The notes beneath the pieces were generated by a model. That model had not been told where the DNA came from. It saw only the letters and a program-made list of their open reading frames with translations, and searched no databases. A DNA stretch of 64,000 bases from Escherichia phage ECML-359: the sequence record OL631482.1. The stretch is one strand, 5' to 3'. The position numbers were made by a program, and so were the translations under genes. This document shows positions 1-64,000 of the stretch, piece by piece (within the stretch, counting starts at the first letter, position 1; each line of letters opens with the position of its first letter).

Positions 1-744
1 TCGTAGTTAATAGTTTCGTTTGGATAAAAAATCTTCCGATGCCAGGTGGTTTCATTCGGAATAAATTTCATCTCTTCGGTTTCTGTATCAAATTCCCAGA
101 ATCCGCGCGGGTCATTCTCATCACCTGCTGTTAATGTCCATGGCGTTCCTATGTACTTAACGTTCGCAGCTTCTGAAATGGTATGGAAGTGCCCAGACCA
201 AACTTGCTTGTACTTCTTAAGGAAATCAGGCTCAAGCCCGTGGGATTTCAATCCTTTATAGAAATAAAACCCGGTTAATTCCCAGTGACCGATGCAATAT
301 TCGGCACCAGAAGTTTTGATGTGTTGATGAATGTCAGTCGCGTTCTCGTCACACATCCATGGAATCATATCAATCTGACAACCGTCAAAATCAACAGTCG
401 TTGGCTTGTCGTAGATTTTAACATGGTCATACTTATTCAGGAGTTCGGTGATAGCATTAGGATGAATCTTATTCTTCAGATTCATGTCATGGTTCCCGAC
501 TATCGTGTGCATAGTAATTCCTGCTTCACGAAGGAGTTCCATAATCTCGCGGCTGAATTCCATTGTCTTATGCGTTACGGCCTTACGGACGTCAAAAATA
601 TCACCATATTGAATCCAAACTTTAATTCCATTCGCTTTGGAATATGCAATCGCCTGTAAAATACCATCACGTTGAATGTTTTGAGCCCATGGGTCGTCAG
701 CTTTGACACCCAAGTGCCAATCACCTAAATTTAAAATTTTCATA
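1..744 (-). CDS. 47: recombination endonuclease subunit gp47 (Mre11-like phosphoesterase), 3-prime end cut by window edge
   Basis: Not in ORF track (no stop in window). Reverse translation from ATG at 744 gives MKILNLGDWHLGVKADD...GNHD...GHFH, matching T4 gp47 as recalled. Confidence 0.85.
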
Positions 745-940
745 AGCCAAGCGCCGTTATCGCAGTGCAAAATAAAATTATTGAAATGAACCCGTCAGGA
801 GTAGAAAAGAATCCTATCCAACAAGCTCGTGTGAATGTGTAGAATGCCATGAATAACACAACATATCCTAAAAATAATTCCATATAATCTCCTCAGTTGG
901 TTCATTTTATCATCCCGAATATAAAGCAAAAAAGGAAGCA

Positions 941-1114
941 CTAGGCTTCCTTTCCAATTAATACACCATACAGAGGTTCATGAGAAGACCTGAACTTGAT
1001 AGGCTTATAGGTAATAGTACCTTCATTTTCTGCTTTAATACGAGCGGCTTCAAATTGAAGTATCATCTCATTTTTATCAGATTTAATCTTATCAAAATCC
1101 GTCGAATTCGTCAT
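941..1114 (-). CDS. hypothetical small protein (57 aa)
   Basis: ATG at 1114 with AAGAGG 8 nt upstream; below ORF-track size cutoff; own translation. Confidence 0.3.
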   Translation of the reverse strand: MTNSTDFDKIKSDKNEMILQFEAARIKAENEGTITYKPIKFRSSHEPLYGVLIGKEA

Positions 1115-1269
1115 TCATATGACCTCTTAAAAATCAGGATGTTCGTCTTGAAATATATTACCCAATCGTTTTAATTCGTCGGAAGTAAGAATATCTACAT
1201 CATCAATAGTCATAATACACCTCTTAAACTTTTTCGTATTCGTCATTCATTAACCAGCAGTCCATGTTA

Positions 1270-1470
1270 TCATCGTTGCCACCACTTCTTAAGTTGATGT
1301 GAATCCACCCAAACCTTGGCTACAGGCTCAATCCGAAAAATTTCATCGGAATACTGCCCAACCATTTTATATTCGGTTTCAGTCTGCTTGATACAGATAT
1401 TACCATATGAGCGAAGTCTGAAAGCGGCTCCGACAAGAAGCCGCTTAAAAGGTTTATTTACTAATGCCAT
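1270..1470 (-). CDS. hypothetical protein (66 aa)
   Basis: ORF track; co-oriented with early genes. Confidence 0.4.
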   Translation of the reverse strand: MALVNKPFKRLLVGAAFRLRSYGNICIKQTETEYKMVGQYSDEIFRIEPVAKVWVDSHQLKKWWQR

Positions 1471-1765
1471 TTACGATTTCCCAAATTTGTTTGCGAGTAG
1501 TTTCCCACATCAACTTAATCAGGTCTTCCGTAACTGGTTGGCGGTAAATTCCACGCAGTTTAACTAAAGCATATTTGTATGCTTCAAAATTGTTTTCCAG
1601 CACTGCCCCTTGAGCATGCTTATTCAGTCGTGCAATTTCACGAGCATTCTTTTTCAGAATCTTTGCCGCTTGACTCTGTGCTTCGAGTGCGTTCGCTTCT
1701 TCGAGACGTTCCTGTGCTTCTTCAATCTGCTTATCGGTCAGTTGAGAAATATCTGGAGCTTGCAT
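1454..1765 (-). CDS. hypothetical protein (103 aa)
   Basis: ORF track; co-oriented, helical/charged composition. Confidence 0.5.
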   Translation of the reverse strand: MQAPDISQLTDKQIEEAQERLEEANALEAQSQAAKILKKNAREIARLNKHAQGAVLENNFEAYKYALVKLRGIYRQPVTEDLIKLMWETTRKQIWEIVNGISK

Positions 1766-1766
1766 A

Positions 1767-2018
1767 TTAATCCTTGGGAGTTAACTCAATTGTAAAATAT
1801 AGATTAGCATTATCCACATGATAACGGTAATCAACGTTATTATCCGGCGAAGTAAATTCCAGATTCCGGACGTTTAAAGGGTCGATATCAATTGGAAGAC
1901 CTTTTATGTCTCGCAGATAAAGTTTAATGAAATATGGGAGCGCAGTAAAGTCTTCCTCGATTTTATCTAAAAAATCGGTAATATCAAATTGATGTTCCAT
2001 ATAAAAAATCCAAATCAC
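1767..2018 (-). CDS. hypothetical protein (83 aa; start may be the internal Met at 2000)
   Basis: ORF track; overlaps gp55 3-prime end. Confidence 0.45.
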
Positions 2019-2541
2019 CTTCTTTATCTTTGGCGCTCTTATCAGACCCTGGCGCTTTAACTAAAGAGGATTCGTACTGTGTCATTTTGTCATAGATGTC
2101 CTGGATAAATGTTTCATCAGCCAGAGCCACCATATCGTCGTCACGTGAATCATACACGTTATGAACGAAGTAGCTATATTTCTTTGCCATTTCTTTACGT
2201 TCTTTTTTGATACGCTGAACGAAAGCATTGAAGCAAGCCATTGTTATGTAAGCATGTGGATTATCGTATTTTGTTTCGTCGAAGTTATGAAGACCTTTTA
2301 TTGCGGCCTCAATTCCGTCTGCAATCATTTCTTGCTTCCAGGATTGGGTATATCCGGAGAAGTTGAAACGTTTGCTAAGACCTTCGGCTATAAGCATAAT
2401 TGCCAGACCAATAACATCGTTCTGGCGAATAATTTTATTCGGGTCGGTGTTCGCATTCAGCTTCTGTTTCCACTCCGAAATAGCTTTCAGAAGCTCTTTA
2501 TTATTTACATAGTTATTCTTGGTTAATTTAATTTCGTTCAT
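1984..2541 (-). CDS. 55: late-transcription sigma factor gp55
   Basis: 185 aa; near-identical blocks to T4 gp55 as recalled ([41 protein letters not shown]). Confidence 0.9.
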
Positions 2542-2589
2542 ATCGCCTCGCTTAGTATATGAATATTATATCATCCTTAATACAAAGCA

Positions 2590-2856
2590 TTAGCGAAGTA
2601 AACAGTAAGCCTGAAAGACCTTCTCCATAATTGCCTTAAATTCATGAATGTCAATATAAGGAATAACCTCGGCATCACTAATGAATTCCATCAAACGGTC
2701 ATGCTCGTTGTGGTATTGTCCTTCATTCAGCATACTGATATGGGACTCCCAAGAGCCATACCCTTCTGCGTGCGGAAAGAATGTTATTTTCATGAATTCA
2801 TCCACCCAAAACGTTCCCAGGCCCTGGACGGATATCATTGTATGATTGATGTGCAT
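2590..2856 (-). CDS. hypothetical protein (88 aa)
   Basis: ORF track; tight packing with neighbours. Confidence 0.5.
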   Translation of the reverse strand: MHINHTMISVQGLGTFWVDEFMKITFFPHAEGYGSWESHISMLNEGQYHNEHDRLMEFISDAEVIPYIDIHEFKAIMEKVFQAYCLLR

Positions 2857-3122
2857 CAGTACACCATCTGAGCAGCTTCTAAAACATCGTCAAGCTTATC
2901 AAACTGGTCAACATAATCAATCCCACCTACTTCATCTTTGGCATACAACCAATACTGATGGAATTCATATTCAATAATAAAGTGGTCACCTTCAATCTGG
3001 AGGACACCAACATCATTAAATTGAACTGCATAACCCGCCAGACGTACATCATTCAGGAGTTCTTCTTTCATAGTAATCATTTCCAGGTTTTTCTCATAAT
3101 GAGAGAGTTTAATTTTAATCAT
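2856..3122 (-). CDS. hypothetical protein (88 aa)
   Basis: ORF track; start/stop junction with neighbours. Confidence 0.5.
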   Translation of the reverse strand: MIKIKLSHYEKNLEMITMKEELLNDVRLAGYAVQFNDVGVLQIEGDHFIIEYEFHQYWLYAKDEVGGIDYVDQFDKLDDVLEAAQMVY

Positions 3123-3363
3123 TTAAGTAGTCCAGGAATTCGTCTAATGTCATGCCTTCCGCCCAAGCTATTTTAGGGTCAAGCATTTTCATATAAGTGG
3201 TCTTAGAGCTTATAGGAAGTATCCTGAAATCATAATGACTTCCACGTAGCCTCTTAGCCTCTTTTATAATAGTTTCACTATTAACCATCATAGATGTACG
3301 TTGGAAACCAGATAAAGCTTTAAGGACGATTATGGCTGATACACCTTCTGGTAAATTATTCAT
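3115..3363 (-). CDS. hypothetical protein (82 aa)
   Basis: ORF track; start overlaps upstream stop. Confidence 0.5.
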   Translation of the reverse strand: MNNLPEGVSAIIVLKALSGFQRTSMMVNSETIIKEAKRLRGSHYDFRILPISSKTTYMKMLDPKIAWAEGMTLDEFLDYLND

Positions 3364-3686
3364 TTCGCACCCTTAACAATTTTCAGGTCAACAAAACCTT
3401 TCTTGCGCTGGGACTTCATACGCTTGATAGCTTTATCAGAAACTTCTTTGTTTTCGCGCAGAAGCGGCAGACCAAACGCTACTACATCAAATTCATTCAG
3501 GATATACTGGACAAGGCTTTCACGAATACGCGCTTTACCCATTGTCTGACCTTCTGCAATAATCAGTTTCTGTACATCGCCTTCCCACTGGTCCAGAATC
3601 TCAGGGGTAACAAAACCAGATTTCATCAGAGTGTTAACTTTAGCAAATGCGAAATTAGCGATGATGTTAGTGATAGATGCAGTCAT
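3360..3686 (-). CDS. hypothetical protein (108 aa)
   Basis: ORF track; promoter-like element upstream. Confidence 0.55.
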   Translation of the reverse strand: MTASITNIIANFAFAKVNTLMKSGFVTPEILDQWEGDVQKLIIAEGQTMGKARIRESLVQYILNEFDVVAFGLPLLRENKEVSDKAIKRMKSQRKKGFVDLKIVKGAK

Positions 3687-3734
3687 GATATATTCCTCAG
3701 TCTCATTAAATTAAAATTTTATTATCCTGGGGCC

Positions 3735-3763
3735 ATTATACCATGACCCCGTTGGTTTTTATT
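3735..3763 (-). promoter_or_regulatory. sigma70-type early promoter candidate with extended -10 (TGgTATAAT), weak -35
   Basis: Minus-strand reading catggTATAAT at 3735-3745, about 45 nt upstream of ATG 3686. Confidence 0.4.
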
Positions 3764-3956
3764 GCGCTTTAGCCGCTTTCCAGCCTTCATACATCATTGC
3801 GGCTGATATTAATATCGCTCCTGAGCAACTTGAATATTTGTGATTCCAAAACCAGTTCAGAAAAACTTCGTCATCAATGCCTTGAGCTATCATATTTTCA
3901 AAGAACTGGCGACGAGATTCAGCAATTCGTTGCGATAATTTAGATTCAGGATTCAT
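3759..3956 (-). CDS. hypothetical protein (65 aa)
   Basis: ORF track. Confidence 0.45.
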   Translation of the reverse strand: MNPESKLSQRIAESRRQFFENMIAQGIDDEVFLNWFWNHKYSSCSGAILISAAMMYEGWKAAKAQ

Positions 3957-4181
3957 TTAAATTTTCCAGTTACCGTTTTCATCAATAAATTCAATCCAGT
4001 CATTTACTGACCACTTAGTTGTATCGCCTTTTGGAGCAGAATTTAAAGCGTATAATCCTTGTTTAAAAAGCATTCGTTTGATATTCATGTTTTCCTCAGC
4101 TGTAACGATAGCACTCGTTTGATTTACGTTTTGCAACAAGATGAGAAGTATTATAATCCAAATCATCCTCAACGTATACAT
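3957..4181 (-). CDS. hypothetical small protein (start uncertain; overlaps 4096..4389)
   Basis: ORF track; hydrophobic N-terminus may be an out-of-frame artefact; internal Met near 4088 possible. Confidence 0.35.
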   Translation of the reverse strand: MYTLRMIWIIILLILLQNVNQTSAIVTAEENMNIKRMLFKQGLYALNSAPKGDTTKWSVNDWIEFIDENGNWKI

Positions 4182-4389
4182 CTTTTTTCAACTGACGAAC
4201 TTCTTTACGCAGTTGACGATTCATCTCATTCTTGACTTCTGAATCAACGCCACGCATACGCTTCCATTTGTCTGAACGAAAGATATTTTCTTCAACTTGT
4301 TCCTGACTTACACCATCAGGCGCCTGACGACGCCCTGAATAATAAAAATCTTTTACAGACAATTCTTTACGACGGATAGTTTTACCCAT
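4096..4389 (-). CDS. hypothetical basic protein (97 aa)
   Basis: ORF track; Lys/Arg-rich. Confidence 0.45.
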   Translation of the reverse strand: MGKTIRRKELSVKDFYYSGRRQAPDGVSQEQVEENIFRSDKWKRMRGVDSEVKNEMNRQLRKEVRQLKKDVYVEDDLDYNTSHLVAKRKSNECYRYS

Positions 4390-4391
4390 AG

Positions 4392-4646
4392 TTACCTCAA
4401 CAGTTTGTATCCAATAAGATTTTTAATGTACTGGATATCTTTGACATCCAAATCCAACTTAAGGTCTTTCAGACGGTCGCACAGGGTCAAAAAGGTTACA
4501 TGCTTCCAATTCTTCACTGGGCAGCAATAAGTCTTAGGACCATTTGCAATTTCAATATTCTTATCAGTGACGGTGAGAAAAATTAGGCGCTCATCATCCA
4601 GATTAAGGGTAATGATATTTTTCATTGAGTGTAATTTCAGACTCAT
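4392..4646 (-). CDS. hypothetical protein (84 aa)
   Basis: ORF track. Confidence 0.5.
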   Translation of the reverse strand: MSLKLHSMKNIITLNLDDERLIFLTVTDKNIEIANGPKTYCCPVKNWKHVTFLTLCDRLKDLKLDLDVKDIQYIKNLIGYKLLR

Positions 4647-4819
4647 AATTTAATTTCCTTAGCTATCGAACAAAACACTCCACGGTCACAAATCATTTTA
4701 ATACCAAGGTCAATTATGGTATACCACACATCCAGGCTAGATATTTCAGTTACTAAAACAGCTTTGCCGTTGATTGAATAATACTGGTTGACTTTAATTT
4801 CTTTATCTTCAATAACCAT
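4643..4819 (-). CDS. hypothetical small protein (58 aa)
   Basis: ATG at 4819 directly after promoter cassette with GAGGAAAAC SD; stop overlaps next ATG (ATGA); not in track. Confidence 0.35.
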   Translation of the reverse strand: MVIEDKEIKVNQYYSINGKAVLVTEISSLDVWYTIIDLGIKMICDRGVFCSIAKEIKL

Positions 4820-4887
4820 TTTGTTTTCCTCATCAGTAGTTGATGGGATAATGATACACCGTTCAAAGGGGCTTGTACACCCCTTTT

Positions 4888-5205
4888 TTAATCTTCAATT
4901 AAGTCCTGGTCGTACCCCAGGGATATCAGTTTTGTTTTAAAGGCAGGAATATTTGTCATTTTTTCATCATTGACAAAAATCACTGGGTAACGAATGTTAA
5001 GGGTAGGATATCCAGCACGCTTAGCCAAAGACACGATTAAAGGCCTGTCATAAGCGATTTCAGAGCCTTGTTTGTTAAGGACTGAATAGAATGTATAAGG
5101 AAGGTTTAAGGAGCCCAGAAGGCTCCTGACGTGCATACAACCAGGGCATCGACCGACTTCTTCGGGGATACCATAGATTTCAATCTTAGTCGAGTTTTGG
5201 CCCAC
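4888..5205 (-). CDS. glutaredoxin/NrdH-like redoxin
   Basis: CPGC dithiol motif near N-terminus; sits next to nrdG/nrdD as T4 nrdH does. Confidence 0.55.
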   Translation of the reverse strand: MGQNSTKIEIYGIPEEVGRCPGCMHVRSLLGSLNLPYTFYSVLNKQGSEIAYDRPLIVSLAKRAGYPTLNIRYPVIFVNDEKMTNIPAFKTKLISLGYDQDLIED

Positions 5206-5485
5206 AGGAAATCACTCCTTGGTAGTTCCAGGTTTTAATAACTTCTTCATCGCTGGCGGTTGCATACGGGACATAAATCTGAATAAGGAAACCTGTGTCA
5301 TCGAAAGAGAAATAAACCGTCGGTTTGATTCCATGAATCTCAGATAGAGCATAGATATCTTTAAGGTCTTCTTCTTTATCAGCAAAGAATTTCGGGTCCA
5401 GGTCACAGTCGTGGAAGTACCATTCATCACCGAACTTGTCCCACGCGGTCCAATTAGTAGCTACATATTCTTCAAAACGTTTCAT
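5186..5485 (-). CDS. hypothetical protein (99 aa)
   Basis: ORF track. Confidence 0.5.
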   Translation of the reverse strand: MKRFEEYVATNWTAWDKFGDEWYFHDCDLDPKFFADKEEDLKDIYALSEIHGIKPTVYFSFDDTGFLIQIYVPYATASDEEVIKTWNYQGVISCGPKLD

Positions 5486-5721
5486 TCTTTCACCTTCATC
5501 ATTTTAGCAATAACACTATGCACAGCCTGGATTCGTTTGTCGAACTCAGACCCTTCGAGGCCCTTTTCAGTACTCAGGGCACCAATCATCACAAACAGCA
5601 ATCCAAATGGGATAACCAGGATTAAAAGGCACACAATAAACAGGACAAATGTAATATTGGCCAGGATATCAGAAACAGCATTACGAAATTTATTCATATT
5701 TACCCTTAATTGATTAACCAA
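5482..5721 (-). CDS. hypothetical membrane protein (79 aa)
   Basis: Long hydrophobic segment ILANITFVLFIVCLLILVIPFGLLFVMIGAL. Confidence 0.5.
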   Translation of the reverse strand: MVNQLRVNMNKFRNAVSDILANITFVLFIVCLLILVIPFGLLFVMIGALSTEKGLEGSEFDKRIQAVHSVIAKMMKVKE

Positions 5722-5811
5722 GCATTGATAAGCACTAAACTATACTGCGAATAAAATTCTGGACCAAAATGAAAAATCATATCATTTATAGTATCCATAA
5801 TATAATTAAAT

Positions 5812-6282
5812 TTAATCATGTTTCCACACCCCATTGGTATTTGACCAAAGTCGCTGATTATCTGACCCTCGCCACAGTTTTTTGGTCGGAAGATTTTTCT
5901 CATACTTCCCATCAATAATAACATCAACATATTTAAGCATTTCTAGTTGTTTAATATCTTCAAACTTATATCCTGTCCACATCCAAATGCTTTTATTTGG
6001 ATAAAGATTTTTAACAGTTTGAACCACAGAGTGAATAACATCTCGGTTATCAGGATAGAGAGGGTCTCCTCCAGTTATAGTTAATCCTTCTATATAATCA
6101 TTATTCAAACATTCAATTAATTGTTCTAGTGTTTCACCAGTGAATGGAATACCATTTCTAGCGTTCCATGTTGATTTATTATAACACCCTTCACATTTAT
6201 GCAAACAACCTGTAACGAAAAGAACGACCCTGCAACCAGGGCCATTAATAAAATCACAAGGATAAATTCTATCATAATTCAT
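5812..6282 (-). CDS. nrdG: anaerobic ribonucleotide reductase activating protein (radical SAM)
   Basis: 156 aa; CLHKCEGC radical-SAM cysteine cluster; adjacent to nrdD. Confidence 0.9.
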   Translation of the reverse strand: MNYDRIYPCDFINGPGCRVVLFVTGCLHKCEGCYNKSTWNARNGIPFTGETLEQLIECLNNDYIEGLTITGGDPLYPDNRDVIHSVVQTVKNLYPNKSIWMWTGYKFEDIKQLEMLKYVDVIIDGKYEKNLPTKKLWRGSDNQRLWSNTNGVWKHD

Positions 6283-8096
6283 TGGTGTTTAACCCTATGC
6301 ATGATTTCTTTATTTTTGCCGAGATTAAATCCGCGTTCGTTCGGATTTCCCAAATAACCGCAAGTTCTTCTTATTGTGTTCATCTTTTTAGGGTCAGTTT
6401 CTCCACAAATAGAACAAACAAATCCGTTTTCAGTAGGAGTCATTTCATGGGTACTTCCACACGTAAAACATTTATCTACTGGCATGTTAACACCAAAATA
6501 ATCTAAATGTTGCGCGGCATAATCCCATACAGCCTCAAGACCTTTTAGGTTATTTTTCATATCAGGAAGTTCAACATAAGAAATGTGACCACCTGTCGCA
6601 ATGAAATGATATGGTGCTTCACGAGAAATCTTTTCAAACGGAGTGATATTTTCTTCTACTGAAACATGGAAACTGTTAGTGTACCATCCTTTATCGGTAA
6701 CATCTTTTACACTTCCATATTTTTCAGTATCAAGTTTACAGAAGCGATAACAAAGGTTTTCAGCAGGAGTAGAATACAAGCTAAAAGCAAAACCGGTTCT
6801 TTCAGTCCACTGCTTAAGACGAGCATTCATTTTAGTCAAAATTTCTTGTCCAATATCACGACCGACAAGAATATTCAATTCGTGAATACCAATGTATCCC
6901 AAAGACACTGAACTTCTACCGTTTTTAAATAACTCAATTATATCATCATCGGGTTTAAGACGAACCCCGAATGCACCTTCTTGGTAAAGAATAGGAGCAA
7001 CAGTCGCTTTAACTCCTTTTAAGGAATTAATTCTACACATCAAAGCTTCAAAACACAAATCCATTCGCTCATTGAACAATTCGATAAATTTCTGTTCATT
7101 GAACTGTGTTCCAATATAAGAATCTAACGCAATGCGAGGAAGATTCAGTGTTACAACGCCAAGATTATTACGTCCATCAAGAATTTCATTGCCAGTCGAA
7201 TCTTTCCATAAGCTCAAGAAACTACGGCAACCCATTGGAGAAACAGGAATAGATGAACCGGTGATAGCTTTGTTATTCTTAACTGAAATAATATCAGGAT
7301 ACATCCTTTTGCTTGCACACTCTAGAGCAAGCTGCTTAATATCATAGTTCGGGTCGTCTTTATAAAGATTAACACCTTCTTCAACGAACATAACAAGTTT
7401 AGGGAAAATAGGAGTTATCCCATCGCGACCAAGGCCTTTAATACGATTTTTCAGAATTGCTTTCTGAATCATTCGTTCAGTCCAGTCAGTTCCCGTGCCA
7501 AACGTAATTGTCACAAAAGGCGTTTGCCCATTTGAACTAAAGAGCGTATTTACTTCATATTCATAAGCTTGGAATGCATCGTATACGTCTTTTTCTGTTT
7601 TAGATTGGGCATAATTCAATGCATCAGTGATTTGCCATTTTTCTGCATCTTCAATATGTTTTGCGTATGTACGTTTAACATAAGGAGAAAATACTTTGTC
7701 TACATTAGCAAAAGTCGTTCCGCCATATTGGTGAGAAGCAACCTGTGCAGTAATTTGTGCCATAATTGCAGTAGCAACACCGATTGATTTAGGAGTTTCA
7801 ATCTGTGCATTACCAAGCTTAAATCCGTTCTCAAGCATTCCTTTTAAATCTACTAAACAGCAATTAGTAAATGGAAGAGCAGGGGAATAATCAATATCAT
7901 GGAAATGAATAATTCCACTTTCATGTGCTTTCATAATAAAAGACGCGACCATATTTTTGGCAATGTGTTTAGATACAATACCAGCCATAAGGTCCCGTTG
8001 AGTTGGAAAAACACGAGAATCTTTATTAGCATTCTCGTTTAAAAGGTCTTTATTAGTTTTATGAATCAATCCTTCAATTTCGTTTTCAATTGTCAT
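6279..8096 (-). CDS. nrdD: anaerobic ribonucleoside-triphosphate reductase (class III)
   Basis: 605 aa; C-terminal glycyl-radical motif RRTCGYLG and CxxC zinc ribbon; continuous ORF with no intron. Confidence 0.95.
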   Translation of the reverse strand: MTIENEIEGLIHKTNKDLLNENANKDSRVFPTQRDLMAGIVSKHIAKNMVASFIMKAHESGIIHFHDIDYSPALPFTNCCLVDLKGMLENGFKLGNAQIETPKSIGVATAIMAQITAQVASHQYGGTTFANVDKVFSPYVKRTYAKHIEDAEKWQITDALNYAQSKTEKDVYDAFQAYEYEVNTLFSSNGQTPFVTITFGTGTDWTERMIQKAILKNRIKGLGRDGITPIFPKLVMFVEEGVNLYKDDPNYDIKQLALECASKRMYPDIISVKNNKAITGSSIPVSPMGCRSFLSLWKDSTGNEILDGRNNLGVVTLNLPRIALDSYIGTQFNEQKFIELFNERMDLCFEALMCRINSLKGVKATVAPILYQEGAFGVRLKPDDDIIELFKNGRSSVSLGYIGIHELNILVGRDIGQEILTKMNARLKQWTERTGFAFSLYSTPAENLCYRFCKLDTEKYGSVKDVTDKGWYTNSFHVSVEENITPFEKISREAPYHFIATGGHISYVELPDMKNNLKGLEAVWDYAAQHLDYFGVNMPVDKCFTCGSTHEMTPTENGFVCSICGETDPKKMNTIRRTCGYLGNPNERGFNLGKNKEIMHRVKHQ

Positions 8097-8566
8097 TTTA
8101 AACTCTTTCTAAGCTGCTTCTTAAATGAAGCCATTAATTGTGTTTTGGTGTCAGATTCATTATAAGTCATACCATTCAAAAGCATTTCCCGAATCATTTC
8201 TTCTTTCCCCAGACGACCGAACTCTTTGGCTTTGTCTGTTACAAAATTGGGGTGAATATTGTTTTCGGTATAATCAGATTTCAGATAGACAAGCAAACTC
8301 TCTAACCATTCCAGGTAGTCAACATCGCGACTTTTTAGACCTGAACGGCTGAACTTATGCTTCATTTGTCCTTCTGTTCCATTGCACAGATTGCATAGTA
8401 ACCCGCGAACCTTACCAGCTTTTGGCCCGTTCAATTCGTGGTCATGGTCAAGATGGTTGGCCTGAACATCGGTGTCCAAATCACGGTGGCAAATTGGACA
8501 CTTACCAGCTTGTGCATCATAAAGTTTTTGTTTTTCTTCTTTGTATAATTTGCCAGTCAACAACAT
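8093..8566 (-). CDS. 49: endonuclease VII (Holliday junction resolvase)
   Basis: 157 aa; CPICHRDL...ANHLDHDHELNGPKAGKVRGLLCNLCN matches T4 gp49 as recalled. Confidence 0.9.
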   Translation of the reverse strand: MLLTGKLYKEEKQKLYDAQAGKCPICHRDLDTDVQANHLDHDHELNGPKAGKVRGLLCNLCNGTEGQMKHKFSRSGLKSRDVDYLEWLESLLVYLKSDYTENNIHPNFVTDKAKEFGRLGKEEMIREMLLNGMTYNESDTKTQLMASFKKQLRKSLK

Positions 8567-8777
8567 AATAAACCCTTACCATTATTAGATAAGGGTATTT
8601 ATTAAATCTTATAAAACGCGCGGTGTAACCGTTTAAATTGACGAATCATCTTTTTAGTAGGACGAGTATACAATCCCACACAGGTGGCCATAAACTGGTC
8701 AGTAGGGCTTCCTTTGATAAGAAGTTTCCAGACCTTGTCACCGTTTAACTTTTCGGTATAGACTAATGCAGTTTTCA

Positions 8778-9050
8778 TTAAACAATCCTAAAACAAGGAT
8801 AATGGCATTCAACGTTACCATTATCAATTATCATATACTCAGTGATACAGGTCCATGACCCTTCAATTTCTATGGTATCAAAAAGGTATTCATCTGTTTC
8901 AACAACGTCCCAAACATTACATTCAACGTCAGGGTCAAAACGTTGTCTTAACGCATGGATAACATCACCATTTTTAAATCCTGCGTCTTGAAGCTCTTTC
9001 ATAAAACCTGATTGAGCAGCCGCATGAATATTAACAATTTCTAAAAACAT
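8778..9050 (-). CDS. hypothetical protein (90 aa)
   Basis: ORF track. Confidence 0.5.
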   Translation of the reverse strand: MFLEIVNIHAAAQSGFMKELQDAGFKNGDVIHALRQRFDPDVECNVWDVVETDEYLFDTIEIEGSWTCITEYMIIDNGNVECHYPCFRIV

Positions 9051-9224
9051 TAAAAGGCCTCATCAGCAAAGCGAAGTTGAGCTTCAAGCCAATGGATATA
9101 ATCCGCCGCGGCAAAAATTAAAGCAGATTCTTCATCAGGTAACTTACGGGAATCCGACAGTTCATAAAGTGATTTTTCAATCAGGCGGCCTTTATGACGG
9201 CCAATTTCAATTTTGGTACTCATA
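9051..9224 (-). CDS. hypothetical small protein (57 aa)
   Basis: Own translation from ATG 9224; stop abuts next ATG; not in track. Confidence 0.3.
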
Positions 9225-9340
9225 TCCAAACTCCATATCGATTAAATCATTGTTTGAAGGTTCATTATAATCTATTTCGGAATCGTTGTAAACAGGTTCC
9301 TCTGGCTCGACAGTTTCCCATCGAGCGGTGTACCATGGTT

Positions 9341-9661
9341 TTATAGCGTAATCCATTCTCTGATAGTTTGGGTTACGACACGTTCTTGGAGCTTAACCAG
9401 TTCAACAGTCGGGACCATATGGTCCCAGTCGGTATGATAAGAACCGGTACGAGTTTCGTTTACAGCCACATGCACATTATGTTTTTTGCTGAAATAAATT
9501 GCCTGGCGATATTGGTATTTGCCGGTTTGTGTCCATTCGCCTAATTCAACCGGAACCAGGTAGTCCGAAAATTCAAACTCGTATGATTCAGTAAACGCAT
9601 CATGGTCTTCAATGATTTCGCTTAAAACAGCATCAACATCTAATTCATTTTCAATAGTCAT
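9341..9661 (-). CDS. hypothetical protein (106 aa)
   Basis: ORF track; start overlaps upstream stop. Confidence 0.5.
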   Translation of the reverse strand: MTIENELDVDAVLSEIIEDHDAFTESYEFEFSDYLVPVELGEWTQTGKYQYRQAIYFSKKHNVHVAVNETRTGSYHTDWDHMVPTVELVKLQERVVTQTIREWITL

Positions 9662-9966
9662 TGGTCACTCCAATAGCTTGATACTTCAAAATCAGGCTCG
9701 CCGTCGTCCCAGTACCAGGGACCCACCGGATGCCAATCGCCATGCTTATCTTCTTCATATTCTATAGATTCAAGCCCAACGTATTGCCATTGGACTTCAT
9801 AAGCAGTGCCACCAATTACAACAGTGTTCTCGCCATACGGGTTAGCCACAGCAAAGTCAATACCTTCTTCCTTTGCCAGGGCGACCATGTATTCGTATAG
9901 TTTATATTCCAGGTCGTCTTCGTTGCCATCGCCCAGATAAATTGTTTGTCCTTCTAATTCAATCAT
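9658..9966 (-). CDS. hypothetical acidic protein (102 aa)
   Basis: ORF track; Asp/Glu/Trp/Tyr-rich. Confidence 0.5.
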   Translation of the reverse strand: MIELEGQTIYLGDGNEDDLEYKLYEYMVALAKEEGIDFAVANPYGENTVVIGGTAYEVQWQYVGLESIEYEEDKHGDWHPVGPWYWDDGEPDFEVSSYWSDQ

Positions 9967-10151
9967 AATTCCACCATAAATTCAAATAACTGGTCGCGTA
10001 CACAAGTATCAGTCCAACCCCATTCGTTGGCTTCTTCTTTTAACCAATCCGGGAGATTTGCCAATACGGTTTCTTTACTAGGCGCAGGAGTATCAAACTC
10101 TCTTGCAAACTCTCTTGCGCAGGTTTTATAGGCCATATCAAATTCGGTCAT
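9963..10151 (-). CDS. hypothetical protein (62 aa)
   Basis: ORF track. Confidence 0.45.
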   Translation of the reverse strand: MTEFDMAYKTCAREFAREFDTPAPSKETVLANLPDWLKEEANEWGWTDTCVRDQLFEFMVEL

Positions 10152-10315
10152 TTAAAGTTCCAGAATGAAGCACCAACCAGAAATAAAGGCCAACAAATCA
10201 TAGACGTCAGCCACCAACAAAAGTCACCTGCACCGAAATCATCTAATTTAGCTAGGGTCTTAGCATAACCAATACCGATGATAAGATACAAAATACCCAA
10301 CAATAATTCAATCAT
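10148..10315 (-). CDS. hypothetical small membrane protein (55 aa)
   Basis: Own translation MIELLLGILYLIIGIGYAKTL...; ATG overlaps nrdC stop and stop overlaps next ATG; not in track. Confidence 0.35.
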   Translation of the reverse strand: MIELLLGILYLIIGIGYAKTLAKLDDFGAGDFCWWLTSMICWPLFLVGASFWNFK

Positions 10316-10575
10316 TTAAAATATTCTCGCAGTTCAGTGAATCCGCCAATATGACTTCCGTCAGGAGCAAATACTTGCGGCATGGTCAAACCAATTTGAG
10401 ATTCGCGACCAAGTGCAGCCAGGAGTTGGGCAATCTTCTCATCATCAAACACACCTTTTTCTGGCATAACGTTGATGAACTCGTAAGGTTGTTTTTTAAC
10501 ATCCAAAAAACGTTTTGCATTATCGCAGAATACACAGCGATGAATAGATGAATCATAACCATATACTTTAAACAT
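10312..10575 (-). CDS. nrdC: phage thioredoxin/glutaredoxin
   Basis: 87 aa; MFKVYGYDSSIHRCVFCDNAKR...TMPQVFAPDGSHIGGF matches T4 NrdC as recalled. Confidence 0.85.
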   Translation of the reverse strand: MFKVYGYDSSIHRCVFCDNAKRFLDVKKQPYEFINVMPEKGVFDDEKIAQLLAALGRESQIGLTMPQVFAPDGSHIGGFTELREYFK

Positions 10576-10576
10576 A

Positions 10577-10834
10577 TTATTCCTTAATTCCTAATACTTG
10601 TTTGAAGGTCTCAGTATAATCGGGGTATTGACCGGTTTGTTCTTTATGTTTGACCATAATACCATAAACTTCTGAACGCATATTATTATATGAACGAGTT
10701 AAAGCAGATTTCAATACTGAATAACTATCCGGAAGTTTACCGTGTTCTTTATAATAGGCCAGAGTTAATTCACGGACCGCCTTATCAGCAGCCTCAAGAT
10801 ATTCTTTACGCTTTGCCATTTTCGTCTCGCTCAA
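10577..10834 (-). CDS. hypothetical protein (85 aa)
   Basis: ORF track. Confidence 0.5.
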
Positions 10835-11150
10835 ATTTGTGTTTACAATGTCTGCATTTGTAACGAAGAGTACTAGTCTGCCAATGGACTAACTGGACCT
10901 GTTCAGTTCCGCATTCTGGACAGTTTGGAACACGTTTAGAAGCACGTTCACGCCGACGAACCATAGCCATTACCATATCCCAATCAGGAACCTGACTATA
11001 ATCACCACAGCCATGAATCTTTCCTAACTGCACAAGGTCAGCACCCTCAGCGTTTTCAATAAATTTTAAAAGACCTTTATTAACCCCCGCTGCGGGGGTC
11101 CATTCTGGAAATGCAGTTTCTGCAATATCTTCAGCTAAACGTTGTTTCAT
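10806..11150 (-). CDS. hypothetical protein with C-terminal zinc ribbon
   Basis: CPECG...(x20)...CRHCKH four-cysteine motif. Confidence 0.5.
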
Positions 11151-12136
11151 TTAAGCAGCTCCAGAGCTTGTTCCAGTTTATCCAGACGATTAGTTGATTC
11201 TTCCCAAAGTCGCTTGGCTTTGGTATAGTCTTCAGTTGCCTTTTTATTAACAGCAAGAGCTTTATTATACGCCATTTCCAGAGCAACAATTTCAGGCGCT
11301 TTTTGTTCCACTGGCTCATTATTCAGATTATCAATCAGGTCTTCAAGGGTGGTTTCTTGCGGAGCATTCATAATTTCCTCACTTTTCTTTTTATAAATTT
11401 CTGCAACAGTTGGTTGTTTTGCACATTTAACTTCACGCAATGTCGCCACAATTTTCCAACCTTTCCAACCATGAGTACTGGTGATAGGGTCTACTTTAAT
11501 TTTTTCAACAGTGCGCATATAGTTAAGGGCACACTGCAGCTGTGAAGTAAGCGTGCTCGCGGCATCAAGATACTTTTTGACATTTTCTGGAGTAGCTACC
11601 GGCGTAAAGAATTCATACTTAACTGTAATAATTACCTGGTTTTCACCAGACTCTTTAACCTTTATCATGTGCTCAGCCAAATGGGAGATAGTGCGATAAT
11701 CGCTACCCATCAATTTTGTCGCTGATTTGATGATAGACATTTTGTTATCTCTGAATTCACGAGCCCAGCAATTTGCGAATTCAGAAACAGTATAGCCTTG
11801 TTTATCAAGGTAGTATTTTTCAACATCACCAAACCAATGATATCCAATTGTACCTTTACCATGTCTGGATTCAACGCCAAACTTATTAAGAAGGTCTTTA
11901 TTAACTAGGTATGCCAGGACTCGGGAACCTTTAAAAGTTTTCTTGATATCATCTTTACCCGCACGACTCGCAATAGTCGCGATGTCTTTCTTGAAGCGAC
12001 CAGATGCAACAATCGTCGAGTCAATCTGATTTAACCAGTAATTGATAATTAAAAGGATAGCCGATTCACCTATTAATGGTTTTACTTTTGTATCAATAGT
12101 GGTGTTAAAGGCCTGGATATATTCGTTGCGCGTCAT
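11147..12136 (-). CDS. hypothetical protein (329 aa) with C-terminal coiled-coil tail
   Basis: ORF track; heptad-like C-terminus ending LEQALELLK. Confidence 0.6.
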   Translation of the reverse strand: MTRNEYIQAFNTTIDTKVKPLIGESAILLIINYWLNQIDSTIVASGRFKKDIATIASRAGKDDIKKTFKGSRVLAYLVNKDLLNKFGVESRHGKGTIGYHWFGDVEKYYLDKQGYTVSEFANCWAREFRDNKMSIIKSATKLMGSDYRTISHLAEHMIKVKESGENQVIITVKYEFFTPVATPENVKKYLDAASTLTSQLQCALNYMRTVEKIKVDPITSTHGWKGWKIVATLREVKCAKQPTVAEIYKKKSEEIMNAPQETTLEDLIDNLNNEPVEQKAPEIVALEMAYNKALAVNKKATEDYTKAKRLWEESTNRLDKLEQALELLK

Positions 12137-12194
12137 AGTGTTCTCCTCATAAAGTAGGAATTCATTATACTCCCTCCATCCTTGGAAGTAAACA

Positions 12195-13127
12195 TTATTT
12201 TAATGCTAAAATCGCCGCCTGCAATTTATTGCGTTGTGTTTCCATATTCTTGATGCGATTCATAACATCCTGAATACTCTTTTTCTCATCTTCAATCAGA
12301 CCGTTTAAGCGGTTGACTGATTCCTGGATAGCATCAGCATGATAGCTCTCAATAGGCTTCATTGGTGGGTTAAAGATTTCAAGAGAGCTGTTTGGCTGGA
12401 TTTTCCATTGATACATATTTTTAACTTCCAGTGGTGAAATTTTAGCCTGGTCGTAAGATTTAAACTGACCTGTAACTGCTGGGTTATATGTCGCAGTAGG
12501 GATATGTTCTGCCATTTCTGGTTCCTTTTTCTCTTGATAAGGTGCATAAGACAAAAGATATTCTTTAGTTAATTTAATATCAATGACTATAGTTTTAAGG
12601 AATTTTTCCGTTTGGTGGATATAATTTGTATCTTCTTCAAACGTGTATGCTTCAACAGCATGGCGCATATAAAACAGCGCGATACCCATAACCTCTTTAA
12701 AGGTATCACAAAGAGCAACGTCGCCCTTGGTGGTTGGTTTGAACTTAATCTGTATACCATCATTCTTGATATTGATAATCAAGTTACTGGAGTTAAAATT
12801 ATAGTTCTTGATGTTAACCGGAGCCTTGCGAATACGAAGCCCGCCAGCCAGGATTTCCTTAATGCTCTTACGAACTGTGGCACCAAACAAAAACGCAGGG
12901 CGGCGACAGTAATCATTCAGAGAGTTAATTCTTACAATACGTTGTCCATACCCCTGGGTGGCAGAACCTGATTTGATTTTACCAAAGTTAACCAGAGAAT
13001 TCATCGCGATAAGACGGGTTGCACGACCTTCACGCTGTTCAAATCGAGAATATTCTTTACGTGTTTTAATGTTCATATCATAATCCAAATAATTTTTTAT
13101 AGAGTTTAGCAAAAGGCCAGGCCACAC
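12195..13127 (-). CDS. hypothetical protein (about 300 aa) with C-terminal coiled-coil tail
   Basis: ORF track; likely true start at internal MNIKTRKEY; C-terminus ending LQAAILALK. Confidence 0.55.
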   Translation of the reverse strand: MWPGLLLNSIKNYLDYDMNIKTRKEYSRFEQREGRATRLIAMNSLVNFGKIKSGSATQGYGQRIVRINSLNDYCRRPAFLFGATVRKSIKEILAGGLRIRKAPVNIKNYNFNSSNLIINIKNDGIQIKFKPTTKGDVALCDTFKEVMGIALFYMRHAVEAYTFEEDTNYIHQTEKFLKTIVIDIKLTKEYLLSYAPYQEKKEPEMAEHIPTATYNPAVTGQFKSYDQAKISPLEVKNMYQWKIQPNSSLEIFNPPMKPIESYHADAIQESVNRLNGLIEDEKKSIQDVMNRIKNMETQRNKLQAAILALK

Positions 13128-13314
13128 ACATTATAACAGCGACTACCCAGAATATAGGCCAGCAAAATGTTGTGAACACCGCATCATACTCGTCCCCACT
13201 TTCGTAGGGACTATCAAACTTGTGGAGCAACAGGGTAGTAATAAAACCTATCACAAGATAACCAAAAATAATGCTGATAATCAAAATAGTCATATTAATC
13301 CTTAAGCAATTCAA
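13078..13314 (-). CDS. hypothetical membrane protein (78 aa)
   Basis: Two hydrophobic segments; overlaps neighbour, start uncertain. Confidence 0.4.
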   Translation of the reverse strand: MNCLRINMTILIISIIFGYLVIGFITTLLLHKFDSPYESGDEYDAVFTTFCWPIFWVVAVIMCVAWPFAKLYKKLFGL

Positions 13315-14140
13315 TAACGTTCATCAGTTTCTGACGTTCGGCTTTCGCCGCGTTATTCAGTCCCGACAGACGGAAAATTTCATCATCTTGCTGCTGGATG
13401 GTGATGTTAAGCTCTTCAATCTGTTTAGTGAAAAGCTCAATTTGCTCTGAATATTTTTCATTGCTTCGCACTGGAACAGGTTCCATTTTAGGAGCTTGTT
13501 CTGAAGGGCTGACTTCAAATTGGTCTTTAATTTGGCATAATTTAATACGCTGGACGCCTCCAGTTTTAACATCATAAAAGGTAAGAATACCGTGACATTC
13601 CAGTACAGACAATGCCAAACGAAGATGGAATTTCCAATTATCATATTGACATCCACTAAAAGAAGAAATACTGTATTCACCTTCTTTTTGACCTTTAATA
13701 ACATTAAATAGTTTATAATCTAAAGAATTATTGGTTTTAAAGGTCATTTGTTTATCTTGACCGCTTGCTAAACGAGCGCCTAATGCCAATAAACGGCGCT
13801 GGTTTTTCCAAAGGTCTTTAACCACTTCATCAAACGTCATGGTGTTAATCGCACGACCATAAAGGTCATAACCTTTATTATAATTTTTAAGTAAAATTTT
13901 GGCATTAGCACGAGACAACATACCTGAACGATGAAGAGATTTCATGACTCGGTCTTCTAATGTAAGAAGACCAGTGGTCTTTTCAAAGATTTTAGTGAAT
14001 TCAGCGGAATTAGTACAAACATTGAACTTATTCCACATCATATATAGAACATTTAAAACCACATCTTTGGTGCTTGGTATACGACCAAATTTAACAACTT
14101 TTTTAACTTCAGAACGAATTTCATTAATTGCTTGCGACAT
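13295..14140 (-). CDS. hypothetical protein (281 aa) with C-terminal coiled-coil tail
   Basis: ORF track; C-terminus ending RQKLMNVIELLKD. Confidence 0.6.
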   Translation of the reverse strand: MSQAINEIRSEVKKVVKFGRIPSTKDVVLNVLYMMWNKFNVCTNSAEFTKIFEKTTGLLTLEDRVMKSLHRSGMLSRANAKILLKNYNKGYDLYGRAINTMTFDEVVKDLWKNQRRLLALGARLASGQDKQMTFKTNNSLDYKLFNVIKGQKEGEYSISSFSGCQYDNWKFHLRLALSVLECHGILTFYDVKTGGVQRIKLCQIKDQFEVSPSEQAPKMEPVPVRSNEKYSEQIELFTKQIEELNITIQQQDDEIFRLSGLNNAAKAERQKLMNVIELLKD

Positions 14141-14203
14141 AATAATTTCCTCAATAGATTAATCAAAGGTCAGAACCATTATACCATCCTTGGTATAAAG
14201 CGT

Positions 14204-14728
14204 TTATGCGAGAACCGTCTTTAAACGCTCTTCAAACTTCCGAAGGAGTACCTGGCGCTCTGCTCTTTGTTTGGTATAGGTTTCAATACGCTCTGAAGTG
14301 AGATTGTATTGTTCATTAACTGATTCCCTCATGAATTCAGGAATCTCTTTACATGCTTTGATTTCATTGAACTTATCAAGCACCGCTTGTTGTTCAGCAA
14401 TCAGACCATCATAATATTGGATATCTGATTTGATGTTTTGTACATCAGATTCAGTAGGCATATTTTTCTTCGCTCTTGTCGCCTGATACTCTGCATTAGT
14501 CTCTCTTGACCAGAACAAAGAGCGGTTTTTGTTGGTGTTTTTATACACATCAACAATACCTACTGAATCAACAGTCACAATCCAGTTCCAGGCGTTTTTA
14601 TAAGTTTGACCACCTGATACTGTAATCTCACCCGCACAAGCAACATCATTAAAGAACTTGCTTTGTGCTTCTGATTTAAAATTACCATTATTGTAATTAA
14701 TCAGATTAAAGATTGATTTAGCTTCCAT
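14204..14728 (-). CDS. hypothetical protein (174 aa)
   Basis: ORF track; promoter cassette immediately upstream. Confidence 0.55.
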   Translation of the reverse strand: MEAKSIFNLINYNNGNFKSEAQSKFFNDVACAGEITVSGGQTYKNAWNWIVTVDSVGIVDVYKNTNKNRSLFWSRETNAEYQATRAKKNMPTESDVQNIKSDIQYYDGLIAEQQAVLDKFNEIKACKEIPEFMRESVNEQYNLTSERIETYTKQRAERQVLLRKFEERLKTVLA

Positions 14729-14764
14729 TTTATTCTCCAGTATTTGGTAACTCAGTATGGGAAC

Positions 14765-14793
14765 ATTATACGTCTATCCCCATACCATGTACA
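14765..14793 (-). promoter_or_regulatory. early promoter candidate (-35 TGTACA, 17 bp, -10 TATAAT)
   Basis: Minus-strand reading TGTACAtggtatggggatagacgTATAAT; conserved leader to ATG 14728. Confidence 0.45.
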
Positions 14794-14796
14794 CAT

Positions 14797-15099
14797 TTAA
14801 TTAAAAGTTCTTTCAGTCTTTTCACCACTGAACCAGACGCTCTTAACGGCTTGCTGGGCGCGATGAAGCTGCTCTGCCATATAAACACCAAGGGCCTCAG
14901 CTTTACGTGCCCTGTGAGCTTCTGCGGCGACTATTTGCAACTTATCCATCATGATAAGAGCTTTACATTTCTCCTTCAGAGCATATCGCTTCTTCTCTTC
15001 TGGGGTTTTGACCATTCCTCTTAACTTGTGCATTTTCAACTTAAAATGGTCAGCAGATTTCAGACATGCCTCAATCATGCCAAGTTCATACTTTTTCAT
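14797..15099 (-). CDS. hypothetical basic protein (100 aa)
   Basis: ORF track. Confidence 0.5.
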   Translation of the reverse strand: MKKYELGMIEACLKSADHFKLKMHKLRGMVKTPEEKKRYALKEKCKALIMMDKLQIVAAEAHRARKAEALGVYMAEQLHRAQQAVKSVWFSGEKTERTFN

Positions 15100-15105
15100 A
15101 ATTCC

Positions 15106-15312
15106 TCACTTGCGACGACGTTTTGGTAATGGTTTAGGGAAGAACATTGCTTTACCTGCAGGGGTCAAAGTCACGCGCAAAGCATTACCAATACCAAGGG
15201 ATGCTTTAACCAGACCTTTGGCTTTTAACTCACCAAATGCTTGACGTTGTTCAGGGTCACGAGTGTTAACCATCAGACCTTTTTCACCAGCAGCTTTGAT
15301 TAATTCTAACAT
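15106..15312 (-). CDS. hypothetical basic protein (68 aa)
   Basis: ORF track; C-terminal KPLPKRRRK; promoter cassette upstream. Confidence 0.45.
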   Translation of the reverse strand: MLELIKAAGEKGLMVNTRDPEQRQAFGELKAKGLVKASLGIGNALRVTLTPAGKAMFFPKPLPKRRRK

Positions 15313-15429
15313 TTTATTCTCCGTTTGTTTATTTGGTAACTCAGTATGGAATCATTATGCATCATGACCATCTGGTTGTACACATATACTAAATAAAAAT
15401 ACTTAATAAAACCATAAAGGAGAAAGTTT

Positions 15430-16176
15430 ATGATTTTATCCGGAAGAACTGTTGATGAACTCAATGAAAAAGTCCAGGCTGCCTTGGCTAATAATTGGTA
15501 TTTGTTTGGTTCTACTATGGTGTTGCCGAATACCCCTACAGATAGCAAAGAGCGTTTTTTCCAAACTATGTCCAGCTCGGAAACTCAGATACCGGGCCCG
15601 CCTGGGCCAAAAGGAGACCCGGGTGTACCAGGACCAAAAGGAGACCCAGGCGGGGATGGAAAGTCTTCTTATCAGATATGGCTTGACTTGGGAAATACAG
15701 GAACTGTTGATGATTTTTTAACTGATACAGCAGGAAAGAGGGAAAAATCCGAGGTGTTTTGGAGTGGTATAAACGTTCTATTAACTAATGGTGTGACGTC
15801 AAACATAATTAGTGTTTTAAAGGGGATTCCGCCGACTGCAGGGACTCTATCTCCGTTTTTTAGAACCACTGATGATAAGTTGTGGCCATATAACCAAGAC
15901 AGAAGCCTAATGTTTAAACTCAACCTTATTGGTAATTTTACAGGAGCCTCGCAAGCTCGAAGTATAACATTAAATTTCGTTGGAACCAACGGAAACACTT
16001 ATATACAGAATCGTCCGGAAAATGCTACAGATATTTTGTCTTTTACAACGTTCTTTAGCATTGATAAAGATGGGGCAATGGCTACCAATGGTACAGCTAT
16101 AACTGTTATGCCAAATGGCGGCAACTTTACAATAACATCTGCATTGTTAGTAGCCGAACAAACAGTGACTTCATAA
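15430..16176 (+). CDS. collagen-repeat protein (248 aa), opposite orientation to surrounding genes
   Basis: Eight Gly-X-Y triplets GPPGPKGDPGVPGPKGDPGGDGKS at residues about 56-79; AAAGGAG SD before ATG 15430; hairpin terminator follows stop. Confidence 0.65.
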   Translation: MILSGRTVDELNEKVQAALANNWYLFGSTMVLPNTPTDSKERFFQTMSSSETQIPGPPGPKGDPGVPGPKGDPGGDGKSSYQIWLDLGNTGTVDDFLTDTAGKREKSEVFWSGINVLLTNGVTSNIISVLKGIPPTAGTLSPFFRTTDDKLWPYNQDRSLMFKLNLIGNFTGASQARSITLNFVGTNGNTYIQNRPENATDILSFTTFFSIDKDGAMATNGTAITVMPNGGNFTITSALLVAEQTVTS

Positions 16177-16183
16177 ACAAAAA

Positions 16184-16199
16184 AGGGCCGTATGGCCCT
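16184..16199. terminator. bidirectional hairpin terminator between convergent genes
   Basis: GGGCCgtatGGCCC with A-run upstream on plus (T-run on minus). Confidence 0.5.
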
Positions 16200-16394
16200 T
16201 AGATTGCACTCCAAAAATTATGGAATCTTATAGTATTGATAGCCCAGTTAACAAACATGCGAGTTTGCTTGGGAGTTGGTTTGCATATGTACTTATTGTT
16301 GATTCGTCTGCCAGTTTCCCGACAGACTGCTTCGAGATACCAGCGCCGACCTTTATTAGGTCTTCCATACGATAAGAAGACCTTGATTTCCTGG

Positions 16395-17435
16395 TTATCG
16401 ATAATAGGAATTGTGGTTGTCAAGATATACCTCCTCAACAAACTTGTCCCAGAACTTCATGTCCACCTTCGCAGGCATACCATTCTTAGCAGCCTGGATG
16501 GCCAGGACTTCAACTTCATCAACAGTATTTTCCAACAGGCCTTGAACTACTTTGAAAGGCATATCACCAGCTTTTATTGCTTTAATAATAGAAGCATTTT
16601 TAAGTGGATAAACCAGGTCACCAGTTTGATAGATTTCCTTCAGCTGATATCCAGCTCGGTAAGCATGACTCAATGCTTTCCAGTCAATACCTTCATTGGC
16701 TTCAGCCTTACGAGCACGTTCACCATATTCGGCATCAAGTTTATTCAGAGATTGCTTGAGCTCGATTAAAGACAGGGTGGTTTGGTACTTACGTCCAAGA
16801 ACAGTATAGAACGTTTGAGGACCTGTTTTCTCATGGTTATGAAATACCCATTCACAGAACTCGTTTTCAGGGAGCCGGTGCTTAATATCTTCTACTTTAG
16901 TTCGACGTTGTTTAATAGAACCATCTTCTTGATAATCGACCCACTGTTCAGGAATCTGGTTAACAATTGTCAGTACACCACGCAGTGCAGCCAATCGAGA
17001 ACCTTTAACACCATATTTGGAAGCTTGCTTACGGACGTACCCCAAATAGGCTTTCATGTTAGTTGTATAGAACCGCGAACGGTTGTCTTGAATAAACTTC
17101 CATACATCTGGTAAATCGGATTTGACTACCAGGTCAGCCGGGGTGTGAATCATATCCAGGGCAACGGTTTCGCCTTCGGCAGCCAGTTTAAAGAAATATT
17201 TCAGACTGAATAATTCATGGTCGATATCGTCTTTTGTGTTTTTGGTAGCCGTGTTATTCGTGTTCAGGTTTGTATGATTCATCGCGGTTCCGAGCAGGAT
17301 ATCTCGCGGATGAGGAACAAAGATTTCTTTAAAATCAACATCAGATTCTGGGGTGCTTGTTCCATAAAGGTGGCTACCGAAGTAGCCTTTCATAATAGTT
17401 TTCATTCTTTGTCCTCGAAGTGGATTACTGGGCAC
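16395..17435 (-). CDS. Pol-beta superfamily nucleotidyltransferase-like protein (346 aa; alternative start near 17405)
   Basis: N-terminal GSHLYGTSTPESDVDF fits hG[GS]x9-13Dh[DE]h, with a further DDIDHE acidic cluster about 45 aa downstream. Confidence 0.6.
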   Translation of the reverse strand: MPSNPLRGQRMKTIMKGYFGSHLYGTSTPESDVDFKEIFVPHPRDILLGTAMNHTNLNTNNTATKNTKDDIDHELFSLKYFFKLAAEGETVALDMIHTPADLVVKSDLPDVWKFIQDNRSRFYTTNMKAYLGYVRKQASKYGVKGSRLAALRGVLTIVNQIPEQWVDYQEDGSIKQRRTKVEDIKHRLPENEFCEWVFHNHEKTGPQTFYTVLGRKYQTTLSLIELKQSLNKLDAEYGERARKAEANEGIDWKALSHAYRAGYQLKEIYQTGDLVYPLKNASIIKAIKAGDMPFKVVQGLLENTVDEVEVLAIQAAKNGMPAKVDMKFWDKFVEEVYLDNHNSYYR

Positions 17436-17854
17436 ATCTTAGATTTACGAGCTTTGATATATTGAATGAAAACATTTTCTTTAATTTCCTTTCCTTCACG
17501 TTTAGCTTTAATGCGTTCCCATTCTTTTTCTTCTTTACGTAAATCGTACCAGGCCCATAAATTCATTAGACCATACATTAGACCAAATGCTACCGTCAGA
17601 ATAAGAGCCAGTGTAGCTAGTCCTAAAATAAACCCTAAGCCTAAACCGACCGGGGTGCTTAATACAAAGAAATGCTCTAATACACCTGCACCCGCGACAG
17701 TTAATCCAAAAACCATACTACCGATAAAAACGGCACAAACAAAACAAGCCCAAACCATTTTCCAGAAATAAGCACACAAAGAGTGTGGACGAGAATGACG
17801 GTCATAAAAACGGTCGTGGAAACGAGCGTGCCATGAGTTTGTATTGATAATCAT
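17402..17854 (-). CDS. hypothetical polytopic membrane protein (150 aa)
   Basis: Three or more hydrophobic helices (VWACFVCAVFIGSMVFGLTVAGAGVL, GLGLGFILGLATLALILTVAFGLMYGLM). Confidence 0.5.
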   Translation of the reverse strand: MIINTNSWHARFHDRFYDRHSRPHSLCAYFWKMVWACFVCAVFIGSMVFGLTVAGAGVLEHFFVLSTPVGLGLGFILGLATLALILTVAFGLMYGLMNLWAWYDLRKEEKEWERIKAKREGKEIKENVFIQYIKARKSKMCPVIHFEDKE

Positions 17855-17865
17855 AATAATTTTCC

Positions 17866-18426
17866 TTAAGAGTTCATAGTTGGGATAACAGAGTTCAGAT
17901 AAGAGACTAAAACTTTTAGCTCGTCCTTAGTAAATACCACTTCACTTTCGCCGTCATGTCTTTGGACAATAGATAACAGGTCACGGCCGTTATGTTGATG
18001 CACAGTTAATTCAGTATTATAATCTAGTTCCTCTTCATCGCCTTCAAACGTTTCACTAGAGCGAATCAGTGCATCTTGTCCCGGAACTTTCCATTCAACT
18101 TCCGGTTTACATTCTTCCTGGAAGAGTTTGAAAATACAATCAAAGAATTTATCAGAATCGCTAATGCTCAGGCATTCTATACCATTTTCCAGATTAAACC
18201 CATTTTCATTTTTATAGATATAAGCGTATAGCTCATCGTTAATATCGACAGGAGCACTATTACGTCCATTGAGATAGTCAGCTCTATCCAAAACCATTAA
18301 ATTATAAAGTGGTTTAATATCTTGGATAGTCAGTACGATTTTATCGTCTTCTTGACAAAGCTCGATTGCGTTATTAACCACTTCAGCAGTCAGTTCGCCA
18401 AACAATTCAGTTGTTTCAATAATCAT
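17866..18426 (-). CDS. hypothetical acidic protein (186 aa)
   Basis: ORF track. Confidence 0.55.
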   Translation of the reverse strand: MIIETTELFGELTAEVVNNAIELCQEDDKIVLTIQDIKPLYNLMVLDRADYLNGRNSAPVDINDELYAYIYKNENGFNLENGIECLSISDSDKFFDCIFKLFQEECKPEVEWKVPGQDALIRSSETFEGDEEELDYNTELTVHQHNGRDLLSIVQRHDGESEVVFTKDELKVLVSYLNSVIPTMNS

Positions 18427-18436
18427 TTTCTGTTCC

Positions 18437-18721
18437 TCAACGGTTATGTTTTAAAATACTATAAAGCGCTTCTACTTGGCTTGCATCCAGGTAAATAACA
18501 TCATCATCTTGCTCAATGGAAATCCCACCAGTATTACCTGCAACAAAATTACATTCGCATACTTCAACTGGGCGGTATACGTCACCAACTGGATGCTCAG
18601 GCTCCAGAACAATCACACCATTTTCAGAATTGCCGCTTGGGTCATATAACATTACATTTTCCTCACTAACCACGAAAAGAATAAACCGATTAAAATAGGA
18701 CCTATAATCATTGTTGACCAA
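18437..18721 (-). CDS. hypothetical protein (94 aa)
   Basis: ORF track. Confidence 0.5.
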   Translation of the reverse strand: MVNNDYRSYFNRFILFVVSEENVMLYDPSGNSENGVIVLEPEHPVGDVYRPVEVCECNFVAGNTGGISIEQDDDVIYLDASQVEALYSILKHNR

Positions 18722-18743
18722 GCCCAGGGTTCTAAGTAATAAA

Positions 18744-19001
18744 TCATCTCATGCTCCTGTGCCAACAATTTCTTGGTTCACGTTTAAAAATTTCATCATG
18801 CATTGATTGACAACCAACACAATATATCACACCTTTAATCGCTTGTCTCCGCGCTTCAGGAATTTTTTCGTCGCAGTCAAAACAGAATTCAGCAGACTCC
18901 CTTTCAACTGCAACTTGTGCTCGTGCGTGAACGATAGCGGCTTGGACAACCGCTTCCATCTCTAACTGTTCAGCACCATCTTTTGCAAATCCAACAGCCA
19001 T
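18744..19001 (-). CDS. DksA/TraR-type C4 zinc-finger protein
   Basis: CFDCDEKIPEARRQAIKGVIYCVGCQ: CxxC-x17-CxxC spacing typical of the TraR/DksA family. Confidence 0.5.
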   Translation of the reverse strand: MAVGFAKDGAEQLEMEAVVQAAIVHARAQVAVERESAEFCFDCDEKIPEARRQAIKGVIYCVGCQSMHDEIFKREPRNCWHRSMR

Positions 19002-19183
19002 TATTCTTTCAACTCATTCAGATAAGCAATTAATTCTTCTTTAGAACTATTCAAATCACGCTTGCACTGTTCTATTCCAGAATATGAATAACCTTCACAA
19101 TATTCAACAGCCAGGTCATTGGATGCATTTTCAATGTGCCAGGCGAGTTTGATAATTTTTTCAATCTGTTCAGTAGTTAACAT
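19001..19183 (-). CDS. hypothetical protein (60 aa)
   Basis: ORF track. Confidence 0.4.
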   Translation of the reverse strand: MLTTEQIEKIIKLAWHIENASNDLAVEYCEGYSYSGIEQCKRDLNSSKEELIAYLNELKE

Positions 19184-19187
19184 AATA

Positions 19188-19424
19188 TCACCAGTATTTT
19201 TTGATGGTAGAAATTAATTCTTGGACTTGAGTGGTCTTCAGCTTACACCCACAACCTTTTAAGGTGTCTTTAAGGAGCCATGGCTCCTTGAGCTCATCCT
19301 TTTCCAGGCGGATTCTATATCCGCGGTAATCAGCAAATATGCTTCCGTCATCAAATATCTTAATTTCAAGAATATGATTATTGGTTTCATATTCCAATGA
19401 AACCATGGTATTTGTAAGTTTCAT
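19188..19424 (-). CDS. hypothetical protein (about 78 aa; start at internal MKLTN)
   Basis: ORF track trimmed to the Met abutting the upstream stop. Confidence 0.4.
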   Translation of the reverse strand: MKLTNTMVSLEYETNNHILEIKIFDDGSIFADYRGYRIRLEKDELKEPWLLKDTLKGCGCKLKTTQVQELISTIKKYW

Positions 19425-19627
19425 TATTCCACCACATATGATAATGAGAAAATTGCTGATGAAAGATGAGTAGCATCTTCTTCGCACAGTTCAAATGGAG
19501 CTTTCTGCAAGAGTTCAACCACTTCTTCATCAGTGGCACTGTCCATAAAGATTGCATAATCATTAAGATAGATAACAACCTCATCACCAGTATTAACTGC
19601 ATCAATCTTGATATTTTTAATTCTCAT
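19424..19627 (-). CDS. hypothetical acidic protein (67 aa)
   Basis: ATG 19627 sits directly after promoter cassette leader GGAGAATACA. Confidence 0.5.
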   Translation of the reverse strand: MRIKNIKIDAVNTGDEVVIYLNDYAIFMDSATDEEVVELLQKAPFELCEEDATHLSSAIFSLSYVVE

Positions 19628-19655
19628 TGTATTCTCCTCAGTAGTTGATGGGATA

Positions 19656-19685
19656 ATAGTACACCCTTTTTATGAGGATGTAAAC
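19656..19685 (-). promoter_or_regulatory. early promoter candidate (-35 GTTTAC, 18 bp, -10 TACTAT)
   Basis: Minus-strand reading GTTTACatcctcataaaaagggtgTACTAT, then conserved leader tatcccatcaactactgaggagaa. Confidence 0.5.
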
Positions 19686-19694
19686 CCCCTAAAT

Positions 19695-19722
19695 GAAAAA
19701 AGGTCCACCCGAAGGCAGACCT
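19695..19722 (-). terminator. rho-independent terminator (8-bp stem, UUCG loop, U-run)
   Basis: Minus-strand GGTCTGCCttcgGGTGGACC followed by TTTTTT. Confidence 0.6.
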
Positions 19723-19728
19723 TTTGAA

Positions 19729-20112
19729 TTACTCTAGTGTTAACAGATACTTAGTCTGAAAGAAAACTCCAACGATATCGTCCAGAGTCGATTGAATAGC
19801 CTTAGGTACAACTTTATAGACTCTTTCCGAGCTTTTAATCATTTCATCTAAAAACAAAATTGTATCTTTCGGCAAGTCCGAGGCGGACGGTAATGCAGCT
19901 TTGTATTGTTTCCCGCTGTAACCTAACCATTGCTCACTGAACTGGTCGAGTGGACCTTGGATTTCTGTGAAGTAGAAATCATAAGCTTTATGGCGGGCGT
20001 AACTTTTGGTTTCAAGATGGGCGGATTTAAAATAAGCCAAAGAGACTAACAACCACCCAATATATGAATCCACCTCAGACCCACGACCCGTTACGAAATC
20101 ATCAAATTTCAT
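19729..20112 (-). CDS. hypothetical protein (127 aa)
   Basis: ORF track. Confidence 0.55.
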   Translation of the reverse strand: MKFDDFVTGRGSEVDSYIGWLLVSLAYFKSAHLETKSYARHKAYDFYFTEIQGPLDQFSEQWLGYSGKQYKAALPSASDLPKDTILFLDEMIKSSERVYKVVPKAIQSTLDDIVGVFFQTKYLLTLE

Positions 20113-20443
20113 CTTCCAATTTTACCTTCATTAATTTAGCGTATTCGACTGCAGCCGCACGGCCATCAATTTGACATGTGATTTCATTTACACATTGACT
20201 CTTATTGTTCCATTCAGTTTTAATAAAAGCCCAAAATTGTTCGGACTGCTCGACGCTGGGTTCTTTGAATTGCGAATAGATTTGCATCGCACTATCTGCA
20301 TACTGGGTAAATTTACCATCTGTAGCAGAGGACATATTTGGGCCTAAACAGCCCATTAGTAATAGACTTAGAGAAAGTCCTCGAATAAGGTCCATAAAGG
20401 ACTCCTTATTGTTGGTCATGATTACGCTTTGCAGCCTTAACAT
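20102..20443 (-). CDS. hypothetical secreted protein or lipoprotein (113 aa)
   Basis: N-terminal hydrophobic stretch LSLSLLLMGC with Cys, signal-peptide/lipobox-like. Confidence 0.5.
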   Translation of the reverse strand: MLRLQSVIMTNNKESFMDLIRGLSLSLLLMGCLGPNMSSATDGKFTQYADSAMQIYSQFKEPSVEQSEQFWAFIKTEWNNKSQCVNEITCQIDGRAAAVEYAKLMKVKLEDEI

Positions 20444-20469
20444 AGCGGAATACTAGTTAGTAACTGTAT

Positions 20470-20745
20470 TTATAATCTTTTAAATTTGAAACAATACATT
20501 GCAAATAAATCAGAAAAATGTCTATCAACCCATATTCTTTGCACTGGACTAGTAACAGTCAGCATATAATGTGATTTTTGTAAATTTATTCCATTTTTAT
20601 TCGGGCATTCTTTATTAACAGAATGGTACGTGCTTGCTACTATTTCAATTTCCCTTTCATATCTCTCGCTATCTGTTTGTGTGGGAATAAATGCAATTCC
20701 AGCAATAACAAAAATAGAGATATACGTCCAAACCTTGTATACCAT
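20470..20745 (-). CDS. hypothetical membrane-anchored protein (91 aa)
   Basis: N-terminal TM segment VWTYISIFVIAGIAFIP. Confidence 0.45.
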   Translation of the reverse strand: MVYKVWTYISIFVIAGIAFIPTQTDSERYEREIEIVASTYHSVNKECPNKNGINLQKSHYMLTVTSPVQRIWVDRHFSDLFAMYCFKFKRL

Positions 20746-20752
20746 GCGAACC

Positions 20753-21325
20753 TCAGCTTGTTAATTCGAGCCAATGTTTTCTGCATAAAGATACGTACGA
20801 TTCATTCCCACCGACTAACACTTGCTCGCCGTCCTTTACAGCAGCACCGTCGATTACTCTCGCGGTCATGGTTGCTTTCCGGCCGCAATGACAGACGCCC
20901 TTTAATTCAACCAGTTTATCCGAAATAGCCAGAAGTCTGGCTGAACCGGGAAATAATTGACCCCGAAAATCTGTTCTTAACCCGTAACACATAACGGGGA
21001 TATTGTAATTATCAACCACTTGAGCTAACTGGTCAATTTGCTCTGGTAACAAAAATTGAGCTTCATCGACCAGGACACAATGGATATCCTTTTGAGACTC
21101 GGCCCATTTATAGAATTCAAACAGGTTCATGTCGGCCGTTACCAGGTTTGCTTCCTGGCTAATACCAATACGTGATTTGATTTCAGATTCCGAGTCCCTA
21201 TTATCAATAACAGGTTTTAGCAAAAGCACACTCATTCCACGCTCTTTATAGGAATAAGCTGCAGTCAGCAATGAAGCTGTTTTGCCTGCATTCATTGCTG
21301 CGTAATGATAAATTAAACTCGCCAT
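20753..21325 (-). CDS. tk: thymidine kinase
   Basis: 190 aa; Walker A MNAGKT, hhhVDEAQF, and CxxC...CxxH zinc site CHCGRKA...SLCRKH. Confidence 0.9.
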   Translation of the reverse strand: MASLIYHYAAMNAGKTASLLTAAYSYKERGMSVLLLKPVIDNRDSESEIKSRIGISQEANLVTADMNLFEFYKWAESQKDIHCVLVDEAQFLLPEQIDQLAQVVDNYNIPVMCYGLRTDFRGQLFPGSARLLAISDKLVELKGVCHCGRKATMTARVIDGAAVKDGEQVLVGGNESYVSLCRKHWLELTS

Positions 21326-21334
21326 ATCACCTTC

Positions 21335-21520
21335 TTAAAGCGTATTCACATAAGCTATTAATTCGTTTTCTTTCGCATCAAATCGATTAGCAAATTCTTC
21401 CTGATGGTCGGCATCTATCGGGCCATATTCATCGTAAAAAGCGTTTGCTTCTGTATGCTCATCCAAAAGCTCATGGATAAGCTCAAACAATCTACTTTTC
21501 TGACTAATACTTAAACTCAT
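21335..21520 (-). CDS. hypothetical acidic protein (61 aa)
   Basis: ORF track. Confidence 0.45.
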   Translation of the reverse strand: MSLSISQKSRLFELIHELLDEHTEANAFYDEYGPIDADHQEEFANRFDAKENELIAYVNTL

Positions 21521-21723
21521 TTCGGTTCACCATATCGCACAAATTTAGGATGTTCGCAATAACCAGAATGAAAACCTTCACCCTTATGATTAGAACATCC
21601 TTTATTAGAACAGTACCACCAGTAATCAAATTCACATTCCATTTCGTCGTTGCATAAAGCTGCGATTACTGGCCATTCGCATTTTTCACATTTGGCCGTT
21701 TTAAGAATTCGGGCTTGACTCAT
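21517..21723 (-). CDS. hypothetical Cys/His-rich protein (68 aa), probable metal binding
   Basis: About 10 Cys and several His/Trp in 68 aa (CEKCEW...CNDEMEC...CSNKGCSNH...CEH). Confidence 0.5.
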   Translation of the reverse strand: MSQARILKTAKCEKCEWPVIAALCNDEMECEFDYWWYCSNKGCSNHKGEGFHSGYCEHPKFVRYGEPK

Positions 21724-21897
21724 AATTCAATTCCATCCATAGCCAAAATTCTTTTTCGTTGGGTCTTGAGAGCTTCGTTAGCCCGGTCATAATCTTCTTG
21801 ACTACCGCTAGGCTGTAAAGCCGCTACCTTTTTGGCCAAGTGAATAAGCTTATCCAAGTTTTCAACAATACGTTCTTGTTCTTCATTCAGGCTCATA
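21720..21897 (-). CDS. hypothetical small protein (58 aa)
   Basis: Own translation MSLNEEQERIVENL...; stop overlaps next ATG; not in track. Confidence 0.3.
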
Positions 21898-22347
21898 ATC
21901 CACCACTATTAAATCAATATCAGGAGTAAACATGTCGATTAATTTAGAAACCTTTTCCCAATCTCCACCTGCAATACCACAACCAATGCGAGGAATGTAA
22001 ATTACCGGTTTAAACAAAAGGGTTTCTGCTTGTAGATTTAATTCTATCATACAGTTTACTAAAGCACCATAATCAAGATTAGGACCTGGTTCATATTGAG
22101 TATACAAATTATAACACATACCAAACCCAGTAGGTTTATGTTTAAAAACAATAGACATATCGCCTAATTTATCACGAGAACCATATTCAGTAGTGGTTTT
22201 ATCTATTTCTAAAACTTTTGGATAAGCCTTCGCCAACTGTCCAGCTACACCAGAACCCATTGTGTGGAAGCAGTTGCAACCATGAGCAATAATATTGCCT
22301 TGAAGAAAGAGGGCGACGATATCGCCCTTAATATACTGGGTAATCAT
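21883..22347 (-). CDS. macro-domain-like protein (ADP-ribose binding/processing fold)
   Basis: Two glycine-rich motifs typical of macro domains: NIIAHGCNCFHTMGSGVAGQL and IPRIGCGIAGGDW. Confidence 0.5.
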   Translation of the reverse strand: MITQYIKGDIVALFLQGNIIAHGCNCFHTMGSGVAGQLAKAYPKVLEIDKTTTEYGSRDKLGDMSIVFKHKPTGFGMCYNLYTQYEPGPNLDYGALVNCMIELNLQAETLLFKPVIYIPRIGCGIAGGDWEKVSKLIDMFTPDIDLIVVDYEPE

Positions 22348-22703
22348 TTAGAGTTCAATCCTCTATTATATGAATCCACTAACCTGTCAACCATACTGGT
22401 GCAGGCCGCCTTATATTTTGCACTTGAAAGAATGCAATCCATTTCAAATAATTTCTTTTCATATTTGTTGGATAATACATTCTTTTTCAAAAGTGTATGT
22501 TCAACATCATTTTGGCCATCTTTATATGCCGCGGTGAGCTTGGCACTGAACTGGATTATACAATCCACATTGCTTGCTGCGCAATAATCTTTAGCCGTCC
22601 TCGTTGCATATTCTATGATGCTGTTGTTGTCGTCGCTCTGTACTGAAGCTATTCCTCCCATGCTGAATACTAACCCTATGGCTAAAGTGATAACTCTTAC
22701 CAT
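22344..22703 (-). CDS. hypothetical secreted protein (119 aa)
   Basis: N-terminal signal-peptide-like LAIGLVFSMGGIASVQS. Confidence 0.5.
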   Translation of the reverse strand: MVRVITLAIGLVFSMGGIASVQSDDNNSIIEYATRTAKDYCAASNVDCIIQFSAKLTAAYKDGQNDVEHTLLKKNVLSNKYEKKLFEMDCILSSAKYKAACTSMVDRLVDSYNRGLNSK

Positions 22704-22705
22704 TT

Positions 22706-23248
22706 TTAATCCACCGTTTTTAATAGGCCTCGTGATTTTAAGTAGTTAGCTTTTTCTAGGACCTGTGAAGCATACGTATTACCAGCTTTCACATTCCATC
22801 CTGCGTTATATGATGATAGTGTTTTCCTTATATCCCCCTTATGAATATTCAACCAATATGAAAGCTCAATGTAAGCCCAGCGTGCACTGTTCTCTCTCTT
22901 GCTTATCATCTTGATTATTTCTTTATCTGTCATTGTCCACCCAACCTGTTTCACGCGTTCGCGCACGGTTGGAAGATAATTTTGGAATATACCATATGCG
23001 TGATGCTTATCTTTATTTAATCCAGTATTAATCCCAGCAGAACTCTCCTGCCAGGTTAAACCAGCCATGATATATCCCAAACCATTATGTTGGTGCGGAT
23101 TTTCTTTGTACTTACCATTTTTCTGGAACTGTTCTCCAAACGCATAAGCATATTGGAGGTTTTCCATTTGTTCATTACTGAAAGTAGGCTCTACGCTATG
23201 GGCAGACATACTAACTGTCAATAGTAAGGTGGCGATTACTTTTTTCAT
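22706..23248 (-). CDS. secreted lytic-transglycosylase-like (SLT-domain) protein
   Basis: Signal peptide MKKVIATLLLTVSMSAHS; ES (TWQESSAG), GIFQ and YNAG motifs in SLT-like order. Confidence 0.5.
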   Translation of the reverse strand: MKKVIATLLLTVSMSAHSVEPTFSNEQMENLQYAYAFGEQFQKNGKYKENPHQHNGLGYIMAGLTWQESSAGINTGLNKDKHHAYGIFQNYLPTVRERVKQVGWTMTDKEIIKMISKRENSARWAYIELSYWLNIHKGDIRKTLSSYNAGWNVKAGNTYASQVLEKANYLKSRGLLKTVD

Positions 23249-23258
23249 GAATTCCCCA

Positions 23259-23717
23259 TTAGATATAAATCACTTTTGTGCTAATTTTTCCTTCCAGACG
23301 ATTAGAGTTAACAAACGCCATACGACAACACATGGTCGGAGACTTCCCAGGAATAGCGGGGTTAACTGTCATTCCTAACCACAGGTTCTTGTCTGTAATT
23401 TCCAGACGAAGTGGACGGTAGTTCACATTCGGGTCAATTTGTGCTTCAACTTCCGGGAGTGGTTTCATCTCCAAGAATTCAACGATTTCTTTTACATGTG
23501 GTGTGATTTTTCCAAACAAGTCAAAAACATATTGTTCATCAATTTCACGTTGGATTGCACGGTCCAACAGGTGCGGACTGTACTTAATGAAGAATGCTTC
23601 AAGGCCTGCTTCTTTACAAGCCTTGTTGATAGCATTATTAATTTTGAGGAACTCCGTTTCAAAAATGCGACGAAGTTTATTGCGGCGAATGTAAACACTT
23701 GAATCGATAGTAGTCAT
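23259..23717 (-). CDS. regB: site-specific RNA endonuclease RegB
   Basis: From internal Met: MTTIDSSVYIRRNKLRR...HLLDRAIQREIDE...RPLRLEITDKNLWLG matches T4 RegB as recalled. Confidence 0.85.
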   Translation of the reverse strand: MTTIDSSVYIRRNKLRRIFETEFLKINNAINKACKEAGLEAFFIKYSPHLLDRAIQREIDEQYVFDLFGKITPHVKEIVEFLEMKPLPEVEAQIDPNVNYRPLRLEITDKNLWLGMTVNPAIPGKSPTMCCRMAFVNSNRLEGKISTKVIYI

Positions 23718-23773
23718 GATTATCTCCTTTTGTTTGATGGGATAATCATAACTCATTTCAATCTGCTTGTACA

Positions 23774-24353
<580 letters not shown>

Positions 24354-24357
<4 letters not shown>

Positions 24358-24587
24358 TTCACTTCCTCATCAGATGCATTATCATATTCTACCAAACGGA
24401 GGCCATCATATCCGCCACGAACAGAGATATATGTACTCGGATAAACAATTTCTTTACCATTCCATTGGCCACCGTCCCAACATTCCATAAAGCCTTGTTC
24501 GCCCTGTTCGTGGAACCAGTCAACAAACATCTTCAGAGCTTCTTCAGAACCTTCAATAGTCAATTTAGACATATTTTTTCCAGTCAC
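24354..24587 (-). CDS. hypothetical protein (77 aa)
   Basis: ORF track. Confidence 0.5.
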
Positions 24588-24864
24588 TAATTAATCGCAC
24601 ATCCTGGTCATAGGTCAGGAGGCTACGAGTTATAATACCCTTACACGGTCCAGAAATAAATTCCAGAGTAAAGTAAGGAACCAACTTCATCAAGCGAATA
24701 CTCGGAGCAGTGCAACGAAATCTGGACCCAATAAAAGGTCCAGACAAAAACACATACTCAAAGAAATTAGCTTTATTAAAGATTTCATAATTCTTTACAA
24801 AATCCTCAGACCGAACCTTTGGAATAAAATAGAGTTGGTCAAAAAGCTCTTCATGGGTCATCAT
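24565..24864 (-). CDS. hypothetical protein (99 aa)
   Basis: ORF track. Confidence 0.45.
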   Translation of the reverse strand: MMTHEELFDQLYFIPKVRSEDFVKNYEIFNKANFFEYVFLSGPFIGSRFRCTAPSIRLMKLVPYFTLEFISGPCKGIITRSLLTYDQDVRLISDWKKYV

Positions 24865-25388
24865 TGCATTCCTATCACAAAGAACAGGGGCAGGGGTTTA
24901 GAACCCTGGCACATAAATTTATTCATCATTGTCTGATAAGCTTCATAGAACTTATCCATCGCTGGAAGACGCATTGGCTCTTCAATAATAATCAATAATC
25001 GGGTAACAGACAGCCCACGATACTTGTGAAAATGATCTTCATCTAAAAATGAACGAACAGTATCATATACAACAAAACCAGGTCGTTCAACATTAAGATG
25101 TGGCTGTGCTTTAGAAACCCGCTTTATTATATCACAGATTTCTCGTGAGCGATGCGAAGAACTCGACATAACAATTACATCATTACCCTTAGAAACCCAA
25201 TCCGCAGCGAACTGTGCAATGGCACTTGTTTTACCTGTTTGCCTTCCGCCGTCAAGTCTAAGAGTACCAAACTCTTGCATTCTTGAAGCGGGTTCATACC
25301 AGGTGTATTGGTCTGAATCTAAGCGTTCAATGGCGCGTTCAGCGAAGGCGTGCATTAAGGTTAGATAAATGGGAGTTAAAAATTTCAT
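24861..25388 (-). CDS. small P-loop NTPase-like protein (175 aa)
   Basis: Walker A GGRQTGKTS and Walker-B-like LLIIIEEP. Confidence 0.5.
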   Translation of the reverse strand: MKFLTPIYLTLMHAFAERAIERLDSDQYTWYEPASRMQEFGTLRLDGGRQTGKTSAIAQFAADWVSKGNDVIVMSSSSHRSREICDIIKRVSKAQPHLNVERPGFVVYDTVRSFLDEDHFHKYRGLSVTRLLIIIEEPMRLPAMDKFYEAYQTMMNKFMCQGSKPLPLFFVIGMQ

Positions 25389-25552
25389 AATTGTCTCTTT
25401 TTAAGTTGTGGGGCCGTTCCTTGGCACATAATTCATCCGTGTATCCGTATGTAAACCCCTTACCGCACTTGGGCTCGACCTTATTACAGGTAGGGAAAGG
25501 TCCATCACTCAGAGGACGCGACGTTCATGAGGAGAGGGCCGGCTTGCCTTTA

Positions 25553-25852
25553 TTAGAAAGAACCAGAACCTTTAATTGTGTTCTGGCGACCTTTATTTTC
25601 TAATTCAGAATGGTCGATTTCGTATGCTTGTGCTACACCAAAGGCCTTTTTAACTTTAGCTAAAGAACCTTTAGATGTAACAATATTAAAAGTATTGCCT
25701 TTAGTAAAATCAACCAAATCCACTTGTACACCCTGTTTACCGAGGCTTGCTACAATAGCATCAACATATTGTTGGTCTAAAGTACCTTGGACTCCAATTT
25801 GGAATGCTTTAGGGGCTTTGGCTTCTGTGATAAATTCTTGATAAGTTTTCAT
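25553..25852 (-). CDS. internal-protein-like virion protein with capsid-targeting N-terminus
   Basis: Starts MKTYQEFITEA, the T4 IP capsid-targeting sequence; early promoter cassette upstream. Confidence 0.65.
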   Translation of the reverse strand: MKTYQEFITEAKAPKAFQIGVQGTLDQQYVDAIVASLGKQGVQVDLVDFTKGNTFNIVTSKGSLAKVKKAFGVAQAYEIDHSELENKGRQNTIKGSGSF

Positions 25853-25877
25853 TTATTCTCTCCAAGTTGATGGGATA

Positions 25878-25906
25878 ATTATACACTATCCCATCATAAA
25901 GTAAAC
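25878..25906 (-). promoter_or_regulatory. early promoter (-35 GTTTAC, 17 bp, -10 TATAAT) inside palindrome
   Basis: Minus-strand reading GTTTACtttatgatgggatagtgTATAAT; -10 lies in loop of GATGGGATA/TATCCCATC inverted repeat. Confidence 0.55.
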
Positions 25907-25908
25907 AG

Positions 25909-26172
25909 TTATGCTTTACCGCCAGAAACAATACCAAAGGTCTCAAAGTCCCATTCAATATCATCAACATCAACTTTCTTACCAGCAACAACAAATGCGA
26001 TTTCACGGCGTTTTGCATAGGTGACAATTTCTTTACCATCACCGCCAAAGAAAGAATACCCATTACGCTTCATGGTGCCAAAGTCTTCAGCATCGCCAGC
26101 AAAGGCGCGAACTTTAAAAGCACCAGTAGGAGCTTTGGCAGATTCAGTAATAAATTCTTGATAAGTTTTCAT
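25909..26172 (-). CDS. internal-protein-like virion protein with capsid-targeting N-terminus
   Basis: From internal Met: MKTYQEFITES...; mature part shares GDAEDF..(K/R)NGY motif with 39408..39707. Confidence 0.65.
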   Translation of the reverse strand: MKTYQEFITESAKAPTGAFKVRAFAGDAEDFGTMKRNGYSFFGGDGKEIVTYAKRREIAFVVAGKKVDVDDIEWDFETFGIVSGGKA

Positions 26173-26220
26173 TTTATATTCCATTGTTTGGTTGATAAAA
26201 TCATTATACAACCTTTTTAG

Positions 26221-26637
26221 TTAAGCGTACACAGCTTTCCCATAGTATTTGTACCAGGTAGGCTTTTGAGAAATTTTCTCATTCAGTCTGGCTTGACTGA
26301 TTTCAATTGACCAGATTGATGGTTGATAATCATTCTTCCATTCATCAGGAATATCATTTAAATCTTGTGTAGAAATATCTTTTATGTTAAACCCTCGCTT
26401 TAAACATTCCGCAATAAGTTCTTGATGCCGGTTTTTAAGGAACAAAAGCTTATCATAAAAGAAGGTGACATGACCAGTCCCTAAAAGAAAAGATGATGGG
26501 ATTTTAAAGTCAGACACCTTTTTACCATTTTGCACATGCTTACGAACAGCGCCAAAAACGCGAGGAAGTTCACGATATTCAGCCATAAGATGTTGGTCAG
26601 CGAGTTCAGATACCAGGGTTAAATTAATGCGAGTCAT
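26221..26637 (-). CDS. denV: endonuclease V (pyrimidine-dimer DNA glycosylase)
   Basis: 138 aa; [35 protein letters not shown]...[10 protein letters not shown] matches T4 DenV as recalled. Confidence 0.9.
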
Positions 26638-26663
26638 GTTTGTTCTCCGTAGTTGATAGGGTC

Positions 26664-26692
26664 ATTATAACCCTATCATTTGGAGATGTACA
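26664..26692 (-). promoter_or_regulatory. early promoter (-35 TGTACA, 17 bp, -10 TATAAT) inside palindrome
   Basis: Minus-strand reading TGTACAtctccaaatgatagggtTATAAT upstream of denV. Confidence 0.5.
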
Positions 26693-27181
26693 CTAATATG
26701 CGTCAAAAGTTCCGGTACGGAACGTTTCTATAACTCGTTTGGCTCGGTTCGGAGTCTGGACTTTATACCATCTTGAGTCCGCCAGTTCCTTGGCAGCCGC
26801 TTCCCATGATTTAGCCTTCAGTAATCGCATACCCTTAGGAAAACCAGCAACACCAGCAACACCCATCTGGAATACCATATTAATGAGTGCACAACGACGA
26901 ACTTCATCCAGTACATCATAAACAGGTTTTAAGACAGGATGCCTCAAGATTCCGGCTTTAGCCTTTTCGACCGAACGGTTAAACAGTGTTTCGGCTTCGT
27001 GCTGGGTTATACGACCATTACAAACGCGACCCATGAGCTTATCGAGCTCGGCGCGAGCAACATCTTTAGATGGGTTCTTAGTTATCAGTTGCCCGATGCC
27101 AATGGTCCAATAGCCTTCAGTATCTTTATACAAATCCAACTTACAACCTTCATCTATACGTAACATTTCGAATATATTCAT
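26693..27181 (-). CDS. e: lysozyme (endolysin)
   Basis: 162 aa; [12 protein letters not shown]...[13 protein letters not shown]...[14 protein letters not shown] matches T4 lysozyme as recalled. Confidence 0.95.
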
Positions 27182-27182
27182 A

Positions 27183-27204
27183 ATACCCCCTTATATAGGG
27201 GTAT
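27183..27204 (-). promoter_or_regulatory. leader hairpin occluding the lysozyme SD, with overlapping late-promoter-like AATAAATA
   Basis: 7-bp stem ATACCCC/GGGGTAT ending 1 nt before the e start codon; AAGGGGG SD lies in the loop/3-prime arm. Confidence 0.5.
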
Positions 27205-27207
27205 TTA

Positions 27208-27666
27208 TTATCCGAAAATTTGAGTCATTACCTTGTACATCGATTTGCCCATCACATACTGCCATTGACTCGGTTTAATCAGAGCAAATGCATCGAACTC
27301 TGGAACCGAACTACCATCCGGGAAGGTATGATAGGCAGAGCATTTACTATGTCTGAACTGCTCATGCTCGACCGGAACCGTGTACAGAAACAGGTGAAGA
27401 TTTTTGTTATCTGAATAACGGAATTCACCCAGGTCCTTTAAGAATGCTGGGTCATATTGGGTAAACCCGGTTTCTTCTTCGGTTTCACGGATAGCAGCTT
27501 CAATCGGGGATTCACCAGCTTCAACATGACCCTTAGGGATGTCCCATTTGTGTGCAGGCATACCTGGTTTACGAGAACCAGTCACACGACCCATGAATAA
27601 CTCTTTATCTTCAGTCATGAAAATAATGCCGGCGGATAATTCTTTCACCTTGTTTTTCTTACTCAT
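27208..27666 (-). CDS. nudE: Nudix hydrolase
   Basis: Nudix box GHVEAGESPIEAAIRETEEETGF; start at MSKKNKV after trimming track ORF. Confidence 0.8.
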   Translation of the reverse strand: MSKKNKVKELSAGIIFMTEDKELFMGRVTGSRKPGMPAHKWDIPKGHVEAGESPIEAAIRETEEETGFTQYDPAFLKDLGEFRYSDNKNLHLFLYTVPVEHEQFRHSKCSAYHTFPDGSSVPEFDAFALIKPSQWQYVMGKSMYKVMTQIFG

Positions 27667-27895
27667 CGTCACGTTTCCATGATTGGTTAAAAATATCACT
27701 CATTAAAAATTCAAGTCTATTTTCCAATGAAGGAGATTCACTATCAGAAGTTTGAATTCTGTATTCAGAAATCGGGCGGAACATATCTAAGTCAGTTTCT
27801 AAATCATCTTTGATTTTCTCTTCTGATGTACCAGTATCATAGGAATACAGATAAGAATCACATGACTCGGATTTAATATAAATTGCAATACTCAT
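27659..27895 (-). CDS. hypothetical acidic protein (78 aa)
   Basis: ORF track; ATG overlaps upstream stop. Confidence 0.45.
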   Translation of the reverse strand: MSIAIYIKSESCDSYLYSYDTGTSEEKIKDDLETDLDMFRPISEYRIQTSDSESPSLENRLEFLMSDIFNQSWKRDDE

Positions 27896-28479
27896 TTACG
27901 GCATTCCTCAATAAAGGAGTTCAATGTATTTTTCTTAGTGATATCGTCATATACCTTTTTAACTTTAGAAATACGAAAAGGTACTTCAATAACCATAGTC
28001 CATAAAAATGATGCAATAAGCCCAGCGAGAGCAGTAGAAAAGCACGCACCCATTACAGCTACGGGTGCTTCATTTTTGCCTGTCAAGAAAAACCACAGAA
28101 ACGGTAAAAATAAGATTCCAGCCCAGGCATAAAACCTGGAACAAATTAACTTATCAAATTCATCACTCCAGGTACGAAATCCATATTTCTTGCTATAAGA
28201 AATTAATGGGTCTGGTGTCTGTTCTTTGAGCGGTTCTGGTTGATGCCCATTAATAATGTATCCCATTTTATATTCCTTAATTAAAAGCTCTTTCACATGA
28301 CGATTGCATCGCGACCAATCAACATTTTCCACCTTGATTCCTTCATCACCATCATCAAGGTTCGCCCAATATTTTTTGGTAATCATAAATTCATCTCTTG
28401 ATACAATTATACCTGCATTTTCTGCCCGGCGGATGAAGTTTACATCAACACCCATGCACCCGGGCTCATAAAGGGCCAT
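27892..28479 (-). CDS. hypothetical membrane protein (195 aa) with C-terminal FIEECRK
   Basis: Two C-terminal TM helices (FYAWAGILFLPFLWFFL, VAVMGACFSTALAGLIASFLWTMVI). Confidence 0.5.
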   Translation of the reverse strand: MALYEPGCMGVDVNFIRRAENAGIIVSRDEFMITKKYWANLDDGDEGIKVENVDWSRCNRHVKELLIKEYKMGYIINGHQPEPLKEQTPDPLISYSKKYGFRTWSDEFDKLICSRFYAWAGILFLPFLWFFLTGKNEAPVAVMGACFSTALAGLIASFLWTMVIEVPFRISKVKKVYDDITKKNTLNSFIEECRK

Positions 28480-29171
28480 TACCAGCCCTCCATAGGGAAT
28501 TCCAGATATACTTGAGCATTAACGCGGATTTCATTTGTAATCTTTTTAACACGGTCAGTATTACGAGACACACGACCAAACCAGCGCCACCCGTTACTTA
28601 CTGCGCGAGAACCTGTATGCCATGTCTGCCAATCAAACTGGAGCAATGTGCGGTCAGGAGCATCCCACTTGGTTAATTCATTGGACTCAATTTTTTCCAG
28701 AACTTCTTTATGCCACTGACGATAGATAAGTTCGCCTTCAGGAATCTGACTAAATTGTGCAGTTCCGGTTGCAAAATAAGTAGGACACACATCAGCGTTA
28801 ACAAGACCAAGAATATGTTCAGAATGGTAACGAGGATTATCATAATCAGGTTGCCCTGCGGTAATAAAGTGTTGACCCACCGGAATATCCGGACGTGGTA
28901 CATCGTCATGGTGATAACCTGGGATAGCAGGATACCAACCAGGCATCAGCATATGAACCCGAGAATCAAACACCAAATTATCGGGGCCATCAGTCCATTC
29001 TTTTGGTAGGTTATCAAGAAAACTGCGCGTGATTGGACCACCATGCTCATACGCAAATTCTGGATAGCAGTTAAAGAACATTGGTTCATTTTTGATTTGG
29101 TCATTTTGTACGTTATGTGCAAAACCACCAACTGCACGAGCTTGACTATTAAAAGTTTTCGGACCGTTCAT
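28479..29171 (-). CDS. hypothetical protein with 2OG-Fe(II)-oxygenase-like motif arrangement
   Basis: YHHDD (HxD), downstream His (WHTGS) and RxS (GRVS) in the order seen in 2OG oxygenases; motif-level only. Confidence 0.5.
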   Translation of the reverse strand: MNGPKTFNSQARAVGGFAHNVQNDQIKNEPMFFNCYPEFAYEHGGPITRSFLDNLPKEWTDGPDNLVFDSRVHMLMPGWYPAIPGYHHDDVPRPDIPVGQHFITAGQPDYDNPRYHSEHILGLVNADVCPTYFATGTAQFSQIPEGELIYRQWHKEVLEKIESNELTKWDAPDRTLLQFDWQTWHTGSRAVSNGWRWFGRVSRNTDRVKKITNEIRVNAQVYLEFPMEGW

Positions 29172-29230
29172 AATATTTTCCTCATTGATTGTGGGACCAT
29201 TGTGTCATAGTCCCACTTGGATGTACACAA

Positions 29231-30190
29231 TTATTTTTCGAAAGGACGAATTAAATGCTGGTTAGCTTTGAAACGTTTAACATAGTCTTCATGACCCAGG
29301 GTGTTGTACATATTAACCACTTCCTGGTAATGTTCCCAGGCATACTCGCGGAACCATCCAGAAGTAATGGAGGTGCAGACTTTTTCCAGCGCAATATTGA
29401 AGCTCACGGATGGAGAGATATTGAACTCATTGGGAACCTGCGAACGCTCCAGAGCGAGTACACATGCTTCTTCATAAACCCCTGCCAGTTTAATAATCTC
29501 AGGGAGTGCTTCAAATTTTTCACGCGAGGTCATAACTTCTGAATCATCCTTCATATAGAACTTATATGCAGGCTTATCAGCAAGCGCCACGGCCTCGTGG
29601 ATGGAGTCATGGTCAAGGGTATAGATTGTATCATTAAAGAAAGTTTTCTTGCCCACGTCTAGTTTAGGGTGACTATATGACAATGTTTCTGCCTGGCGCT
29701 GCAGCATGATTTTATGCAGTTCGTCATTAAGAACAACACCCTTATTGCGAAGGTAATTAATATGACTCATTGTCTTCAGGAAGAATGGATTGTTCTTCAG
29801 GTAACGATGAGACAGTTTAATTGCCAGACAAATATCAGGAGTCGCCCAATAGAAACCTGTAAGACGGTCTTTCTTAATATGATTTTCAGCGTATTTCAAG
29901 AGACGATAACTTGAGGTGAAATCTTCATCTTGAAGCTCACCAGTAATTTCTCGTACGTTAGTCAGGGCACGGACAATATAAGCTTCAAAATAGGTTTCTT
30001 TTCCATTGTACATACATTTAAAAGCTTGGACATCAGGGTTATCCACAGGAACATGAGCACCGAACATACGTGCTTTAAAGTGGTTCCAGGAGCCCTGGTC
30101 AGCGATAAAGTCCCAATCAGAGTTTTCAATTTTCTGACTTTCAATCAGACCAGCGTTATGTAATGCACGAGAACCAATAACTAACATCAT
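29231..30190 (-). CDS. hypothetical protein (319 aa)
   Basis: ORF track; no motif recognised. Confidence 0.55.
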   Translation of the reverse strand: MMLVIGSRALHNAGLIESQKIENSDWDFIADQGSWNHFKARMFGAHVPVDNPDVQAFKCMYNGKETYFEAYIVRALTNVREITGELQDEDFTSSYRLLKYAENHIKKDRLTGFYWATPDICLAIKLSHRYLKNNPFFLKTMSHINYLRNKGVVLNDELHKIMLQRQAETLSYSHPKLDVGKKTFFNDTIYTLDHDSIHEAVALADKPAYKFYMKDDSEVMTSREKFEALPEIIKLAGVYEEACVLALERSQVPNEFNISPSVSFNIALEKVCTSITSGWFREYAWEHYQEVVNMYNTLGHEDYVKRFKANQHLIRPFEK

Positions 30191-30206
30191 AATATTTTCC
30201 TCATTA

Positions 30207-30374
30207 GTAAAGACGAGTTACTTCATATTTTCCAAGTGCCGATTTTTTCGCTTCAATTCGTGAGGCAGCAAGATTGGCGGCCTCTAGTGAAGAAAATTGA
30301 ACCACTTGAGAAGTATTCTGTCTTACTCCACCTTGCGGGTGAGTGACAAAAACAATAAGAACATTATACATAAT
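30207..30374 (-). CDS. hypothetical small protein (55 aa)
   Basis: Own translation MYNVLIVFVTHPQGG...; not in track. Confidence 0.3.
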
Positions 30375-30381
30375 ATTTTCC

Positions 30382-30582
30382 TCAAATAATACCGTATGCG
30401 TAAATATCTCTTTTAATGCAGGAAACTACTTCTTCCAAAGAATCACAAACACGTTCTGTGGCGCCTGCGTAATCACCACTGATGGTTACTTTAATACCAT
30501 CAGAAACTTCCTGGAGATTAACCTCCAGTTGGTTGACTTTGGCTTCGTTCAGAACTTTGATTAATTCGTTTGCGATAGACAT
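30382..30582 (-). CDS. hypothetical protein (66 aa)
   Basis: ORF track. Confidence 0.45.
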   Translation of the reverse strand: MSIANELIKVLNEAKVNQLEVNLQEVSDGIKVTISGDYAGATERVCDSLEEVVSCIKRDIYAYGII

Positions 30583-30646
30583 TTTTATTCTCCTGTTCTG
30601 ATAACGCGATTGTCATCAGTTGATAGGAGTATAGTAACACAGTTTT

Positions 30647-30991
30647 TTAGACTTGTATACTGCTTCTACAATATTCTAAAAATAATTTATCGTTGTCTAC
30701 CTTATCCCAACGACGCCAAGATGGATTCCAGACCAGAGCGTTGTCACCGCAATCATTGAGCTTAAAGTGGTCGTAGTACATAGCTATATGTCTGGTTTCG
30801 TCACCAGAGAACCCCAGTATATGCTCACCGTGGGTATGATACATATGATGATGCATTGAGAGGTCGCATTTGTAAAACATCTCACGTTTACCACGAACGA
30901 ACAAGAAGGCTTGCCCATTCATATAGAATTCTTTATCTGTTTTCAAAAGATATTTGAATACCGAATCTTTATGCATAATTCCTCCTACCAC
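30647..30991 (-). CDS. hypothetical His-rich protein
   Basis: HHHMYHTHGEH cluster; start probably at MHKDSVF. Confidence 0.5.
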   Translation of the reverse strand: MVGGIMHKDSVFKYLLKTDKEFYMNGQAFLFVRGKREMFYKCDLSMHHHMYHTHGEHILGFSGDETRHIAMYYDHFKLNDCGDNALVWNPSWRRWDKVDNDKLFLEYCRSSIQV

Positions 30992-31006
30992 ATCCTTGTG
31001 ATTAAA

Positions 31007-31234
31007 TTATTTTCCTAACGAAATACGAGTAGGTTTTTTACCGAAATATTCTTCATAGGAACCATCTAAACGACCCGCTTTAGACCGACAATACGAATCA
31101 TACTTTTTGTAATAAGTCAACTCGTTATTATAACGTGGATGTCTATCAGCCATAATAATACTTAATGGCCAACCTTTGGCATAATCACGAAGACCATTTA
31201 TTTTACGAATATATCTTTTCTTTAATTTTAGCAT
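31007..31234 (-). CDS. hypothetical basic protein (75 aa)
   Basis: ORF track. Confidence 0.45.
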   Translation of the reverse strand: MLKLKKRYIRKINGLRDYAKGWPLSIIMADRHPRYNNELTYYKKYDSYCRSKAGRLDGSYEEYFGKKPTRISLGK

Positions 31235-31452
31235 GAGCTCGGGTGCCAGATTTTACCGTCAGGTTGAGCAACGAAGGTACGACCAGCTTCTTCACCATAA
31301 CAAGAGCTGTTCAGCCAGTCTTCAAGACGAACCTCACCATCATATTCGTCAAGCTCAATACCGAAATCTTGAGCGTTAGCCATATCTTTTACTTTCTTAT
31401 ACAATGCAGCCAGTTCAAGTGCTGCTTTTTCTAATTCATTAATATCAGACAT
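31228..31452 (-). CDS. small protein, member of C-terminal-Cys paralog family (ends WHPSSC)
   Basis: Fourth of four tandem small ORFs ending in SS..C-stop. Confidence 0.5.
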   Translation of the reverse strand: MSDINELEKAALELAALYKKVKDMANAQDFGIELDEYDGEVRLEDWLNSSCYGEEAGRTFVAQPDGKIWHPSSC

Positions 31453-31461
31453 TTTTATTCC

Positions 31462-31659
31462 TTAGCATTCGTAAGAGGATGATACCCAAGAGGTACCACT
31501 AATAGTAATACAACCGTTATAAAGCGTGATATGTCGTTCTAAGTCACGAACACCATCAATGTAGATATCAGCTTCTTCGCGTTCTTCTTTACAAATCTGG
31601 ATAACGTTTTCAATAGCTGCCGCGGCAGTACGGATTGCACAATCTAATTCACGAGACAT
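31462..31659 (-). CDS. small protein, C-terminal-Cys paralog family (ends WVSSSYEC)
   Basis: Start moved to MSRELD with TAAGGA SD from upstream stop junction. Confidence 0.5.
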   Translation of the reverse strand: MSRELDCAIRTAAAAIENVIQICKEEREEADIYIDGVRDLERHITLYNGCITISGTSWVSSSYEC

Positions 31660-31667
31660 ATAATTCC

Positions 31668-31949
31668 TTAACATTCAGAAGAGGAGGACACCCAACCGCC
31701 ATTTTCCAGGTCAGTTGTATAGTCATGAGTGTTAACAATAGCCCATTCAGGATGACCATGTTCTTCCCAATGAGCAAGGTCAGCTTTCAAGGCGCCAGGA
31801 GAATAATAGTCACCGCCCATACCGCGAGCAGGGTATATATTAAAATGAGTCTCATATTTGTTTGCGATTTCCTCGGCACGACGAATAGCTTTATGGATAT
31901 CATTTACTGCGTTAGCCAGTTCTTTATTTTTACGGTAATCATTCATCAT
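31668..31949 (-). CDS. small protein, C-terminal-Cys paralog family (ends GGWVSSSSEC)
   Basis: Shares helix AIxx(A/S)EEIA..Y and G(G/A)WVSSS with neighbours. Confidence 0.5.
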   Translation of the reverse strand: MMNDYRKNKELANAVNDIHKAIRRAEEIANKYETHFNIYPARGMGGDYYSPGALKADLAHWEEHGHPEWAIVNTHDYTTDLENGGWVSSSSEC

Positions 31950-31958
31950 AGCGTTTCC

Positions 31959-32249
31959 TTAGCACATTGCCGAAGAGGAGACCCAAGCACCAACTGTAAC
32001 GACACCGTTTTCAACTTCGCCGCCGTTGTTTTCAATTTCATCTTTAAACCACTGGGAGCACTCATAACCGACAGGATAATATGTACGGCCTGAACCATAA
32101 TCACCGGTACCGAATTGGATACCATATTCATCTGCGATTTCTTCACAGTGTTTTTCAATTTCAGAGGTCTTATTTAGAAGAGAATAGATAGCTTTTTCTG
32201 CAGATTTCTCATCATAATACTTGGGGATAGCAATTTCAATTTTATTCAT
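31959..32249 (-). CDS. small protein, C-terminal-Cys paralog family (ends GAWVSSSAMC)
   Basis: First of the tandem array; ATG overlaps upstream stop. Confidence 0.5.
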   Translation of the reverse strand: MNKIEIAIPKYYDEKSAEKAIYSLLNKTSEIEKHCEEIADEYGIQFGTGDYGSGRTYYPVGYECSQWFKDEIENNGGEVENGVVTVGAWVSSSAMC

Positions 32250-32599
32250 GATTTACATTCCTTAATAAAGGTTTCAAGGTCATTACGTTTTGTTTTGTCT
32301 AGGAACTTATTATACTCAGCCATTGCTGAAGCGTATCTCTTCCGACTAGGAGCATTCAAGGCATTTGTGTGACAGATATCATACACAACAGGGATAAAAT
32401 AAGCCACAACAGCCGGAGCGATTATCATAAAGAAGCCCATCTCAATAGGCATGACTCCCTCGATTGCAGCCATAACCGTGGTCATTACCAGACCAACCAA
32501 ACCACCAAGCATACCGGTAGCAATCCCTAATAATAAATTGGCACCAATATCATATTCAGCCAATTGATAAACATGTGATGCAAGACTAGGCCGTTCCAT
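32246..32599 (-). CDS. hypothetical membrane protein with C-terminal FIKECKS
   Basis: Start trimmed to MERPSLAS; two TM helices. Confidence 0.45.
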   Translation of the reverse strand: MERPSLASHVYQLAEYDIGANLLLGIATGMLGGLVGLVMTTVMAAIEGVMPIEMGFFMIIAPAVVAYFIPVVYDICHTNALNAPSRKRYASAMAEYNKFLDKTKRNDLETFIKECKS

Positions 32600-32981
32600 T
32601 ACGAACCTCCTTAATAAATTCTTCGGCACATTTAATTTTGTGCTCTTCTTGTAGGGAAACACATTTTTGTTCCCACTCTTTAACTCGTCCACGATATCCT
32701 TTATTCATATGATTTTGATGCCACACATTTATCAAAATCATACTCAGGACTGTAATAAAAGGAGCTGCAATTATTAGTGCCCAGGCGACTCCAACACTAA
32801 TGATACCCATATCTCCACAAACAACCATCATTATAACCCCAACGATGCACATGGACAGCGCCCCAAATGGAGGCATAAGGTCTTTATCAATCTTGTCTGC
32901 ATATACAAATTTTTCTGGTTTACTTGGCAGATATAGCGTTCGCATTTTGAACCCCTTTAGCATATTCACGACATTCAGCAA
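32586..32981 (-). CDS. hypothetical membrane protein with C-terminal FIKEV
   Basis: ORF track; TM helices; start may be internal MRTLYL. Confidence 0.45.
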   Translation of the reverse strand: MLNVVNMLKGFKMRTLYLPSKPEKFVYADKIDKDLMPPFGALSMCIVGVIMMVVCGDMGIISVGVAWALIIAAPFITVLSMILINVWHQNHMNKGYRGRVKEWEQKCVSLQEEHKIKCAEEFIKEVRNGTA

Positions 32982-33492
32982 TAAAACGATTAAGTTTACG
33001 TTTCCGTTTACGACTTTCTAATGTGTACTCAGCCGCCAAATCAAGAAGCTCATCTTTATCATAATTTTTAATATCCGTATAAGCGGGACGACGGTCAACC
33101 ATTCCAAAGTGGTCACCATTTTCTAACATCAAATAACACACCAAATGGTCATCATCGTCCGCATTAGTAAGCTGTTTATAATCACTTGGTTCGTTTAAAG
33201 CATATACTGAATAACGTAGTCCAGCGAATTCCACTCGTTGAATACCCAGATTTACATCAATAATTTCCAAGGCATCTGCGAAAGAAAGGTCTTCAGCTAA
33301 AGCAAAAATAAAAGGCAATTTGGTAGTATCGCCGCGACTTGTTGTTCTTCTTAAGAAATCATTGGAATAGCCCAAGTCGCGGCGGATTCTATAAAGAACT
33401 GTGTTAGTTTCAGTGGCAAGACCACTACCGCCAAACCATTCCACATTTGATAAAAGATTATCATATAAAGTCATAATTTTCTCCTCTCCCAA
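32920..33492 (-). CDS. hypothetical protein (190 aa) with C-terminal FIAECRE
   Basis: ORF track; promoter/terminator hairpin upstream. Confidence 0.5.
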   Translation of the reverse strand: MGEEKIMTLYDNLLSNVEWFGGSGLATETNTVLYRIRRDLGYSNDFLRRTTSRGDTTKLPFIFALAEDLSFADALEIIDVNLGIQRVEFAGLRYSVYALNEPSDYKQLTNADDDDHLVCYLMLENGDHFGMVDRRPAYTDIKNYDKDELLDLAAEYTLESRKRKRKLNRFIAECREYAKGVQNANAISAK

Positions 33493-33496
33493 TTAA

Positions 33497-33511
33497 GGGG
33501 GCTTTGCCCCC
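33497..33511. terminator. GC-rich hairpin GGGGGctttGCCCCC, possible bidirectional terminator
   Basis: Perfect 5-bp GC stem with T-rich flank on plus. Confidence 0.45.
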
Positions 33512-33517
33512 TTTATC

Positions 33518-34111
33518 TTACTTAAGTGAATTGATGTATTCTTCAATGTCAGCGGACGTGGTATCCACACCAACCTGTGGACCTTTGAAGGTTTCAACAC
33601 GCATCAAGGTGTCTTCAATATCAATCTTAGTCAATGCAGCGATTTCAACAACATCATCTGCAGTCGCAATACCCAGGGCAGATACCTTACGGGTTTCGCG
33701 GATGTATTCCAGTTTAACAGCTAGTTCCTGACGAGAATCATCCAGCTCTTTAACTTTCAATTTAATTTCATTACGCATTTCAACATAATCGTCTGCCTTC
33801 TTACGAAGTTGTTTAGCAGTGCGACGATACAGGAGACCCAGTTTAGCATGGACCTGGACATCCGCGCCATCAGCAATCAGTTTGCGGATTTCACGCTCTT
33901 TTGAAGCGGCGAGTTGGTCTTTTTCATTCGCTAACTCGCGGATGCGTTTTTCTTCATTAACAGACTTAACGTGGGCGGTCTGGAGCTCAGTAATCTTGTC
34001 AATCAGGGTAGACGCCGCTTGAGTATATTGGTCTTCAATAGACAGGTTTTTTGCCATTGCAGTACCCAGTTTGGAGCGGATGAATTCAACAAGTTTCTTT
34101 AAAGTATTCAT
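33518..34111 (-). CDS. hypothetical coiled-coil protein (197 aa)
   Basis: Long charged heptad-like stretches ([26 protein letters not shown]). Confidence 0.55.
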
Positions 34112-34183
34112 GGTATTTCCTTCAGTTGGTTAATGTTTTATTATCCAGGGAACATACTATCATGTTCCCATTAAAGCACTAAT

Positions 34184-34489
34184 TTAGATTTTGTTTTCCT
34201 GCACACCATAGTAAAGTTCATCAGACACAATATCCAGGATGCGGCGAACATATTCATCATGGTATTGGCAGTCAAAATCAAATGCAACAGTAGTTTCCGC
34301 TTCACGAGTGAATTTAACTTGCACATTCAGGTGATTAACAACGTTAGTTAATTTATCAGTAAAGAACTCTTTTGCTACCGCCTGTTGGACTTGCACTTTA
34401 AACTTGGTGTTACGAATCATATTTTCAGCAGATGCGAAATTACCAGTTTTATCAAAGTCAACAAGCGCCAGGTTGATGATGAATTTCAT
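34184..34489 (-). CDS. hypothetical protein (101 aa)
   Basis: ORF track; promoter cassette upstream. Confidence 0.5.
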   Translation of the reverse strand: MKFIINLALVDFDKTGNFASAENMIRNTKFKVQVQQAVAKEFFTDKLTNVVNHLNVQVKFTREAETTVAFDFDCQYHDEYVRRILDIVSDELYYGVQENKI

Positions 34490-34572
34490 TTTATTCTCCA
34501 GTGTTTTATTTGGTAACTCAGTATGGAATCATTATGCCTTAAAGCAGGGGGCTTGTATACCCCCTTTTTGAA

Positions 34573-35004
34573 TTAAATTTCAAATTCTTTGCGGAAGTTG
34601 GAAGCATAAGACTGAACTGATGCTTTGTTGAATCCAAACTCACGCACAATCATATCAATAACAGCTCTGCGAGCAGCACCATTAGACATATTAACAGTTT
34701 TGAACATATCATAGCATAAATCTTTGTTGCTCATACCGGAGCGTTTAGGTGCCTTACGTTCAGCTTTAGGAGTAGGTTTAACTTCTGGTTTAACCTGTCC
34801 ATCATTCAGACCTTTAAAAATTTTACCTGCCAGAGTTGCCAGTTTAGCAGCTTCGCCACGAGTGATACCAAATACTGCCGGGTTAAATGAAATACCTTCA
34901 GCTGCCAGACGTTTGAAGAACATACGTGCTGCGGATTGTGCTTCAGCTTCAGAAGAGTTGTTTAATGCCAGCTTAACGTACTTAACCAGTTTTGAAGTTT
35001 TCAT
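34573..35004 (-). CDS. hypothetical protein, paralog of 35087..35512
   Basis: Shared C-terminal module NGAARRAVIDMIV...VQSYASNFRK. Confidence 0.55.
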   Translation of the reverse strand: MKTSKLVKYVKLALNNSSEAEAQSAARMFFKRLAAEGISFNPAVFGITRGEAAKLATLAGKIFKGLNDGQVKPEVKPTPKAERKAPKRSGMSNKDLCYDMFKTVNMSNGAARRAVIDMIVREFGFNKASVQSYASNFRKEFEI

Positions 35005-35045
35005 TTTATTCTCCAGTGTTTTATTTGGTAACTCAGTATGGGATA

Positions 35046-35074
35046 ATTATACACTATCCCACTTGGAAGTAAAA
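35046..35074 (-). promoter_or_regulatory. early promoter (-35 TTTTAC, 17 bp, -10 TATAAT) inside palindrome
   Basis: Minus-strand reading TTTTACttccaagtgggatagtgTATAAT, then conserved leader ...actgagttaccaaataaaacactggagaataaa. Confidence 0.5.
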
Positions 35075-35086
35075 CACTTTTCTCAA

Positions 35087-35512
35087 TTATTTTTGAGCTT
35101 TGCGGAAGTTGGAAGCATATGACTGAACAACAGTCTTTTTGATATCATGGGTGTTAACCAGAACATCAATCAGGGCGCGGCGAGCTGCACCATCTGCCAT
35201 ATCAATTTCTGCAAATGCCTGGAAGCAAATGTCACGAGCATTACCAGATTTGGACTGGATTTTTTCTTCTTTAACTTCTTCAATTGGGAATTCAATCATT
35301 TCAGCTTGGATTAATTCAATGATAGATTCTTTTGACTGTTTGGTGTTTACCTTCAGTTCAGAATTAAGGGACTTAGCGATGGCAACAATCTGGGTTGAAG
35401 TCAGATGAATAAGTGCATCTTCACGAATGCAGATTTCACATACTTCGTCGGCAACCATTTTGTTAGTGATGCGGGTAACAGAGAATGCAGAAGTCAGGGT
35501 CAGGAAGTTCAT
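35087..35512 (-). CDS. hypothetical protein, paralog of 34573..35004
   Basis: Start at MNFLTLT after cassette leader; C-terminal DGAARRALIDVLV...VQSYASNFRK. Confidence 0.55.
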   Translation of the reverse strand: MNFLTLTSAFSVTRITNKMVADEVCEICIREDALIHLTSTQIVAIAKSLNSELKVNTKQSKESIIELIQAEMIEFPIEEVKEEKIQSKSGNARDICFQAFAEIDMADGAARRALIDVLVNTHDIKKTVVQSYASNFRKAQK

Positions 35513-35618
35513 TTTATTTCTCCAAAGTTTTGTTTGATTCAGTGTGTAACTCAGTATGGAATCATTATGCATCCAGTCAATTCGGATGTACACTACTTTT
35601 TGAAGAAATATTAAAAAT

Positions 35619-35638
35619 AAACCCGCCGAAGCGGGTTT
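35619..35638 (-). terminator. rho-independent terminator
   Basis: Minus-strand AAACCCGCttcgGCGGGTTT followed by ATTTTTAATATTT. Confidence 0.55.
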
Positions 35639-35640
35639 GA

Positions 35641-36195
35641 TTAGTTCTTATAAAAGCGGAACGGATTTATATGAAAGGCGAGCATAGCCTTAGGGATTGG
35701 TCGGGACAGAAGACTCTTGAGCTTCCAGCCACAATAAACGCGCAGATAAAAGGTGATTCCACCGACCTTGAGATAAGGAACAGAAGCAAAAACACCCCAG
35801 GCATTATCCGTCCACATCCAGAGCCATCCGTGATGAGCTTTATCCGGGGAGCCGGATTCAACATCAGGATTACCTTTATAATGGAATTCTGAATTGCAAT
35901 CACGACCGAGCTTGTGGTAAGCAAAATTGTATGCTTTGTTTCGCCAGAGCCAGGCTACTCGTTGGAAGTAAACACCTAATGGCCATTTTCGGATTTTTGA
36001 CCAACGCTCGACATGACCCCGGTCACCATCAATCGGATTATCATAAGTCATCATCCAATCAAACCCGAACGGAAGTTTACCAGTCTTTTTATTATGGAAT
36101 GGAACTACAAATGGAGCCAGGATAACGGCCAGAATCATGGAGATAAAATCCAGTGGAACTAACAGAATCCAACTCAAATATTTTAACAGTTTCAT
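35641..36195 (-). CDS. hypothetical membrane-anchored protein (about 185 aa)
   Basis: Start at MKLLKYLSWILLVPLDFISMILAVILAPFVV (TM); Trp-rich. Confidence 0.5.
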   Translation of the reverse strand: MKLLKYLSWILLVPLDFISMILAVILAPFVVPFHNKKTGKLPFGFDWMMTYDNPIDGDRGHVERWSKIRKWPLGVYFQRVAWLWRNKAYNFAYHKLGRDCNSEFHYKGNPDVESGSPDKAHHGWLWMWTDNAWGVFASVPYLKVGGITFYLRVYCGWKLKSLLSRPIPKAMLAFHINPFRFYKN

Positions 36196-36284
36196 ACGTT
36201 TCTCTTTAGTTGATTTATAAAAAAGCCCCAACCTTTCGGAAGGGGCTATACCTTGTCGGGGTTCCACCTGCAAGGCAAGTGTTC

Positions 36285-36668
36285 TTATCCGCGAGCGAAT
36301 GCCATTGCGGCGCGTTCGTTGGCACGGTCGGTGATGTTCAAGAATTTATCACGAGCGATTTCGATTGGAGCGCCAACCCAGTCAGCAGCACCATTACCTG
36401 GAGACTGTTTAGGGCGAACCATATAAGTTGAAACTTTAGAACCGGCCAGTTTGGCACCTGGTGCCGCGGCATTTTTAACGTCTTTAGCTTTGATGCCAAA
36501 CCCAGTTACGATACCCCAAGAAACACCATTAACTGGTTTCTTGAACATAACACGGTCACCAATTGAAACACCGGCTTTTTCTGGAGCCACTAAAGAAAAT
36601 TTACCAGCTTCAGTCAGTACGGATTCGGTGATGGTATTGCGATTTAAAAATTCTGCATATGTAAGCAT
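36285..36668 (-). CDS. putative virion internal protein with capsid-targeting-like N-terminus
   Basis: Starts MLTYAEFLNRNTITE, resembling MKTYQEFIxE; consensus late promoter 32 nt upstream. Confidence 0.55.
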   Translation of the reverse strand: MLTYAEFLNRNTITESVLTEAGKFSLVAPEKAGVSIGDRVMFKKPVNGVSWGIVTGFGIKAKDVKNAAAPGAKLAGSKVSTYMVRPKQSPGNGAADWVGAPIEIARDKFLNITDRANERAAMAFARG

Positions 36669-36699
36669 TTTGTTTTTCCATTATTAGGGTTGTTGTTAA

Positions 36700-36707
36700 T
36701 ATTTATA
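36700..36707 (-). promoter_or_regulatory. T4-type late promoter TATAAATA
   Basis: Exact TATAAATA on minus strand 32 nt upstream of ATG 36668. Confidence 0.5.
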
Positions 36708-36901
36708 TTCCATAGTACCGGATGCACCATCCGCTCGGATTTCTCATACTACCGGACGCACCGTCCGCTCTGGAAAAACTCCGTTAAAAGGGTGCGCCGT
36801 TTCAGCTGTGGTAGTAAAGAACCAGAACACAGTAAAACTGTGGGAGGAACTATACTTCAGGGAACGTCAGTCCGACGACTTACCGGTAGCGACCCGGTTT
36901 C

Positions 36902-37141
36902 TCATTCAATTGTAATAGCTAATTTGACTTTAACAACCTTATAATTGGAATCAAGGTCATTGAATTCCATAAAATTTGTTGCTAATCTGCGAGTCGGGAA
37001 ACTTAGATATTTATTATGCTCAGGTGGAGCAGTTAATGCAAACCATGGGACTTGTTTATCATTTTCATCAAACTCATCAAAGCTATAAACCAGCTCGTTG
37101 TTGGTTATATCCATAACTGCATATGATTCACTAATAACCAT
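36902..37141 (-). CDS. hypothetical acidic protein (about 80 aa)
   Basis: Start at internal Met (37141) with GAGGAT SD so it does not overlap tRNA-Arg. Confidence 0.45.
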   Translation of the reverse strand: MVISESYAVMDITNNELVYSFDEFDENDKQVPWFALTAPPEHNKYLSFPTRRLATNFMEFNDLDSNYKVVKVKLAITIE

Positions 37142-37156
37142 AATATCCTCGGTAAT

Positions 37157-37233
37157 TGGTCGGGGTGGTGGGATTCTAACCCACAACCTACGGTTTAGAA
37201 GACCGTTGCTCTATACAATTGAGCTACACCCCG
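37157..37233 (-). tRNA. tRNA-Arg (anticodon UCU), CCA encoded
   Basis: Hand-folded cloverleaf: acceptor CGGGGTG/CACCCCG, D stem GCTC/GAGC, anticodon stem ACGGT/ACCGT, loop CTTCTAA, T stem GTGGG/CCCAC. Confidence 0.8.
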
Positions 37234-37235
37234 GG

Positions 37236-37309
37236 TGGCCCCATCCGGACTTGAACCGGAAACCTGCCAGTTATGAGCCGGATGCTCTAACCAATTGAGC
37301 TACAGGGCC
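37236..37309 (-). tRNA. tRNA with CAU anticodon (Met or Ile2)
   Basis: Hand-folded cloverleaf: D stem GCTC/GAGC, T stem TCCGG/CCGGA with TTCAAGT loop, anticodon loop CTCATAA; one anticodon-stem mismatch. Confidence 0.65.
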
Positions 37310-37314
37310 TAAAA

Positions 37315-37584
37315 TTAAATTACAAATCCAGCGGGAGCATTATCATCTTTAACCATATGCTGAATTGTATGATAAGTCATTTCTTCTGGTGCAACCAGAT
37401 AAGCCGCCGTATTAACCAACGGGATTAATTTGACTTTATTGAATGTTGAACAACCAATTGACATAAAGGTTTCACCTGTTGGATGCTGAATTTCACCAAA
37501 TTGGCACTCATACGAAATAGAGCAACGTTTGGTAGTGGTTGTCTTTGTTTTAGGGTCGTAAAAAGCTAATTTTAATACTAACAT
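37315..37584 (-). CDS. hypothetical protein (89 aa)
   Basis: ORF track. Confidence 0.45.
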   Translation of the reverse strand: MLVLKLAFYDPKTKTTTTKRCSISYECQFGEIQHPTGETFMSIGCSTFNKVKLIPLVNTAAYLVAPEEMTYHTIQHMVKDDNAPAGFVI

Positions 37585-37704
37585 AACACCTCAAGTAAAA
37601 TTAAGTAAAGTAAGTTTGATTAATAGCACATGCTATTATGAAAGGTTCTTTGAGGGAAGAACCTTTGGTAATAGAGGGTACTTATTAATAATAACGCGTT
37701 TTTG

Positions 37705-38187
37705 TTAAAGCATATCAAGCGCTTTAACAGATGGGATTTGGATTTCTTCTTCGATTATATATAGCTTAACATAAGAAATTACACGCATGAAATCGCCAGC
37801 ATATTCGCAAGCCATACCAAGGAGCTCAGTAAGGGCTTCATTCAGGTAGTATTCTTCATCATCGCCATTTAGCAATGCATCTAAATCTTCTACACCCAAA
37901 ACCTTACTTAAAAATTCATGGGTTAACTGACCAGATTTTACGCCAGATTCAATGTGGGCGATAACCAAGTGTTTAACCACATCCCATTTTGAATTACCAC
38001 ATTTGTTGTGGTTGTTGCAATGCGAACCATGGAAAAGTTCCAGGATATATTTGTACTGTTGGATTTCTTGTTCTTCTACGCCAAATACCGTTTGGGTTTT
38101 ATAATTATCACCATCATTTTCCCAGGTTTCAATTTCAATCACATAACCTTTAGGGATGGTCTGACCAAATTTGATATTCATAATCAA
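37705..38187 (-). CDS. hypothetical protein (160 aa)
   Basis: ORF track; HGSHCNNHNKCGNSKWD His/Cys cluster. Confidence 0.55.
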   Translation of the reverse strand: MIMNIKFGQTIPKGYVIEIETWENDGDNYKTQTVFGVEEQEIQQYKYILELFHGSHCNNHNKCGNSKWDVVKHLVIAHIESGVKSGQLTHEFLSKVLGVEDLDALLNGDDEEYYLNEALTELLGMACEYAGDFMRVISYVKLYIIEEEIQIPSVKALDML

Positions 38188-38612
38188 CCTTCATCAACAA
38201 TAGTATGTGTATTAGCATTAACAATCTGCCACCAGTCAAAACGGTTGGAACCATAACAAGGCTTCTTCTCGTTTTCTTTAATGATATCACGCAGTTCATC
38301 TTCAGTCGCAGCTTTTGCAATTAAGTCAGCATAACCGCCACGAGGATAATAGCTATCACCTGCAAAGAGCAAAAAGTTTGTTTTGATATTCTTGAATTCT
38401 TCAAGTGTAATAACTGTTCCATTGGGTTGAACAATATCCACATAACTATACCCTAATTCCTGGGCTTTATCTACCGCCTCAAGCAGGGTGTCGTGTGCCC
38501 ACCCAATTTGACAATCTGGTTTTTCAGATGGGTTTGCCTGATAATCCGCATACACTTTATACATTTTACTCACCTTTGGAGATTTTATCCATAACGAAAG
38601 AGATTGAACCAA
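38184..38612 (-). CDS. hypothetical protein (142 aa)
   Basis: ORF track. Confidence 0.5.
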   Translation of the reverse strand: MVQSLSLWIKSPKVSKMYKVYADYQANPSEKPDCQIGWAHDTLLEAVDKAQELGYSYVDIVQPNGTVITLEEFKNIKTNFLLFAGDSYYPRGGYADLIAKAATEDELRDIIKENEKKPCYGSNRFDWWQIVNANTHTIVDEG

Positions 38613-38751
38613 TTAAAAATGCAACTACTAAAGAGATTATATTCTCAGAAGTTGAAAGCATATTCAACATAAAGCCAGCAAACATGCTAAAACCAAAAGC
38701 GGTAACAGCAACAAGGGCAGTAACATTTCTAATTAATTCGCAACGTTTCAT
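38566..38751 (-). CDS. hypothetical small membrane protein (61 aa)
   Basis: Two hydrophobic segments; directly downstream of promoter cassette. Confidence 0.4.
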   Translation of the reverse strand: MKRCELIRNVTALVAVTAFGFSMFAGFMLNMLSTSENIISLVVAFLIGSISFVMDKISKGE

Positions 38752-38779
38752 TTTATTCTCCTCAGTAGTTGATGGGATA

Positions 38780-38808
38780 ATTATACGCTATCCCATTCAA
38801 AAGTACAC
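38780..38808 (-). promoter_or_regulatory. early promoter candidate (-35 GTGTAC, 17 bp, -10 TATAAT) inside palindrome
   Basis: Minus-strand reading GTGTACttttgaatgggatagcgTATAAT, then leader tatcccatcaactactgaggagaataaa. Confidence 0.45.
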
Positions 38809-39063
38809 TTATTTTTTAGGGATACGATAGTAACGCATCTCAACATCTTTCTGCTTGTGCCACTTTTTGATAAGGTCTTCAGAACCTTTAATGGTAACGA
38901 TGTCATAGCGACCATCATGCGATACTTCAGCACTTAACTGCATGAAGTTGTCTAGTGAACGGCGCAATTCCTCATTAGAAAAACTACCACGCGGGGAACC
39001 AACATAAGCAAACTCAACTTTTGCATCTGCGGCTTCGTTAATAAATTCTTGATAAGTTTTCAT
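38809..39063 (-). CDS. internal-protein-like virion protein with capsid-targeting N-terminus
   Basis: Starts MKTYQEFINEAA. Confidence 0.65.
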   Translation of the reverse strand: MKTYQEFINEAADAKVEFAYVGSPRGSFSNEELRRSLDNFMQLSAEVSHDGRYDIVTIKGSEDLIKKWHKQKDVEMRYYRIPKK

Positions 39064-39088
39064 GTTGTCTCCAGTAGTTGATGAGATA

Positions 39089-39118
39089 ATTATACTGCAG
39101 TTATCCCATCGCGTATAC
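39089..39118 (-). promoter_or_regulatory. early promoter candidate (-35 GTATAC, 18 bp, -10 TATAAT)
   Basis: Minus-strand reading GTATACgcgatgggataactgcagTATAAT, then leader tatctcatcaactactggagacaac. Confidence 0.45.
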
Positions 39119-39119
39119 T

Positions 39120-39362
39120 TTATTTTAAGTCTTCCAGACGTTTTTTCATCTTGGTGCCGTTCTTAGCAATCTCGCCTGCATCAGAACAAAGAGCAAGGAG
39201 AGCTTTAACTTTACCCTGGTCGCCTTTAAAAGATGATGCATCTACTGAATCAGCAAGTTCTTTGATACGTGCAAACAGGCGCTCTGCTTCAGCAAGGGCT
39301 TGACCAAGTTTAACTTCCATACCATGGGAAGATTCTGTTATAAATGTTTGATAAGTTTTCAT
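39120..39362 (-). CDS. internal-protein-like virion protein with capsid-targeting N-terminus
   Basis: Starts MKTYQTFITESS. Confidence 0.65.
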   Translation of the reverse strand: MKTYQTFITESSHGMEVKLGQALAEAERLFARIKELADSVDASSFKGDQGKVKALLALCSDAGEIAKNGTKMKKRLEDLK

Positions 39363-39384
39363 GTTGTCTCCAAGCCATAAAAAG

Positions 39385-39400
39385 GGGATAATTATCCCCT
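39385..39400. terminator. perfect 16-bp palindrome GGGGATAATTATCCCC flanked by A4/T4, terminator-like
   Basis: Looks like a collapsed copy of the promoter-cassette palindrome lacking a separate -10. Confidence 0.45.
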
Positions 39401-39407
39401 TTTGTTA

Positions 39408-39707
39408 TTACATCTTACTACCACGAATTACGCCATAAGCAGCGAAGTCGTCAGTGATATTTTTAGGAGTGTTTTTACCCGTTTCAATGAAAGCGATGCT
39501 TGATTTCTGACTAAAAGAGGTAATTTTGTTATAGTTAGAGTCAAGGAAGGTATAACCATTTTTACGCAGCTGGTCAAAGTCTTCAGCGTCGCCTTTACCT
39601 TTGAAGTCAACCCATTTGTAGGTGTTTTTCTTCTGAAGGCCCAGAGGCCAGGTTTTTGCTTCTGCCAGGTAATTGTTTTCTACCAAAAATTCATGAAAAG
39701 TTTGCAT
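39408..39707 (-). CDS. internal-protein-like virion protein with capsid-targeting N-terminus
   Basis: Starts MQTFHEFLVEN; mature part paralogous to 25909..26172. Confidence 0.65.
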   Translation of the reverse strand: MQTFHEFLVENNYLAEAKTWPLGLQKKNTYKWVDFKGKGDAEDFDQLRKNGYTFLDSNYNKITSFSQKSSIAFIETGKNTPKNITDDFAAYGVIRGSKM

Positions 39708-39715
39708 TTGAAATC

Positions 39716-39988
39716 CTATTTAAGATAAATTGCGTATTTTTTATAACCAGCCGTCTCATGGCGAAGACCCTTGTCATTGGCAAAACGCTCAATGTTATTA
39801 ATTTGGTTCTGGTCAAGTTCTGAAATGCCAAACGCGAAAAAGTTGCGTTTGTTGCCAATTGTTATATGGTCAGTTAAGTCAATGCTATACAGGTGATTGA
39901 TATTGTCAATCATAGCTTTGACTGCTTTACTAATTTTTACTTCTTCATTTAGTTGTGACTCGTTGAAAAATTCATTGAAAGTTTTCAT
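39716..39988 (-). CDS. internal-protein-like virion protein with capsid-targeting N-terminus
   Basis: Starts MKTFNEFFNES. Confidence 0.6.
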   Translation of the reverse strand: MKTFNEFFNESQLNEEVKISKAVKAMIDNINHLYSIDLTDHITIGNKRNFFAFGISELDQNQINNIERFANDKGLRHETAGYKKYAIYLK

Positions 39989-39996
39989 AAGAAACC

Positions 39997-40329
39997 TTAT
40001 TTATAAAGTTTTGCTAGTTCTTTACGTCCGCGAGCAGACATAATAAATTGTTCATCGCCAATTTTAAAATAAGCCATACCGCCGTCAACAGCGATACCAA
40101 TTTCTTTAGTACCTTCTTTGCCTTTCCACTTGCCACCAGATTTCAGGACAGCTTCAACTGCAGCTTTGGAATATTTGGACGTTTGAAAACGTTCATTACC
40201 AATCTGAAAGAAAACACCATCTGCATTTTTGGTTAAACCAAATTTCAGGGAGCCTTCACTATCATCAATTGATTTGGTCTCATTGATGGCGGATTCGGCT
40301 AAAAACTCGTTGTAAGTTTTGATGTTCAT
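39997..40329 (-). CDS. internal-protein-like virion protein with capsid-targeting-like N-terminus
   Basis: Starts MNIKTYNEFLAES; Gly/Lys-rich mature part. Confidence 0.55.
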   Translation of the reverse strand: MNIKTYNEFLAESAINETKSIDDSEGSLKFGLTKNADGVFFQIGNERFQTSKYSKAAVEAVLKSGGKWKGKEGTKEIGIAVDGGMAYFKIGDEQFIMSARGRKELAKLYK

Positions 40330-40364
40330 ATTAACTCCGTTTGTTCATTCGTTGGTGTAGGAAC

Positions 40365-40393
40365 ATAATACTGCACCTACACTTATTTGTACA
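40365..40393 (-). promoter_or_regulatory. early promoter (-35 TGTACA, 17 bp, -10 TATTAT) inside palindrome
   Basis: Minus-strand reading TGTACAaataagtgtaggtgcagTATTAT; arms GTGTAGG/CCTACAC flank the -10. Confidence 0.5.
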
Positions 40394-41084
<691 letters not shown>

Positions 41085-41085
<1 letters not shown>

Positions 41086-41762
41086 TATATTACCTTATTA
41101 ATTTTATCAAAAAGTTCTTCGAGTGTGCCATCGTTTTTAATAACAATGTCACTAGCTAGTGGTGGAAGTCCAGCTTCCGTAATGTGTGTATCGGTAGAAT
41201 GATTTGCTTCATCGCGTTCTACAAAGATTATTGTAGCACCCATCGCCCGAAGCGAATCAAGTTCGTTCTTTTGACGAACATCTGGGACAACGTAATATTT
41301 ATATCCAGAATAGAGGTTGTCAAGATAATCGCACGCAAAAGTTTTAATCCAAAACATGCTGTCGAACTCTGTACAAACGATGTCAGTTCCAAGGGTCTGC
41401 ATGAAACGTCTAACTGTCCAGGGCTCAACATTATTTAGTGTGTGAAATTCAATGATTTTACGAACCATATCTGGATTCGGAAGGTCAAGATTGTATTGTT
41501 GTTTCAACCATTCAAGAGCATCAACCAGAAGAATATAAGCTTCGGTGTTGTTCATTATCAAGGTTTTTTCACGGTCATAACCTTGTCCATCAAAATTTTC
41601 CAGGGTCAAATTGTGTGGCAGGTCTTGACGAATCCACGCTTTATAAAGCGCTTCTTTAATCGGACCTGCAAGCTGCCACTTTGTTCCGTTTTGACTAATA
41701 ACATAATCAGCAGTCGTATCTTTACCACTGCGTTTTTTACCCACAATCGCAATTAATTTCAT
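41085..41762 (-). CDS. 1: deoxynucleoside monophosphate kinase gp1
   Basis: MKLIAIVGKKRSGKDTTADYV...YQLAGPIKEAL matches T4 gp1 as recalled; P-loop. Confidence 0.9.
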
Positions 41763-42358
41763 ACGTTTCTCATAGATGGATGCATTGACTTAGACCTGAT
41801 TTCCTGTTGCATTGCTGCATTACTATCAATCTGTGGTCTACCTTCTATTATTATACCATCAATTTCTACAGCAAAAGACTTAAAGTTAAAAGTTGCTGTT
41901 GCATTGATAGCCGGGTCAGAATCTTCTTTATATGAGTACTGAATCTCTGACAGGTCGGACGGCCATGCTCCATAGTAATGGATTGACATGACAATTTTGT
42001 CCTTGTTGTTATCTAAGATATGAAGCGTGACCGCTTCGGGGCGACCCTTCGGATGCCATGCCTTCGATTCGTGTGTGATGTAGTTGTTGAGCGAGAGCAT
42101 CCATTTATAAATGTCAAGCCATGCTCTTAGGTCTTTGTCACACAGAAAGTTAACAATCAGTGGGTCGAATTCTATTGTACTACCAGGAAGACTGGAGCGA
42201 TTTATACCTTGTGTTCCCCCAGGAACATCTGTCACAGGGATGTGAACACCAGGGAGGGTAACGTCTTGAACGTTGAGTTTAAAGGTCTGTGTGAGGTTTG
42301 AATCGCTTACCTCTAATATAAAGTTAGTCGTGTTAGTTTGATTATATAAACCTGACAT
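41759..42358 (-). CDS. 3: tail tube terminator / sheath stabiliser gp3
   Basis: Start at MSGLYNQTNTTNF (track ORF extends upstream without SD); between gp1 and gp2 as in T4. Confidence 0.8.
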   Translation of the reverse strand: MSGLYNQTNTTNFILEVSDSNLTQTFKLNVQDVTLPGVHIPVTDVPGGTQGINRSSLPGSTIEFDPLIVNFLCDKDLRAWLDIYKWMLSLNNYITHESKAWHPKGRPEAVTLHILDNNKDKIVMSIHYYGAWPSDLSEIQYSYKEDSDPAINATATFNFKSFAVEIDGIIIEGRPQIDSNAAMQQEIRSKSMHPSMRNV

Positions 42359-42443
42359 AATGCACCTTGTTTGCTTTAAAACAATCAGTGTTATAATGGT
42401 TCTAGACCTTTTGTCCTTACCAATAACACTGACCGATAATAGA

Positions 42444-43277
42444 TTATGAATTTCTCCATACTTTCTGGGAAGAGAATCTTTTGCCTTTCGACATAAATTG
42501 TTGCAACGGAAGCATAACAACGTTTGCCCAGTCGCTGGGCTTGATTTCAGTGATAGTACCTTTTATATTGCCAGGTATATATGCTTTAATCATCTGGTCA
42601 GCCCCTTTAAATCCCTTCACCTTTGACCAATCAATCTTCAGATGAGTCTTGTTCGTAATCGTAGGAGTATTAGCATATTGCTTAAGAAGTTCCTCAAGGA
42701 ACTCTTGACGTGCCTTCGGTGGAATATAGTGCAAGTTCAAACCGTACATCAAATTATGCTTACCTAGACCAAGATAAATGATTAACGGATATTTGTCCCA
42801 GTACGGAAGAGTATCCTTATGCTTTGCATCATAGATATAAGCATAAAGTTTGCCTGGTTGAGGTTTAGCCGTTACGTGACCGCGAACTGATTTCTTAATT
42901 GTCTCTGCGAACCATCTGGCGGATTTGGTGTTGCTTGCAGCGCCTTCGTTAGCAATCTTATCTCTTATGCTCTTCCTAAAGCTATTCACCATTATCAGCT
43001 GGCGTTCAGCCTTCGTAAGTTTACCAGCAGGTTTCTTTTTGAGCTTGGATACTTTATAAGCAGTCTGAATTCTTGAATGATACCTCGACATGCTTTTGGT
43101 AAAGGTCGAATAATTGATTCCTTTCTCTTCAGCAAACTTCTTCGAGGTCATTCCCTTTTCTTTTGCTGTATAAAATTCAACCCCTATCTCAACCCATTGT
43201 TGTTCGGATTTACTGGGTTTCGGACCTGGTTTATCTGCAGATTCATTGATAAATGTAAAAATACTCATCCTTTCCAT
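42444..43277 (-). CDS. 2: DNA end-protector protein gp2
   Basis: Basic protein in T4 gp2 position; alternative start ATG 43268 (MSIFTF). Confidence 0.85.
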
Positions 43278-43714
43278 CCTAATTTTTTCAGTGAGTTTTC
43301 AGTGATTATCCTGAACGTTATACCCATTTTATCTGCGGTAGCTTGCGCAGCTTTCCATTTGTCAGAGTTAACACTCCAGGTGTACATCTCGTTAATAAAT
43401 CTCTTTTTACTCGCGGCTGTATTATTAACCGGTTTGGTTGGAGGTCTTGTTTCTTTTAATGGCTTAACTTCAAAAAAGAACTGTTGTCCTGTATCAAACT
43501 TAACCCAGAAATCCATATAATATCTGCGCTTTTTCCCTTCAGCATTGCAGAAGTATGGAATAATCACAGTCTCAGAACCCCATTGAACAACGTTCGGATG
43601 GTTGTCGAGCCATCTCATCAACCACGCCTCCCAGCTTGACCGGTATTGTATTTTCTTCCAGTCGCCCTTATATTTTTCTATATTAGTGGGCTTAAATTTC
43701 CCGGAGTATGCCAT
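43265..43714 (-). CDS. 4: head completion protein gp4
   Basis: 149 aa; [31 protein letters not shown]...[10 protein letters not shown] matches T4 gp4 as recalled. Confidence 0.9.
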
Positions 43715-43762
43715 ATAGCCTCCTAATAAATATTGATATACTTATTTATAAATGGAGGCTTT

Positions 43763-44365
43763 ATGCTTTTTTCATTTTTTAACCCAATTGATTATGATGC
43801 TAAAACAATCAGAAAAAACTCGGCATCATTAACGAAAGAAGATGTCTTAAGCATCCCAATGACTGACATCTTCAGAAACTATCGTGCATATTTTGATAAG
43901 GTCGCGGTTAATTATACACCGAAAACATATTACATCGCCGGAGCTCCGAGACCTGAAGAACTTGCATATCAGCTCTATGGTAATACTCAACTCTATTGGG
44001 TTCTCCTTATGCTTAATAATATCTATGACCCGTATTATGGTTGGATATGTTCACAAGAATCATCATATCAGGCATCAATTCAACGCTATTCGAATATAGG
44101 TGGTAATCAGGTCCTTTATCATGTAAATGAAGACGGTGAAAAATTCTGGAATCTTGTTTCTTATCCTGATAATCCATACACATGGTATGATAAAGGTGAT
44201 AAGAACAAATTATACCCACAGTATGAAGGCCCATTAGCTGCAGTGGATATCTACGAAGATGCTATTCGCAAAAATGAATATAAACGAGAAATAAAGATAA
44301 TCGACCCTAATGATATCGAATCATTTATTTCGGCATTAATCCGCGAGATGGAGAAGGCGCTATGA
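43763..44365 (+). CDS. 53: baseplate wedge protein gp53
   Basis: Start at MLFSFFNPIDYDAKT with GGAGG SD (track start is an upstream TTG); PMTDIFRNY...YWVLLM...DPYYGW matches T4 gp53 as recalled. Confidence 0.85.
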   Translation: MLFSFFNPIDYDAKTIRKNSASLTKEDVLSIPMTDIFRNYRAYFDKVAVNYTPKTYYIAGAPRPEELAYQLYGNTQLYWVLLMLNNIYDPYYGWICSQESSYQASIQRYSNIGGNQVLYHVNEDGEKFWNLVSYPDNPYTWYDKGDKNKLYPQYEGPLAAVDIYEDAIRKNEYKREIKIIDPNDIESFISALIREMEKAL

Positions 44366-46104
44366 TTAATATGTCAGATAGTGTAAGTTGGTTCGTCGGT
44401 GTTGTCGAAGACCGAATGGACCCACTTCAACAAGGTCGTGTTCGGGTTCGGGTATGGGGTATGCATCCATATGAGAAATCACAAGGGCCTGTAAAAGGTA
44501 TCAGAACTGAAGACCTACCATGGATGTCCGTACTGATGCCAACATCATCTGCATCGGTTTCCGGTATTCAAACTGCCATGACTGGTATGGTACCAGGGAC
44601 TCAGGTATATGGTCACTTTTTGGACAAGTGGAAGCTCAATGGATTAGTCCTTGGTACATATGGCTCAGCATCAAGACAGAAGGCAAACACAACAGAAGGT
44701 TTTAGTGACCCCACAGGGCAATATCCACTTTATGTGGGCAATGATGCTGCTGCGCTTAACCGAGGCGGTGAGGTCGGTTATGATGACACTTCAAACGTAA
44801 TACAAGATGCAAACACTGATGTAGGTATTAATCCAGACGGGTTAGATTTAAGCCAAGTTAAGCCTGATGATAATCCTAATTTCACAATAGAAAACATGCT
44901 TCACCGCGATGAAGGTCTTCGTCTGAAAGTATATTGGGACACTGAAGGTTATCCTACTATAGGTATAGGACACTTAATTACACCACAACCTATTAGAGAT
45001 ATGAATCAGATAAACAAAATATTATCTAATCAAATAGGCCGTGAAGTTAAAGGTAACCCTGGTGCAATATCAATGGACGAGGCTTCTAAGTTATTCCAAG
45101 AAGACCTTAAAAAAGTCCAAAATGATATAGGTAGACATAGTGTTGTAGGTCCGGTTTACAATAAAGAAAACCGTTCAAGACAAATGGCTCTTGAAAACAT
45201 GGCTTTCCAAATGGGATTAGGTGGACTTGCTAAATTCCGTGGAATGCTTAGTGCAATGTTAATAGGCGATTATAAAAAGGCATTTGAAGAAGCTCGCAAT
45301 TCAGTATGGTTTAACCAAACTAAAGGACGTGCATCAAGGGTATCAATGATTATCCTCACCGGTAATATGGAATCATACGGTATTATGGCCCCAAAAGAAA
45401 TGGAATTTAATGGGCGTTCTTATAGGATGATTCAAACCTTTGCAGCCCCTACAAATTCCGACCCGGCCGACCCGTGGACTCCAGAAGATACGAGGATTCT
45501 GTTTAAAGAGCCAGAATCAAGTTACAAGGGCGAATATCCTTATGTGCAGACAATGCAAACTGAAGGCGGTCATATTCAGGAATTCGATAATACTCCAGGA
45601 CAAGAACGTTATCGATTGATTCATCCGACTGGTTCCTATGAGGAAGTTGCACCAGATGGTCGTAAGACTTCGAAGACGGTAGCCGATGGCTATTATATGA
45701 CCCAGGGCGATTCAAGCACTTATGTTGGCGGGAATAATAAAGTCAACGTTGGCGGTGATGAAACCTATTACAATATGGCTAACGTTCGTCGTCAGACCGA
45801 TGGAAACGAAACCATCCATATTCGTGGTAACGAAGAGAAAACTGTAGAAGGTAATGGAACACTCAGAGTTAAAGGCAACGTTACTGTTATTGTTGAAGGA
45901 AATGCTGATGTTACTGTTAAGGGTGATGCGACTACCTTAGTAGAAGGTAATGAAACTCGCACGACTAATGGTAATTTAAACTGGACTGTAAATGGTACCG
46001 TATCTTGGACTTGTGCAGGTGCTTGGTCCGAGACTATGGCTTCAATGAGTTCTATTGCATCTGGTCAATATACTATTGATGGTTCGAGGATTGACATTGG
46101 CTAA
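44362..46104 (+). CDS. 5: baseplate hub/cell-puncturing protein gp5 with lysozyme domain
   Basis: 580 aa; WFVGVVED..DP.QQGRVRVR N-terminus, lysozyme core YWDTEGYPTIGIGHLIT, C-terminal beta-helix repeats. Confidence 0.9.
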   Translation: MINMSDSVSWFVGVVEDRMDPLQQGRVRVRVWGMHPYEKSQGPVKGIRTEDLPWMSVLMPTSSASVSGIQTAMTGMVPGTQVYGHFLDKWKLNGLVLGTYGSASRQKANTTEGFSDPTGQYPLYVGNDAAALNRGGEVGYDDTSNVIQDANTDVGINPDGLDLSQVKPDDNPNFTIENMLHRDEGLRLKVYWDTEGYPTIGIGHLITPQPIRDMNQINKILSNQIGREVKGNPGAISMDEASKLFQEDLKKVQNDIGRHSVVGPVYNKENRSRQMALENMAFQMGLGGLAKFRGMLSAMLIGDYKKAFEEARNSVWFNQTKGRASRVSMIILTGNMESYGIMAPKEMEFNGRSYRMIQTFAAPTNSDPADPWTPEDTRILFKEPESSYKGEYPYVQTMQTEGGHIQEFDNTPGQERYRLIHPTGSYEEVAPDGRKTSKTVADGYYMTQGDSSTYVGGNNKVNVGGDETYYNMANVRRQTDGNETIHIRGNEEKTVEGNGTLRVKGNVTVIVEGNADVTVKGDATTLVEGNETRTTNGNLNWTVNGTVSWTCAGAWSETMASMSSIASGQYTIDGSRIDIG

Positions 46105-46138
46105 TATACTTCCAATGAGCACTGACCTAGGAGACTCC

Positions 46139-46636
46139 ATGGAAGGAGCCTCAATCGATGTTACGTTTACAGCTCAATTAGAAACAAACGAAACATTAGT
46201 CGAAATAAATATAACTGAATATGAGGCCACCCCTGGCGTTAATGTTGAGGGTAATCATCTTTATGGTGTTTATGAATCCGTGTTCGGATTTGCGGATGAT
46301 GCACTTAAATATCGGCTTAATGACGAATTTAAAACTGCTGGTTCATGGGAAGACCTTCCTACCGATAAGAGTACTCAATTGTATCTCTGGAGGGCCCCAT
46401 CGAGCCTCCAGAAGGTCTTTTCATACACGGTAACCCTAACCTATGACTTTCAAGAAGAGAGCTCTGGCGGAGACACAGGGAACTCTGGTGGCAGTAATAG
46501 CCGTGCAGTTAATGAGACCGACCCACCTCCTGTGCCAGTAAGAAAGACAATGACAAAAGTTTACACAAAAACTATCGTTGGCAACTGGTCAAGATGGGCA
46601 GATAAATTGCGTTCATACGTATACGCGAGGGATTAA
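46139..46636 (+). CDS. hypothetical protein in gene 5.1 position
   Basis: Start chosen at ATG with GGAG SD just after gp5 stop; track ORF begins inside gp5. Confidence 0.45.
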
Positions 46637-46929
46637 TGGCTGGATTAAGTTTTAATCAATGTGTTACAGCAGGCCACGAAGCATGGCCGCCGACTGTAAT
46701 TAATGCAACTCAAGGTAAAGTATTCACCGGGGGAATTCCAGTATTAGTTGCCGGAGACCCTATTACCGAGCATACCGAAATTAAAAAACCATATGAAACC
46801 CACGGCGGAGTAACACAACCGCGTACATCAAAGGTATTTGTTACTGGTAAGAAAGCTGTTCAAATGGCAGACCCGATTTCATGTGGTGATACTGTGGCTC
46901 AAGCCTCATCAAAAGTCTTTATAAAATAG
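46636..46929 (+). CDS. 5.4: PAAR-like spike-tip protein gp5.4
   Basis: 97 aa as in T4 gp5.4; directly after gene 5 region. Confidence 0.8.
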
Positions 46930-46937
46930 GAAATAAA

Positions 46938-48884
46938 ATGGCTACTCCTACGAATTACCAATTAACAAGAACCGTTAACGCTATCCCAAAAGTATTTGTG
47001 GGAGCTACGTTTGAAGAAATTAAAAAGAATATCATCGACTGGTTATCAAGCCAGGATGAATTTAAGGATTATGATTTCGTAGGTTCGCGAATGAATATCC
47101 TGATTGACATGCTTGCATATAATACATTGTATATGCAGCAGTTTGCTAATACAGCGGTTTATGAATCATTTATCGGAACTGCAAACTTAAGGTCTTCAGT
47201 TGTTCAGGCTGCGCAGGATAATGGATATCTTCCATCTTCTCGCTCGGCTGCAAAGACTTCGGTTATGTTGACATGTTCTCATGCTCTGCAACCATCGAAT
47301 ATTGAAATCCCACGAGGAACTAAATTCCTGGCTTATGCTCGTGATACATCAGCTGACCCTTATGTTTTTGTTACCACGGAAAACGTTATCGCGGTTAAAG
47401 ATATTAACAACCAATACCTTCCGATTGTATCTCTGGCACAGGGTCGTATTATTCGTACGGAACTTTTATATGACCCGAAACAACCTATTCTTATCCGCGA
47501 CCCGGATATTGACCGCAAAGAAGTTAAGTTATATGTGAATGGTGTTGAGTGGGATGACTGGACGAACAAATCAATGGTTCACGCTGGTTCGACTTCCACC
47601 ATATTTTATATGCGTGAAACAATCGATGGCTATACCGAATTTTTCTTCGGTGAAGGCGAATCCACCAAATCTGTGGCCGGTGGCGTTATGGAAGCCAACT
47701 ATATTGGCGGTCTTAAACCTGTGCAAGATTCAACAATTGTTATTGAGTATCTTCGTACTTCCGGGGCAGATGCAAACGGCGCTGTTGATTTCAGTTATGC
47801 TGATACGTTGTCTTATATCACAGTGGATAAGATTACTGAAAACTACAATAATGACCCCGATTATGTCGGTGCTGATGGTGGTGGTGACCCAGAAGATATC
47901 GAACGTATCCGTGAACTGGCTGTTGTTAAACGTGAAGCGCAGATGCGTGCTGTCACCGGAACAGATTATGATACCTTCGTATCCGAAAGATTTGGGTCAA
48001 TTGTACAAGCCGTGCAGACGTTTACAGACGCTAATAAACCTGGATATGCGTTTATATCAGTTAAGCCTAAATCGGGCTTGTATCTCACTGCAGTGCAGCG
48101 CGAGGACATCCAGAACTACCTTAGCGAGTTCAACGTATCAACAATTACACCATCGGTAATTTCTCCGGATTATTTGTTCCTTAAACATAATATCAAAGTG
48201 TCTTATGCGCTGAACAAATTGCAAGAATCTGAACAATGGTTGCAAGCACAAATCATTAATCAGATTGACCGTTATTATATTGATGAAGTTGAAATCTTTA
48301 ACAGAAGTTTTGCTAAGTCAAAAATGCTTACATACGTGGATAATACCGACCATAGTATTCTTGGTTCGTCTGCAACCATTTCGATGGTGCGTGAGGTCCT
48401 GAACTTCTTTAAGACTCCAGAATCCGGCATTAAATACTATAACCAGTATGGCAACCGTTCAGTCGAATCAAGCGAATTTGAATTTGTTCCGACTACAGGT
48501 GAAGCCTATAACGTTCGCATTGTTGCAACTGATAAAGATTCTCGTGGTGATGGCAAAATGGTAATTGGTCCATTCCGTCCGGGTGATGTTATCGAAAACG
48601 TAAACATCCAGCCTTACCTACAAGATGACTTTAATAAAATGGAAGCTCCGACTGACCAAACAGTTTATTACGCAATTGGCGAAATTGACTATTACTCTGA
48701 CTATATTTTTTGGGATATCGCCGCGATTGGATTGACATCCGAGCGCTTTGAAGTTCAATCAATCGAACTTTATGCAAGTCCCAACCAAGATAATATATAC
48801 ACGCAAGATGGTTCACTGATTGTATTTGAGAATGACCTTCGTCCGCAATATACAAAGATTGACCTTGAACCGATTACACTATAA
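46938..48884 (+). CDS. 6: baseplate wedge protein gp6
   Basis: 648 aa; position and size as T4 gp6. Confidence 0.9.
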   Translation: MATPTNYQLTRTVNAIPKVFVGATFEEIKKNIIDWLSSQDEFKDYDFVGSRMNILIDMLAYNTLYMQQFANTAVYESFIGTANLRSSVVQAAQDNGYLPSSRSAAKTSVMLTCSHALQPSNIEIPRGTKFLAYARDTSADPYVFVTTENVIAVKDINNQYLPIVSLAQGRIIRTELLYDPKQPILIRDPDIDRKEVKLYVNGVEWDDWTNKSMVHAGSTSTIFYMRETIDGYTEFFFGEGESTKSVAGGVMEANYIGGLKPVQDSTIVIEYLRTSGADANGAVDFSYADTLSYITVDKITENYNNDPDYVGADGGGDPEDIERIRELAVVKREAQMRAVTGTDYDTFVSERFGSIVQAVQTFTDANKPGYAFISVKPKSGLYLTAVQREDIQNYLSEFNVSTITPSVISPDYLFLKHNIKVSYALNKLQESEQWLQAQIINQIDRYYIDEVEIFNRSFAKSKMLTYVDNTDHSILGSSATISMVREVLNFFKTPESGIKYYNQYGNRSVESSEFEFVPTTGEAYNVRIVATDKDSRGDGKMVIGPFRPGDVIENVNIQPYLQDDFNKMEAPTDQTVYYAIGEIDYYSDYIFWDIAAIGLTSERFEVQSIELYASPNQDNIYTQDGSLIVFENDLRPQYTKIDLEPITL

Positions 48885-48903
48885 GCCTCTTCGGAGGCTT
48901 TTT
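48884..48903 (+). terminator. hairpin terminator/attenuator between genes 6 and 7
   Basis: AGCCTCttcgGAGGCT followed by TTTTT, starting at the gp6 stop. Confidence 0.55.
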
Positions 48904-48912
48904 AAGGAAACC

Positions 48913-51900
48913 ATGATGAGTGTTAAAGCCCCTTATGTAACCAGCTTACGGATTGATAAACTATCTGCTAACCAGGTTAGCATAAAATGGGATAATGTTG
49001 GCGCCAACTTTTATTATTTTGTTGAGATTGCTACGACAAAAGAAAATGGTGTTGCTATTCCAGAAGAAAATCTGTTATGGAGGAATTTAGGTTATACTCC
49101 AGACAATGAATGGTTCGAACAAGATTTTATTCGTCCAGTATCATTTTACAAAATGCGTGTTGCTGTTGCAGCAATGGGTTTTGAACAATCTGATTGGGTT
49201 TATACCGAAGAATTTGAAACCTTTGCAACTAACGCATACACATTTGAGCACATGCGTGAATTTACATTAACAAATAAATTCATCGAAGAAAAATTTACAA
49301 ACAATAACCAAGCTTATATCAACTTTAATAATGATGCAATTATGGCATCGCTGATGTCTGAAGATTTTAGCTTTACTCCTGCGTATTCTCATTTGTCTTC
49401 AATTTCAAACTATGTATTAAAAGAAGACCAATACCACGAAATCCAGGGTAGCATTCAGCCGGTATGTAACGATGTTAATCGTACGATGATTGCTGAACTC
49501 GGTGGCGTACTGTATTTGTTTGAACGATTCCAGACAACTGTCAAAGTCTCCAATGATAAAGGGCAGAACTGGTATTATGTAAAATTGTTTAATGACCGTA
49601 TCGGTAACCCAGTATCGCGCACAATTTATTATCAATCAGATACAACAACTTATGTACTCGGGTATGACCGAATTTTTTACGGTCGCAAATCAAGTGACAT
49701 AAGATGGTCTGCTGATGATGTTCGATTCAGTTCTCAGGACATAACATTTGCAAAAATTGGTTCGGATATCAATCTTGGATTTGATATTGAAATATTTGGC
49801 ACATACGCAAGACTTCCTGCTTATATCTCGACAATTGCCGAAGCAATCACTACGACCGATTCCATGATTTACGTTGCTGGGCGCGACCGCGTGTACAAAG
49901 CTAAATCTTCTGATGCTCCAATTGATAACGACCCCAACTCCCCAACATTCGGTGAAAAATTATTTGAAGCTGGATATAGCACAATAAGTGGTAACCCAAA
50001 AGCTGTTTGTTATAAGATGGATGCAATTGATGGTGAAGTATTTGCATTAATCACGGGGGAAGTAAAAGAAGAGCGACAAGACCCGACTAAACCTGAAAAC
50101 GTTGTCGATTCGTTATCTAAGGGCGTTTATAAATTAAATGCTGACACCGATACATGGACACGAGTTTTTGGTAACACAGAGGATGAACGTCGACGTATTG
50201 AACATGGTTACACAAGCATGTCAACCGACGGAATTGAACTTTTTATCAGTTCAAGTAATTTCCGTTATTCCGTTGAACCAGATACCGAACTCCCTGCTAA
50301 GTATCCTGAAGAAGTTAACGAAGCAGTCAAATATGTGTATGATGAACAATGGATACACGACAAGCATTATTTGATGATGAGTTTTAGGTCGAATAAAGAT
50401 TCAGGTTGGGAAGAGTTTAAACCTGGTCGTATGTCATATTACGCTGAACCGTTCTTTAACTGGTCTCGTCGTGATGATACTCGTTGTTGGATTACCACAT
50501 CAGACAGAGCTCTGGTTGTATATAATGACATGCTATATCAAAAGATTATCGATACCTTTGGTGGTTCATCGCCTGAACGTATTGTACACGAATACTGGAA
50601 TAAAGGCCAAGTAAAAGTTACTTCTCCTAACATCGAATTCAATGGCTTTAAAAAATACGCCTCGGGTATTATGTTACACAAAAATACTGGAGAGCTTATT
50701 GGCTATTTTGAATTTGACTATCGTAGACGTGATGAAGTTAGATTAATCTGGAAACCGAAAGAAGTTATGTTCACTGCAGAATTACAGAACCAGGAACATG
50801 ATATTCCATGGACACCAGATAATGACGAACAAGAGAAAGACCCAGACTTGCGTCCTCTTTTAACAAAGATGGTTCCAGATAGTTATTTGCTCCAGGATAG
50901 CAACTTTGAAAAATTCTGTGAATATTATTTGCAGTTTATCAGTGATGGCTCTGGTACATATTATAACAACCTTTTGAACTTAATTCGCAACCAGTACCCG
51001 CGCGAGGAAGATGCATGGGAATACCTTTGGAGCGAAATGTACAAAAGAAATATATATTTGTCAAAGACCAAGCGTGACGAAGTAGTTCGTTTCTTTGAAG
51101 CAAGACAGTCTGATTTTTGGGCAACTAAGGGGACTGAAGCATCCTATAAATTTTTGTTCAAATTGTTATATAATGAAGACGTTGAAATTGATATTGAATC
51201 CAAGAACGGAACCGAGTATGACATAATCATCGAATCTGATAACATCAGCGAAGATATTGTTGGACAAACAATTTACACACCAACTGGTCGCAGTAACGTT
51301 ACTTATATGGAACGTGACTACAAACAGGGTAAATTGAGATGGCGTATCACGATTCATAACTTACTTGGTCGCTTTATTGTTGGGCAAGAAATTAAATCCG
51401 AAAGGACTTCCTTTGAAGGTATGATTGTTCAGGGTGTTCGTGGGAAAGAATTACTTAGCAACAACATCGATTATATCAACCGAAATCGTTCTTACTATGT
51501 AATGACCATTAAATCAAGTCTCCCAACATCTCGTTATCGTAATGACGTATTGCGATTTGTTCATCCGGTTGGATTTGGATTCGTTGGAATTACATTATTG
51601 ACAATGTTTGTTAATGCTGGTCTGTCATTAAAACATACAGAAACTATTATCAATAAACTGAACAACTATCGTTGGTCGTCTGGTATTCCGTCAGAATGGT
51701 GCGACCGTATCGCAGTTATTGGGGCCGATGGAAACATTGAGCATAGTCCTGTTACAGGTGAAGCAGTATATAATATTGCTCCTAATGCAGGTTTACCATT
51801 CCCATTACCAGCAGATTATGATGCCGAAAACGATTTTTCGGATTTTCATGGAACTCTCCCGTCTGAACGTCGTAAAAAATACAGTCCATTGTTTGACCAG

Positions 51901-52011
51901 TCTGCCGTGACTTTTGCTAACTGGCGCAATTTGGTTAATCAACGTCTTAAGGATGATATTGGTAATCCACGCGACCCGAAAGAACCCACACAGGTAAAGG
52001 TAAATGAATAA
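48913..52011 (+). CDS. 7: baseplate wedge protein gp7
   Basis: 1032 aa from ATG 48913 (same length as T4 gp7); track start lies inside the terminator. Confidence 0.9.
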   Translation: MMSVKAPYVTSLRIDKLSANQVSIKWDNVGANFYYFVEIATTKENGVAIPEENLLWRNLGYTPDNEWFEQDFIRPVSFYKMRVAVAAMGFEQSDWVYTEEFETFATNAYTFEHMREFTLTNKFIEEKFTNNNQAYINFNNDAIMASLMSEDFSFTPAYSHLSSISNYVLKEDQYHEIQGSIQPVCNDVNRTMIAELGGVLYLFERFQTTVKVSNDKGQNWYYVKLFNDRIGNPVSRTIYYQSDTTTYVLGYDRIFYGRKSSDIRWSADDVRFSSQDITFAKIGSDINLGFDIEIFGTYARLPAYISTIAEAITTTDSMIYVAGRDRVYKAKSSDAPIDNDPNSPTFGEKLFEAGYSTISGNPKAVCYKMDAIDGEVFALITGEVKEERQDPTKPENVVDSLSKGVYKLNADTDTWTRVFGNTEDERRRIEHGYTSMSTDGIELFISSSNFRYSVEPDTELPAKYPEEVNEAVKYVYDEQWIHDKHYLMMSFRSNKDSGWEEFKPGRMSYYAEPFFNWSRRDDTRCWITTSDRALVVYNDMLYQKIIDTFGGSSPERIVHEYWNKGQVKVTSPNIEFNGFKKYASGIMLHKNTGELIGYFEFDYRRRDEVRLIWKPKEVMFTAELQNQEHDIPWTPDNDEQEKDPDLRPLLTKMVPDSYLLQDSNFEKFCEYYLQFISDGSGTYYNNLLNLIRNQYPREEDAWEYLWSEMYKRNIYLSKTKRDEVVRFFEARQSDFWATKGTEASYKFLFKLLYNEDVEIDIESKNGTEYDIIIESDNISEDIVGQTIYTPTGRSNVTYMERDYKQGKLRWRITIHNLLGRFIVGQEIKSERTSFEGMIVQGVRGKELLSNNIDYINRNRSYYVMTIKSSLPTSRYRNDVLRFVHPVGFGFVGITLLTMFVNAGLSLKHTETIINKLNNYRWSSGIPSEWCDRIAVIGADGNIEHSPVTGEAVYNIAPNAGLPFPLPADYDAENDFSDFHGTLPSERRKKYSPLFDQSAVTFANWRNLVNQRLKDDIGNPRDPKEPTQVKVNE

Positions 52012-53008
52012 TTCATCTGTAGTTTATCGTTCGATAATTACCTCGAAATTTCGAACTGAAAAAATGTATAACTTTTATAAAATGATTGGTAACGAGCCCG
52101 ACCAGAATACGATGTATGTAACATTCGGTCGTGCTGAACCCTGGGCTTCGAATGAGAATGACCCGGGGTTCGCCCCTCCTTATCCGGTTGATACAGCACA
52201 AGGTGTTGAAGATACTTGGACCAATATGATGGGGGCAGTCAAAGTTTATAAATCAATGCTTGATTGTGTTGTCCCACGTAAAGACTGGGGCGATATCAGA
52301 TATCCTAATCCGCTTAACTTCCAGGTAGGGGAAATTGTTGTAGCTAACAGTGCTCCATATAACCGAACTGATGTTGGTAAAGGTTGGATGGTTTATCGTT
52401 GTGTAGATGTTCCTGATGTTGGGACTTGCTCCATTTATTCCATTATCAATAAAGAAGAGTGCTTAAAACTCGGTGGTAAATGGACGGCGGAATATAACTC
52501 GACGAGAGCTCCAGCAGGGACTGGCGACACTGAAGGACGAGTTGATATGGGCGATGGTTATCTCTGGGAATATTTGTATGAGATTCCGCCTGATGTATCC
52601 ATCAACCGTTGTACTAACGAATATATTGTTGTTCCATGGCCTGAAGAAATCGAAGAAGACCCGTCACGCTGGGGTTACAAAGACAATATCAGCTGGCAAC
52701 AAGATGATTTTGGTTTAATATATAGAATCAAAGGATATACAATAAGATTTAAAGCATTTATGGATTCCATTTACTTCCCAGAATTCAGTCTCCCGGGAAA
52801 CAAAGGCTTCCGACAGCTGTCAATTATATCCAACCCGCTTGAAGTTAAAGTACATCCTAATGACCCAAATATCAAAGCAATCAAAGAATACTATGATGCA
52901 ATTGATTTGGACCGTCATTCTGGGGAAATGATTTATATGGAAAACCGCCCGCCAATTATTCGTGCAATGGACCAGACAGAAGAAGTTAACATTATTTTTG
53001 AATTCTAA
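52004..53008 (+). CDS. 8: baseplate wedge protein gp8
   Basis: 334 aa as T4 gp8; overlaps gp7 stop. Confidence 0.9.
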   Translation: MNNSSVVYRSIITSKFRTEKMYNFYKMIGNEPDQNTMYVTFGRAEPWASNENDPGFAPPYPVDTAQGVEDTWTNMMGAVKVYKSMLDCVVPRKDWGDIRYPNPLNFQVGEIVVANSAPYNRTDVGKGWMVYRCVDVPDVGTCSIYSIINKEECLKLGGKWTAEYNSTRAPAGTGDTEGRVDMGDGYLWEYLYEIPPDVSINRCTNEYIVVPWPEEIEEDPSRWGYKDNISWQQDDFGLIYRIKGYTIRFKAFMDSIYFPEFSLPGNKGFRQLSIISNPLEVKVHPNDPNIKAIKEYYDAIDLDRHSGEMIYMENRPPIIRAMDQTEEVNIIFEF

Positions 53009-53011
53009 CTA

Positions 53012-53033
53012 GGGGCCTTCGGGTCCCTTTTTT
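53012..53033 (+). terminator. rho-independent terminator after gene 8
   Basis: GGGGCCttcgGGTCCC followed by TTTTTT. Confidence 0.55.
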
Positions 53034-53037
53034 ATTC

Positions 53038-53045
53038 TATAAATA
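53038..53045 (+). promoter_or_regulatory. T4-type late promoter TATAAATA for gene 9
   Basis: Exact TATAAATA 27 nt upstream of gp9 ATG. Confidence 0.6.
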
Positions 53046-53072
53046 TAGCTATATCAATAACGAGGCTTACCT

Positions 53073-53942
53073 ATGATTAATCAAACCCCAAAATTATTAG
53101 TAGACATCGGCGAGATTGGTAACGCCAGCACCGGTGATATTCTATATGAAGGCGGTCGTAAACTGAACGTAGATTTAGACAGTTTGTATAATACATTTGG
53201 CGACCAGCGTCTATACTCCGTGAACAATGGAGAAAACACCCAGGTTCTTCACGCGACTGGGTACTATCAAAAAGCTACAAATATCATCGAATGGAACTCA
53301 ACTGTTGCTCTCGGTTCTATGCGTGATGTCAATACTGCCGAAGGTGTTATCACTGCAAGAATTGCAAAAGGTAAAGCAGGCGAAGGTGTTATCTTTATTA
53401 ACTCCAATGGTTCATTATCCACCTCGATGCCTCTGGAAGTTGAACTACAAGGCACGGATTCATTCCTGACCGCTGCAACGAACAAAATGAAATTTACTCA
53501 GCCTTATACAAAAATTACATTGTGGTGTATTGACGATGCTAACGGCGTAGGGACCTGGGACTACAAAATTGAAAGTATGTTTGGTAACCAATCTGTATTG
53601 CTCGACAAAACATACAATATGAGCTCGGTTGTTCGTGATATTCCAATCGCTTACCGCGCAGATTATAAAACTATCAAATTGATGCTTACGGCTATTTCAA
53701 CAGACGAAACTAAATACAAAGCATCAGAAATGTTACTTTACATCGACCTTAAGGACCGCAAGGTATATAGCACAGAATACGCTGTAATCAGACGTGGACA
53801 AGCTAACGACGATGATGAGATATATGCTATCGATTTTAGAATTGATAACCAGGACATCATACAGGCGGCTATAAGCTCACCCACTGCCATGAAGCTCGCT
53901 ATTAAAGTAATTTCCGCCCAAACAATCGGAGTACCGGTATAA
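53073..53942 (+). CDS. 9: baseplate protein gp9 (long-tail-fibre socket)
   Basis: 289 aa; position and size as T4 gp9. Confidence 0.85.
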   Translation: MINQTPKLLVDIGEIGNASTGDILYEGGRKLNVDLDSLYNTFGDQRLYSVNNGENTQVLHATGYYQKATNIIEWNSTVALGSMRDVNTAEGVITARIAKGKAGEGVIFINSNGSLSTSMPLEVELQGTDSFLTAATNKMKFTQPYTKITLWCIDDANGVGTWDYKIESMFGNQSVLLDKTYNMSSVVRDIPIAYRADYKTIKLMLTAISTDETKYKASEMLLYIDLKDRKVYSTEYAVIRRGQANDDDEIYAIDFRIDNQDIIQAAISSPTAMKLAIKVISAQTIGVPV

Positions 53943-55753
53943 TGAAACAGAATTTAAAAATTGGCAATATGGTTGATGATGGTACTGGTGATTACCTTCG
54001 TCTCGGCGGTCAAAAAATAAATAATAACTTTGATGACCTTTATTATCAGCTAGGGGACGGTGAAAATCCCCATGCAGCTGGTGCATGGAAAACTTGGACT
54101 ACGCAAGAAGGCACCGAGTTGTCCGCTGTTATGGGTCGAAGCTATACCATCGATACATCAGCCGGTGCAGTTCGAGTTATCCTTCCAAAAGGAACAACTC
54201 AAGAATACAATTATGTAATTCGCTTGCGTGATGTGTTTGCTACCTGGCAAATCAACCCGGTGACAATTGTTCCTGCAGTTGGGGATACGATTAAAGGCTC
54301 ACCGAATCCAGTAGAAATTAAACGCAACTTAGCTGACCTTGAACTTGTATATTGTTCACCAGGTCGTTGGGAATATATCGATAATAAACAAGTCGATAAA
54401 ATTTCAAATAACGACGTTGCTACAGTTGCATCCCAACAGTTTATTGCCACCGAAGGACAAACTGACTTTATCAATGTGTTTGGTGCTATTCCATATAGCA
54501 TATCGAACTTAGAAGTCAAACATCGTGGTAACGACCTGTTTTATGGTAAAGATGATATTTTCGACCCGGTGAATGCTGAATTTGGTTCCCCTGGTGCAAA
54601 CCCTGGTGAAATCGTTGCGCTTGATGGTAAAAGCATCCGTCTGAAAATGCCATGTGCTGAAGGTGATACTGTTATCATCCGAACATTTAATGATGGTATT
54701 GCTCAATGGCGTAGTTCGTATAATCGTCGTGATATACTTGTTCGTAGTCAAGACAGGACCAAAGAAACAACAATTAATGGTTCTTTGATTGTTACAGATT
54801 TGACAACCAAACACACCTTTACAATTGAAGAACTTGGTATTTCTCCGGGTAGCCCAATTAACCCAAACGCATGTCAGGTATTCATTAACAGTATTTTGCA
54901 ACATCAAGCTGGTACTGCGGGAACTCCAGTATTTTATTGTGAAGGTGCACAAGGTTCTACTGCTGCAGAATGTAGTGCAAATGGTGGTAGCTGGTCTGAA
55001 TCAAACCAGGATTATTTGCTGCAATTTGATGATGATAACCGTATCGAAGGCATTAGCATTTACCGTGAATTTGAAGACGGTGATATTCTGTCGGTCATTT
55101 GGTACAATAACGATATCGGCACAACTATGACCATGGATGAAATCCGTGATGAGACTGATACTCTTTATGTTTCTCAGGGAAATACGTTGAGCCTAACCGG
55201 TCGTGTGCGTATTACAGATTTTGATAATCCGTTTGCACCAAACGTTGAACCAGTCGGTCTTCAGGAAGTTGTTCCATCTTCTGTTGGCGCTATCTTTGAA
55301 TTATTCTATCCGGTCGGTACAATTTACGAAAATACGGTTAACCCAAATAACCCGGTTACTTATATGGGATTTGGTTCATGGAAACGTTTGAAAGAACGTG
55401 TAATTGTTGCCTGGTCAGACGACCCTGCCTCAAACTTCCATACAAACAATAATGACCTGGATTCTGGTGGTAACCCACAAGCGACAGCAGGTGGTACAGG
55501 TGGTAGCGTTGAAGTTCATATTAAAGATATAAACGTACCTAAACTTGAAACTGATGAGAAGGTTTTAGTTGTTGATGATAATGGCCCGATTGTTGTCGGT
55601 GGTTGTCAGGTAGACCCGGATGCACAAGGTCCAGCCTATACCAAATACAGAGAAGACAAAGCCACCATTAACCAGGCGCAAGACCCTCAAGCTCAACCGG
55701 TTTATACAATGCCTCCATATTTGATTGCTCATCGCTGGGTAAGGATTGCTTAA
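53942..55753 (+). CDS. 10: baseplate protein gp10
   Basis: 603 aa; position and size as T4 gp10. Confidence 0.9.
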   Translation: MKQNLKIGNMVDDGTGDYLRLGGQKINNNFDDLYYQLGDGENPHAAGAWKTWTTQEGTELSAVMGRSYTIDTSAGAVRVILPKGTTQEYNYVIRLRDVFATWQINPVTIVPAVGDTIKGSPNPVEIKRNLADLELVYCSPGRWEYIDNKQVDKISNNDVATVASQQFIATEGQTDFINVFGAIPYSISNLEVKHRGNDLFYGKDDIFDPVNAEFGSPGANPGEIVALDGKSIRLKMPCAEGDTVIIRTFNDGIAQWRSSYNRRDILVRSQDRTKETTINGSLIVTDLTTKHTFTIEELGISPGSPINPNACQVFINSILQHQAGTAGTPVFYCEGAQGSTAAECSANGGSWSESNQDYLLQFDDDNRIEGISIYREFEDGDILSVIWYNNDIGTTMTMDEIRDETDTLYVSQGNTLSLTGRVRITDFDNPFAPNVEPVGLQEVVPSSVGAIFELFYPVGTIYENTVNPNNPVTYMGFGSWKRLKERVIVAWSDDPASNFHTNNNDLDSGGNPQATAGGTGGSVEVHIKDINVPKLETDEKVLVVDDNGPIVVGGCQVDPDAQGPAYTKYREDKATINQAQDPQAQPVYTMPPYLIAHRWVRIA

Positions 55754-56418
55754 TGAAAACATTAACGAATAAAAAGGCTGGAGTAATTTCCCGCCTTGCT
55801 AGTTGCTTAGAATTTCAAAATACATCAAAAAATATTACGGCTGTCATGGGTCAACGAGCAATCGGCGGCCCATCTGCAACACAAACAACCGAGGGTATTT
55901 TTTATCCAACAGTTCAGAGCGCAATAGATGATATTGCGTTTCGATATGAGCTTCCGGTTGGCAGTGTAATTACTAATACGAATAACCTTTCTCCTGCGGC
56001 AATCAGTCAGTCGGATAAAATTAAATTTACCGGGTCTATTTCTGGTGCTGGAGTTGGTGATACTGTTTTATTTTTCATTTTTGGTATTCCAGTTGAGGTT
56101 ATTGTCGGGGATTCGGCTGTATTAGTTGCTTCCAAGGTTAACGATGCTTTGTTAGCGGCTGTTGCTGATAGTTTAATTGTGTCAAGCTCTGCAATTGATA
56201 GTGTAGACCAGTCTATATTAAATATTACATATAACGATTATCAAAACCATAATTTTGCACCTTTTGCTCAATATGGTTGTACGCTTAGCCAGACTATTAT
56301 ACAACAACCGCGCGGTGGTTATGGTTCCTGGGAATATCTTGGAACTTCAACCCAGACATTATCAGGTGGCACAGCAGATGGCGCAATTTCACTTTACCAT
56401 TATAAGCGAGTATCGTAA
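55753..56418 (+). CDS. 11: baseplate protein gp11 (short-tail-fibre attachment)
   Basis: 221 aa; position and size as T4 gp11. Confidence 0.85.
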   Translation: MKTLTNKKAGVISRLASCLEFQNTSKNITAVMGQRAIGGPSATQTTEGIFYPTVQSAIDDIAFRYELPVGSVITNTNNLSPAAISQSDKIKFTGSISGAGVGDTVLFFIFGIPVEVIVGDSAVLVASKVNDALLAAVADSLIVSSSAIDSVDQSILNITYNDYQNHNFAPFAQYGCTLSQTIIQQPRGGYGSWEYLGTSTQTLSGGTADGAISLYHYKRVS

Positions 56419-57968
56419 TGACAACGACTAACACGCTAAAACACATTAGCGATAAATCCGAATATAAAACATTCGACCCGACGGGAACAGCTTTCCCGTC
56501 GACTGTTACCAACGTGCAAGAGGCTTTAGGGTCTCTTAATAAAATTGCGTTAGATGGATATATCCCAGCCTCATCCGAAACGACCGCAGGACTCATCAGG
56601 CTAGCCACCACACAAGAAGTTATTGATGGTATTAGTCCAGACTCTGCTGTCACCCCAGCGACCTTAAAAGCTCGTTTAGACATTCCTACGCAAGCTACAG
56701 AAACTTATGTAGGTATTACCCGTTATGCAACCAATGCCGAAGCAATTGCCGGGACAGTAACCGATGCAGCTATTGTTCCATCTTCATTAAAAGCAACAAT
56801 TGATAATGTTTTTACTGTTCGTGTTGGTACTGAAAATAACCTGGGTGTTCTTCGTATTAGTACCGAGGATGCAGCTTTAGCTGGCACAGATGACACAACC
56901 GCTATGTCTCCGTTGAAAGTTGCTCTGGCAATTGGCAAAGCAACAGCGGCGCTTCCAACTTATTCAACTGCCACACAAACTGTTTCTGGTTTAGTACGAA
57001 TTGCTACAAATGCTGAAGTGCAAGCAGGAACCCTGGGTGACGGTGTAGCAATTTCTCCAGCAGGTTTAAATGCTCGTACAGCAACACAAGACCGCGCTGG
57101 GATTATTCGTCTTGGTAATCAGTCAGAGATTAATAACAGTGCTGATGGTGTTGCGGTAACTGGCGCAACTCTTAATGGTCGTGGAGCCACAACCGATAAT
57201 CGCGGCGTCGTTAGATTAACTACTCAGGCTGGGGTTGCTCCTGGTGGTGATGGTGCCGGTGCACTGGCTTGGAATGCTGATGTAATCAACACTCGCGGTG
57301 GTCAACGAATTAATGGAAGTCTTTCTTTAGATTATATTTCCACCGGCAATTTTGATTCCAATACAGCTCATATGGGCGGTCAATTACTTTCTACACAGCG
57401 TTATGCTTCTGAACGGGTTCCAGTTGGAACGGTGATGATGTTCGCAGGTGATAGTGCTCCTCCTGGCTGGATTATGTGTCACGGCGGCACCGTTAATGGT
57501 GACCAATTCCCTGACTATCGAAATACTGTTGGAACTCGTTTCGGTGGCGATTGGACCAACGTCGGTATTCCTGATATGCGTGGTTTGTTTGTTCGTGGTG
57601 CTGGTACCGGTGGACATATTCTGAATAACCGCGGTCAAGATGGTTATGGCAAAGACCGTTTGGGTGTTGGTTGTGATGGTTCATGGGTCGGTGGTGTACA
57701 AGCTCAGCAAATGTCATATCATAAACACGCGGGTGGTTGGGGTGAATACCAACGTAACGAAGCTCCATTTGGTGCATCAGTTTATCAAGGTTATCTGGGT
57801 ACAAGAAAATATGCAGACTGGGATAACGCTTCATATTTTACTAACGATGGATTTGAACTCGGTGGCGGCAGAGATGCTTTAGGTACGTTAAACCGTGAAG
57901 GTCTTATTGGTTATGAAACTCGCCCATGGAATATGTCTTTAAACTATATTATCAAAATTCATTACTAA
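56418..57968 (+). CDS. 12: short tail fibre gp12
   Basis: 516 aa; repetitive Thr/Ala/Gly-rich shaft (IRLATTQEVIDG, TRYATNAEAIAG, VRIATNAEVQAG repeats). Confidence 0.85.
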   Translation: MTTTNTLKHISDKSEYKTFDPTGTAFPSTVTNVQEALGSLNKIALDGYIPASSETTAGLIRLATTQEVIDGISPDSAVTPATLKARLDIPTQATETYVGITRYATNAEAIAGTVTDAAIVPSSLKATIDNVFTVRVGTENNLGVLRISTEDAALAGTDDTTAMSPLKVALAIGKATAALPTYSTATQTVSGLVRIATNAEVQAGTLGDGVAISPAGLNARTATQDRAGIIRLGNQSEINNSADGVAVTGATLNGRGATTDNRGVVRLTTQAGVAPGGDGAGALAWNADVINTRGGQRINGSLSLDYISTGNFDSNTAHMGGQLLSTQRYASERVPVGTVMMFAGDSAPPGWIMCHGGTVNGDQFPDYRNTVGTRFGGDWTNVGIPDMRGLFVRGAGTGGHILNNRGQDGYGKDRLGVGCDGSWVGGVQAQQMSYHKHAGGWGEYQRNEAPFGASVYQGYLGTRKYADWDNASYFTNDGFELGGGRDALGTLNREGLIGYETRPWNMSLNYIIKIHY

Positions 57969-57976
57969 GGACCAAA

Positions 57977-59602
57977 ATGATTAATAAACTCAGTCTCAAA
58001 GAACTGCCGTATAGCATCGGTATTCCAGACGAAGGTCAACAGAGAATTCGTTGGATACAAAACGGCGATTGTATGACTGCGGCCAGTACCAAATATGGTC
58101 ATGATGGTAATTTGAACGCCGCTGCAGTTGGCGTTCAAACAAACGTAGATACACTCGACGACAACTCAAATGCATCTAAAGAAAAAATAAACGAAATTAT
58201 TGATAACGTCAATAATATTCAGGAAGCTTTGAATATAACAACTAACACGGAAGTTGTTAAACAAATTGAAAAAAACCGTACAGATATTCTTGACCTTGAT
58301 GAACGTCAATTTAATACCGAATTGTTATCAAGCGAAACATCTGAAGACCTTAAAAAGTTAAAAGAAGATGTTGGTGTTTATGACCCGTTAACCGATTCAT
58401 ATTATCGCACAGTTCGTAATGACCTCGTATGGATTAAAAATGAATTAGGCCAGTATGTTGACCAAGATATAAATGGTCTCCAGGTTATCGGCAATCCGTC
58501 AAAAGGCATGAAACGCCGCATCATCGATAACAGTTCGGCTATTGTTGCTCATGGAGTTCGTATTAAGACTCTTGAAGATAACTATCATGATTCTGATGTT
58601 GGTTCTCTTAACGTAAAAGTAATTAAAATTCGTGAAGAATTAGGTGAGTCTACTTTAGCAACAGGTAAACCGGCTGTATTTGTTCGACTGAATATTCTTG
58701 ACGACAAAGTAGTCGAAATTGACGAAGATATTGTCAACATTCAAGAAGCTATTGGTTTTGGTAACGGACTTGCAATTACAACTCGCGTTGAAAATCTTGG
58801 TGGACGTGTTTCGGTCAATGAAACAGATATTGCGGATATCAAACCAAGACTTGTTAAGGTTGAAGCTGATATCGGCACCGCTCTGGAACCATTAACAATT
58901 AATGGTCGAATCAGTGCTTTGCGCTCGGATGTTAATGGCTTACAGGTTGTTGTTGGCCAGGATTCAAGCTCTGGTTTACGTGGTACCACTGCATGGCTTT
59001 CTCAGAGAATCGGTACAGAGCAATCTCCGGAGCCAAACACTATCACGTATAAGTTGAATGCGACCACTACACTGGCTAACGAAACTGCATCAGGCCTTCA
59101 GGATGTACAGGCCGAAATCGGTACAAATAGCACTGGTATGAAAGGCTCTATTTTGACTTTAACTAGCCAGATGAATGGTACAAACCCTAACGGTGCTACC
59201 GTGGCTGAACGTGGTGTTCTTCCGGTTGTAATTAACTTGGATATGCTGATGGCGTCCAAGCTGAACGACGCACCATTGGACAATAAGTTATATGGTCGCA
59301 AGCAAGGAAACTGGACTGAAATTATCGATACCAGAACCGAGATTGATGCAATTAAACTCGATACTGCAAAAATTGCACCATTAACCACTCGCGTGACAAC
59401 CCTTGAAGGTACAGTAACTCCGCTCCCTGGTCGCCTGGATGCGGCCGAGGCGAAGATAACTACTTTAGAAGGTAAAGTATCAGCCTTAGAAACAGAGCTC
59501 GCCAAAAGGCCTCCTGTCGCTCCTGCAGCTGATGGTCTCCCTTATGTGCTCGTTGATAATGCATGGGTTCTTTTGTCTACATTCGTGACTGTTGGACCAT
59601 AA
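57977..59602 (+). CDS. wac: fibritin (whisker antigen control, neck whiskers)
   Basis: Start at MINKLSLKELPY with TAAGGA SD; long coiled-coil repeats; C-terminal foldon-like GLPYVLVDNAWVLLSTFV. Confidence 0.85.
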   Translation: MINKLSLKELPYSIGIPDEGQQRIRWIQNGDCMTAASTKYGHDGNLNAAAVGVQTNVDTLDDNSNASKEKINEIIDNVNNIQEALNITTNTEVVKQIEKNRTDILDLDERQFNTELLSSETSEDLKKLKEDVGVYDPLTDSYYRTVRNDLVWIKNELGQYVDQDINGLQVIGNPSKGMKRRIIDNSSAIVAHGVRIKTLEDNYHDSDVGSLNVKVIKIREELGESTLATGKPAVFVRLNILDDKVVEIDEDIVNIQEAIGFGNGLAITTRVENLGGRVSVNETDIADIKPRLVKVEADIGTALEPLTINGRISALRSDVNGLQVVVGQDSSSGLRGTTAWLSQRIGTEQSPEPNTITYKLNATTTLANETASGLQDVQAEIGTNSTGMKGSILTLTSQMNGTNPNGATVAERGVLPVVINLDMLMASKLNDAPLDNKLYGRKQGNWTEIIDTRTEIDAIKLDTAKIAPLTTRVTTLEGTVTPLPGRLDAAEAKITTLEGKVSALETELAKRPPVAPAADGLPYVLVDNAWVLLSTFVTVGP

Positions 59603-59605
59603 CAA

Positions 59606-59625
59606 AAGGGCTTCGGCCCTTTTTT
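59606..59625 (+). terminator. rho-independent terminator after wac
   Basis: AAGGGCttcgGCCCTT followed by TTTTT. Confidence 0.6.
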
Positions 59626-59627
59626 CG

Positions 59628-59635
59628 TATAAATA
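59628..59635 (+). promoter_or_regulatory. T4-type late promoter TATAAATA for gene 13
   Basis: Exact TATAAATA 18 nt upstream of gp13 ATG with AAGAGGAAAA SD between. Confidence 0.65.
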
Positions 59636-59653
59636 CAGTAAAGAGGAAAACAT

Positions 59654-60592
59654 ATGGCAACTGAATCATACAACCCGAAACAATTAAAAGATGCAATCCT
59701 TCGACGTCTTGGTGCTCCAATTACGAATATCGAAGTTACGACCGAACAGGTCTATGATTGCATCCAGCGTGCATTAGAATTATATGGCGAATATCATTAT
59801 AATGGTTATAACAAAGGTTATCAGGCTTTTTATATCGGTCATGATGACGTTTCACAACAGAAATTTCGCGATGGTGTTTTCGATTTAAAAGGCCGTAATA
59901 TTTTTGCAGTAACGCAGATTATTCGTACTAACGTCGGTTCATTAACTTCGATGGATGGTCAAGCTACATATCCATGGTTCACAGATTTTGTTCTGGGACT
60001 GGCCGGGATTAACGGTGGAATGGGTAGCTCATGTAACAGCTTTGGTCCAAATGCTTTTGGCGCGGACCTTGGTTATTTTACACAGCTTATGCAATACCGT
60101 TCAATGATGCAAGACCTGATGGTTCCGCTGCCAGATTACTGGTATAATGACGATACCGAACAACTTAAAATTATGGGTAACTTCCGCCAGGGAGATGTGA
60201 TTGTAATTGAAGTTTATACAAAATCGTATAACGGCGTGGATTCAATGGTAGGTAATACAGCTGGATATGGTTTTGCTTCGGCCGATTGTGATAATCCGTG
60301 GAATGCTGGCGCACAGTGGGATAACCCGGCGCGCAGAATAAGCGGCATGAGAGCAGGTGAGGACCTTGGACTTCAAGATGGCGCATACAACAACCGTTGG
60401 GTGAAAGACTATGCCACGGCGCTCGTTAAGGAAGTTAACGGCAACGTATTGGCTAAACACCAGGGGATGATGATGCCAGGTGGTACCACGGTTGATGGTG
60501 TTCGTTTAATTGAAGAAGCTCGTATGGAAAAAGAACGTCTCCGCGAAGAACTTGACCTGCTGGATGCACCGACTCCTATATTGGTGGGCTAA
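59654..60592 (+). CDS. 13: neck protein gp13
   Basis: 312 aa; position and size as T4 gp13. Confidence 0.85.
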
Positions 60593-61377
60593 TGGCTACT
60601 TATGACGCAAGATTATTCGCCCGGCTCGAAGACGGGACCGGGTATGACAATATCAATGCTACAGAGATATTGAACCCTTATGTAAACTTTATGCATCATG
60701 AAAATACCCAGACTTTAGCCGATGCTATTGTTGCTGAAAGTATTCAGATGCGCGGAATGTCTCTTTATTATATCCCAAGGCAATTCGTTAAACCGGATTT
60801 GTTATTTGGTGAAGACCTCCAGAGTAAATTTGATAAAGCATGGAAATTTGCTGGATATCTGGATACGTTCGATGCATATCAGGGTGACGGTTCTATCTTT
60901 AGTAAATTCGGTATGACTGTGAACGATGAAATTACAATATCGATTAACCCTAACCTGTTTAAACACCAATGTAACGGAACCGAACCTATTGCCGGGGATT
61001 TGATTTATTTCCCTCTCGATAACAGTCTGTTCGAAATTACGTGGGTGCAGCCTTATGACCCATTCTATCAGGTAGGTCAAAACGCCATTCGTAAAATCAC
61101 CGCGAGCAAATACATTTACTCCGGAGAAGAGCTTAAACCTGAATTGCAACGAAATGAAGGTATTAATATTCCAGAATTCAGTGAGCTCGATTTACAACCA
61201 ATCCACAATATCGATGGTCTTACAGATATCAGCGATATCCCTTATGCTGAATCCAATGAGATTAACGCAGAAGCAGCTGAATATGTTAAACCATATTTTG
61301 TGCAGAATGGTCGTGGACTTGAGGCTCCACCTAAGGCAAAACAGGATAGCTTTGACGATAGTTTCTTTGATGAATAA
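60592..61377 (+). CDS. 14: neck protein gp14
   Basis: 261 aa; position and size as T4 gp14. Confidence 0.85.
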
Positions 61378-61420
61378 ATACATTTATTAATGCGCCCGAA
61401 CTGGGCGCCTGGAGGTTACT

Positions 61421-62292
61421 TTGTTTGGGCATTTTTATAATTCGTCTCTGCGTCGCTATATCGTTTTAATGGGCGATTTATTTTCCCATGTACAAGTGGC
61501 CAGAACCAGAGAAGACACTGGACTTAAATATATTAAGGTCCCTATTTCTTATGCTTCAAAAGAAAAATTCATGATGCAGCTTGGAAAATGGACCGCTATT
61601 CAGAATACACCGACTCCTGACATGTCACCACAAGAACGTGCTGCTCAGAAGGCTAAAATCGAGACCGTATTGCCCCGTATGAACCTACATATGGTTGACT
61701 TGATGTATAACGGGCAATATAAAACGGCTCTCCAGAATCACACACAGGCGCGATTTGCTAATAACGACCCTCGCAAGCAGATATCTCAATATTCTCCTGT
61801 GCCGGTCAAAATGATTTTCGAGCTTGGAATATATACAAGGCATCAAGATGATATGTTCCAGATTATCGAACAAATCATGCCTTACTTCCAACCACATTTT
61901 AATACAACTATCACCGAACTTTACACGAATGAAATTACATTCGAACGTGATATAAGAATCGTATTGCAGTCCATAGCAATGGATGAGCAAATTGAAGGTG
62001 ATGCAATGACTCGTCGTAGACTCGAATGGTCCATTATGTTCGAAGTTAACGGTTGGTTATATCCACCGGTCAAGGAAGTAGCCGGGGAAATCCGTACTAT
62101 CTATCTTGACTTCTTTGCAAATTCCAGAGAGCTTGCACCGGAGGGCAATTTCGAATCTGTTGACTCGGAAGCTGTTCCACGAGACGTCGACCAAGAAGAC
62201 TGGCAAGGTGAATCTGTTCAAACATATTCGCAGGATATTCCTGTACCGGTTGACCCAGCGCCGCCAGCCCCAAGAAAAAATAGGGTACCACT

Positions 62293-62296
<4 letters not shown>
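61421..62296 (+). CDS. 15: tail sheath stabiliser/tail completion protein gp15 (apparent TTG start)
   Basis: (M)[12 protein letters not shown] matches T4 gp15 N-terminus MFGYFYNSSFRRY as recalled; GGAGG SD 6 nt upstream; no in-frame ATG upstream. Confidence 0.8.

Positions 62297-64000
<1,704 letters not shown>

What the first reader, a model, noticed from the sequence alone, without database searches (positions are those of the whole stretch)
25553..26172. Second internal-protein locus, with one member paralogous to a gene in the first array
Two further genes start with MKTYQEFITEA and MKTYQEFITES, placed between denV and regB (the ipII/ipIII neighbourhood of T4, though denV and the ip genes are in swapped order relative to T4). 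The mature part of 25909..26172 shares GDAEDF..(K/R)NGY(T/S)F and IAF..GK blocks with 39408..39707 in the other locus, while 25553..25852 is unrelated. This indicates cargo exchange between two separately located, separately promoted delivery-tag loci.
Basis: partly seen in the sequence, partly recalled or inferred. Interest (0 to 1): 0.6.

Follow-up and report, generated by a model that had tools for sequence, protein, structure and literature searches.

The report
Second internal-protein locus of T4-like phage
Two small genes beside the DNA-repair gene denV of a T4-like phage very probably encode proteins that are packed into the phage head and injected with the DNA, a well-known and fast-changing gene class, and one of them is an old duplicate of a gene in the phage's other such locus.

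Summary
Window 25909..26172 (A, 87 aa) and 25553..25852 (B, 99 aa), both on the minus strand, start with MKTYQEFITE. This is 9/10 identical to the capsid-targeting sequence (CTS) of T4 IPII/IPIII and ends in an I-x-E prohead-protease site. They lie between denV and vs.8, upstream of regB, in a Gaprivervirus (VR7/SP18-like, 96% identity).

With the CTS removed, A still aligns with 39408..39707 (C): z = 20.7, 0/1000 shuffles. B is unrelated to A/C by profile and by fold search; it belongs to the Ip7 family.

The interpretation needs correcting. A and C are old paralogues (32-39% identity), and each keeps its own locus in Gaprivervirus and in Salmonella phage S16. A further relative sits in the ipI-locus position in Morganella phage MP1, so this is not recent exchange.

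Movement between the loci is nevertheless general. At least 6 of 23 cargo families occur at both loci in different phages. An Ip10 gene present in SP18/VR7 and absent here has its endpoints inside the 33-35-nt CTS-coding repeat.

All of this fits known biology: two Ip loci, PeSL cassettes, and Ip1-3 acting as type IV restriction inhibitors. The finding is a new member of a known kind.

In passing: the 165 nt at 25389..25553 is a conserved, covarying RNA-like element with no Rfam match.

The parts
25909..26172 (-). Gene A. 87-aa internal-protein precursor of the RB69ORF125c / S16 gp70.1 family. CTS codons 26172..26143 (MKTYQEFITE). Predicted mature protein 26142..25912: 77 aa, 8.3 kDa, pI 6.2.
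   Evidence: ORF. Orthologues annotated 'internal head protein' in SP18, VR7, S16 and RB69. 204 phage records hold a match covering at least 80% of the mature protein. dN/dS 0.03-0.25. phrog_2667 'internal head protein', E = 6e-21. AF2 model pLDDT 84. Mass and pI.
25553..25852 (-). Gene B. 99-aa internal-protein precursor of the Ip7 family. CTS codons 25852..25823. Predicted mature protein 25822..25556: 89 aa, 9.5 kDa, pI 9.3.
   Evidence: ORF. phrog_2667 full length, E = 1.7e-42. 47% identical to RB32 Ip7 and about 47% to a T2 homologue annotated 'internal head protein'. 99% identical to JS98/JS10 homologues. Foldseek top hit 'Ip7 protein', E = 6e-11. dN/dS 0.13.
26140..26172 (-). 33-nt CTS-coding repeat ATGAAAACTTATCAAGAATTTATTACTGAATCT. 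It is the recombination endpoint of the Ip10 presence/absence polymorphism.
   Evidence: In SP18/VR7 two identical copies (33-35 nt) flank the Ip10 cargo. The window and P479 have one copy, joined upstream to the Ip10-type leader and downstream to the A cargo. Six CTS+RBS copies form repeat family D1.
26203..26231 (-). Promoter-like site upstream of A (TGTACG, 17 nt, TATAAT). It overlaps the denV stop codon.
   Evidence: and the sequence. Weak -35 (4/6); consensus match only.
25868..25905 (-). PeSL upstream of B. T4-type early promoter (TTTACT, 16 nt, TATAAT) with the -10 box inside a 12-bp stem-loop (TGATGGGATAGT...ATTATCCCATCA).
   Evidence: Repeat family D3 has copies at 35033-35074 and 38767-38808 (88%). 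The motif type is described in PMC2839356 and PMC4122927.
25807..25884 (-). 78-nt 'head module' (stem-loop, RBS, CTS codons) shared with the ipI-locus gene D (39018-39095) at 78% identity.
   Evidence: Repeat family D4.
39408..39707 (-). Gene C. 99-aa paralogue of A in the ipI-locus array. Divergent CTS MQTFHEFLVE and a second L-x-E site (LAE, residues 14-16).
   Evidence: 78% identical to S16 gp78 and 42% to MP1 gp136 over the CTS-stripped proteins. MP1 gp136 lies directly after 57B and was detected in virions by MS (PMC5384007).
38809..40329 (-). First array (ipI locus, between 57B at 40394..40849 and trna.4 at 38566..38751). Genes G 39997..40329, F 39716..39988 (Ip9, 83%), C, E 39120..39362 (Ip5, 90%), D 38809..39063.
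26221..26637 (-). denV, the conserved upstream flank of the slot. It has its own PeSL at 26654..26692.
   Evidence: 78% identical to T4 DenV..
25389..25553 (-). Conserved structured non-coding element forming the downstream boundary of the slot, immediately upstream of vs.8.
   Evidence: See Noticed in passing.

Best explanation
A and B are genes for internal head proteins (Ips) of a VR7/SP18-like T-even phage. They sit in the denV|vs.8 slot of the second of the two Ip loci known from T4.

Inferred from the T4 paradigm:
- The 10-residue N-terminal capsid-targeting sequence takes each precursor into the scaffolding core of the prohead.
- The gp21 prohead protease cuts after Glu10 (I-T-E).
- The ~8-9.5 kDa mature proteins stay in the head with the DNA and are injected with it.
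- They most likely disarm a host 'first-response' defence, probably a variant of type IV (GmrSD-like) restriction.

Shown here:
- A and the ipI-locus gene C are ancient paralogues of one phage-only family with an alpha/beta fold that has no clear structural relative. Each is fixed at its own locus across genera.
- B belongs to the unrelated Ip7 family, which sits at the ipI locus in RB32.
- Cargo turnover uses short repeats. The 33-35-nt CTS-coding sequence, together with the stem-loop/RBS module upstream, acts as a constant 'head' behind which cargo-coding segments are deleted, inserted or moved. This explains both the Ip10 indel at this locus and the presence of the same families at either locus in different phages.
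For: Identity and context:
- The window is 96% identical to SP18/VR7, where the genes are annotated as internal head proteins.
- The CTS is 9/10 identical to T4 IPII/IPIII.
- There is a single I-x-E site at residues 8-10.
- Position matches the T4 ipII/ipIII neighbourhood.

Real genes: dN/dS 0.03-0.25. A-family matches occur in 205 phage records and B-family matches in 283.

Paralogy: z = 20.7 without the CTS.

Ancient and positionally fixed: S16 gp70.1 and gp78, and MP1 gp136.

Phage-only family: an exhaustive profile search found only small CTS-bearing proteins, plus spurious repeat proteins.

Virion evidence for the family: MP1 gp136, 6 peptides, 59% coverage in purified virions (PMC5384007).

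Shuffling:
- Ip10 indel endpoints lie in the CTS repeat.
- A 78-nt head module is shared between the loci.
- 6 or more of 23 families occur at both loci.
- RB32's ipI locus holds Ip5-Ip9-Ip7, with annotated 43-bp flanking repeats.

Function by analogy: T4 Ip1, Ip2 and Ip3 each inhibit a distinct GmrSD. The authors of PMC12373910 propose the same for all proteins of the two Ip loci. IPIII acts in the cytoplasm (PMC9391042).
Against: - No virion proteomics or cleavage data exist for A or B themselves.
- The MP1 mass-spectrometry list also contains non-structural proteins (57B, dNMP kinase, endolysin), so detection there is suggestive only.
- A, B and C share no sequence similarity with T4 Ip1-3 beyond the CTS, so the anti-restriction role is by analogy alone.
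- Ten other ip genes tested against new GmrSD variants gave no inhibition in PMC12373910.
- Mature A is near neutral (pI 6.2), unlike the basic T4 IPs.
- There is no perfect late promoter (TATAAATA) at this locus, so late-phase synthesis for packaging rests on early-type promoters or read-through.
- Some Gapriverviruses reportedly lack known hmC-synthesis enzymes (PMC8056088), so the relevant host nuclease may differ.
Confidence: 0.85

Rival explanations
1. Recent cargo exchange. The A cargo domain was copied recently between the two loci of this phage lineage.
For: A and C share clear homology. Both loci carry similar head modules that could mediate transfer.
Against: Only 32-39% identity between A-type and C-type. 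A-type and C-type orthologues each sit at the same locus in Gaprivervirus and in S16, at ~80% identity to their window counterparts. A relative closer to C than to A occupies the ipI-locus position in Morganella phage MP1. Synonymous divergence between the window and S16 is already saturated (dS 1.3-1.6), yet the paralogues are far more divergent than that.
Confidence: 0.05
2. A and B are head-assembly or DNA-condensing accessory proteins rather than anti-defence effectors. They would be packaged, but acting inside the capsid, as suggested historically for IPIII.
For: T4 IPIII mutants show slower head assembly and smaller bursts (PMC9026906). B and C are basic (pI 9.3-9.5).
Against: Presence/absence varies among more than 94% identical genomes, which argues against a structural requirement. 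All three T4 Ips now have defined anti-restriction targets (PMC12373910). A is not basic.
Confidence: 0.1
3. The ORFs carry a CTS-like N-terminus but are ordinary early cytoplasmic proteins that are not packaged.
For: Only early-type promoters are evident at this locus and there is no perfect late promoter.
Against: Ten N-terminal residues suffice for packaging in T4, with positions 4 and 7 critical for targeting and 8 and 10 for cleavage (PMC9026906). All four positions are conserved here. A family member was detected in MP1 virions.
Confidence: 0.05

Closest known systems
T4 internal proteins IPII and IPIII (ipII/ipIII locus between e and denV)
   Same: Same genomic neighbourhood (e-denV-vs.8). 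Nearly identical CTS (MKTYQEFIAE vs MKTYQEFITE) with the gp21 site. IPII is of similar small size, whereas IPIII is larger (193 aa). Non-essential accessory character is inferred from presence/absence polymorphism.
   Different: The genes lie on the other side of denV. The mature domains have no detectable similarity to IPII, IPIII or IPI. Their targets are unknown.
Ip7 of RB32 and related Tequatroviruses (ipI-locus gene)
   Same: B is a family member: 47% identity over the whole mature domain to RB32 Ip7, and the Foldseek top hit is 'Ip7 protein'.
   Different: In RB32, Ip7 lies in the ipI locus after 57B. Here, and in JS98/JS10/VR7, the homologue is next to denV/vs.8.
RB69ORF125c / S16 gp70.1 and S16 gp78 / MP1 gp136 (unnamed Ip family)
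   Same: A is the orthologue of RB69ORF125c and S16 gp70.1. C is the orthologue of S16 gp78. All share the GDAEDF...NGY(S/T)F...IA(F/Y) core and the predicted alpha/beta fold (TM 0.83 to the MP1 protein).
   Different: Nothing substantive. The window phage simply carries both paralogues, as S16 does.
PeSLs (promoter-early stem-loops) of T4-type phages (Arbiol et al. 2010; Comeau et al. 2014)
   Same: An early promoter embedded in a stem-loop, repeated in hyperplastic regions and flanking variable ORFs. The promoter-in-stem-loop arrangement is as described for PeSLs. The published PST/T4 consensus is TTTACW-N17-TAYWAT, and here the B site has a 16-nt spacer (TTTACT-N16-TATAAT).
   Different: Here an additional repeat, the CTS-coding sequence itself, provides the observed indel endpoints.

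Membership tests
T4-type internal (injected) head proteins | N-terminal capsid-targeting sequence resembling MKTYQEFIAE, with the targeting residues at positions 4 and 7 | tested here: met
   A and B start MKTYQEFITE, 9/10 identical to T4 IPII/IPIII. Y4 and F7 are conserved. Feature definition from PMC9026906.
T4-type internal (injected) head proteins | gp21 prohead-protease site (L/I-x-E) at the end of the CTS | tested here: met
   I8-T9-E10 in A and B is the only L/I-x-E site in each. C has two, at residues 8-10 and 14-16. This is the motif only; cleavage itself is not testable here.
T4-type internal (injected) head proteins | Encoded in one of the two Ip loci (57B-tRNA region, or e-denV-vs.8 region) | tested here: met
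   The 'two distinct loci' statement is in PMC12373910.
T4-type internal (injected) head proteins | Physically present in the mature virion in processed form and injected with the DNA | not testable with these tools
   Indirect only. MP1 gp136 (A/C family) was detected in virions at 59% coverage (PMC5384007).
GmrSD (type IV restriction) inhibitors Ip1/Ip2/Ip3 | Sequence or fold homology of the mature domain to Ip1, Ip2 or Ip3 | tested here: not met
   No BLASTP hit of any window Ip to T4 IpI/II/III at E < 0.01 with the CTS stripped. No hit at E <= 1 to any phage internal protein among PDB sequences. Fold searches return only the query's own family.
GmrSD (type IV restriction) inhibitors Ip1/Ip2/Ip3 | Specific inhibition of a GmrSD-type nuclease | not testable with these tools
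   Requires plaque assays or binding assays.
PeSL regulatory cassettes | T4 early-type promoter combined with a stem-loop, repeated and flanking variable ORFs in hyperplastic regions | tested here: met
   Seven such sites on the gene strand of the window, five of them at the two Ip loci. Repeat families D3 and D4. Definition from PMC4122927.
Ip7 family (for B) | Full-length similarity of the mature domain to Ip7 | tested here: met
   47% identity over 88 aa to RB32 Ip7, E = 4e-22. Foldseek hit to 'Ip7 protein', E = 6e-11.

The most novel reading that the evidence does not exclude
The A/C family would be a new, structurally orphan class of injected anti-defence proteins. Its two long-maintained paralogues, one per Ip locus, would neutralise two different variants of a host nuclease. 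This would happen in phages (Gaprivervirus) some of which reportedly lack the known hmC pathway, so the targets may not be classical GmrSD enzymes. The CTS-coding repeat would be the actual crossover site that lets any cargo be swapped behind a constant promoter-RBS-signal module.
Probability: 0.35. Interest if true: 0.5.

Novelty: new member of a known kind. Interest (0 to 1): 0.27.

Why it matters
Injected internal proteins are the first phage products to meet host immunity. All three T4 examples turned out to be specific inhibitors of type IV restriction enzymes.

The census made here is a ready list of candidate anti-defence proteins and of the hot spots where they are exchanged:
- 23 cargo families;
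- at least 6 of them found at either locus;
- a phage-only A/C family with an orphan fold and two stably kept paralogues.

The Ip10 indel gives a clean example of recombination inside the signal-peptide-like CTS codons. This is useful for phage engineering, since cargo can be swapped behind a native head module. For the field this is incremental, not surprising.

Tried and rejected
- Pfam: nothing above threshold for any of the seven Ips.
- PHROGs puts A, B and C all in phrog_2667. I tested whether that reflects real homology. CTS-stripped hhalign gave 0.9% and reciprocal Foldseek searches did not connect them. I therefore treat the PHROG lumping as CTS-driven.
- The word-indexed homologue searches returned only 5 close relatives each. 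The exhaustive profile search added a few small CTS proteins. Its large hits (P0017-P0021) are Ig/TIG/SprB repeat proteins, or in one case (P0020) a tandem-repeat protein with no significant Pfam domain, matching through many weak stretches, so I rejected them as spurious.
- PDB sequence search: nothing.
- Late promoter: no perfect TATAAATA at this locus.
- RNA element: no Rfam hit at E <= 1. Single-sequence folding is no better than shuffles (z = 0.04). RNAalifold alone is weak (-4.65 kcal/mol). The core 23-mer is absent from 185,579 bacterial and archaeal genomes.
- Literature: one call failed on a term shorter than 3 characters and two searches were swamped by unrelated meanings of Ip7/Ip10 and DENV. 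Repoila et al. 1994 (PMC395341) is not held. PMC2993671 does not mention Ips.

Full report
**What the window is.** A 1.4-kb stretch around the finding is 96% identical to Shigella phage SP18 and to Escherichia phages TH57 and P479, and 94% identical to vB_EcoM_VR7. SP18, VR7 and P479 are classified in Gaprivervirus, Tevenvirinae. All genes in this part of the window are on the minus strand.

The order in transcription direction is nudE, e (26693..27181), denV (26221..26637), A (25909..26172), B (25553..25852), vs.8 (24861..25388), vs.7, vs.4, vs.3, regB (23268..23711). T4 has e, ipIII, ipII, denV, vs.8. RB69 has ip-type genes on both sides of denV, so there are in effect two insertion slots flanking denV.

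**Check of the observation.** A and B start MKTYQEFITES and MKTYQEFITEA. T4 IPII and IPIII start MKTYQEFIAEA. Each has one L/I-x-E motif, at residues 8-10.

In T4 the first ten residues of IPIII suffice for capsid targeting. Residues 4 and 7 matter for targeting and residues 8 and 10 for processing (PMC9026906). All four are conserved here.

A pattern for this N-terminus finds exactly seven ORFs in the 64-kb window: A, B and the five genes at 38809..40329. Those five follow 57B (40394..40849) and precede trna.4, which is the ipI locus.

A aligns with C (39408..39707) at E = 4e-16. With the targeting sequence removed, the local alignment score is 121 against 25.4 +/- 4.6 for shuffles (z = 20.7, 0/1000). 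All other pairs among the seven mature domains are at chance level.

PHROGs places A, B and C in one family, phrog_2667, so I tested this. Profile-profile comparison of CTS-stripped family alignments gives 0.9% probability for B-family vs A/C-family. Foldseek with the A model returns only A/C-family proteins. Foldseek with the B model returns only Ip7.

**What the genes are.**
- B is 99% identical to JS98/JS10 homologues, 47% to RB32 Ip7, and about 47% to a T2 homologue annotated 'internal head protein'.
- A is the orthologue of RB69ORF125c (75%) and S16 gp70.1 (80%).
- C is the orthologue of S16 gp78 (78%) and a relative of Morganella phage MP1 gp136 (42%).
- E is Ip5 (90% to RB32) and F is Ip9 (83%).
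- None of the seven resembles T4 IpI, IpII or IpIII beyond the CTS.

The genes are under purifying selection, with dN/dS 0.03-0.25.

An exhaustive profile search of 1.8 billion representative proteins found only a handful of small CTS-bearing proteins for the A/C family. One is a 194-aa two-domain form. The other hits are spurious repeat proteins. The family is phage-only.

**Virion evidence.** None exists for A or B themselves. MP1 gp136, an A/C-family member located directly after 57B, was detected in purified MP1 virions with 6 peptides and 59% coverage (PMC5384007, Table 1). That list also includes non-structural proteins, so this is supportive rather than conclusive.

**Is the A/C pair 'cargo exchange'?** Not in the sense of a recent event. 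Phages with two matching places are the Gapriverviruses and the S16-like Salmonella phages. In the Mosigvirus records listed there is only one matching place, the A type.

In S16 the A type lies next to vs.8 and the C type directly after 57B, as in the window. In MP1 the family member lies after 57B. A-type and C-type proteins are only 32-39% identical, whereas each is about 80% identical to its S16 counterpart. The duplication therefore predates the divergence of these genera, and both copies have been kept. This suggests they do different jobs.

**Do cargo genes move between the loci in general?** Yes. I fetched 80 denV-anchored and 28 57B-anchored loci from IMG/VR, extracted 116 CTS-bearing ORFs, and clustered their mature parts into 23 families. 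I discarded two cases: one caused by overlapping flanks, and one ambiguous case (a cluster-2, F-like ORF about 3.3 kb from denV in L018).

After that, six families have members at both loci in different phages:
- the Ip7 family (B);
- the G-like family;
- the A/C family;
- the Ip5 family (E);
- two further families, one of which has visibly very similar N-terminal regions at the two loci in different phages.

RB32 gives a named example. Its ipI locus holds Ip5-Ip9-Ip7. Its annotation notes similarity of Ip5 to RB69ORF127c, which lies at the e-denV position, and 43-bp direct repeats flanking Ip9 and Ip7. Only one pair of families (clusters 5 and 13) is related at profile level. The cargoes are thus truly diverse and share only the CTS.

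**Mechanism of turnover.** SP18 and VR7 carry a third gene, Ip10, between denV and A. The window and P479 do not.

The alignment shows that the sequence from the end of denV through the leader and the first 33 nt of the coding sequence is identical in all four phages. In SP18/VR7 this head is followed by the Ip10 cargo, a 16-nt spacer, a second identical copy of the 33-35-nt CTS-coding sequence, and then the A cargo. In the window the single CTS copy is followed directly by the A cargo. The indel endpoints therefore lie in the CTS-coding direct repeat. In the window, A is expressed from what is the Ip10 leader in SP18.

Between the loci, a 78-nt module (stem-loop, RBS, CTS codons) upstream of B (25807-25884) recurs upstream of D (39018-39095) at 78% identity. 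The promoter-stem-loop upstream of B recurs at 38767-38808 (88%) and at 35033-35074.

[quoted passage not shown] Seven occur on the gene strand of the window, five of them at the two Ip loci.

**Function.** T4 Ip1, Ip2 and Ip3 each inhibit a different GmrSD-type type IV restriction enzyme. The authors suggest that all proteins of 'the two Ip loci' target variants of this system (PMC12373910). IPIII works in the cytoplasm without its CTS (PMC9391042). By analogy, A, B and C are most likely injected anti-defence proteins.

This step is inference only:
- There is no homology to Ip1-3.
- Ten other ip genes showed no activity against new GmrSD variants.
- Some Gapriverviruses reportedly lack known hmC-synthesis enzymes (PMC8056088), so the relevant host nuclease may differ.

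**Expression.** B has a good T4 early-type promoter (10/12 match) inside a stem-loop. A has a weaker promoter-like site overlapping the denV stop codon. A perfect late promoter (TATAAATA) occurs in front of F in the ipI array (40005..39998), but none at this locus.

**Noticed next to the finding.** The 165 nt between B and vs.8 (25389..25553) are 53% G+C in a ~36% G+C context. They are far better conserved than the flanking genes: about 81% identity to S16, where synonymous sites of gene A are saturated (dS 1.26).

Parts of the element occur in 1013 phage records, including T4. There its core lies inside what is probably a mis-annotated 5' extension of vs.8. One-nucleotide indels and shifted reading frames rule out coding conservation.

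I proposed a seven-helix structure.
- On 29 sequences, 88.7% of cells pair, against 80.3% in shuffles.
- 51 cells have compensatory changes, against 11.
- The covariation score is 0.217, against 0.090, with 0/500 shuffles as high.
- Slid controls reach at most 0.066.
- The result holds on a model-based alignment.

U-G pairs favour the gene-sense strand. A covariance model finds one copy per Tevenvirinae denV locus and none elsewhere. Rfam has no match, and the core is absent from bacterial genomes. I could not establish its function.

**Verdict.** The feature is a new member of a well-known kind.

Noticed in passing
window 25389..25553 (minus strand), between gene B and vs.8: A 165-nt G+C-rich non-coding element, conserved across Tevenvirinae genera far above synonymous-site conservation of neighbouring genes, with parts in 1013 phage records. 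A seven-helix structure shows significant covariation (51 compensatory cells vs 11 in shuffles, 0/500). U-G pairs favour the sense strand. One copy per denV locus. No Rfam family matches, and the core is absent from bacterial genomes. Candidate new structured RNA, either a vs.8 leader or a 3' structure of the ip/denV transcripts.
   Followed up: partly
L116 3798..3958 (T4 NC_000866 about 64,797-64,957): The annotated T4 Vs.8 (219 aa, MRDSRQPVIRSSPSAV...) seems to carry a spurious N-terminal extension of about 40 aa that covers the conserved RNA-like element. In the window the gene starts at the residue aligned with T4's internal MRTFLTGPYLSLMNAF, and the S16 and RB69 DNA aligns the same way.
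   Followed up: partly
L022 4416..4680 (IMG/VR contig 2974496990): Two tandem, divergent copies of the RNA-like element lie downstream of denV. The second copy carries further compensatory variants (GCCU/AGGC in P4, CCG/CGG in P5).
   Followed up: no
window 39408..39707 (gene C) and homologues P0008-P0010: C-type proteins have a second protease-type motif (LAE/LNE/LTE at about residues 14-16) after the CTS site. This predicts a longer or two-step propeptide, unlike A-type proteins.
   Followed up: no
P0014 (194 aa): A two-domain member of the A/C family: an N-terminal A/C-like domain, then MTE/LTE motifs, then an unrelated C-terminal half. It may be a polyprotein-like internal protein cut by the prohead protease.
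   Followed up: no
window about 39379..39403 (minus strand), just after gene C: A terminator-like hairpin, AAAGGGGATAATTATCCCCTTTTT. It looks like the stem-loop half of a PeSL without the promoter, and it splits the five-gene ipI array into two units.
   Followed up: no
window 39998..40005 (minus strand): A perfect T4 late-promoter box (TATAAATA) lies at the end of gene G, in front of F in the ipI array. The denV-side locus has none. The PeSL loops contain TATAATTA, one mismatch away from the late box.
   Followed up: partly
window 14753..14787 and 35038..35062 (minus strand): Two further PeSL copies outside the Ip loci. Repeats at 34484-34535, 34999-35050 and 35517-35568 suggest another small cassette array around 34.4-35.6 kb.
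   Followed up: no
window 27187..27209 (upstream of e): A near-late-promoter box (AATAAATA) followed by the hairpin CCCCTATATAAGGGG just before the lysozyme start codon. From memory, this resembles the arrangement described for T4 gene e, where a hairpin masks translation initiation in early transcripts.
   Followed up: no

Follow-up and report, generated by a model that had tools for sequence, protein, structure and literature searches.

The inverted repeats that bracket the −10 element in early-promoter cassettes of Escherichia phage ECML-359 are the stem-loop part of the PeSL (promoter-early stem-loop) cassettes already described for T4-like phages. Judged from sequence evidence, their most likely site of action is read-through RNA from the upstream gene, in which they would fold into hairpins that mark the gene boundary as attenuators or 3′-end protectors (probability, about 0.6); DNA-level roles are less supported than this RNA role. 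Analysis of a 64,000-nt stretch of sequence record OL631482.1 (here called the window) establishes the anatomy of the elements, the enrichment of pairing around the −10, its strand asymmetry, and a complementary distribution of these hairpins and ordinary terminators. The initial annotation of the window, which had reported the palindromes, overlooked their identity with published PeSLs and with the T-even internal-protein (IP) locus promoter that carries an inverted repeat.

Early-promoter cassettes in the window

The window covers the early-gene region of a T4-like phage of the genus Gaprivervirus (VR7/SP18 group), with the early genes on the minus strand. Early promoters were located using a cassette-specific weight matrix; a generic σ70 consensus scan returned 62 sites against 54 expected and was uninformative for these promoters. 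Sixteen early-promoter cassettes were identified, all on the minus strand between 4.8 and 40.4 kb. The stretch that bears them is the nrdC-tk-regB-ip-denV-e-tRNA region, in keeping with the many copies of PeSLs found in hyperplastic early regions, and none was found in the gp53/gp5/gp6 structural-gene part of the window. On the coding (minus) strand, the order of elements is −35 (GTGTAC or GTTTAC), a 17- to 18-nt spacer with the 5′ arm, TATAAT or a similar hexamer, the 3′ arm, Shine-Dalgarno (SD) sequence, and ATG. The sequence upstream of the promoter is A-rich, much as in PeSLs, the SD is GGAG or GAGG, and the ATG lies 25 to 51 nt past the −10. The stop codon of the upstream gene is no more than 12 nt from the −35 in most window copies. 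When Rfam covariance models were run over the whole window, two tRNAs alone reached the gathering score and no family fitted the hairpins.

In 8 of the 16 cassettes, the −10 is bracketed by a stem of 7 bp or more, counting G·U pairs, with the 5′ arm in the −35/−10 spacer and the 3′ arm at approximately −6 to +4, beginning 0 to 3 nt past the −10. The remaining eight cassettes lack such a palindrome. A hairpin brackets the −35 in two cassettes and lies upstream in three, which corresponds to the variable stem-loop position of PeSLs.

The focal copy spans 25850 to 25906 (minus strand), from the −35 GTTTAC (25901-25906) to the ATG (25850-25852) of an internal-protein-type gene (MKTYQEF...), and the upstream stop codon ends 2 nt ahead of the −35. 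Written on the plus strand, its palindrome consists of GATGGGATA (25869-25877), ATTATA (25878-25883; the minus-strand TATAAT), and TATCCCATC (25887-25895). On the coding strand, the 5′ arm TGATGGGATA (25887-25896) falls within the 17-nt −35/−10 spacer, the −10 hexamer occupies a 9-nt loop, and the 3′ arm TATCCCATCA (25868-25877) adjoins the −10 and spans the expected start site. The RNA hairpin has a predicted free energy of −17.2 kcal/mol (z, −4.6).

The other copies are likewise on the minus strand. The denV cassette carries a two-tier hairpin (26644-26686), with an inner stem TGATAGGGT (26670-26678)/ACCCTATCA (26654-26662) around TATAAT (26664-26669) and an outer stem TCTCC (26682-26686)/GGAGA (26644-26648), in which the SD is predicted to be masked. 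A stem GTGTAGG/CCTACAC (40355-40382) surrounds TATTAT (40365-40370) ahead of an IP-like gene (ATG at 40329). Stems were also found at 39080-39110 (GATGGGATA/TATCTCATC, with one G·U pair, around TATAAT at 39089-39094), 38772-38796 (ATGGGATA/TATCCCAT, around TATAAT at 38780-38785), 35038-35062 (GTGGGATA/TATCCCAT, with a terminal G·U pair, around TATAAT at 35046-35051), and 29191-29216 (GTGGGAC(T)/(G)GTCCCAC, around CACAAT at 29199-29204). The stem at 14753-14787 has 12 pairs including G·U, with the core GTATGGG/CCCATAC, around TATAAT (14765-14770). A weak version with a 5- to 6-bp stem (GGTTG/CAACC or AAGGTT/GATTTT) lies at 26197-26215 around TATAAT (26203-26208). All five palindromes quoted in the initial annotation as flanking TATAAT are thus present at the positions it gave.

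Pairing around the −10 exceeds chance

The palindromes are real and non-random. Native duplexes between spacer and downstream sequence averaged −9.88 kcal/mol in the window cassettes, compared with −7.4 kcal/mol when partners were swapped among copies (the native value was reached in 4 of 20,000 permutations) and −5.75 kcal/mol (standard deviation, 0.58) for shuffled spacers. In a wider set of 168 unique cassettes, drawn from the window and 40 related loci, a helix score of ≥6 was obtained for 49% of native cassettes, 11.8% with swapped partners, and 6.3% with shuffled spacers. Single hairpins folded as RNA gave −14 to −17 kcal/mol (z, −3.4 to −5.1), and as DNA −5 to −8.6 kcal/mol (z, −1.6 to −5.1). 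Across the Tevenvirinae, at least 18 distinct arm sequences retained complementarity. Complementarity above chance coupled with differing arm sequences is a sign that selection acts on pairing and not on sequence, and the earlier proposal that the stem itself is selected is upheld by both controls.

That proposal had rested on covariation of the arms, which held between paralogous copies and between genera; within positional orthologues from 13 Gaprivervirus genomes, the changes were interconversions of Watson-Crick and G·U pairs, and no double compensatory substitution was seen. Covariation was assessed by partner swapping and shuffling, as fixed-column scoring over all copies is inappropriate where arm position relative to the −10 varies (5′ gap, 0 to 10 nt; 3′ gap, 0 to 3 nt in most). 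An arm-normalized alignment was left unscored because such a score would be circular. In a MAFFT alignment of denV upstream regions, the −35 and −10 aligned well and the SD side was misaligned owing to differing leader lengths; denV arm pairs were therefore read directly from the sequences.

Strand asymmetry of the helices

Among the 13 Gaprivervirus genomes, 10 distinct pair changes could be compared between orthologues, a small sample of related sequences. Eight of the 10 interconvert Watson-Crick and G·U pairs on the sense strand (A·C on the other strand). The two disruptive changes are A·C and both affect terminal pairs; no internal pair is disrupted. Substitution density in the orthologues was no lower at paired positions (0.070) than at unpaired ones (0.084). 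An IMG/VR search with DenV yielded three Gaprivervirus genomes, so the power of the orthologue test is limited. In the wider set, mismatch pairs inside helices comprised nine G·T and one A·C. Of 32 hairpin clusters, 24 folded more stably on the sense strand than on the antisense strand (P = 8e−4). The mean difference in fold energy (sense minus antisense) was −2.24 kcal/mol, against −0.40 kcal/mol expected from composition alone.

These data show strand-specific selection on pairing, and they fit sense RNA and sense-strand DNA alike: since G·T is the least destabilizing mismatch in DNA, a single-stranded DNA hairpin of the sense strand is also compatible with them.

Hairpins, terminators, and intergenic room

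The −10-bracketing hairpins are nearly confined to junctions where the upstream stop codon abuts the −35, and ordinary terminators (a hairpin followed by a T run) occupy the upstream position where there is more room. A −10-bracketing helix was present in 71% of unique cassettes with the stop codon no more than 5 nt from the −35, and in 1 of 36 with at least 21 nt of room; counted by cluster, the proportions by intergenic room were 26/44, 2/12, and 1/16 (Fisher P = 0.0014). Conversely, 24 of the 36 roomy junctions contained a terminator, compared with 6.6% of random 80-mers and with 6 of 123 tight-junction cassettes that passed the same rule.

Cassettes in the window without a −10 palindrome illustrate this relationship (all on the minus strand). 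Canonical terminators lie at 35619-35638 (AAACCCGCTTCGGCGGGTTT followed by ATTTTT), ahead of the promoter at 35593 with 47 nt of room, and at 19696-19725 (AAAAGGTCTGCCTTCGGGTGGACCTTTTTT), ahead of the promoter at 19685 with 43 nt of room. Two further cassettes have the −35 hexamer in the loop of a hairpin, namely GGGGG-TATACAAG-CCCCC (34546-34565), with a T-containing tail, and GGGG-TGTACAAG-CCCC (4868-4883), followed by TTT.

No U tract directly follows the −10-bracketing stems, whose tail reads CAACUAC... or CUGAGUUAC..., and a terminator scan of the window called none of them terminator-like. Canonical intrinsic termination is therefore not expected of these hairpins.

A proposed role at gene boundaries

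Each cassette combines an AT-rich upstream region, a σ70 early promoter, a conserved leader, an SD, and an ATG, with the palindrome as its stem-loop component. We propose that transcripts reading through from an upstream early promoter would fold the hairpin at the cistron boundary. Tight gene packing brings the upstream stop codon right up to the −35; the only sequence-free positions left are then the 17- to 18-nt spacer and the discriminator/+1 region, which would place the constrained TATAAT in the loop. The hairpin would thereby stand in for the intrinsic terminator found where junctions have more room, and may attenuate read-through, block 3′-5′ exonucleases to leave a protected 3′ end on the upstream cistron, or both. 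T4 early promoters start transcription approximately 7 nt past the −10. With the 5′ arm upstream of the −10 and the expected +1 within or after the 3′ arm, the 5′ strand would be missing from local transcripts, as the initial annotation had argued, and their leader would be unstructured.

A GGAG(AATAAAA) RegB-type site just downstream could generate the 3′ end of the upstream cistron. On a more novel and less probable reading, the hairpins could be a distinct class of boundary elements without a U tract that are coupled to RegB cleavage of the downstream GGAGAAUAAAA site; upstream cistrons would then gain a hairpin-protected 3′ end and the downstream cistron would be inactivated. Our literature search returned no T4 transcript 3′-end mapping study. 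At the DNA level, the repeated cassettes may in consequence serve as homology patches for gene shuffling, as in the published PeSL model.

If this proposal is correct, its importance is modest: it illustrates how a promoter and a gene-boundary hairpin can be packed where a stop codon touches the −35. Cassette borders are also exchange points of accessory genes (internal proteins and ORFans), which could aid annotation and engineering of therapeutic phages.

Alternative explanations

In T4, the genes e, soc, 49, and I-TevI each have a promoter within the 5′ strand of an SD-masking helix (Uzan and Miller 2010, PMC3014915), and the hairpins described here could form a general translational switch of that kind: read-through mRNA would be kept from expressing the downstream gene, leaving its translation solely to mRNA made from the local promoter. 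The TCTCC/GGAGA pairing predicted in the window denV cassette fits this explanation. So do denV and regB of T4, denV of JS98-type phages, and denV of many other Tevenvirinae, where the spacer or the −10/+1 region pairs with the SD and the arms covary. Predicted SD pairing also reached 0.52 in read-through RNA against 0.33 in transcripts from the local promoter, but the former did not exceed that obtained with shuffled spacers (0.58), and SD masking was rejected as a general role on that basis. The SD is involved in only 2 to 3 of the 16 window cassettes, clearly so only for denV (26693), and the 3′ arm ends 5 to 25 nt upstream of the SD in the focal copy and most others. In the focal copy, the main stem ends 5 nt ahead of GGAG, and the only pairing predicted beyond it is a weak CUUU/GGAG extension that includes two G·U pairs. 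A general switch is thus unlikely, and SD masking probably concerns a subset (denV of the window, denV and regB of T4, and denV of JS98-type phages) in which the helix would reach the SD and just the locally initiated mRNA would be translated.

The initial annotation had allowed for action either at the DNA level (cruciform, operator, or recombination site) or on read-through transcripts. The latter is favored by the interconversion of Watson-Crick and G·U pairs, the more stable sense fold, and the alternation with terminators. A cruciform or single-stranded DNA fold might nevertheless serve as a site of recombination or of cleavage, by endonuclease VII for example, that drives cassette shuffling and mini-circle formation, or might modulate the promoter in a supercoiling-dependent manner. 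Arms of 7 to 10 bp with loops of 7 to 14 nt form cruciforms poorly, which makes cruciform extrusion unlikely, and the low stability of the hairpins as DNA agrees with this; nor does the strand asymmetry (G·T rather than A·C, with the sense fold the more stable) suit a symmetric cruciform. In RB49, a mini-circle crossover mapped to the loop of a PeSL stem-loop, and a protein that recognizes the stem-loop was speculated upon (PMC2839356). Consistent with gene insertion, deletion, and replacement between close relatives, the cassettes 39118, 26232, and 15383 have positional orthologues in just 1 to 2 of the 13 genomes, qualitative observations made without a null expectation. SP18 contains hybrid cassettes that reveal exchange within cassettes, one joining a 39118-type promoter to the 38808 leader and another combining the 15383 gene with a promoter of the 14794 type and both of its arms; in TH15, a deletion has an endpoint at the −10. 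However, these exchanges are explicable by plain homology across the 50- to 70-bp conserved cassette, and the alternation with upstream terminators has no obvious rationale at the DNA level. We consider a DNA-level function of this sort doubtful. By analogy with integron attC sites, in which structure is conserved, sequence is variable, and one strand is recognized, the hairpins might be strand-specific folded recombination sites, with which T4-like phages would excise and insert single-gene cassettes as mini-circles; this seems a long shot. An operator at which a dimeric regulator, of phage or host origin, turned off early promoters would suit the real dyad symmetry and its location over the −10/+1, typical of repressor operators, yet no conserved dyad common to the promoters was found, with at least five arm sequences in one genome and variable distances to the −10 (5′ gap, 0 to 8 nt; 3′ gap, 0 to 3 nt) as well as variable arm lengths. 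As half of the early promoters have no repeat and the strand asymmetry would be left unexplained, an operator is scarcely credible. The stems could finally be without function, as by-products of the promoter consensus, of the common ancestry of duplicated cassettes, or of mutation in which one arm is templated by the other; quasi-palindrome-templated mutation has reportedly been documented in T4 in work by Ripley. The lack of double compensatory substitutions within orthologues would agree with this, as would the conservation of the 3′ arm sequence (TATCCCATCAAC or GATTCCATACTGAG) even where a matching 5′ arm is missing (cassettes 23774, 19685, and 4880), which suggests that the 3′ arm is under another constraint. 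Against it, swapped partners with the same consensus and descent pair far worse, arms unrelated across lineages are complementary, and palindrome presence tracks intergenic room and terminators, which a mutational by-product would not predict. Absence of function is accordingly quite improbable.

Comparison with known systems

The read-through RNA hairpins proposed here share with intrinsic terminators a stable, G/C-containing stem directly after the stop codon at the 3′ end of a cistron, and, within the same genomes, they sit where junctions with more room have genuine terminators. They differ in having no U tract after the stem and in their large loop (7 to 14 nt), which is due to the −10 hexamer that it contains. 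With the hairpins of T4 e, soc, 49, and I-TevI they have in common a promoter inside or at the 5′ strand of an RNA helix, so that long transcripts initiated upstream are predicted to fold and locally initiated ones are not. The likeness extends to spacer-SD pairing in denV of the window and in many denV and regB promoters. In contrast, the SD lies outside the helix in the focal copy and most others, and the internal promoter is an early σ70 promoter here and a late one in those T4 genes.

The focal site lies between IP-type genes with the MKTYQEF leader, as at T-even IP loci. Repoila et al. (1994, EMBO J 13:4181) are said to have described repeats flanking the T-even IP loci and an early promoter with an overlapping inverted repeat. 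In T4 itself, the −10 of ipII is enclosed by a 14-bp stem, TCCTAGAATTGTGA/TCACAATTCTAGGA, and that of ipIII by the stem AATTGTGA/TCACAATT. The arms are unrelated (GATGGGATA here and AATTGTGA in T4), and in the window the same design extends beyond IP loci to denV and to open reading frames at 14.7, 29.2, and 35.0 kb.

PeSLs have been described in phi1/RB49 (Arbiol et al. 2010, PMC2839356) and in PST/T4 and nt-1/KVP40 (Comeau et al. 2014, PMC4122927). They are repeated intergenic cassettes of ∼60 to 70 bp in hyperplastic early regions, with an AT-rich upstream part, σ70-type −35 and −10 elements ∼17 nt apart, a stem-loop, an SD, and a start codon, and are tied to gene gain, loss, and replacement between close relatives; the window cassettes share all of these features. 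The variable position of the stem-loop, the G-run/C-run stems, and the G·T pairs were noted in the published work as well. Five subclasses were distinguished, one with the stem-loop overlapping the −10 box; this subclass and that with the stem-loop between −35 and −10 were the commonest in phi1 (PMC2839356). In what may be the sole published functional test, one RB49/phi1 stem-loop cut lacZ expression like rrnB T1 (PMC2839356). The −35 of the window cassettes (GTGTAC/GTTTAC, the T4 early type) agrees with the TTTACW type of T4/PST (PMC4122927) and differs from TTGACA of RB49, and the stems have GGG/CCC cores in place of the long polyG/polyC of published PeSLs. Gaprivervirus was outside the genomes analyzed in those papers, and we found no paper on these cassettes in VR7, SP18, or JS98. 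With the phenomenon in the literature since 1994 and 2010, its presence here will not surprise a T4 specialist. The PeSL papers contain no tests of covariation, strand asymmetry, or alternation with canonical terminators, and the present analysis goes slightly beyond them in the strand-asymmetric pattern of change and in the either/or relation with ordinary terminators.

Organization of the early-promoter cassettes

Gaprivervirus T4-like phages (VR7, SP18, VR20, RZ, and the TH series) match the window at 91 to 96% identity (megablast). In the annotated SP18 locus, the minus strand carries nrdC, mobD, tk, vs, regB, internal-protein genes, denV, e, nudE, many small ORFs, tRNAs, 57B, 1, 3, 2, and 4, and this block is followed by plus-strand genes 53, 5, and 6. 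The sole Rfam matches within the window were tandem tRNA-Arg(tct) and tRNA-Met(cat) genes (37157-37309, minus strand). The palindrome at 25869-25895 lies beside denV, between two internal-protein-type genes (MKTYQEF... leaders), and its cassette reads on the minus strand ...TAA agcataact GTTTAC ttta TGATGGGATA gtg TATAAT TATCCCATCA actt GGAG agaataa ATG. T4-type early promoters combine a GTTTAC/GTGTAC hexamer, a 17- to 18-nt spacer, and TATAAT; GTTTAC is also found in the T4 ipII, ipIII, denV, and regB promoters. Using a cassette-specific weight matrix, 16 cassettes were identified between 4.8 and 40.4 kb, all on the minus strand, with GGAG as the Shine-Dalgarno (SD) sequence in 13. The 5′ arm occupies the −35/−10 spacer and the 3′ arm begins 0 to 3 nt past the −10, so that the expected start site is covered by the 3′ arm.

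Two conserved leader families follow the −10, tATCCCATCAACTAC... (19651-19675, 23734-23750, and 4834-4856) and gATTCCATACTGAGTTACCAAATAAA... (15346-15360, 34516-34536, and 35559-35569). Both are retained even in cassettes without a matching 5′ arm, implying an extra constraint on the 3′ arm region. A promoter-like site, GTATAC-N18-TATAAT, within a coding region (about 4140-4179, minus strand) is conserved out to a Dhakavirus; it is probably not a cassette but a product of coding constraint, as no SD or ATG lies close downstream.

Palindromes around the −10 element

The five palindromes quoted in the initial annotation were all found at the correct coordinates. TATAAT had been described as lying between inverted repeats in many copies; this holds for 8 of 16 cassettes, with stems of 7 to 12 pairs (G·U allowed) and loops of 7 to 14 nt holding the −10. 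The arms, said to differ while remaining complementary, were unrelated between cluster representatives (for example, GTGTAGG, TGGGATA, GTGGGAC, ATAGGGT, GTATGGG, TGGGCTC, AGAGGAC, TGGAAGC, TGAGGTA, and GTAGGAG), the complement of each lying immediately past the −10. Mean spacer/downstream duplex energy in the window was −9.88 kcal/mol, compared with −7.4 for swapped partners and −5.75 (SD, 0.58) for shuffled spacers, and the native value was reached in 4 of 20,000 partner-swap permutations. Across 168 unique cassettes from the window and 40 Tevenvirinae loci, helix scores of ≥6 were obtained for 49% of native, 11.8% of swapped, and 6.3% of shuffled pairings. The five hairpins folded at −14 to −17 kcal/mol as RNA (z, −3.4 to −5.1) and at −5 to −8.6 kcal/mol as DNA. 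The palindrome observation is thus confirmed as real and statistically solid, and the proposed selection on pairing is supported, with complementarity kept while arm sequence differs.

A hairpin at the cistron boundary

The position of the hairpin follows the space available at each gene junction. In cassettes whose −35 directly adjoins the upstream stop codon (40394, 39118, 29228, 26693, and 25906, named by window position), the hairpin brackets the −10; where 43 to 52 nt are available (35593, 19685, and 15383), it sits upstream of the promoter, taking the form of a canonical hairpin plus T-run terminator in 35593 and 19685 (35619-35638 and about 19696-19725, respectively). The former can be read as a terminator from the plus strand too. 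In 34560 and 4880, a GGGG(G)...CCCC(C) hairpin encloses the −35 (34546-34565 and 4868-4883, minus strand), with T residues after and an A run upstream of each; these elements are promoter-overlapping and terminator-like. Only the regB (23774) and 12193 cassettes lack any hairpin in the window. When 159 unique cassettes were grouped by distance from the upstream stop to the −35, a −10-bracketing helix was present in 71% with ≤5 nt, 42% with 6 to 20 nt, and 1 of 36 with ≥21 nt (clustered counts, 26/44, 2/12, and 1/16; Fisher P = 0.0014). A hairpin plus T-run terminator was found in 24 of the 36 roomy junctions versus 6.6% of random 80-mers. A hairpin embedded in the promoter and an ordinary terminator therefore substitute for each other at one position, the cistron boundary, and this alternation argues most strongly for assigning the hairpin to the upstream transcript. 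It also suggests that packing puts the −10 in the loop, with only the spacer and the discriminator/+1 region free of constraint.

Sense-strand RNA or DNA

The initial annotation had left two levels of action, DNA or read-through RNA; three lines of sense-strand evidence, from small samples of related sequences, favor the latter over the former. Among positional orthologues of the window hairpin cassettes in 13 Gaprivervirus genomes, 8 of 10 distinct pair changes exchanged Watson-Crick and G·U pairs; two created A·C, both at terminal pairs, and internal pairs were never disrupted. As a sense-strand G·U is an A·C on the opposite strand, a symmetric cruciform would not tolerate such changes. In the 40394 cassette of TH44, GTT to GCA gives three more inner pairs and AC to GT turns two outer pairs into wobbles. 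Of 32 hairpin clusters, 24 had a more stable fold for the sense than for the antisense strand (−13.3 versus −11.1 kcal/mol; Wilcoxon P = 8e−4), and the difference for cluster representatives was −2.24 kcal/mol against just −0.40 for composition-matched shuffles. The excess of G·T over A·C among helix imperfections (9 versus 1) is only suggestive, given 36 versus 15 in swapped controls; G·T is also the mildest mismatch in DNA. Distinct substitutions per position were 0.070 at paired and 0.084 at unpaired sites, paired sites being no more conserved. We favor a structure acting on the sense strand, in its simplest form as RNA from upstream read-through.

An operator is all but excluded by the variation of arms between copies. 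At the DNA level, the conserved cassettes are clearly exchange points. SP18 carries minus-strand hybrids (positions 33152 and 11054 of its locus), in which the promoter half of one cassette precedes the leader and gene of another: the 38808 leader and gene follow a 39118-type promoter, and a 14794-type promoter with both arms lies ahead of the 15383 gene. In TH15 (23894), an internal-protein gene carries a deletion running from its −10 as far as the start codon; TATAAT is joined directly to GTTAAC..., with loss of the 3′ arm, leader, and A of ATG. These rearrangements, for which homology alone suffices and the hairpin is not needed, fit the shuffling model for promoter-early stem-loop (PeSL) cassettes of T4-like phages.

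On read-through RNA, the −10-bracketing stems lack a following U tract and are therefore not expected to act as canonical intrinsic terminators. The hairpin could plausibly attenuate or pause read-through polymerases, or shield the upstream cistron from 3′-5′ exonucleases. Just downstream of the hairpins, leaders contain GGAGAATAAAA, matching the strong RegB-site consensus GG*AGRAYARAA (PMC3014915), and most end in GGAGAATAAAATG, which also fits it (14729-14738, 38752-38761, and others; minus strand). Cleavage at this predicted site would place the upstream RNA end shortly past the hairpin. We assign the boundary hairpin on sense RNA, as stated, a probability of roughly 0.6.

Masking of the SD was rejected as a general function: the SD is involved in just 2 to 3 of 16 window cassettes, and pairing is no higher than for shuffled spacers. 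In the window denV cassette (26635-26700), an outer TCTCC/GGAGA stem atop TGATAGGGT/ACCCTATCA brings the helix to the SD, as do the T4 denV (TCTCCTGTAG/CTACAGGAGA) and regB helices. In Tevenvirinae denV promoters (L009-L044, L055, and L091 among the compared loci, about 70 nt upstream of denV), a 5′ arm that sits in the spacer or overlaps the −10/+1 pairs with the denV SD; arms are lineage specific with complementarity kept (CTCCGTTTG/CAAACGGAG, TCCTCCAAG/CTTGGAGGA, AGTGTTCTC/GAGAACACT, AGTAGCCT/AGGCTACT, and GATGTCTTCC/GGAGGACATC). This denV and regB subset matches the masking established in T4 for e, soc, 49, and I-TevI (PMC3014915). Upstream of window gene e (lysozyme; 27181-27215, minus strand), a late-promoter-like TAATAAATA precedes the hairpin CCCCT-ATATA-AGGGG (27187-27201), and the SD (AAGGGGGTATTATG) forms the 3′ arm of this hairpin. 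The arrangement appears to be the masking of translation on early transcripts that is known for gene e of T4.

Comparison with known PeSL systems

PeSLs were described in phi1/RB49 as repeated intergenic cassettes that combine an AT-rich region, σ70 promoter, stem-loop, SD, and start codon, in five subclasses by stem-loop position; one stem-loop lowered lacZ expression as rrnB T1 does, and a mini-circle crossover was located in the loop of one stem-loop (Arbiol et al. 2010, PMC2839356). PST/T4 and nt-1/KVP40 also have PeSLs (Comeau et al. 2014, PMC4122927), and Arbiol et al. credit Repoila et al. 1994 with seeing PeSL-like sequences beside T-even internal-protein genes (PMC2839356). No account of such cassettes from a Gaprivervirus genome came up in a literature search, making the window copies new as instances, not as a kind. 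The element is very probably a PeSL-type cassette, and the window copies are further instances of the published PeSL or T-even internal-protein-locus promoter with an inverted repeat. T4 itself has the same design, with TCCTAGAATTGTGA/TCACAATTCTAGGA around the −10 of ipII and AATTGTGA/TCACAATT around that of ipIII.

Follow-up and report, generated by a model that had tools for sequence, protein, structure and literature searches.

A candidate T4-type leader hairpin and late promoter at the lysozyme gene of Escherichia phage ECML-359

The lysozyme gene of Escherichia phage ECML-359 is directly preceded by a hairpin that pairs its Shine-Dalgarno (SD) core, and a late promoter octamer overlaps the 5' arm of that hairpin. 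In the 64,000-nucleotide stretch of sequence record OL631482.1 analysed here (hereafter the window), this feature is very probably the orthologue of the leader switch of T4 gene e, by which early read-through RNA would be masked and late RNA would be open. The first-pass annotation of this DNA, made from the letters and their open reading frames, had read the site as a reproduction of the T4 mechanism, and gene identity, synteny, structure, promoter placement and comparative data all support that reading. The mechanism itself is already known: work of 1986 established it for T4, and a review of 2010 predicted it for relatives. The present results support an annotation of 27182-27209 as a late promoter with a regulatory hairpin, and have little importance beyond annotation.

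According to that review (PMC3014915), the early transcripts of T4 extend into e and form an inhibitory structure that reduces lysozyme synthesis 100-fold (citing McPheeters 1986), and two late promoters give rise to transcripts that lack the 5' strand of this structure; the original T4 e report named there is McPheeters et al. 1986, Nucleic Acids Res 14:5813. The same review predicts similar e leaders, with a late promoter in the region of the 5' strand, for close T4-type relatives (Figure 5A), and describes helices that mask the ribosome-binding site (RBS), and whose 5' strand contains a late promoter or has one close by, also for T4 gene 49 (endonuclease VII), soc and I-TevI. These three leaders follow the same design principle as that of e, and differ from it in regulating other genes at separate loci. 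The review passages considered here make no mention of JS98, JS10 or SP18, and give no cross-lineage co-variation statistics or energetics of e leaders. Our literature search on the late promoters or e leaders of JS98, VR7 or SP18 found nothing specific.

The window belongs to Gaprivervirus (SP18/VR7 group). Its nearest records, 95-97% identical, are Yersinia phage vB_YenM_P8, Escherichia phage vB_EcoM_RZ and Shigella phage SP18, the last of which is classified in Tevenvirinae, Gaprivervirus. SP18 and other relatives have e/lysozyme annotated at the homologous gene, and the lysozyme of a near-identical locus (L002) is 68% identical to T4 e. The gene nudE lies directly upstream of e in the window, and the gene order is the same in T4 and SP18. 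The public records of relatives carry no regulatory annotation at the e leader, and Rfam covariance models run against 26000-28500 on both strands gave no match up to E = 1. The features on which the argument rests are the following.

26693..27181, minus strand: gene e, T4-type lysozyme of 162 aa (ORF; Pfam PF00959)
27182..27190, minus strand: 3' arm of the hairpin, GGGGGUAUU, with the SD core GGGGG inside at 27190-27186 (fold)
27193-27185, minus strand: full SD-like run, UAAGGGGGU
27191..27196, minus strand: loop AUAUAA (fold; the DNA reads TATATAAG)
27197..27205, minus strand: 5' arm of the hairpin, AAUACCCCU (minimum-energy and centroid folds)
27205-27197 paired with 27190-27182, minus strand: leader hairpin of 9 bp, -13.1 kcal/mol (minimum-energy and centroid folds)
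27202..27209, minus strand: putative late (gp55-type) promoter octamer AATAAATA (exact match; taken as -13 to -6)
27208..27666, minus strand: nudE, Nudix hydrolase (ORF; Pfam NUDIX; SP18 annotation)
27217-27209 paired with 27174-27166 (span 27166..27217), minus strand: tentative outer helix, in read-through RNA only (minimum-energy and centroid folds of a 96-nt leader)
1984-2541, minus strand: gp55 late sigma factor (phrog_234, E = 3.7e-68)

The 26-nt gap between nudE and e reads, on the coding strand from 5' to 3', gga-TAA-TAAATACCCCTATATAAGGGGGTATT-ATG, and the leader up to the start codon is ggaTAATAAATACCCCTATATAAGGGGGTATT|ATG. In the predicted fold the 3' end of the hairpin directly abuts the lysozyme AUG (27181-27179) on the minus strand. 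The first-pass annotation had described a stem of 7 bp ending 1 nt before the AUG and burying the ribosome-binding site AAGGGGG. That stem is present, at 27204-27198 with 27189-27183, and the distance of 1 nt is correct for it; it turns out that the minimum-energy fold lengthens the stem to 9 bp, which reaches the AUG itself. All five G of AAGGGGG (27192-27186) are base-paired in the 3' arm, as had been proposed. Within the 5' arm, CCCC(U) forms the anti-SD segment, at promoter positions -5 to -1.

The octamer that had been noticed as a late-promoter-like sequence with seven of eight matches, overlapping the 5' arm, is an exact AATAAATA at 27209-27202 and has 4 nt in common with that arm. The count of one mismatch stands, but the octamer is not a weakened promoter: in T4-like phages the T at -13 is poorly conserved and A or T is common there (PMC1524935), and in the window the same octamer precedes baseplate gene 53 by 30 nt and gene 49 by 29 nt. 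In a cryo-EM structure, the pockets of gp55 receive the bases at -12, -9 and -8 (PMC7892883). Six of the seven copies of TATAAATA and three of the seven copies of AATAAATA in the window lie 9-31 nt before the start of an ORF on the same strand, where the share of positions qualifying by chance is, by our own estimate, about 2%. The genes that follow TATAAATA include the rI antiholin, an internal head protein, head closure gp4 and a gp9/10-like baseplate protein, and those that follow AATAAATA are baseplate gp53, endonuclease VII and lysozyme. AATAAATA is a normal form of the late promoter. The gp55 ORF itself (1984-2541, minus strand) was recognised by PHROGs and had no match in a Pfam search.

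The T4 late octamer occupies -13 to -6 (PMC1524935), and by this rule +1 is the sixth base after the octamer. The late transcription start is accordingly predicted at A27196, the first base of the loop; a start at this base would leave the late RNA without the entire 5' arm. This agrees, at the level of sequence, with the start inside the loop, 3' of the 5' arm, at which the first-pass annotation had placed the late promoter.

Removal of the 5' arm has a large calculated effect. Opening the region from -12 to +13 costs 19.1-19.8 kcal/mol on read-through RNA and 3.1-3.3 kcal/mol on RNA starting at 27196, 27195 or 27194, the start at 27196 giving 3.3 kcal/mol. Opening of the SD alone costs 14.3 kcal/mol on read-through RNA against about 1.0-1.3 kcal/mol on late RNA; the late leader of 18 nt is unstructured, with a fold of 0.0 kcal/mol. 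A comparison of folds with and without the 5' arm had been suggested as a check of the proposed mechanism, and the fall of the RBS-opening cost from about 19-20 to about 3 kcal/mol is its outcome. Among the 123 ORF starts of the window, the e leader ranks first both by local hairpin energy and by RBS-opening cost, the latter being 19.8 kcal/mol at e against a median of 6.5 and a 95th percentile of 14.5 kcal/mol. Gene 49, the other well-known T4 example, comes second in hairpin energy within the window. Set against its own dinucleotide shuffles, the isolated hairpin is weakly better (z = -1.6 to -1.9; 8-11 of 200 shuffles fold equally well), but the test is a weak one, because shuffling preserves the C-run and the G-run. 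We therefore use the rank within the window and the comparative data as the main support.

These elements suggest the following course of events, by analogy with T4. Early in infection, transcripts from upstream would run through nudE into e and carry both arms of the hairpin. As pairing would cover the SD core and the whole spacer before the AUG, 30S subunits could not bind and little lysozyme would be made. After the onset of replication, RNA polymerase with gp55 would recognise AATAAATA at 27209-27202 and start at about A27196. As the anti-SD CCCCU lies in promoter positions -5 to -1, it would not be transcribed, and the late mRNA, with an unstructured leader of 15 nt and a free SD, would be translated. 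For this phage, we infer the early read-through, the late start site and the difference in translation from the sequence. The genes nudE and e are on the same strand, with no minus-strand terminator-like site in the gap between them. Sigma-70-like matches upstream of e are at chance level, so that the probable read-through from nudE into e is argued from the gene arrangement and the analogy with T4.

The read-through RNA may contain one further element. In the tentative outer helix (9 bp), the end of nudE, including its stop codon, pairs with codons 3-5 of e and encloses both the hairpin and the AUG. With this helix the opening cost rises by about 5 kcal/mol, and the 96-nt read-through leader has a z of -2.1. 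The region of this helix is identical among Gaprivervirus leaders, and the outer helices of other lineages differ in sequence. In two other loci (L003 and L004), the outer helix is formed by GUCUGUAGG with CCUAUGGAC and pairs the AUG.

The geometry of the leader is tight: promoter positions -5 to -1 hold the anti-SD segment, and the octamer often incorporates the upstream stop codon. In the window, the nudE stop TAA occupies 27210-27208, 2 nt from the stem; its last two bases are octamer positions 1-2, and the first base of the octamer is A because this stop supplies these two positions. Overlap between the upstream stop and the octamer, in one register or another, is seen in 16 of 24 leaders with distinct flanks (loci L003-L090 and the window). 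The register of the window, in which a TAA or TGA stop makes octamer position 1 an A or a G, recurs in 9 of the 23 others, and in six of the 24 the stop overlaps the octamer in other registers, for example as a TAA inside it. Where the octamer begins with T, the stop is always further upstream, outside the octamer.

Since ribosomes terminating on the nudE stop, 2 nt from the stem, could partly open it, early silencing may be leakier than in T4. In its full form, this alternative holds that the switch is real and leaky by design, in that ribosomes ending nudE open the base of the stem, and that early lysozyme in the window lineage and many relatives, though not in T4, is not simply off but low and coupled to nudE translation. 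A ribosome on the stop lowers the calculated SD-opening cost from 14.3 to 9.4 kcal/mol for a helicase boundary at +11, to 6.1 for +13 and to 2.5 for +15, the last value applying only when the whole ribosome footprint is counted, and the frequent overlap of stop and octamer in these leaders, set against the T4 stop, which lies 6 nt upstream of the octamer, would fit such coupling. At the conservative helicase boundary, however, a GC-rich core of 6 bp still holds the SD, and premature lysozyme is presumably selected against (PMC3014915). We consider coupled leakage, both as a design of the switch and as a description of early lysozyme in these lineages, to be unlikely; it would be a nuance compatible with the T4-type switch.

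The leader of the switch proposed here, masked early and open late, shares several features with that of T4. In both phages an orthologous lysozyme gene adjoins nudE; in both, the stem takes in the SD and extends as far as the AUG, with nearly equal energies (-13.1 kcal/mol in the window and -13.3 kcal/mol in T4); the spacer from SD to AUG is UAUU in both; and the octamer stands at an equal register, overlapping the 5' arm. The two leaders differ in that T4 has two copies of TATAAATA, of which one overlaps the arm and the other lies in the loop, whereas the window has the upstream one only, in the form AATAAATA; in the loop, which is AUAUAA (6 nt) in the window and 8 nt long in T4; and in the SD, which is GGGGG with a compensating C in the 5' arm in the window and GGAGG in T4. 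Among the leaders compared, the exact TATAAATA in the loop of T4 is kept in no other lineage. It is therefore the upstream promoter, identified as such by the first-pass annotation, that is conserved.

Three scans of viral contigs with lysozyme queries yielded more than 100 loci, and the T4-like contigs among them gave 20 distinct leaders after de-duplication from octamer to ATG. All 20 carry NATAAATA followed by C, with N being T in 4, A in 11 and G in 5, and ATAAATA is invariant at the octamer register. In every one of them the octamer is directly 5' of, or overlaps, the stem that pairs the SD core. Two stem designs occur. In the first (the type of T4, the window and JS98), AAUAC of the promoter pairs with GUAUU of the spacer, adjoining the AUG; in the second, the spacer is UCCU and the stem is extended on the loop side, UAUC pairing with GAUA. 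When the leaders are anchored on the SD, the central five pairs are present in 20 of 20. In each leader the opening cost of the read-through RNA minus that of the late RNA is above zero; the mean difference is 12.1 kcal/mol and the smallest 6.8 kcal/mol. Our comparison of 20 leaders reproduces and extends what PMC3014915 predicted for other T4-type phages, and it suggests that the classic T4 device for delaying lysozyme is retained in Gaprivervirus and in every T4-like lineage sampled here.

The arms of the stem appear to have changed together. The pair at the centre of the SD is U-A in 19 leaders and C-G in the window lineage only (C27199-G27188). This lineage alone has changed the SD from GGAGG to GGGGG, with a matching U-to-C change in the 5' arm, and its unusual SD is thus compensated by that C-G pair. 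Of the cells in the SD-anchored alignment (A2), 85% are paired, and sliding the partners lowers this share to 38-52%. Double changes occur in three pairs (four cells), a result matched by 1 of 500 shuffles; these were counted on an N-padded alignment fitted by hand to the structure, which leans towards the structure, and the leaders are related, so that independent double changes are few. Cognate pairs of arms have a mean energy of -12.15 kcal/mol against -9.63 kcal/mol for chimeras, and none of 20000 permutations was as good. The hairpin is conserved in relatives, and these sequence data lend modest support to its maintenance by co-varying arms. A plain MAFFT alignment of the leaders (A1), in which the two stem classes did not line up by structure, was replaced by the SD-anchored one.

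The same data bear on whether the complementarity could be a by-product of a late promoter and a strong SD that are constrained separately, the timing of e being then set by transcription alone. Each of the two, ATAAATAC and the SD, is indeed strongly conserved, shuffles are weakly beaten by the stem, and the double changes are few. Nevertheless, the anti-SD segment at -5 to -1, which the literature that we retrieved does not describe as constrained in sequence, complements the SD in 20 of 20 leaders; the rare GGGGG SD is matched by the U-to-C change in the 5' arm; two different stem designs both keep the SD paired; the e leader ranks first of the 123 starts in the window; and the T4 orthologue is reported to cut lysozyme synthesis 100-fold (PMC3014915). 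An origin as a by-product is accordingly very unlikely.

Also very improbable, in our judgement, is that the hairpin serves mainly as a transcription terminator or a 3'-end stabiliser of the early nudE unit, translational masking being irrelevant: the GC-rich stem does start 2 nt past the nudE stop, and its mirror palindrome on the plus strand resembles a terminator in the scan (owing to the T-rich complement of the octamer), but there is no terminator call on the minus strand, where the stem is followed by AUGAAUAUAUUC and not by a U-run, the features conserved across lineages are SD pairing and contact with the AUG and not a downstream U-tract, and early transcripts of T4 are reported to reach into e (PMC3014915). 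As a candidate intrinsic (Rho-independent) terminator, the hairpin was rejected, there being no U-tract on the transcribed strand, which continues after the stem with AUGAAUAUAUUC. The plus-strand terminator-like site, at 27187-27201, has no plus-strand gene upstream of it.

Other late-promoter sites were found in the window. Before gene 49 (endonuclease VII) there is a second copy of the device, at 8564-8603 on the minus strand, upstream of ORF 8093-8566 (minus strand), which matches Pfam PF02945 and PF09124. In this leader, AATAAATA at 8603-8596 is followed by ACCCUUAUC...GGUAAGGGU and UUAUU-AUG; its fold has an energy of -12.7 kcal/mol (z = -3.7), and RNA starting from about 8590 has just -1.7 kcal/mol. 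Gene 49 of T4 is also preceded by AATAAATA, followed by the same ACCCUUAUC...GGUAAGGGU and UUAUU-AUG, and the gene 49 leaders of T4 and RB6 are nearly identical to that of the window, octamer included. The signature of NATAAATA followed by an anti-SD segment may serve as a finder for further genes controlled in this way, gene 49 (8564-8603) being an example.

A divergent pair of late octamers is located at 43725-43750. The two are 10 nt apart and mutually complementary: AATAAATA on the plus strand stands 30 nt before gene 53 (43763-44365), and TATAAATA on the minus strand stands 28 nt before gene 4 (43265-43714). The starts of gene 53 and gene 4 have high RBS-opening costs, 14.9 and 19.1 kcal/mol, respectively. 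Over the 64 kb, GATAAATA and CATAAATA have zero occurrences on both strands, and TATAAATA and AATAAATA occur 7 times each; the totals of the latter two octamers are at chance level, and these two are non-random only in their placement before gene starts.

More distant lysozyme loci follow a similar plan in a different geometry. In four of them (L034, L043, L052 and L053), long-range SD pairing was seen in a gene neighbourhood that is not that of T4. In L055, at about 1450-1495, CCUCAUAAAUA pairs with UAUUUAAUGAGG, and the whole leader has -16.8 kcal/mol. In L029, a contig of 183 kb, CTAAATA, which is the late motif of the Aeh1 type (PMC1524935), lies inside the 5' arm of a hairpin (region about 1440-1500) that buries a GGAGG, and the whole leader of 87 nt has -25.7 kcal/mol.

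Follow-up and report, generated by a model that had tools for sequence, protein, structure and literature searches.

A selection-held C-terminal peptide on diverse products of the nudE-to-e.6 region in T4-type phages

Introduction

Why do several proteins of one phage gene block end in nearly the same short peptide? The window (the whole 64-kb stretch of DNA analyzed) is from a Gaprivervirus, an SP18-like relative of T4. The first-pass annotation had described a FIxEC(K/R) motif near the C terminus of four of its proteins and offered an interaction tag or the footprint of a recombination junction as its origin. Here, the peptide is separated from the gene junction on which it lies.

Results

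Occurrence of the motif. The minus strand encodes all four peptides, and their occurrence is far above chance. A six-frame scan of the window, limited to open frames of 50 codons or longer, gave exactly three matches to FI.EC[KR] and four to FI.E[CV][KR]; the matches were precisely the listed cases. Within the last 30 residues, three matches to the stricter pattern were observed versus 0.002 expected, and 0 of 1,000 shuffles reached three; four matches to the looser pattern were observed versus 0.07 expected (residues shuffled within each of 123 ORFs). Across the entire T4 genome, only e.2, e.3, e.4, and e.5 have the motif close to the C terminus. No family, structure, or paper describing the tail peptide was found.

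The gene block. The four motif genes are the counterparts of T4 e.2, e.3, e.4, and e.5 (Table 1). Their order, strand, and nudE/e.6 flanks match the T4 block (annotations of SP18, EAWsc9, T4, JS98, and PhAPEC2). The T4 tails (FITECRKLK, FVIDCRKIK, FVKESRCKSQS, and FVKECREYVKAITIPSK) are of the same type as those of the window. In T4, these uncharacterized ORFs are contiguous from nudE to e.6, whereas about 3.7 kb of additional genes (28479..32246) part e.2 from e.3 in this genome. The gene downstream of e.2 is nudE in T4 and a 78-aa ORF in the window, and that downstream of e.3 is e.2 in T4 and a 96-aa ORF in the window. The T4 reference sequence has e.2 disrupted by frameshifts, unlike the window. 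Homology to the T4 counterpart was found gene by gene for e.2, e.3, and e.4; the e.5-position protein is strongly diverged from T4 e.5, and direct alignment is confined to the tail.

Table 1. Positions of the tail carriers, their motif codons, and associated sites in the window
Feature	Position	Strand	Remarks
e.2 homologue, 195 aa	27892..28479	-	PHROG phrog_2203, E = 4e-65; ends NSFIEECRK, then stop
e.2 motif codons TTT ATT GAG GAA TGC CGT (FIEECR)	27898..27915	-	
SD GAGGAA within e.2 motif	27904..27909	-	serves the next gene's ATG 27895..27893
JS98 gp124-like soluble protein, 109 aa	30647..30976	-	ends KLFLEYCRSSIQV, then stop; FLEYCRSSIQV ending
Motif codons of ORF 30647..30976	30665..30682	-	start of next gene 100 nt past the F codon
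e.3 homologue, 117 aa, two transmembrane helices	32246..32599	-	phrog_2330; basic tail, ends ETFIKECKS, then stop
e.3 motif codons TTT ATT AAG GAA TGT AAA (FIKECK)	32252..32269	-	
SD AAGGAA within e.3 motif	32258..32263	-	serves ATG 32249..32247
e.4 homologue, two transmembrane helices	32586..32963	-	phrog_2604; tail ends EEFIKEVRNGTA, then stop
e.4 motif codons TTT ATT AAG GAG GTT CGT (FIKEVR, Val for Cys)	32601..32618	-	
SD AAGGAGG within e.4 motif	32606..32612	-	serves e.3 ATG 32599..32597
Repeat copy 1, GCTAAAGGGGTTCAAAATG	32943..32961	-	start-codon region flanking e.4
Repeat copy 2, ATTAAGGAGGTTCGTAATG	32597..32615	-	e.4 tail / e.3 start
e.5-position gene (JS98 gp131-like), 184 aa, soluble	32920..33474	-	phrog_8788; ends KLNRFIAECREYAKGVQNANAISAK, then stop
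e.5 motif codons TTT ATT GCT GAA TGT CGT (FIAECR)	32968..32985	-	

The membrane carriers. Three of the proteins had been called membrane proteins, and Kyte-Doolittle hydropathy shows two hydrophobic segments in each of e.2, e.3, and e.4. The e.2 homologue matched 665 phage records in tblastn, including Tequatrovirus e.2, and was about 32% identical to its T4 counterpart across residues 32-195, with E values as low as 2e-19. Its cytoplasmic N-terminal domain is followed by two transmembrane helices and then by a basic tail. In its AlphaFold2 model, helices 105-133 and 140-194 form a hairpin, and the tail prolongs the second transmembrane helix, with a tail pLDDT of only 50-60. The transmembrane part is mosaic in alignment A2, but the tail is invariant, with no variation at F189, I190, E192, C193, R194, or K195; the tail was also present in all divergent e.2 clusters (from 1.84 billion representatives). 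When the tail was removed, the similarity of the e.2 C-terminal half to e.3 was lost (33% versus 26% for a reversed control). A natural fusion, P0070, joins the N terminus of e.4 to the C terminus of e.2.

The e.3 homologue gave blastp E values of 4e-7 with T4 e.3 and 3e-9 with PhAPEC2 e.3 in a small local database, and e.4 matched T4 e.4 with an E value of 1e-5 (tblastn). Judged by profile comparison, e.3 and e.4 are paralogues even without the tail (hhalign, 89% versus 1.7% for a reversed control). The description of the carriers as otherwise different proteins is too simple, as it does not hold for the e.3/e.4 pair and all belong to one syntenic block. Two starts are candidates for e.4, namely, ATG 32963 (T4-type, 125 aa) and ATG 32945 (119 aa, AAAGGGG upstream), and homologues are annotated in both lengths. 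The ORFs first reported for e.4 (32586..32981) and for the e.5-like gene (32920..33492) start at upstream TTG codons; in annotated relatives, e.4 begins at ATG 32945 or 32963, and ATG 33474 is the start of the e.5-like gene.

In JS98-type phages, e.4 is absent precisely from start codon to start codon. The start-codon regions on its two sides form an imperfect direct repeat (GCTAAAGGGGTTCAAAATG and ATTAAGGAGGTTCGTAATG), with 13 of 17 central bases in common, and a recombination footprint does exist there.

The soluble carriers and other phages. The e.5-position gene, placed as T4 e.5, is present in 82 phage records. Its product was connected by hhalign to Klebsiella and Kosakonia e.5-position proteins (79.5%) and these, in turn, to T4 e.5 (92%); its AlphaFold2 model was unusable (pLDDT 39). 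The peptide NRFIAECRE is 15 residues ahead of the stop, and no SD lies inside its motif codons. This motif had been taken to be away from a junction, which does not stand: the T4-type e.4 start, ATG 32963..32961, is only 22 nt after the F codon, within the E-Y codons of the motif. Better off-junction cases are found in other phages and in ORF 30647..30976, which is a probable fifth tail carrier in the window. Soluble proteins of Kosakonia phages (FIQMCRGK) and Klebsiella phages (FIAKCRAK) end in a like manner.

The proposed motif search across T4-type genomes recovered the tail in many genera. The same tail occurs in T4, PhAPEC2, JS98, QL01, Klebsiella phage Roth77, Kosakonia phage 305, Serratia phage X20, Enterobacter phage UFV01, and Aeromonas phage phiAS4, and the tail groups include Mosigvirus, Dhakavirus, and phages of these five host genera. 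Membrane carriers are the two-helix inner-membrane proteins e.2, e.3, e.4, RB69 ORF133c-like proteins, and others; soluble carriers are the e.5 family and gp124-like proteins. K and R are abundant in the membrane-protein tails, which are therefore predicted to be cytoplasmic (positive-inside rule).

The core of the peptide reads hydrophobic(-3)-x-x-[F/W]-[I/V]-x-x-C-R, and in all carriers it is located 0-20 residues from the C terminus. In a table of 38 tails, Arg is present in 37 and Cys in 31, although columns 0, +1, +4, and +5 are circular because the tails were gathered by regular expression. Two columns independent of the collection pattern are also biased, position -3 being hydrophobic in 76% and position -2 acidic in 58% of the tails. 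In e.4 and two other families, V, I, or S stands in place of Cys, indicating that Cys is not required in every carrier.

Peptide and junction DNA. Amino acid divergence was 0.09-0.15 in the motif versus 0.37-0.41 in the rest of e.2-e.4. In at least four protein families and at least nine genera, the core keeps its F, I/V, C, and R while the codons change; among orthologues, Arg is encoded by CGT, CGC, CGA, AGA, and AGG, covering both CGN and AGR. Synonymous sites as conserved as nonsynonymous ones, which had been named as the mark of a motif explained entirely by its junction, were not found. At Cys and Arg, synonymous diversity (0.15-0.44 and 0.29-0.56, respectively) was at background (0.49 and 0.33). 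The exceptions were the Ile codon ATT, which was synonymously frozen (0 versus 0.28), and the e.3 junction, where synonymous sites were nearly frozen among relatives (0.03 versus 0.25). This indicates that some DNA-level constraint extends into the core.

Stops and starts overlap in this tightly packed block, and the next gene's SD therefore shares the motif codons. Such doubling, first noticed in two cases, is real and occurs in three (e.2, e.3, and e.4). The next ATG follows the F codon at no fixed spacing (17 to 121 nt), and the SD lies over +2/+3, over +5/+6, past the motif, or at a distance. In 12 of 37 distinct tails, the next start is at least 32 nt away. E was found at +3 in 12/16 tails with an ATG within 23 nt versus 2/12 with an ATG 32 nt or more away (P = 0.006), and G at +6 in 4/9 versus 1/28 (P = 0.008), in Fisher tests that ignore kinship among the sequences. 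Where there is no SD overlap, the +3 residue is Y, M, Q, K, G, or D, and T4 e.3 has V-I-D. The suggestion that part of the conservation is at the DNA junction is thus half right, in that +2 (K/E), +3 (E), and +6 (G) follow the SD of the next gene. FIxEC(K/R) is therefore composed of a core (F, I, C, and R) and of an x and an E set by the SD.

Discussion

The motif is a C-terminal peptide held by selection on several different nudE-to-e.6 proteins of T4-type phages, and the genuine peptide module that had been postulated is borne out by the core kept across families and genera. Because the same short peptide is kept by selection across many phage genera, its presence on e.2-e.5 probably reflects a common partner or joint action, and a candidate interaction tag is the best reading of these sequences. 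With moderate confidence, we propose that the peptide, overlaid by the SD, acts as a docking helix for a common partner. The motif is seated on the basic cytoplasmic tails of two-helix proteins and on the ends of soluble ones. The ribosome-binding site of the next gene sets the free positions, with AAGGAA, GAGGAA, or AAAGGA giving K/E at +2 and E at +3 and the alternative CGAGGA giving G at +6. The hydrophobic positions -3, 0, +1, and +4 (i, i+3, i+4, and i+7) would lie on one helix face with the invariant Arg beside it, and this spacing suggests a cytoplasmic amphipathic docking helix. The helix may bind one common host or phage partner, or the carriers may bind each other; in this way, soluble proteins of the e.5 type and the N-terminal domain of e.2 would be tethered to the membrane-embedded small proteins.

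The protein e.6 was considered as a PspA/IM30-type protein recruited by the tails and was rejected as such: no PspA_IM30 was found in Pfam, none was found by phmmer against the PDB, and the hhalign probability with E. coli PspA was 0.7%.

Tandem duplication and fusion of one small membrane gene might have left a functionless tail that evolves slowly through start overlap. The tail-independent paralogy of e.3 and e.4, the confinement of every carrier to one gene cluster, the frozen synonymous sites, and the P0070 fusion are consistent with such inheritance. We nevertheless regard it as unlikely, since neither the transmembrane region of e.2 nor the body of e.5 shows homology to e.3/e.4 outside the tail and the soluble carriers differ in fold class from the membrane carriers. 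In addition, the core persists without an overlapping start codon (offsets of 32-121 nt) and outlives full switches of the Arg codon family, and the e.2 tail is invariant next to a mosaic transmembrane part. About equally doubtful is a C-terminal signal that sets stability or location, such as a tag for a protease, for a membrane-insertion or quality-control factor, or for a Cys-Arg-modifying enzyme. The strictly terminal placement in all carriers, the near-invariant Arg and frequent Cys, and the occurrence on membrane and soluble proteins alike would suit a signal, but whole families have V, I, or S for Cys. To our knowledge, the tail is also unlike the C-terminal degrons of E. coli, for example, ssrA and MuA-type tags.

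A pure DNA junction, in which the peptide is the by-product of an SD, translational coupling, or a recombination site, is very improbable. The SD inside three of the window motifs, the fourth motif placed 22 nt ahead of an ATG, the covariation of +2, +3, and +6 with the SD, and the repeated start-codon regions that bound the presence or absence of e.4 argue for it. It is contradicted by the turnover of the Cys and Arg codons, by the SD sliding along the core with a spacing of 17 to 121 nt, and by the retention of the motif with the upstream gene where the downstream gene differs (e.2 and e.3). A recombination footprint does not account for the motif either; the motif DNA is absent from the region's notable DNA repeats, and no within-genome homogenization of the tail DNA was detected (0.548, 0.560, and 0.528).

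Diverse accessory proteins encoded in this genome region likewise carry a short conserved terminal peptide, the capsid targeting sequence of T4 internal proteins (PMC3012670). That sequence, however, lies at the N terminus, is cleaved off by gp21, contains no Cys, and resides on soluble packaged proteins. A local F-I-x-E-x-R is shared: the window internal protein starts with MKTYQEFITEAK (25817..25834) and T4 IPII with MKTYQEFIAEAR, hydrophobic-x-x-F-I-x-E-x-R is common to the internal-protein start and the e.5 tail LNRFIAECR, and the internal-protein genes adjoin the block. That the tails are read through this targeting or gp21 cleavage is nonetheless the least credible explanation. One additional FI.E.[KR] match in 64 kb is within chance (about 0.5 expected, an estimate), and none of the tails, which are C-terminal, lies right after an initiator Met. 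The Glu of the gp21 site, (I/L)-x-E, is not conserved (E at +3 in 16/38 tails) and is not kept where SD overlap is lacking. The carriers are mostly membrane proteins, which are not packageable in capsids.

As described in PMC2839356 and PMC4122927, PeSL are intergenic units of an early promoter and a stem-loop that serve modular shuffling in T4-type hyperplastic regions. The present block is similar in its conserved gene-boundary sequence within a hyperplastic region and in having one gene (e.4) present or absent between repeated boundaries, but here stops and starts overlap without intergenic space and conservation is at the amino acid level. Promoter-like sites were not enriched in the region (18 versus 20.5 expected), and the sole strong hairpin (33495-33513) is elsewhere, between e.6 and e.5; a PeSL cassette was therefore rejected as the source of the motif.

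The C-terminal tip of SSB and the C-terminal peptide of FtsZ are docking peptides of bacterial proteins. They have no sequence similarity to the phage tails and would be a functional analogy, not a membership; in both, as seemingly in the tails, a short conserved C-terminal peptide follows a variable charged linker on differing bodies.

Occurrence of the motif in the window and in T4

The region was matched by Gaprivervirus phages (Escherichia phage EAWsc9, 96%; Shigella phage SP18, 92%), and its gene order is that of T4, denV – e – nudE – e.2 … e.6, with every gene here on the minus strand. The genes e.2, e.3, e.4 and e.5 are contiguous in T4; in the window, as in phages of the JS98, RB69 and Kosakonia types, e.2 and e.3 are separated by about 3.7 kb of other genes. 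About half of the T4 genes, e.2 to e.5 included, are without known function. Precomputed Pfam accessions are PF26896 for e.2 and PF26873 for e.4. Searches of Pfam (local copy), NCBIfam, PADLOC and PDB sequences gave no match for e.2 to e.5, and nothing relevant was found in the literature on the gene names, the motif or PF26896/PF26873. The C-terminal motif has apparently not been described so far.

Features of the window, with the tails of the T4 counterparts
Feature	Position	Strand	Description	Tail in T4
e.2	27892..28479	-	homologue of or positional counterpart to T4 gene	NNFITECRKLK
e.3	32246..32599	-	homologue of or positional counterpart to T4 gene	KEFVIDCRKIK
e.4	32586..32945/32963	-	homologue of or positional counterpart to T4 gene	KFVKESRCKSQS
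e.5 position	32920..33474	-	homologue of or positional counterpart to T4 gene	KFVKECREYVKAITIPSK
ORF ending …FLEYCRSSIQV	30647..30976	-	looks like a small soluble tail carrier	
Four tandem small paralogues	31228..32249	-	74, 70, 93 and 96 aa; RB69 ORF136c-139c-like; endings WHPSSC, WVSSSYEC, WVSSSSEC, WVSSSAMC	
Start-codon region, 19 nt	29168..29186, 30187..30205, 30368..30386		AATGAGGAAAATATTATGA (gene strand)	
Start sites flanking e.4	32943..32961, 32597..32615		GCTAAAGGGGTTCAAAATG and ATTAAGGAGGTTCGTAATG	
GC-rich hairpin	33495..33513		AAGGGGGCTTTGCCCCCTT; between e.6 and e.5-like gene	
Start of internal head protein	25817..25834	-	MKTYQEFITEAK; capsid targeting sequence	

The first-pass annotation had reported FIxEC(K/R)-type peptides near the C termini of four proteins, and all four were found where it had placed them. 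The pattern FI.EC[KR] occurred three times in the six-frame translation of the window, confined to the e.2, e.3 and e.5-like genes. The number expected in the last 30 residues was 0.002 (within-protein shuffles of 123 ORFs), which ruled out a chance origin. Across the whole T4 genome, only e.2, e.3, e.4 and e.5 had a corresponding pattern close to the C terminus.

In each of e.2, e.3 and e.4, a tail rich in K and R comes after a pair of hydrophobic segments. Because of this composition, the tails are predicted to be cytoplasmic under the positive-inside rule, which is established for bacterial inner-membrane proteins. The AlphaFold2 model of e.2 (overall pLDDT of 57, used for helix topology only) is a helical hairpin whose second helix continues into the tail, at a pLDDT of 60 to 80 that drops to about 50 at the end. 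The model of the e.5-like protein was unusable (pLDDT of 39).

Distribution across T4-type phages

A search across T4-type genomes, as the first-pass annotation had proposed, showed that the tail recurs in the phages examined: PhAPEC2 (Mosigvirus), JS98 and QL01 (Dhakavirus), Klebsiella phage Roth77, Kosakonia phage 305, Serratia phage X20, Enterobacter phage UFV01 and Aeromonas phage phiAS4. Each genome has four to six tail-bearing genes, except phiAS4, with one in the 12.5 kb examined. Additional carriers are two-helix proteins like RB69 ORF133c and several small soluble proteins, to which the window ORF ending …FLEYCRSSIQV appears, from its sequence, to belong. The e.2 profile search against 1.84 billion representative proteins yielded only 19 clusters, and the ending [F/W]-I-x-x-C-R-[K/N] was present in all retrieved hits (14/14). 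A tblastn search with a 27-residue tail matched T4-type phages only. Scanning of a viral contig collection with the tail alignment gave 502 raw stretches, of which just 2 close relatives were confirmed; the scan is therefore uninformative on other phage groups.

Numbered from the F codon as 0, the consensus of 38 nonredundant tails is L/I/F(-3) – E/N/D(-2) – x – F(0) – I/V(+1) – K(+2) – E(+3) – C(+4) – R(+5) – K(+6). The set was gathered using columns 0, +1, +4 and +5. Column -3 is hydrophobic in 76% and column -2 acidic in 58% of the tails, and these two columns constitute independent evidence because they were not used in the collection.

In the e.2 family alignment, the N-terminal domain (W..LDDGD.GI…VDW..C) is conserved and the tail is invariant. 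The transmembrane part between them is a mosaic of two unrelated versions (columns ~108-190), both of which circulate among otherwise close phages. The T4 reference e.2 is annotated as 102 aa (T4 locus, 5440..5961); the remaining part, with the second transmembrane helix and the tail (…FIEMPWRLRRQQKIFDEKKYAQNLNNFITECRKLK, then stop), is encoded downstream in other frames. Compared with P0067, an intact homologue of 162 aa, this implies two frameshifts, and T4 e.2 would be a pseudogene or contain an old sequencing error.

Relationships among the carriers

Even without the tail, e.3 and e.4 are paralogous (hhalign, 89% versus 1.7% for the reversed control). The C-terminal half of e.2 matched e.3 at 95% with the tail and at 33% without it (control, 26%), a resemblance confined to the tail. 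The alignment of the window e.5-like protein with T4 e.5 was limited to 15 tail residues, and the Klebsiella and Kosakonia proteins at the e.5 position were matched by the window protein at 79.5% and by T4 e.5 at 92%. These hhalign comparisons indicate that at least three or four unrelated bodies bear the tail. Protein P0070 (106 aa, representative library) is a natural fusion of an e.4 N terminus (MSKPSLYLPSEPVKYELKRQLIPTDVLIGPV) to an e.2 second helix and tail, indicating that the two-helix proteins are able to recombine into each other.

Conservation at the peptide and DNA levels

The comparison of nucleotide and amino acid conservation suggested in the first-pass annotation favored a peptide in five results. 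In family codon alignments, the amino acid divergence of the six motif codons was 0.09–0.15, versus 0.37–0.41 in the rest of e.2 to e.4. The synonymous diversity of the invariant motif Cys (0.15–0.44) and Arg (0.29–0.56) equaled the values for conserved columns of these residues outside the motif (Cys, 0.49; Arg, 0.33), and the motif Arg codons of orthologues include CGT, CGC, CGA, AGA and AGG. The downstream ATG was 17 to 121 nt from the F codon, and the Shine-Dalgarno sequence overlapped +2/+3 or +5/+6, followed the motif or was distant. The motif was kept on the upstream gene despite a different downstream neighbor: the gene after e.2 is nudE in T4 and a 78-aa ORF in the window, and the gene after e.3 is e.2 in T4 and a 96-aa ORF in the window. 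Gene conversion among the tails was ruled out because tails of one genome were no more similar in DNA sequence (identity of 0.548) than those of orthologues (0.560) or of other, unrelated pairs (0.528). The motif is very probably conserved as a peptide.

The free motif positions appear to track the ribosome-binding site, in Fisher tests that are indicative only because related sequences were treated as independent: E at +3 was found in 12/16 tails with the downstream ATG within 23 nt versus 2/12 with the ATG at least 32 nt off (p = 0.006), and G at +6 (CGA GGA, AGA GGA) in 4/9 tails with the ATG 24–31 nt away versus 1/28 otherwise (p = 0.008). In tails with the ATG within 23 nt, K-E is encoded by AAGGAA, E-E by GAGGAA and K-G by AAAGGA. 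This suggests that in FIxEC the E mainly serves the ribosome-binding site, the peptide proper being F, I, C and R. The e.3 junction is nearly frozen at synonymous sites (0.03 versus 0.25), and the motif Ile codon is always ATT. The DNA-junction conservation put forward earlier held for the free positions, the e.3 junction and the Ile codon but not for the Cys and Arg codons.

The Shine-Dalgarno sequence of the next gene lies inside three of the window motifs. The fourth, in the e.5-like gene (32920..33492 in the first-pass annotation), had been considered to lie away from any junction, but the ATG annotated as the e.4 start in T4 is 22 nt past its F codon. The Shine-Dalgarno sequence of this T4-type start is lost in the window (GCTGAA), and a second e.4 ATG, 18 nt farther along and with AAAGGGG ahead of it, corresponds to the annotated SP18 start.

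Start-codon regions and neighboring features

The motif was absent from the DNA repeats of the region and was rejected as a DNA repeat; the strongest repeats are other start-codon regions. The 19-nt region AATGAGGAAAATATTATGA lies ahead of three different genes, in two identical copies and a third at 84%, and is a stronger DNA-level junction repeat than any at the FIxEC tails.

The e.4 gene is missing in JS98-type phages, with boundaries exactly from the e.4 ATG to the e.3 ATG (JS98 locus, 7472..8014). In the window, the two flanking start sites are similar Shine-Dalgarno-plus-ATG sequences forming an imperfect direct repeat, and JS98 gp131 has a hybrid C terminus (…EYAKEVQNGTA, then stop). 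Judged from these sequences, the loss of e.4 looks like a deletion via short homology at start-codon regions. A recombination footprint is present beside the motif, at the e.4 boundaries; the footprint suspected earlier does not explain the motif itself, which is neither a DNA repeat nor gene-converted.

All four tandem paralogues end in W-x-[S/P]-S-S-x(0-3)-Cys with the stop immediately after, and in at least two of them the TAA stop plus GGA forms the Shine-Dalgarno sequence of the next gene. Such W…SS…Cys endings were also found in Dhakavirus, Mosigvirus, Kosakonia, Serratia and Enterobacter phages. The 96-aa paralogue matches phrog_899, and the group lies near a 230-aa gene and a 319-aa DUF7275/DUF7277 gene. 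The strong hairpin upstream of the e.5-like gene coincides with a terminator annotated in the PhAPEC2 record, indicating that e.5 to e.2 may be transcriptionally separate from e.6.

Proposed function and comparison with known systems

The tail is a real, conserved motif at the C termini of the proteins encoded by T4 e.2–e.5 and their neighbors, overlaid with ribosome-binding-site constraints. Kept by selection, it ties together four to six uncharacterized genes per genome across Tevenvirinae, out to Aeromonas phages. The case shows that the same codons can specify a peptide motif and also serve as a ribosome-binding site, which is relevant to reading conservation at overlapping gene boundaries and to recoding phage genomes.

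As a conserved peptide on predicted cytoplasmic tails, it has hydrophobic residues at i, i+3, i+4 and i+7 and an invariant Arg. The hydrophobic residues would form one face of a short amphipathic helix, which may dock to a single shared partner or between carriers. A docking function is a tentative assignment, possible but somewhat short of an even chance. For experiments, the tail offers a single bait peptide and three residues for mutation. A PspA-like e.6 as partner of the tails was unsupported.

Several other explanations were weighed. A pure junction effect, with the junction accounting for the whole motif, synonymous positions as conserved as nonsynonymous ones and no occurrence away from gene ends, agrees with the ribosome-binding-site signal at the free positions, but it is not what was found, because of the low peptide divergence, the codon turnover, the variable distance to the ATG, the linkage to the upstream gene and the lack of homogenization. 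The tail might also be a mere inherited remnant; by sequence the carriers are partly related to one another, and the bodies bearing the tail include unrelated ones. A C-terminal signal for stability or targeting would likewise concern a conserved C-terminal peptide shared by membrane and soluble proteins.

The remaining alternative is kinship with the capsid targeting sequence at the N terminus of T4 internal proteins, the nearest known concept, a short peptide common to unrelated proteins (PMC3012670). It even reads …YQEFIAEAR, but it differs from the tail in position, cleavage site and carriers, and a capsid targeting sequence or gp21 cleavage site was rejected as a conserved feature of the tails. 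The internal head protein start in the window shares F-I-x-E-x-[K/R] and the aromatic residue at -3 with the tails, a likeness that alone is within chance. PeSL cassettes, which are intergenic DNA elements (PMC2839356, PMC4122927), are absent here.

A broader and rather unlikely reading is that the tail is an address tag marking an unrecognized functional set of T4-type early proteins, which would either form an assembly anchored in the membrane or act on a single host target. The same C-terminal helix would unite the small membrane proteins with two helices (e.2, e.3, e.4, ORF133c-like) and the soluble proteins (e.5, gp124-like), and the conserved Cys-Arg might add an intermolecular thiol or metal contact. 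As an address tag, the tail would be the C-terminal counterpart of the capsid targeting sequence that unites unrelated internal proteins.
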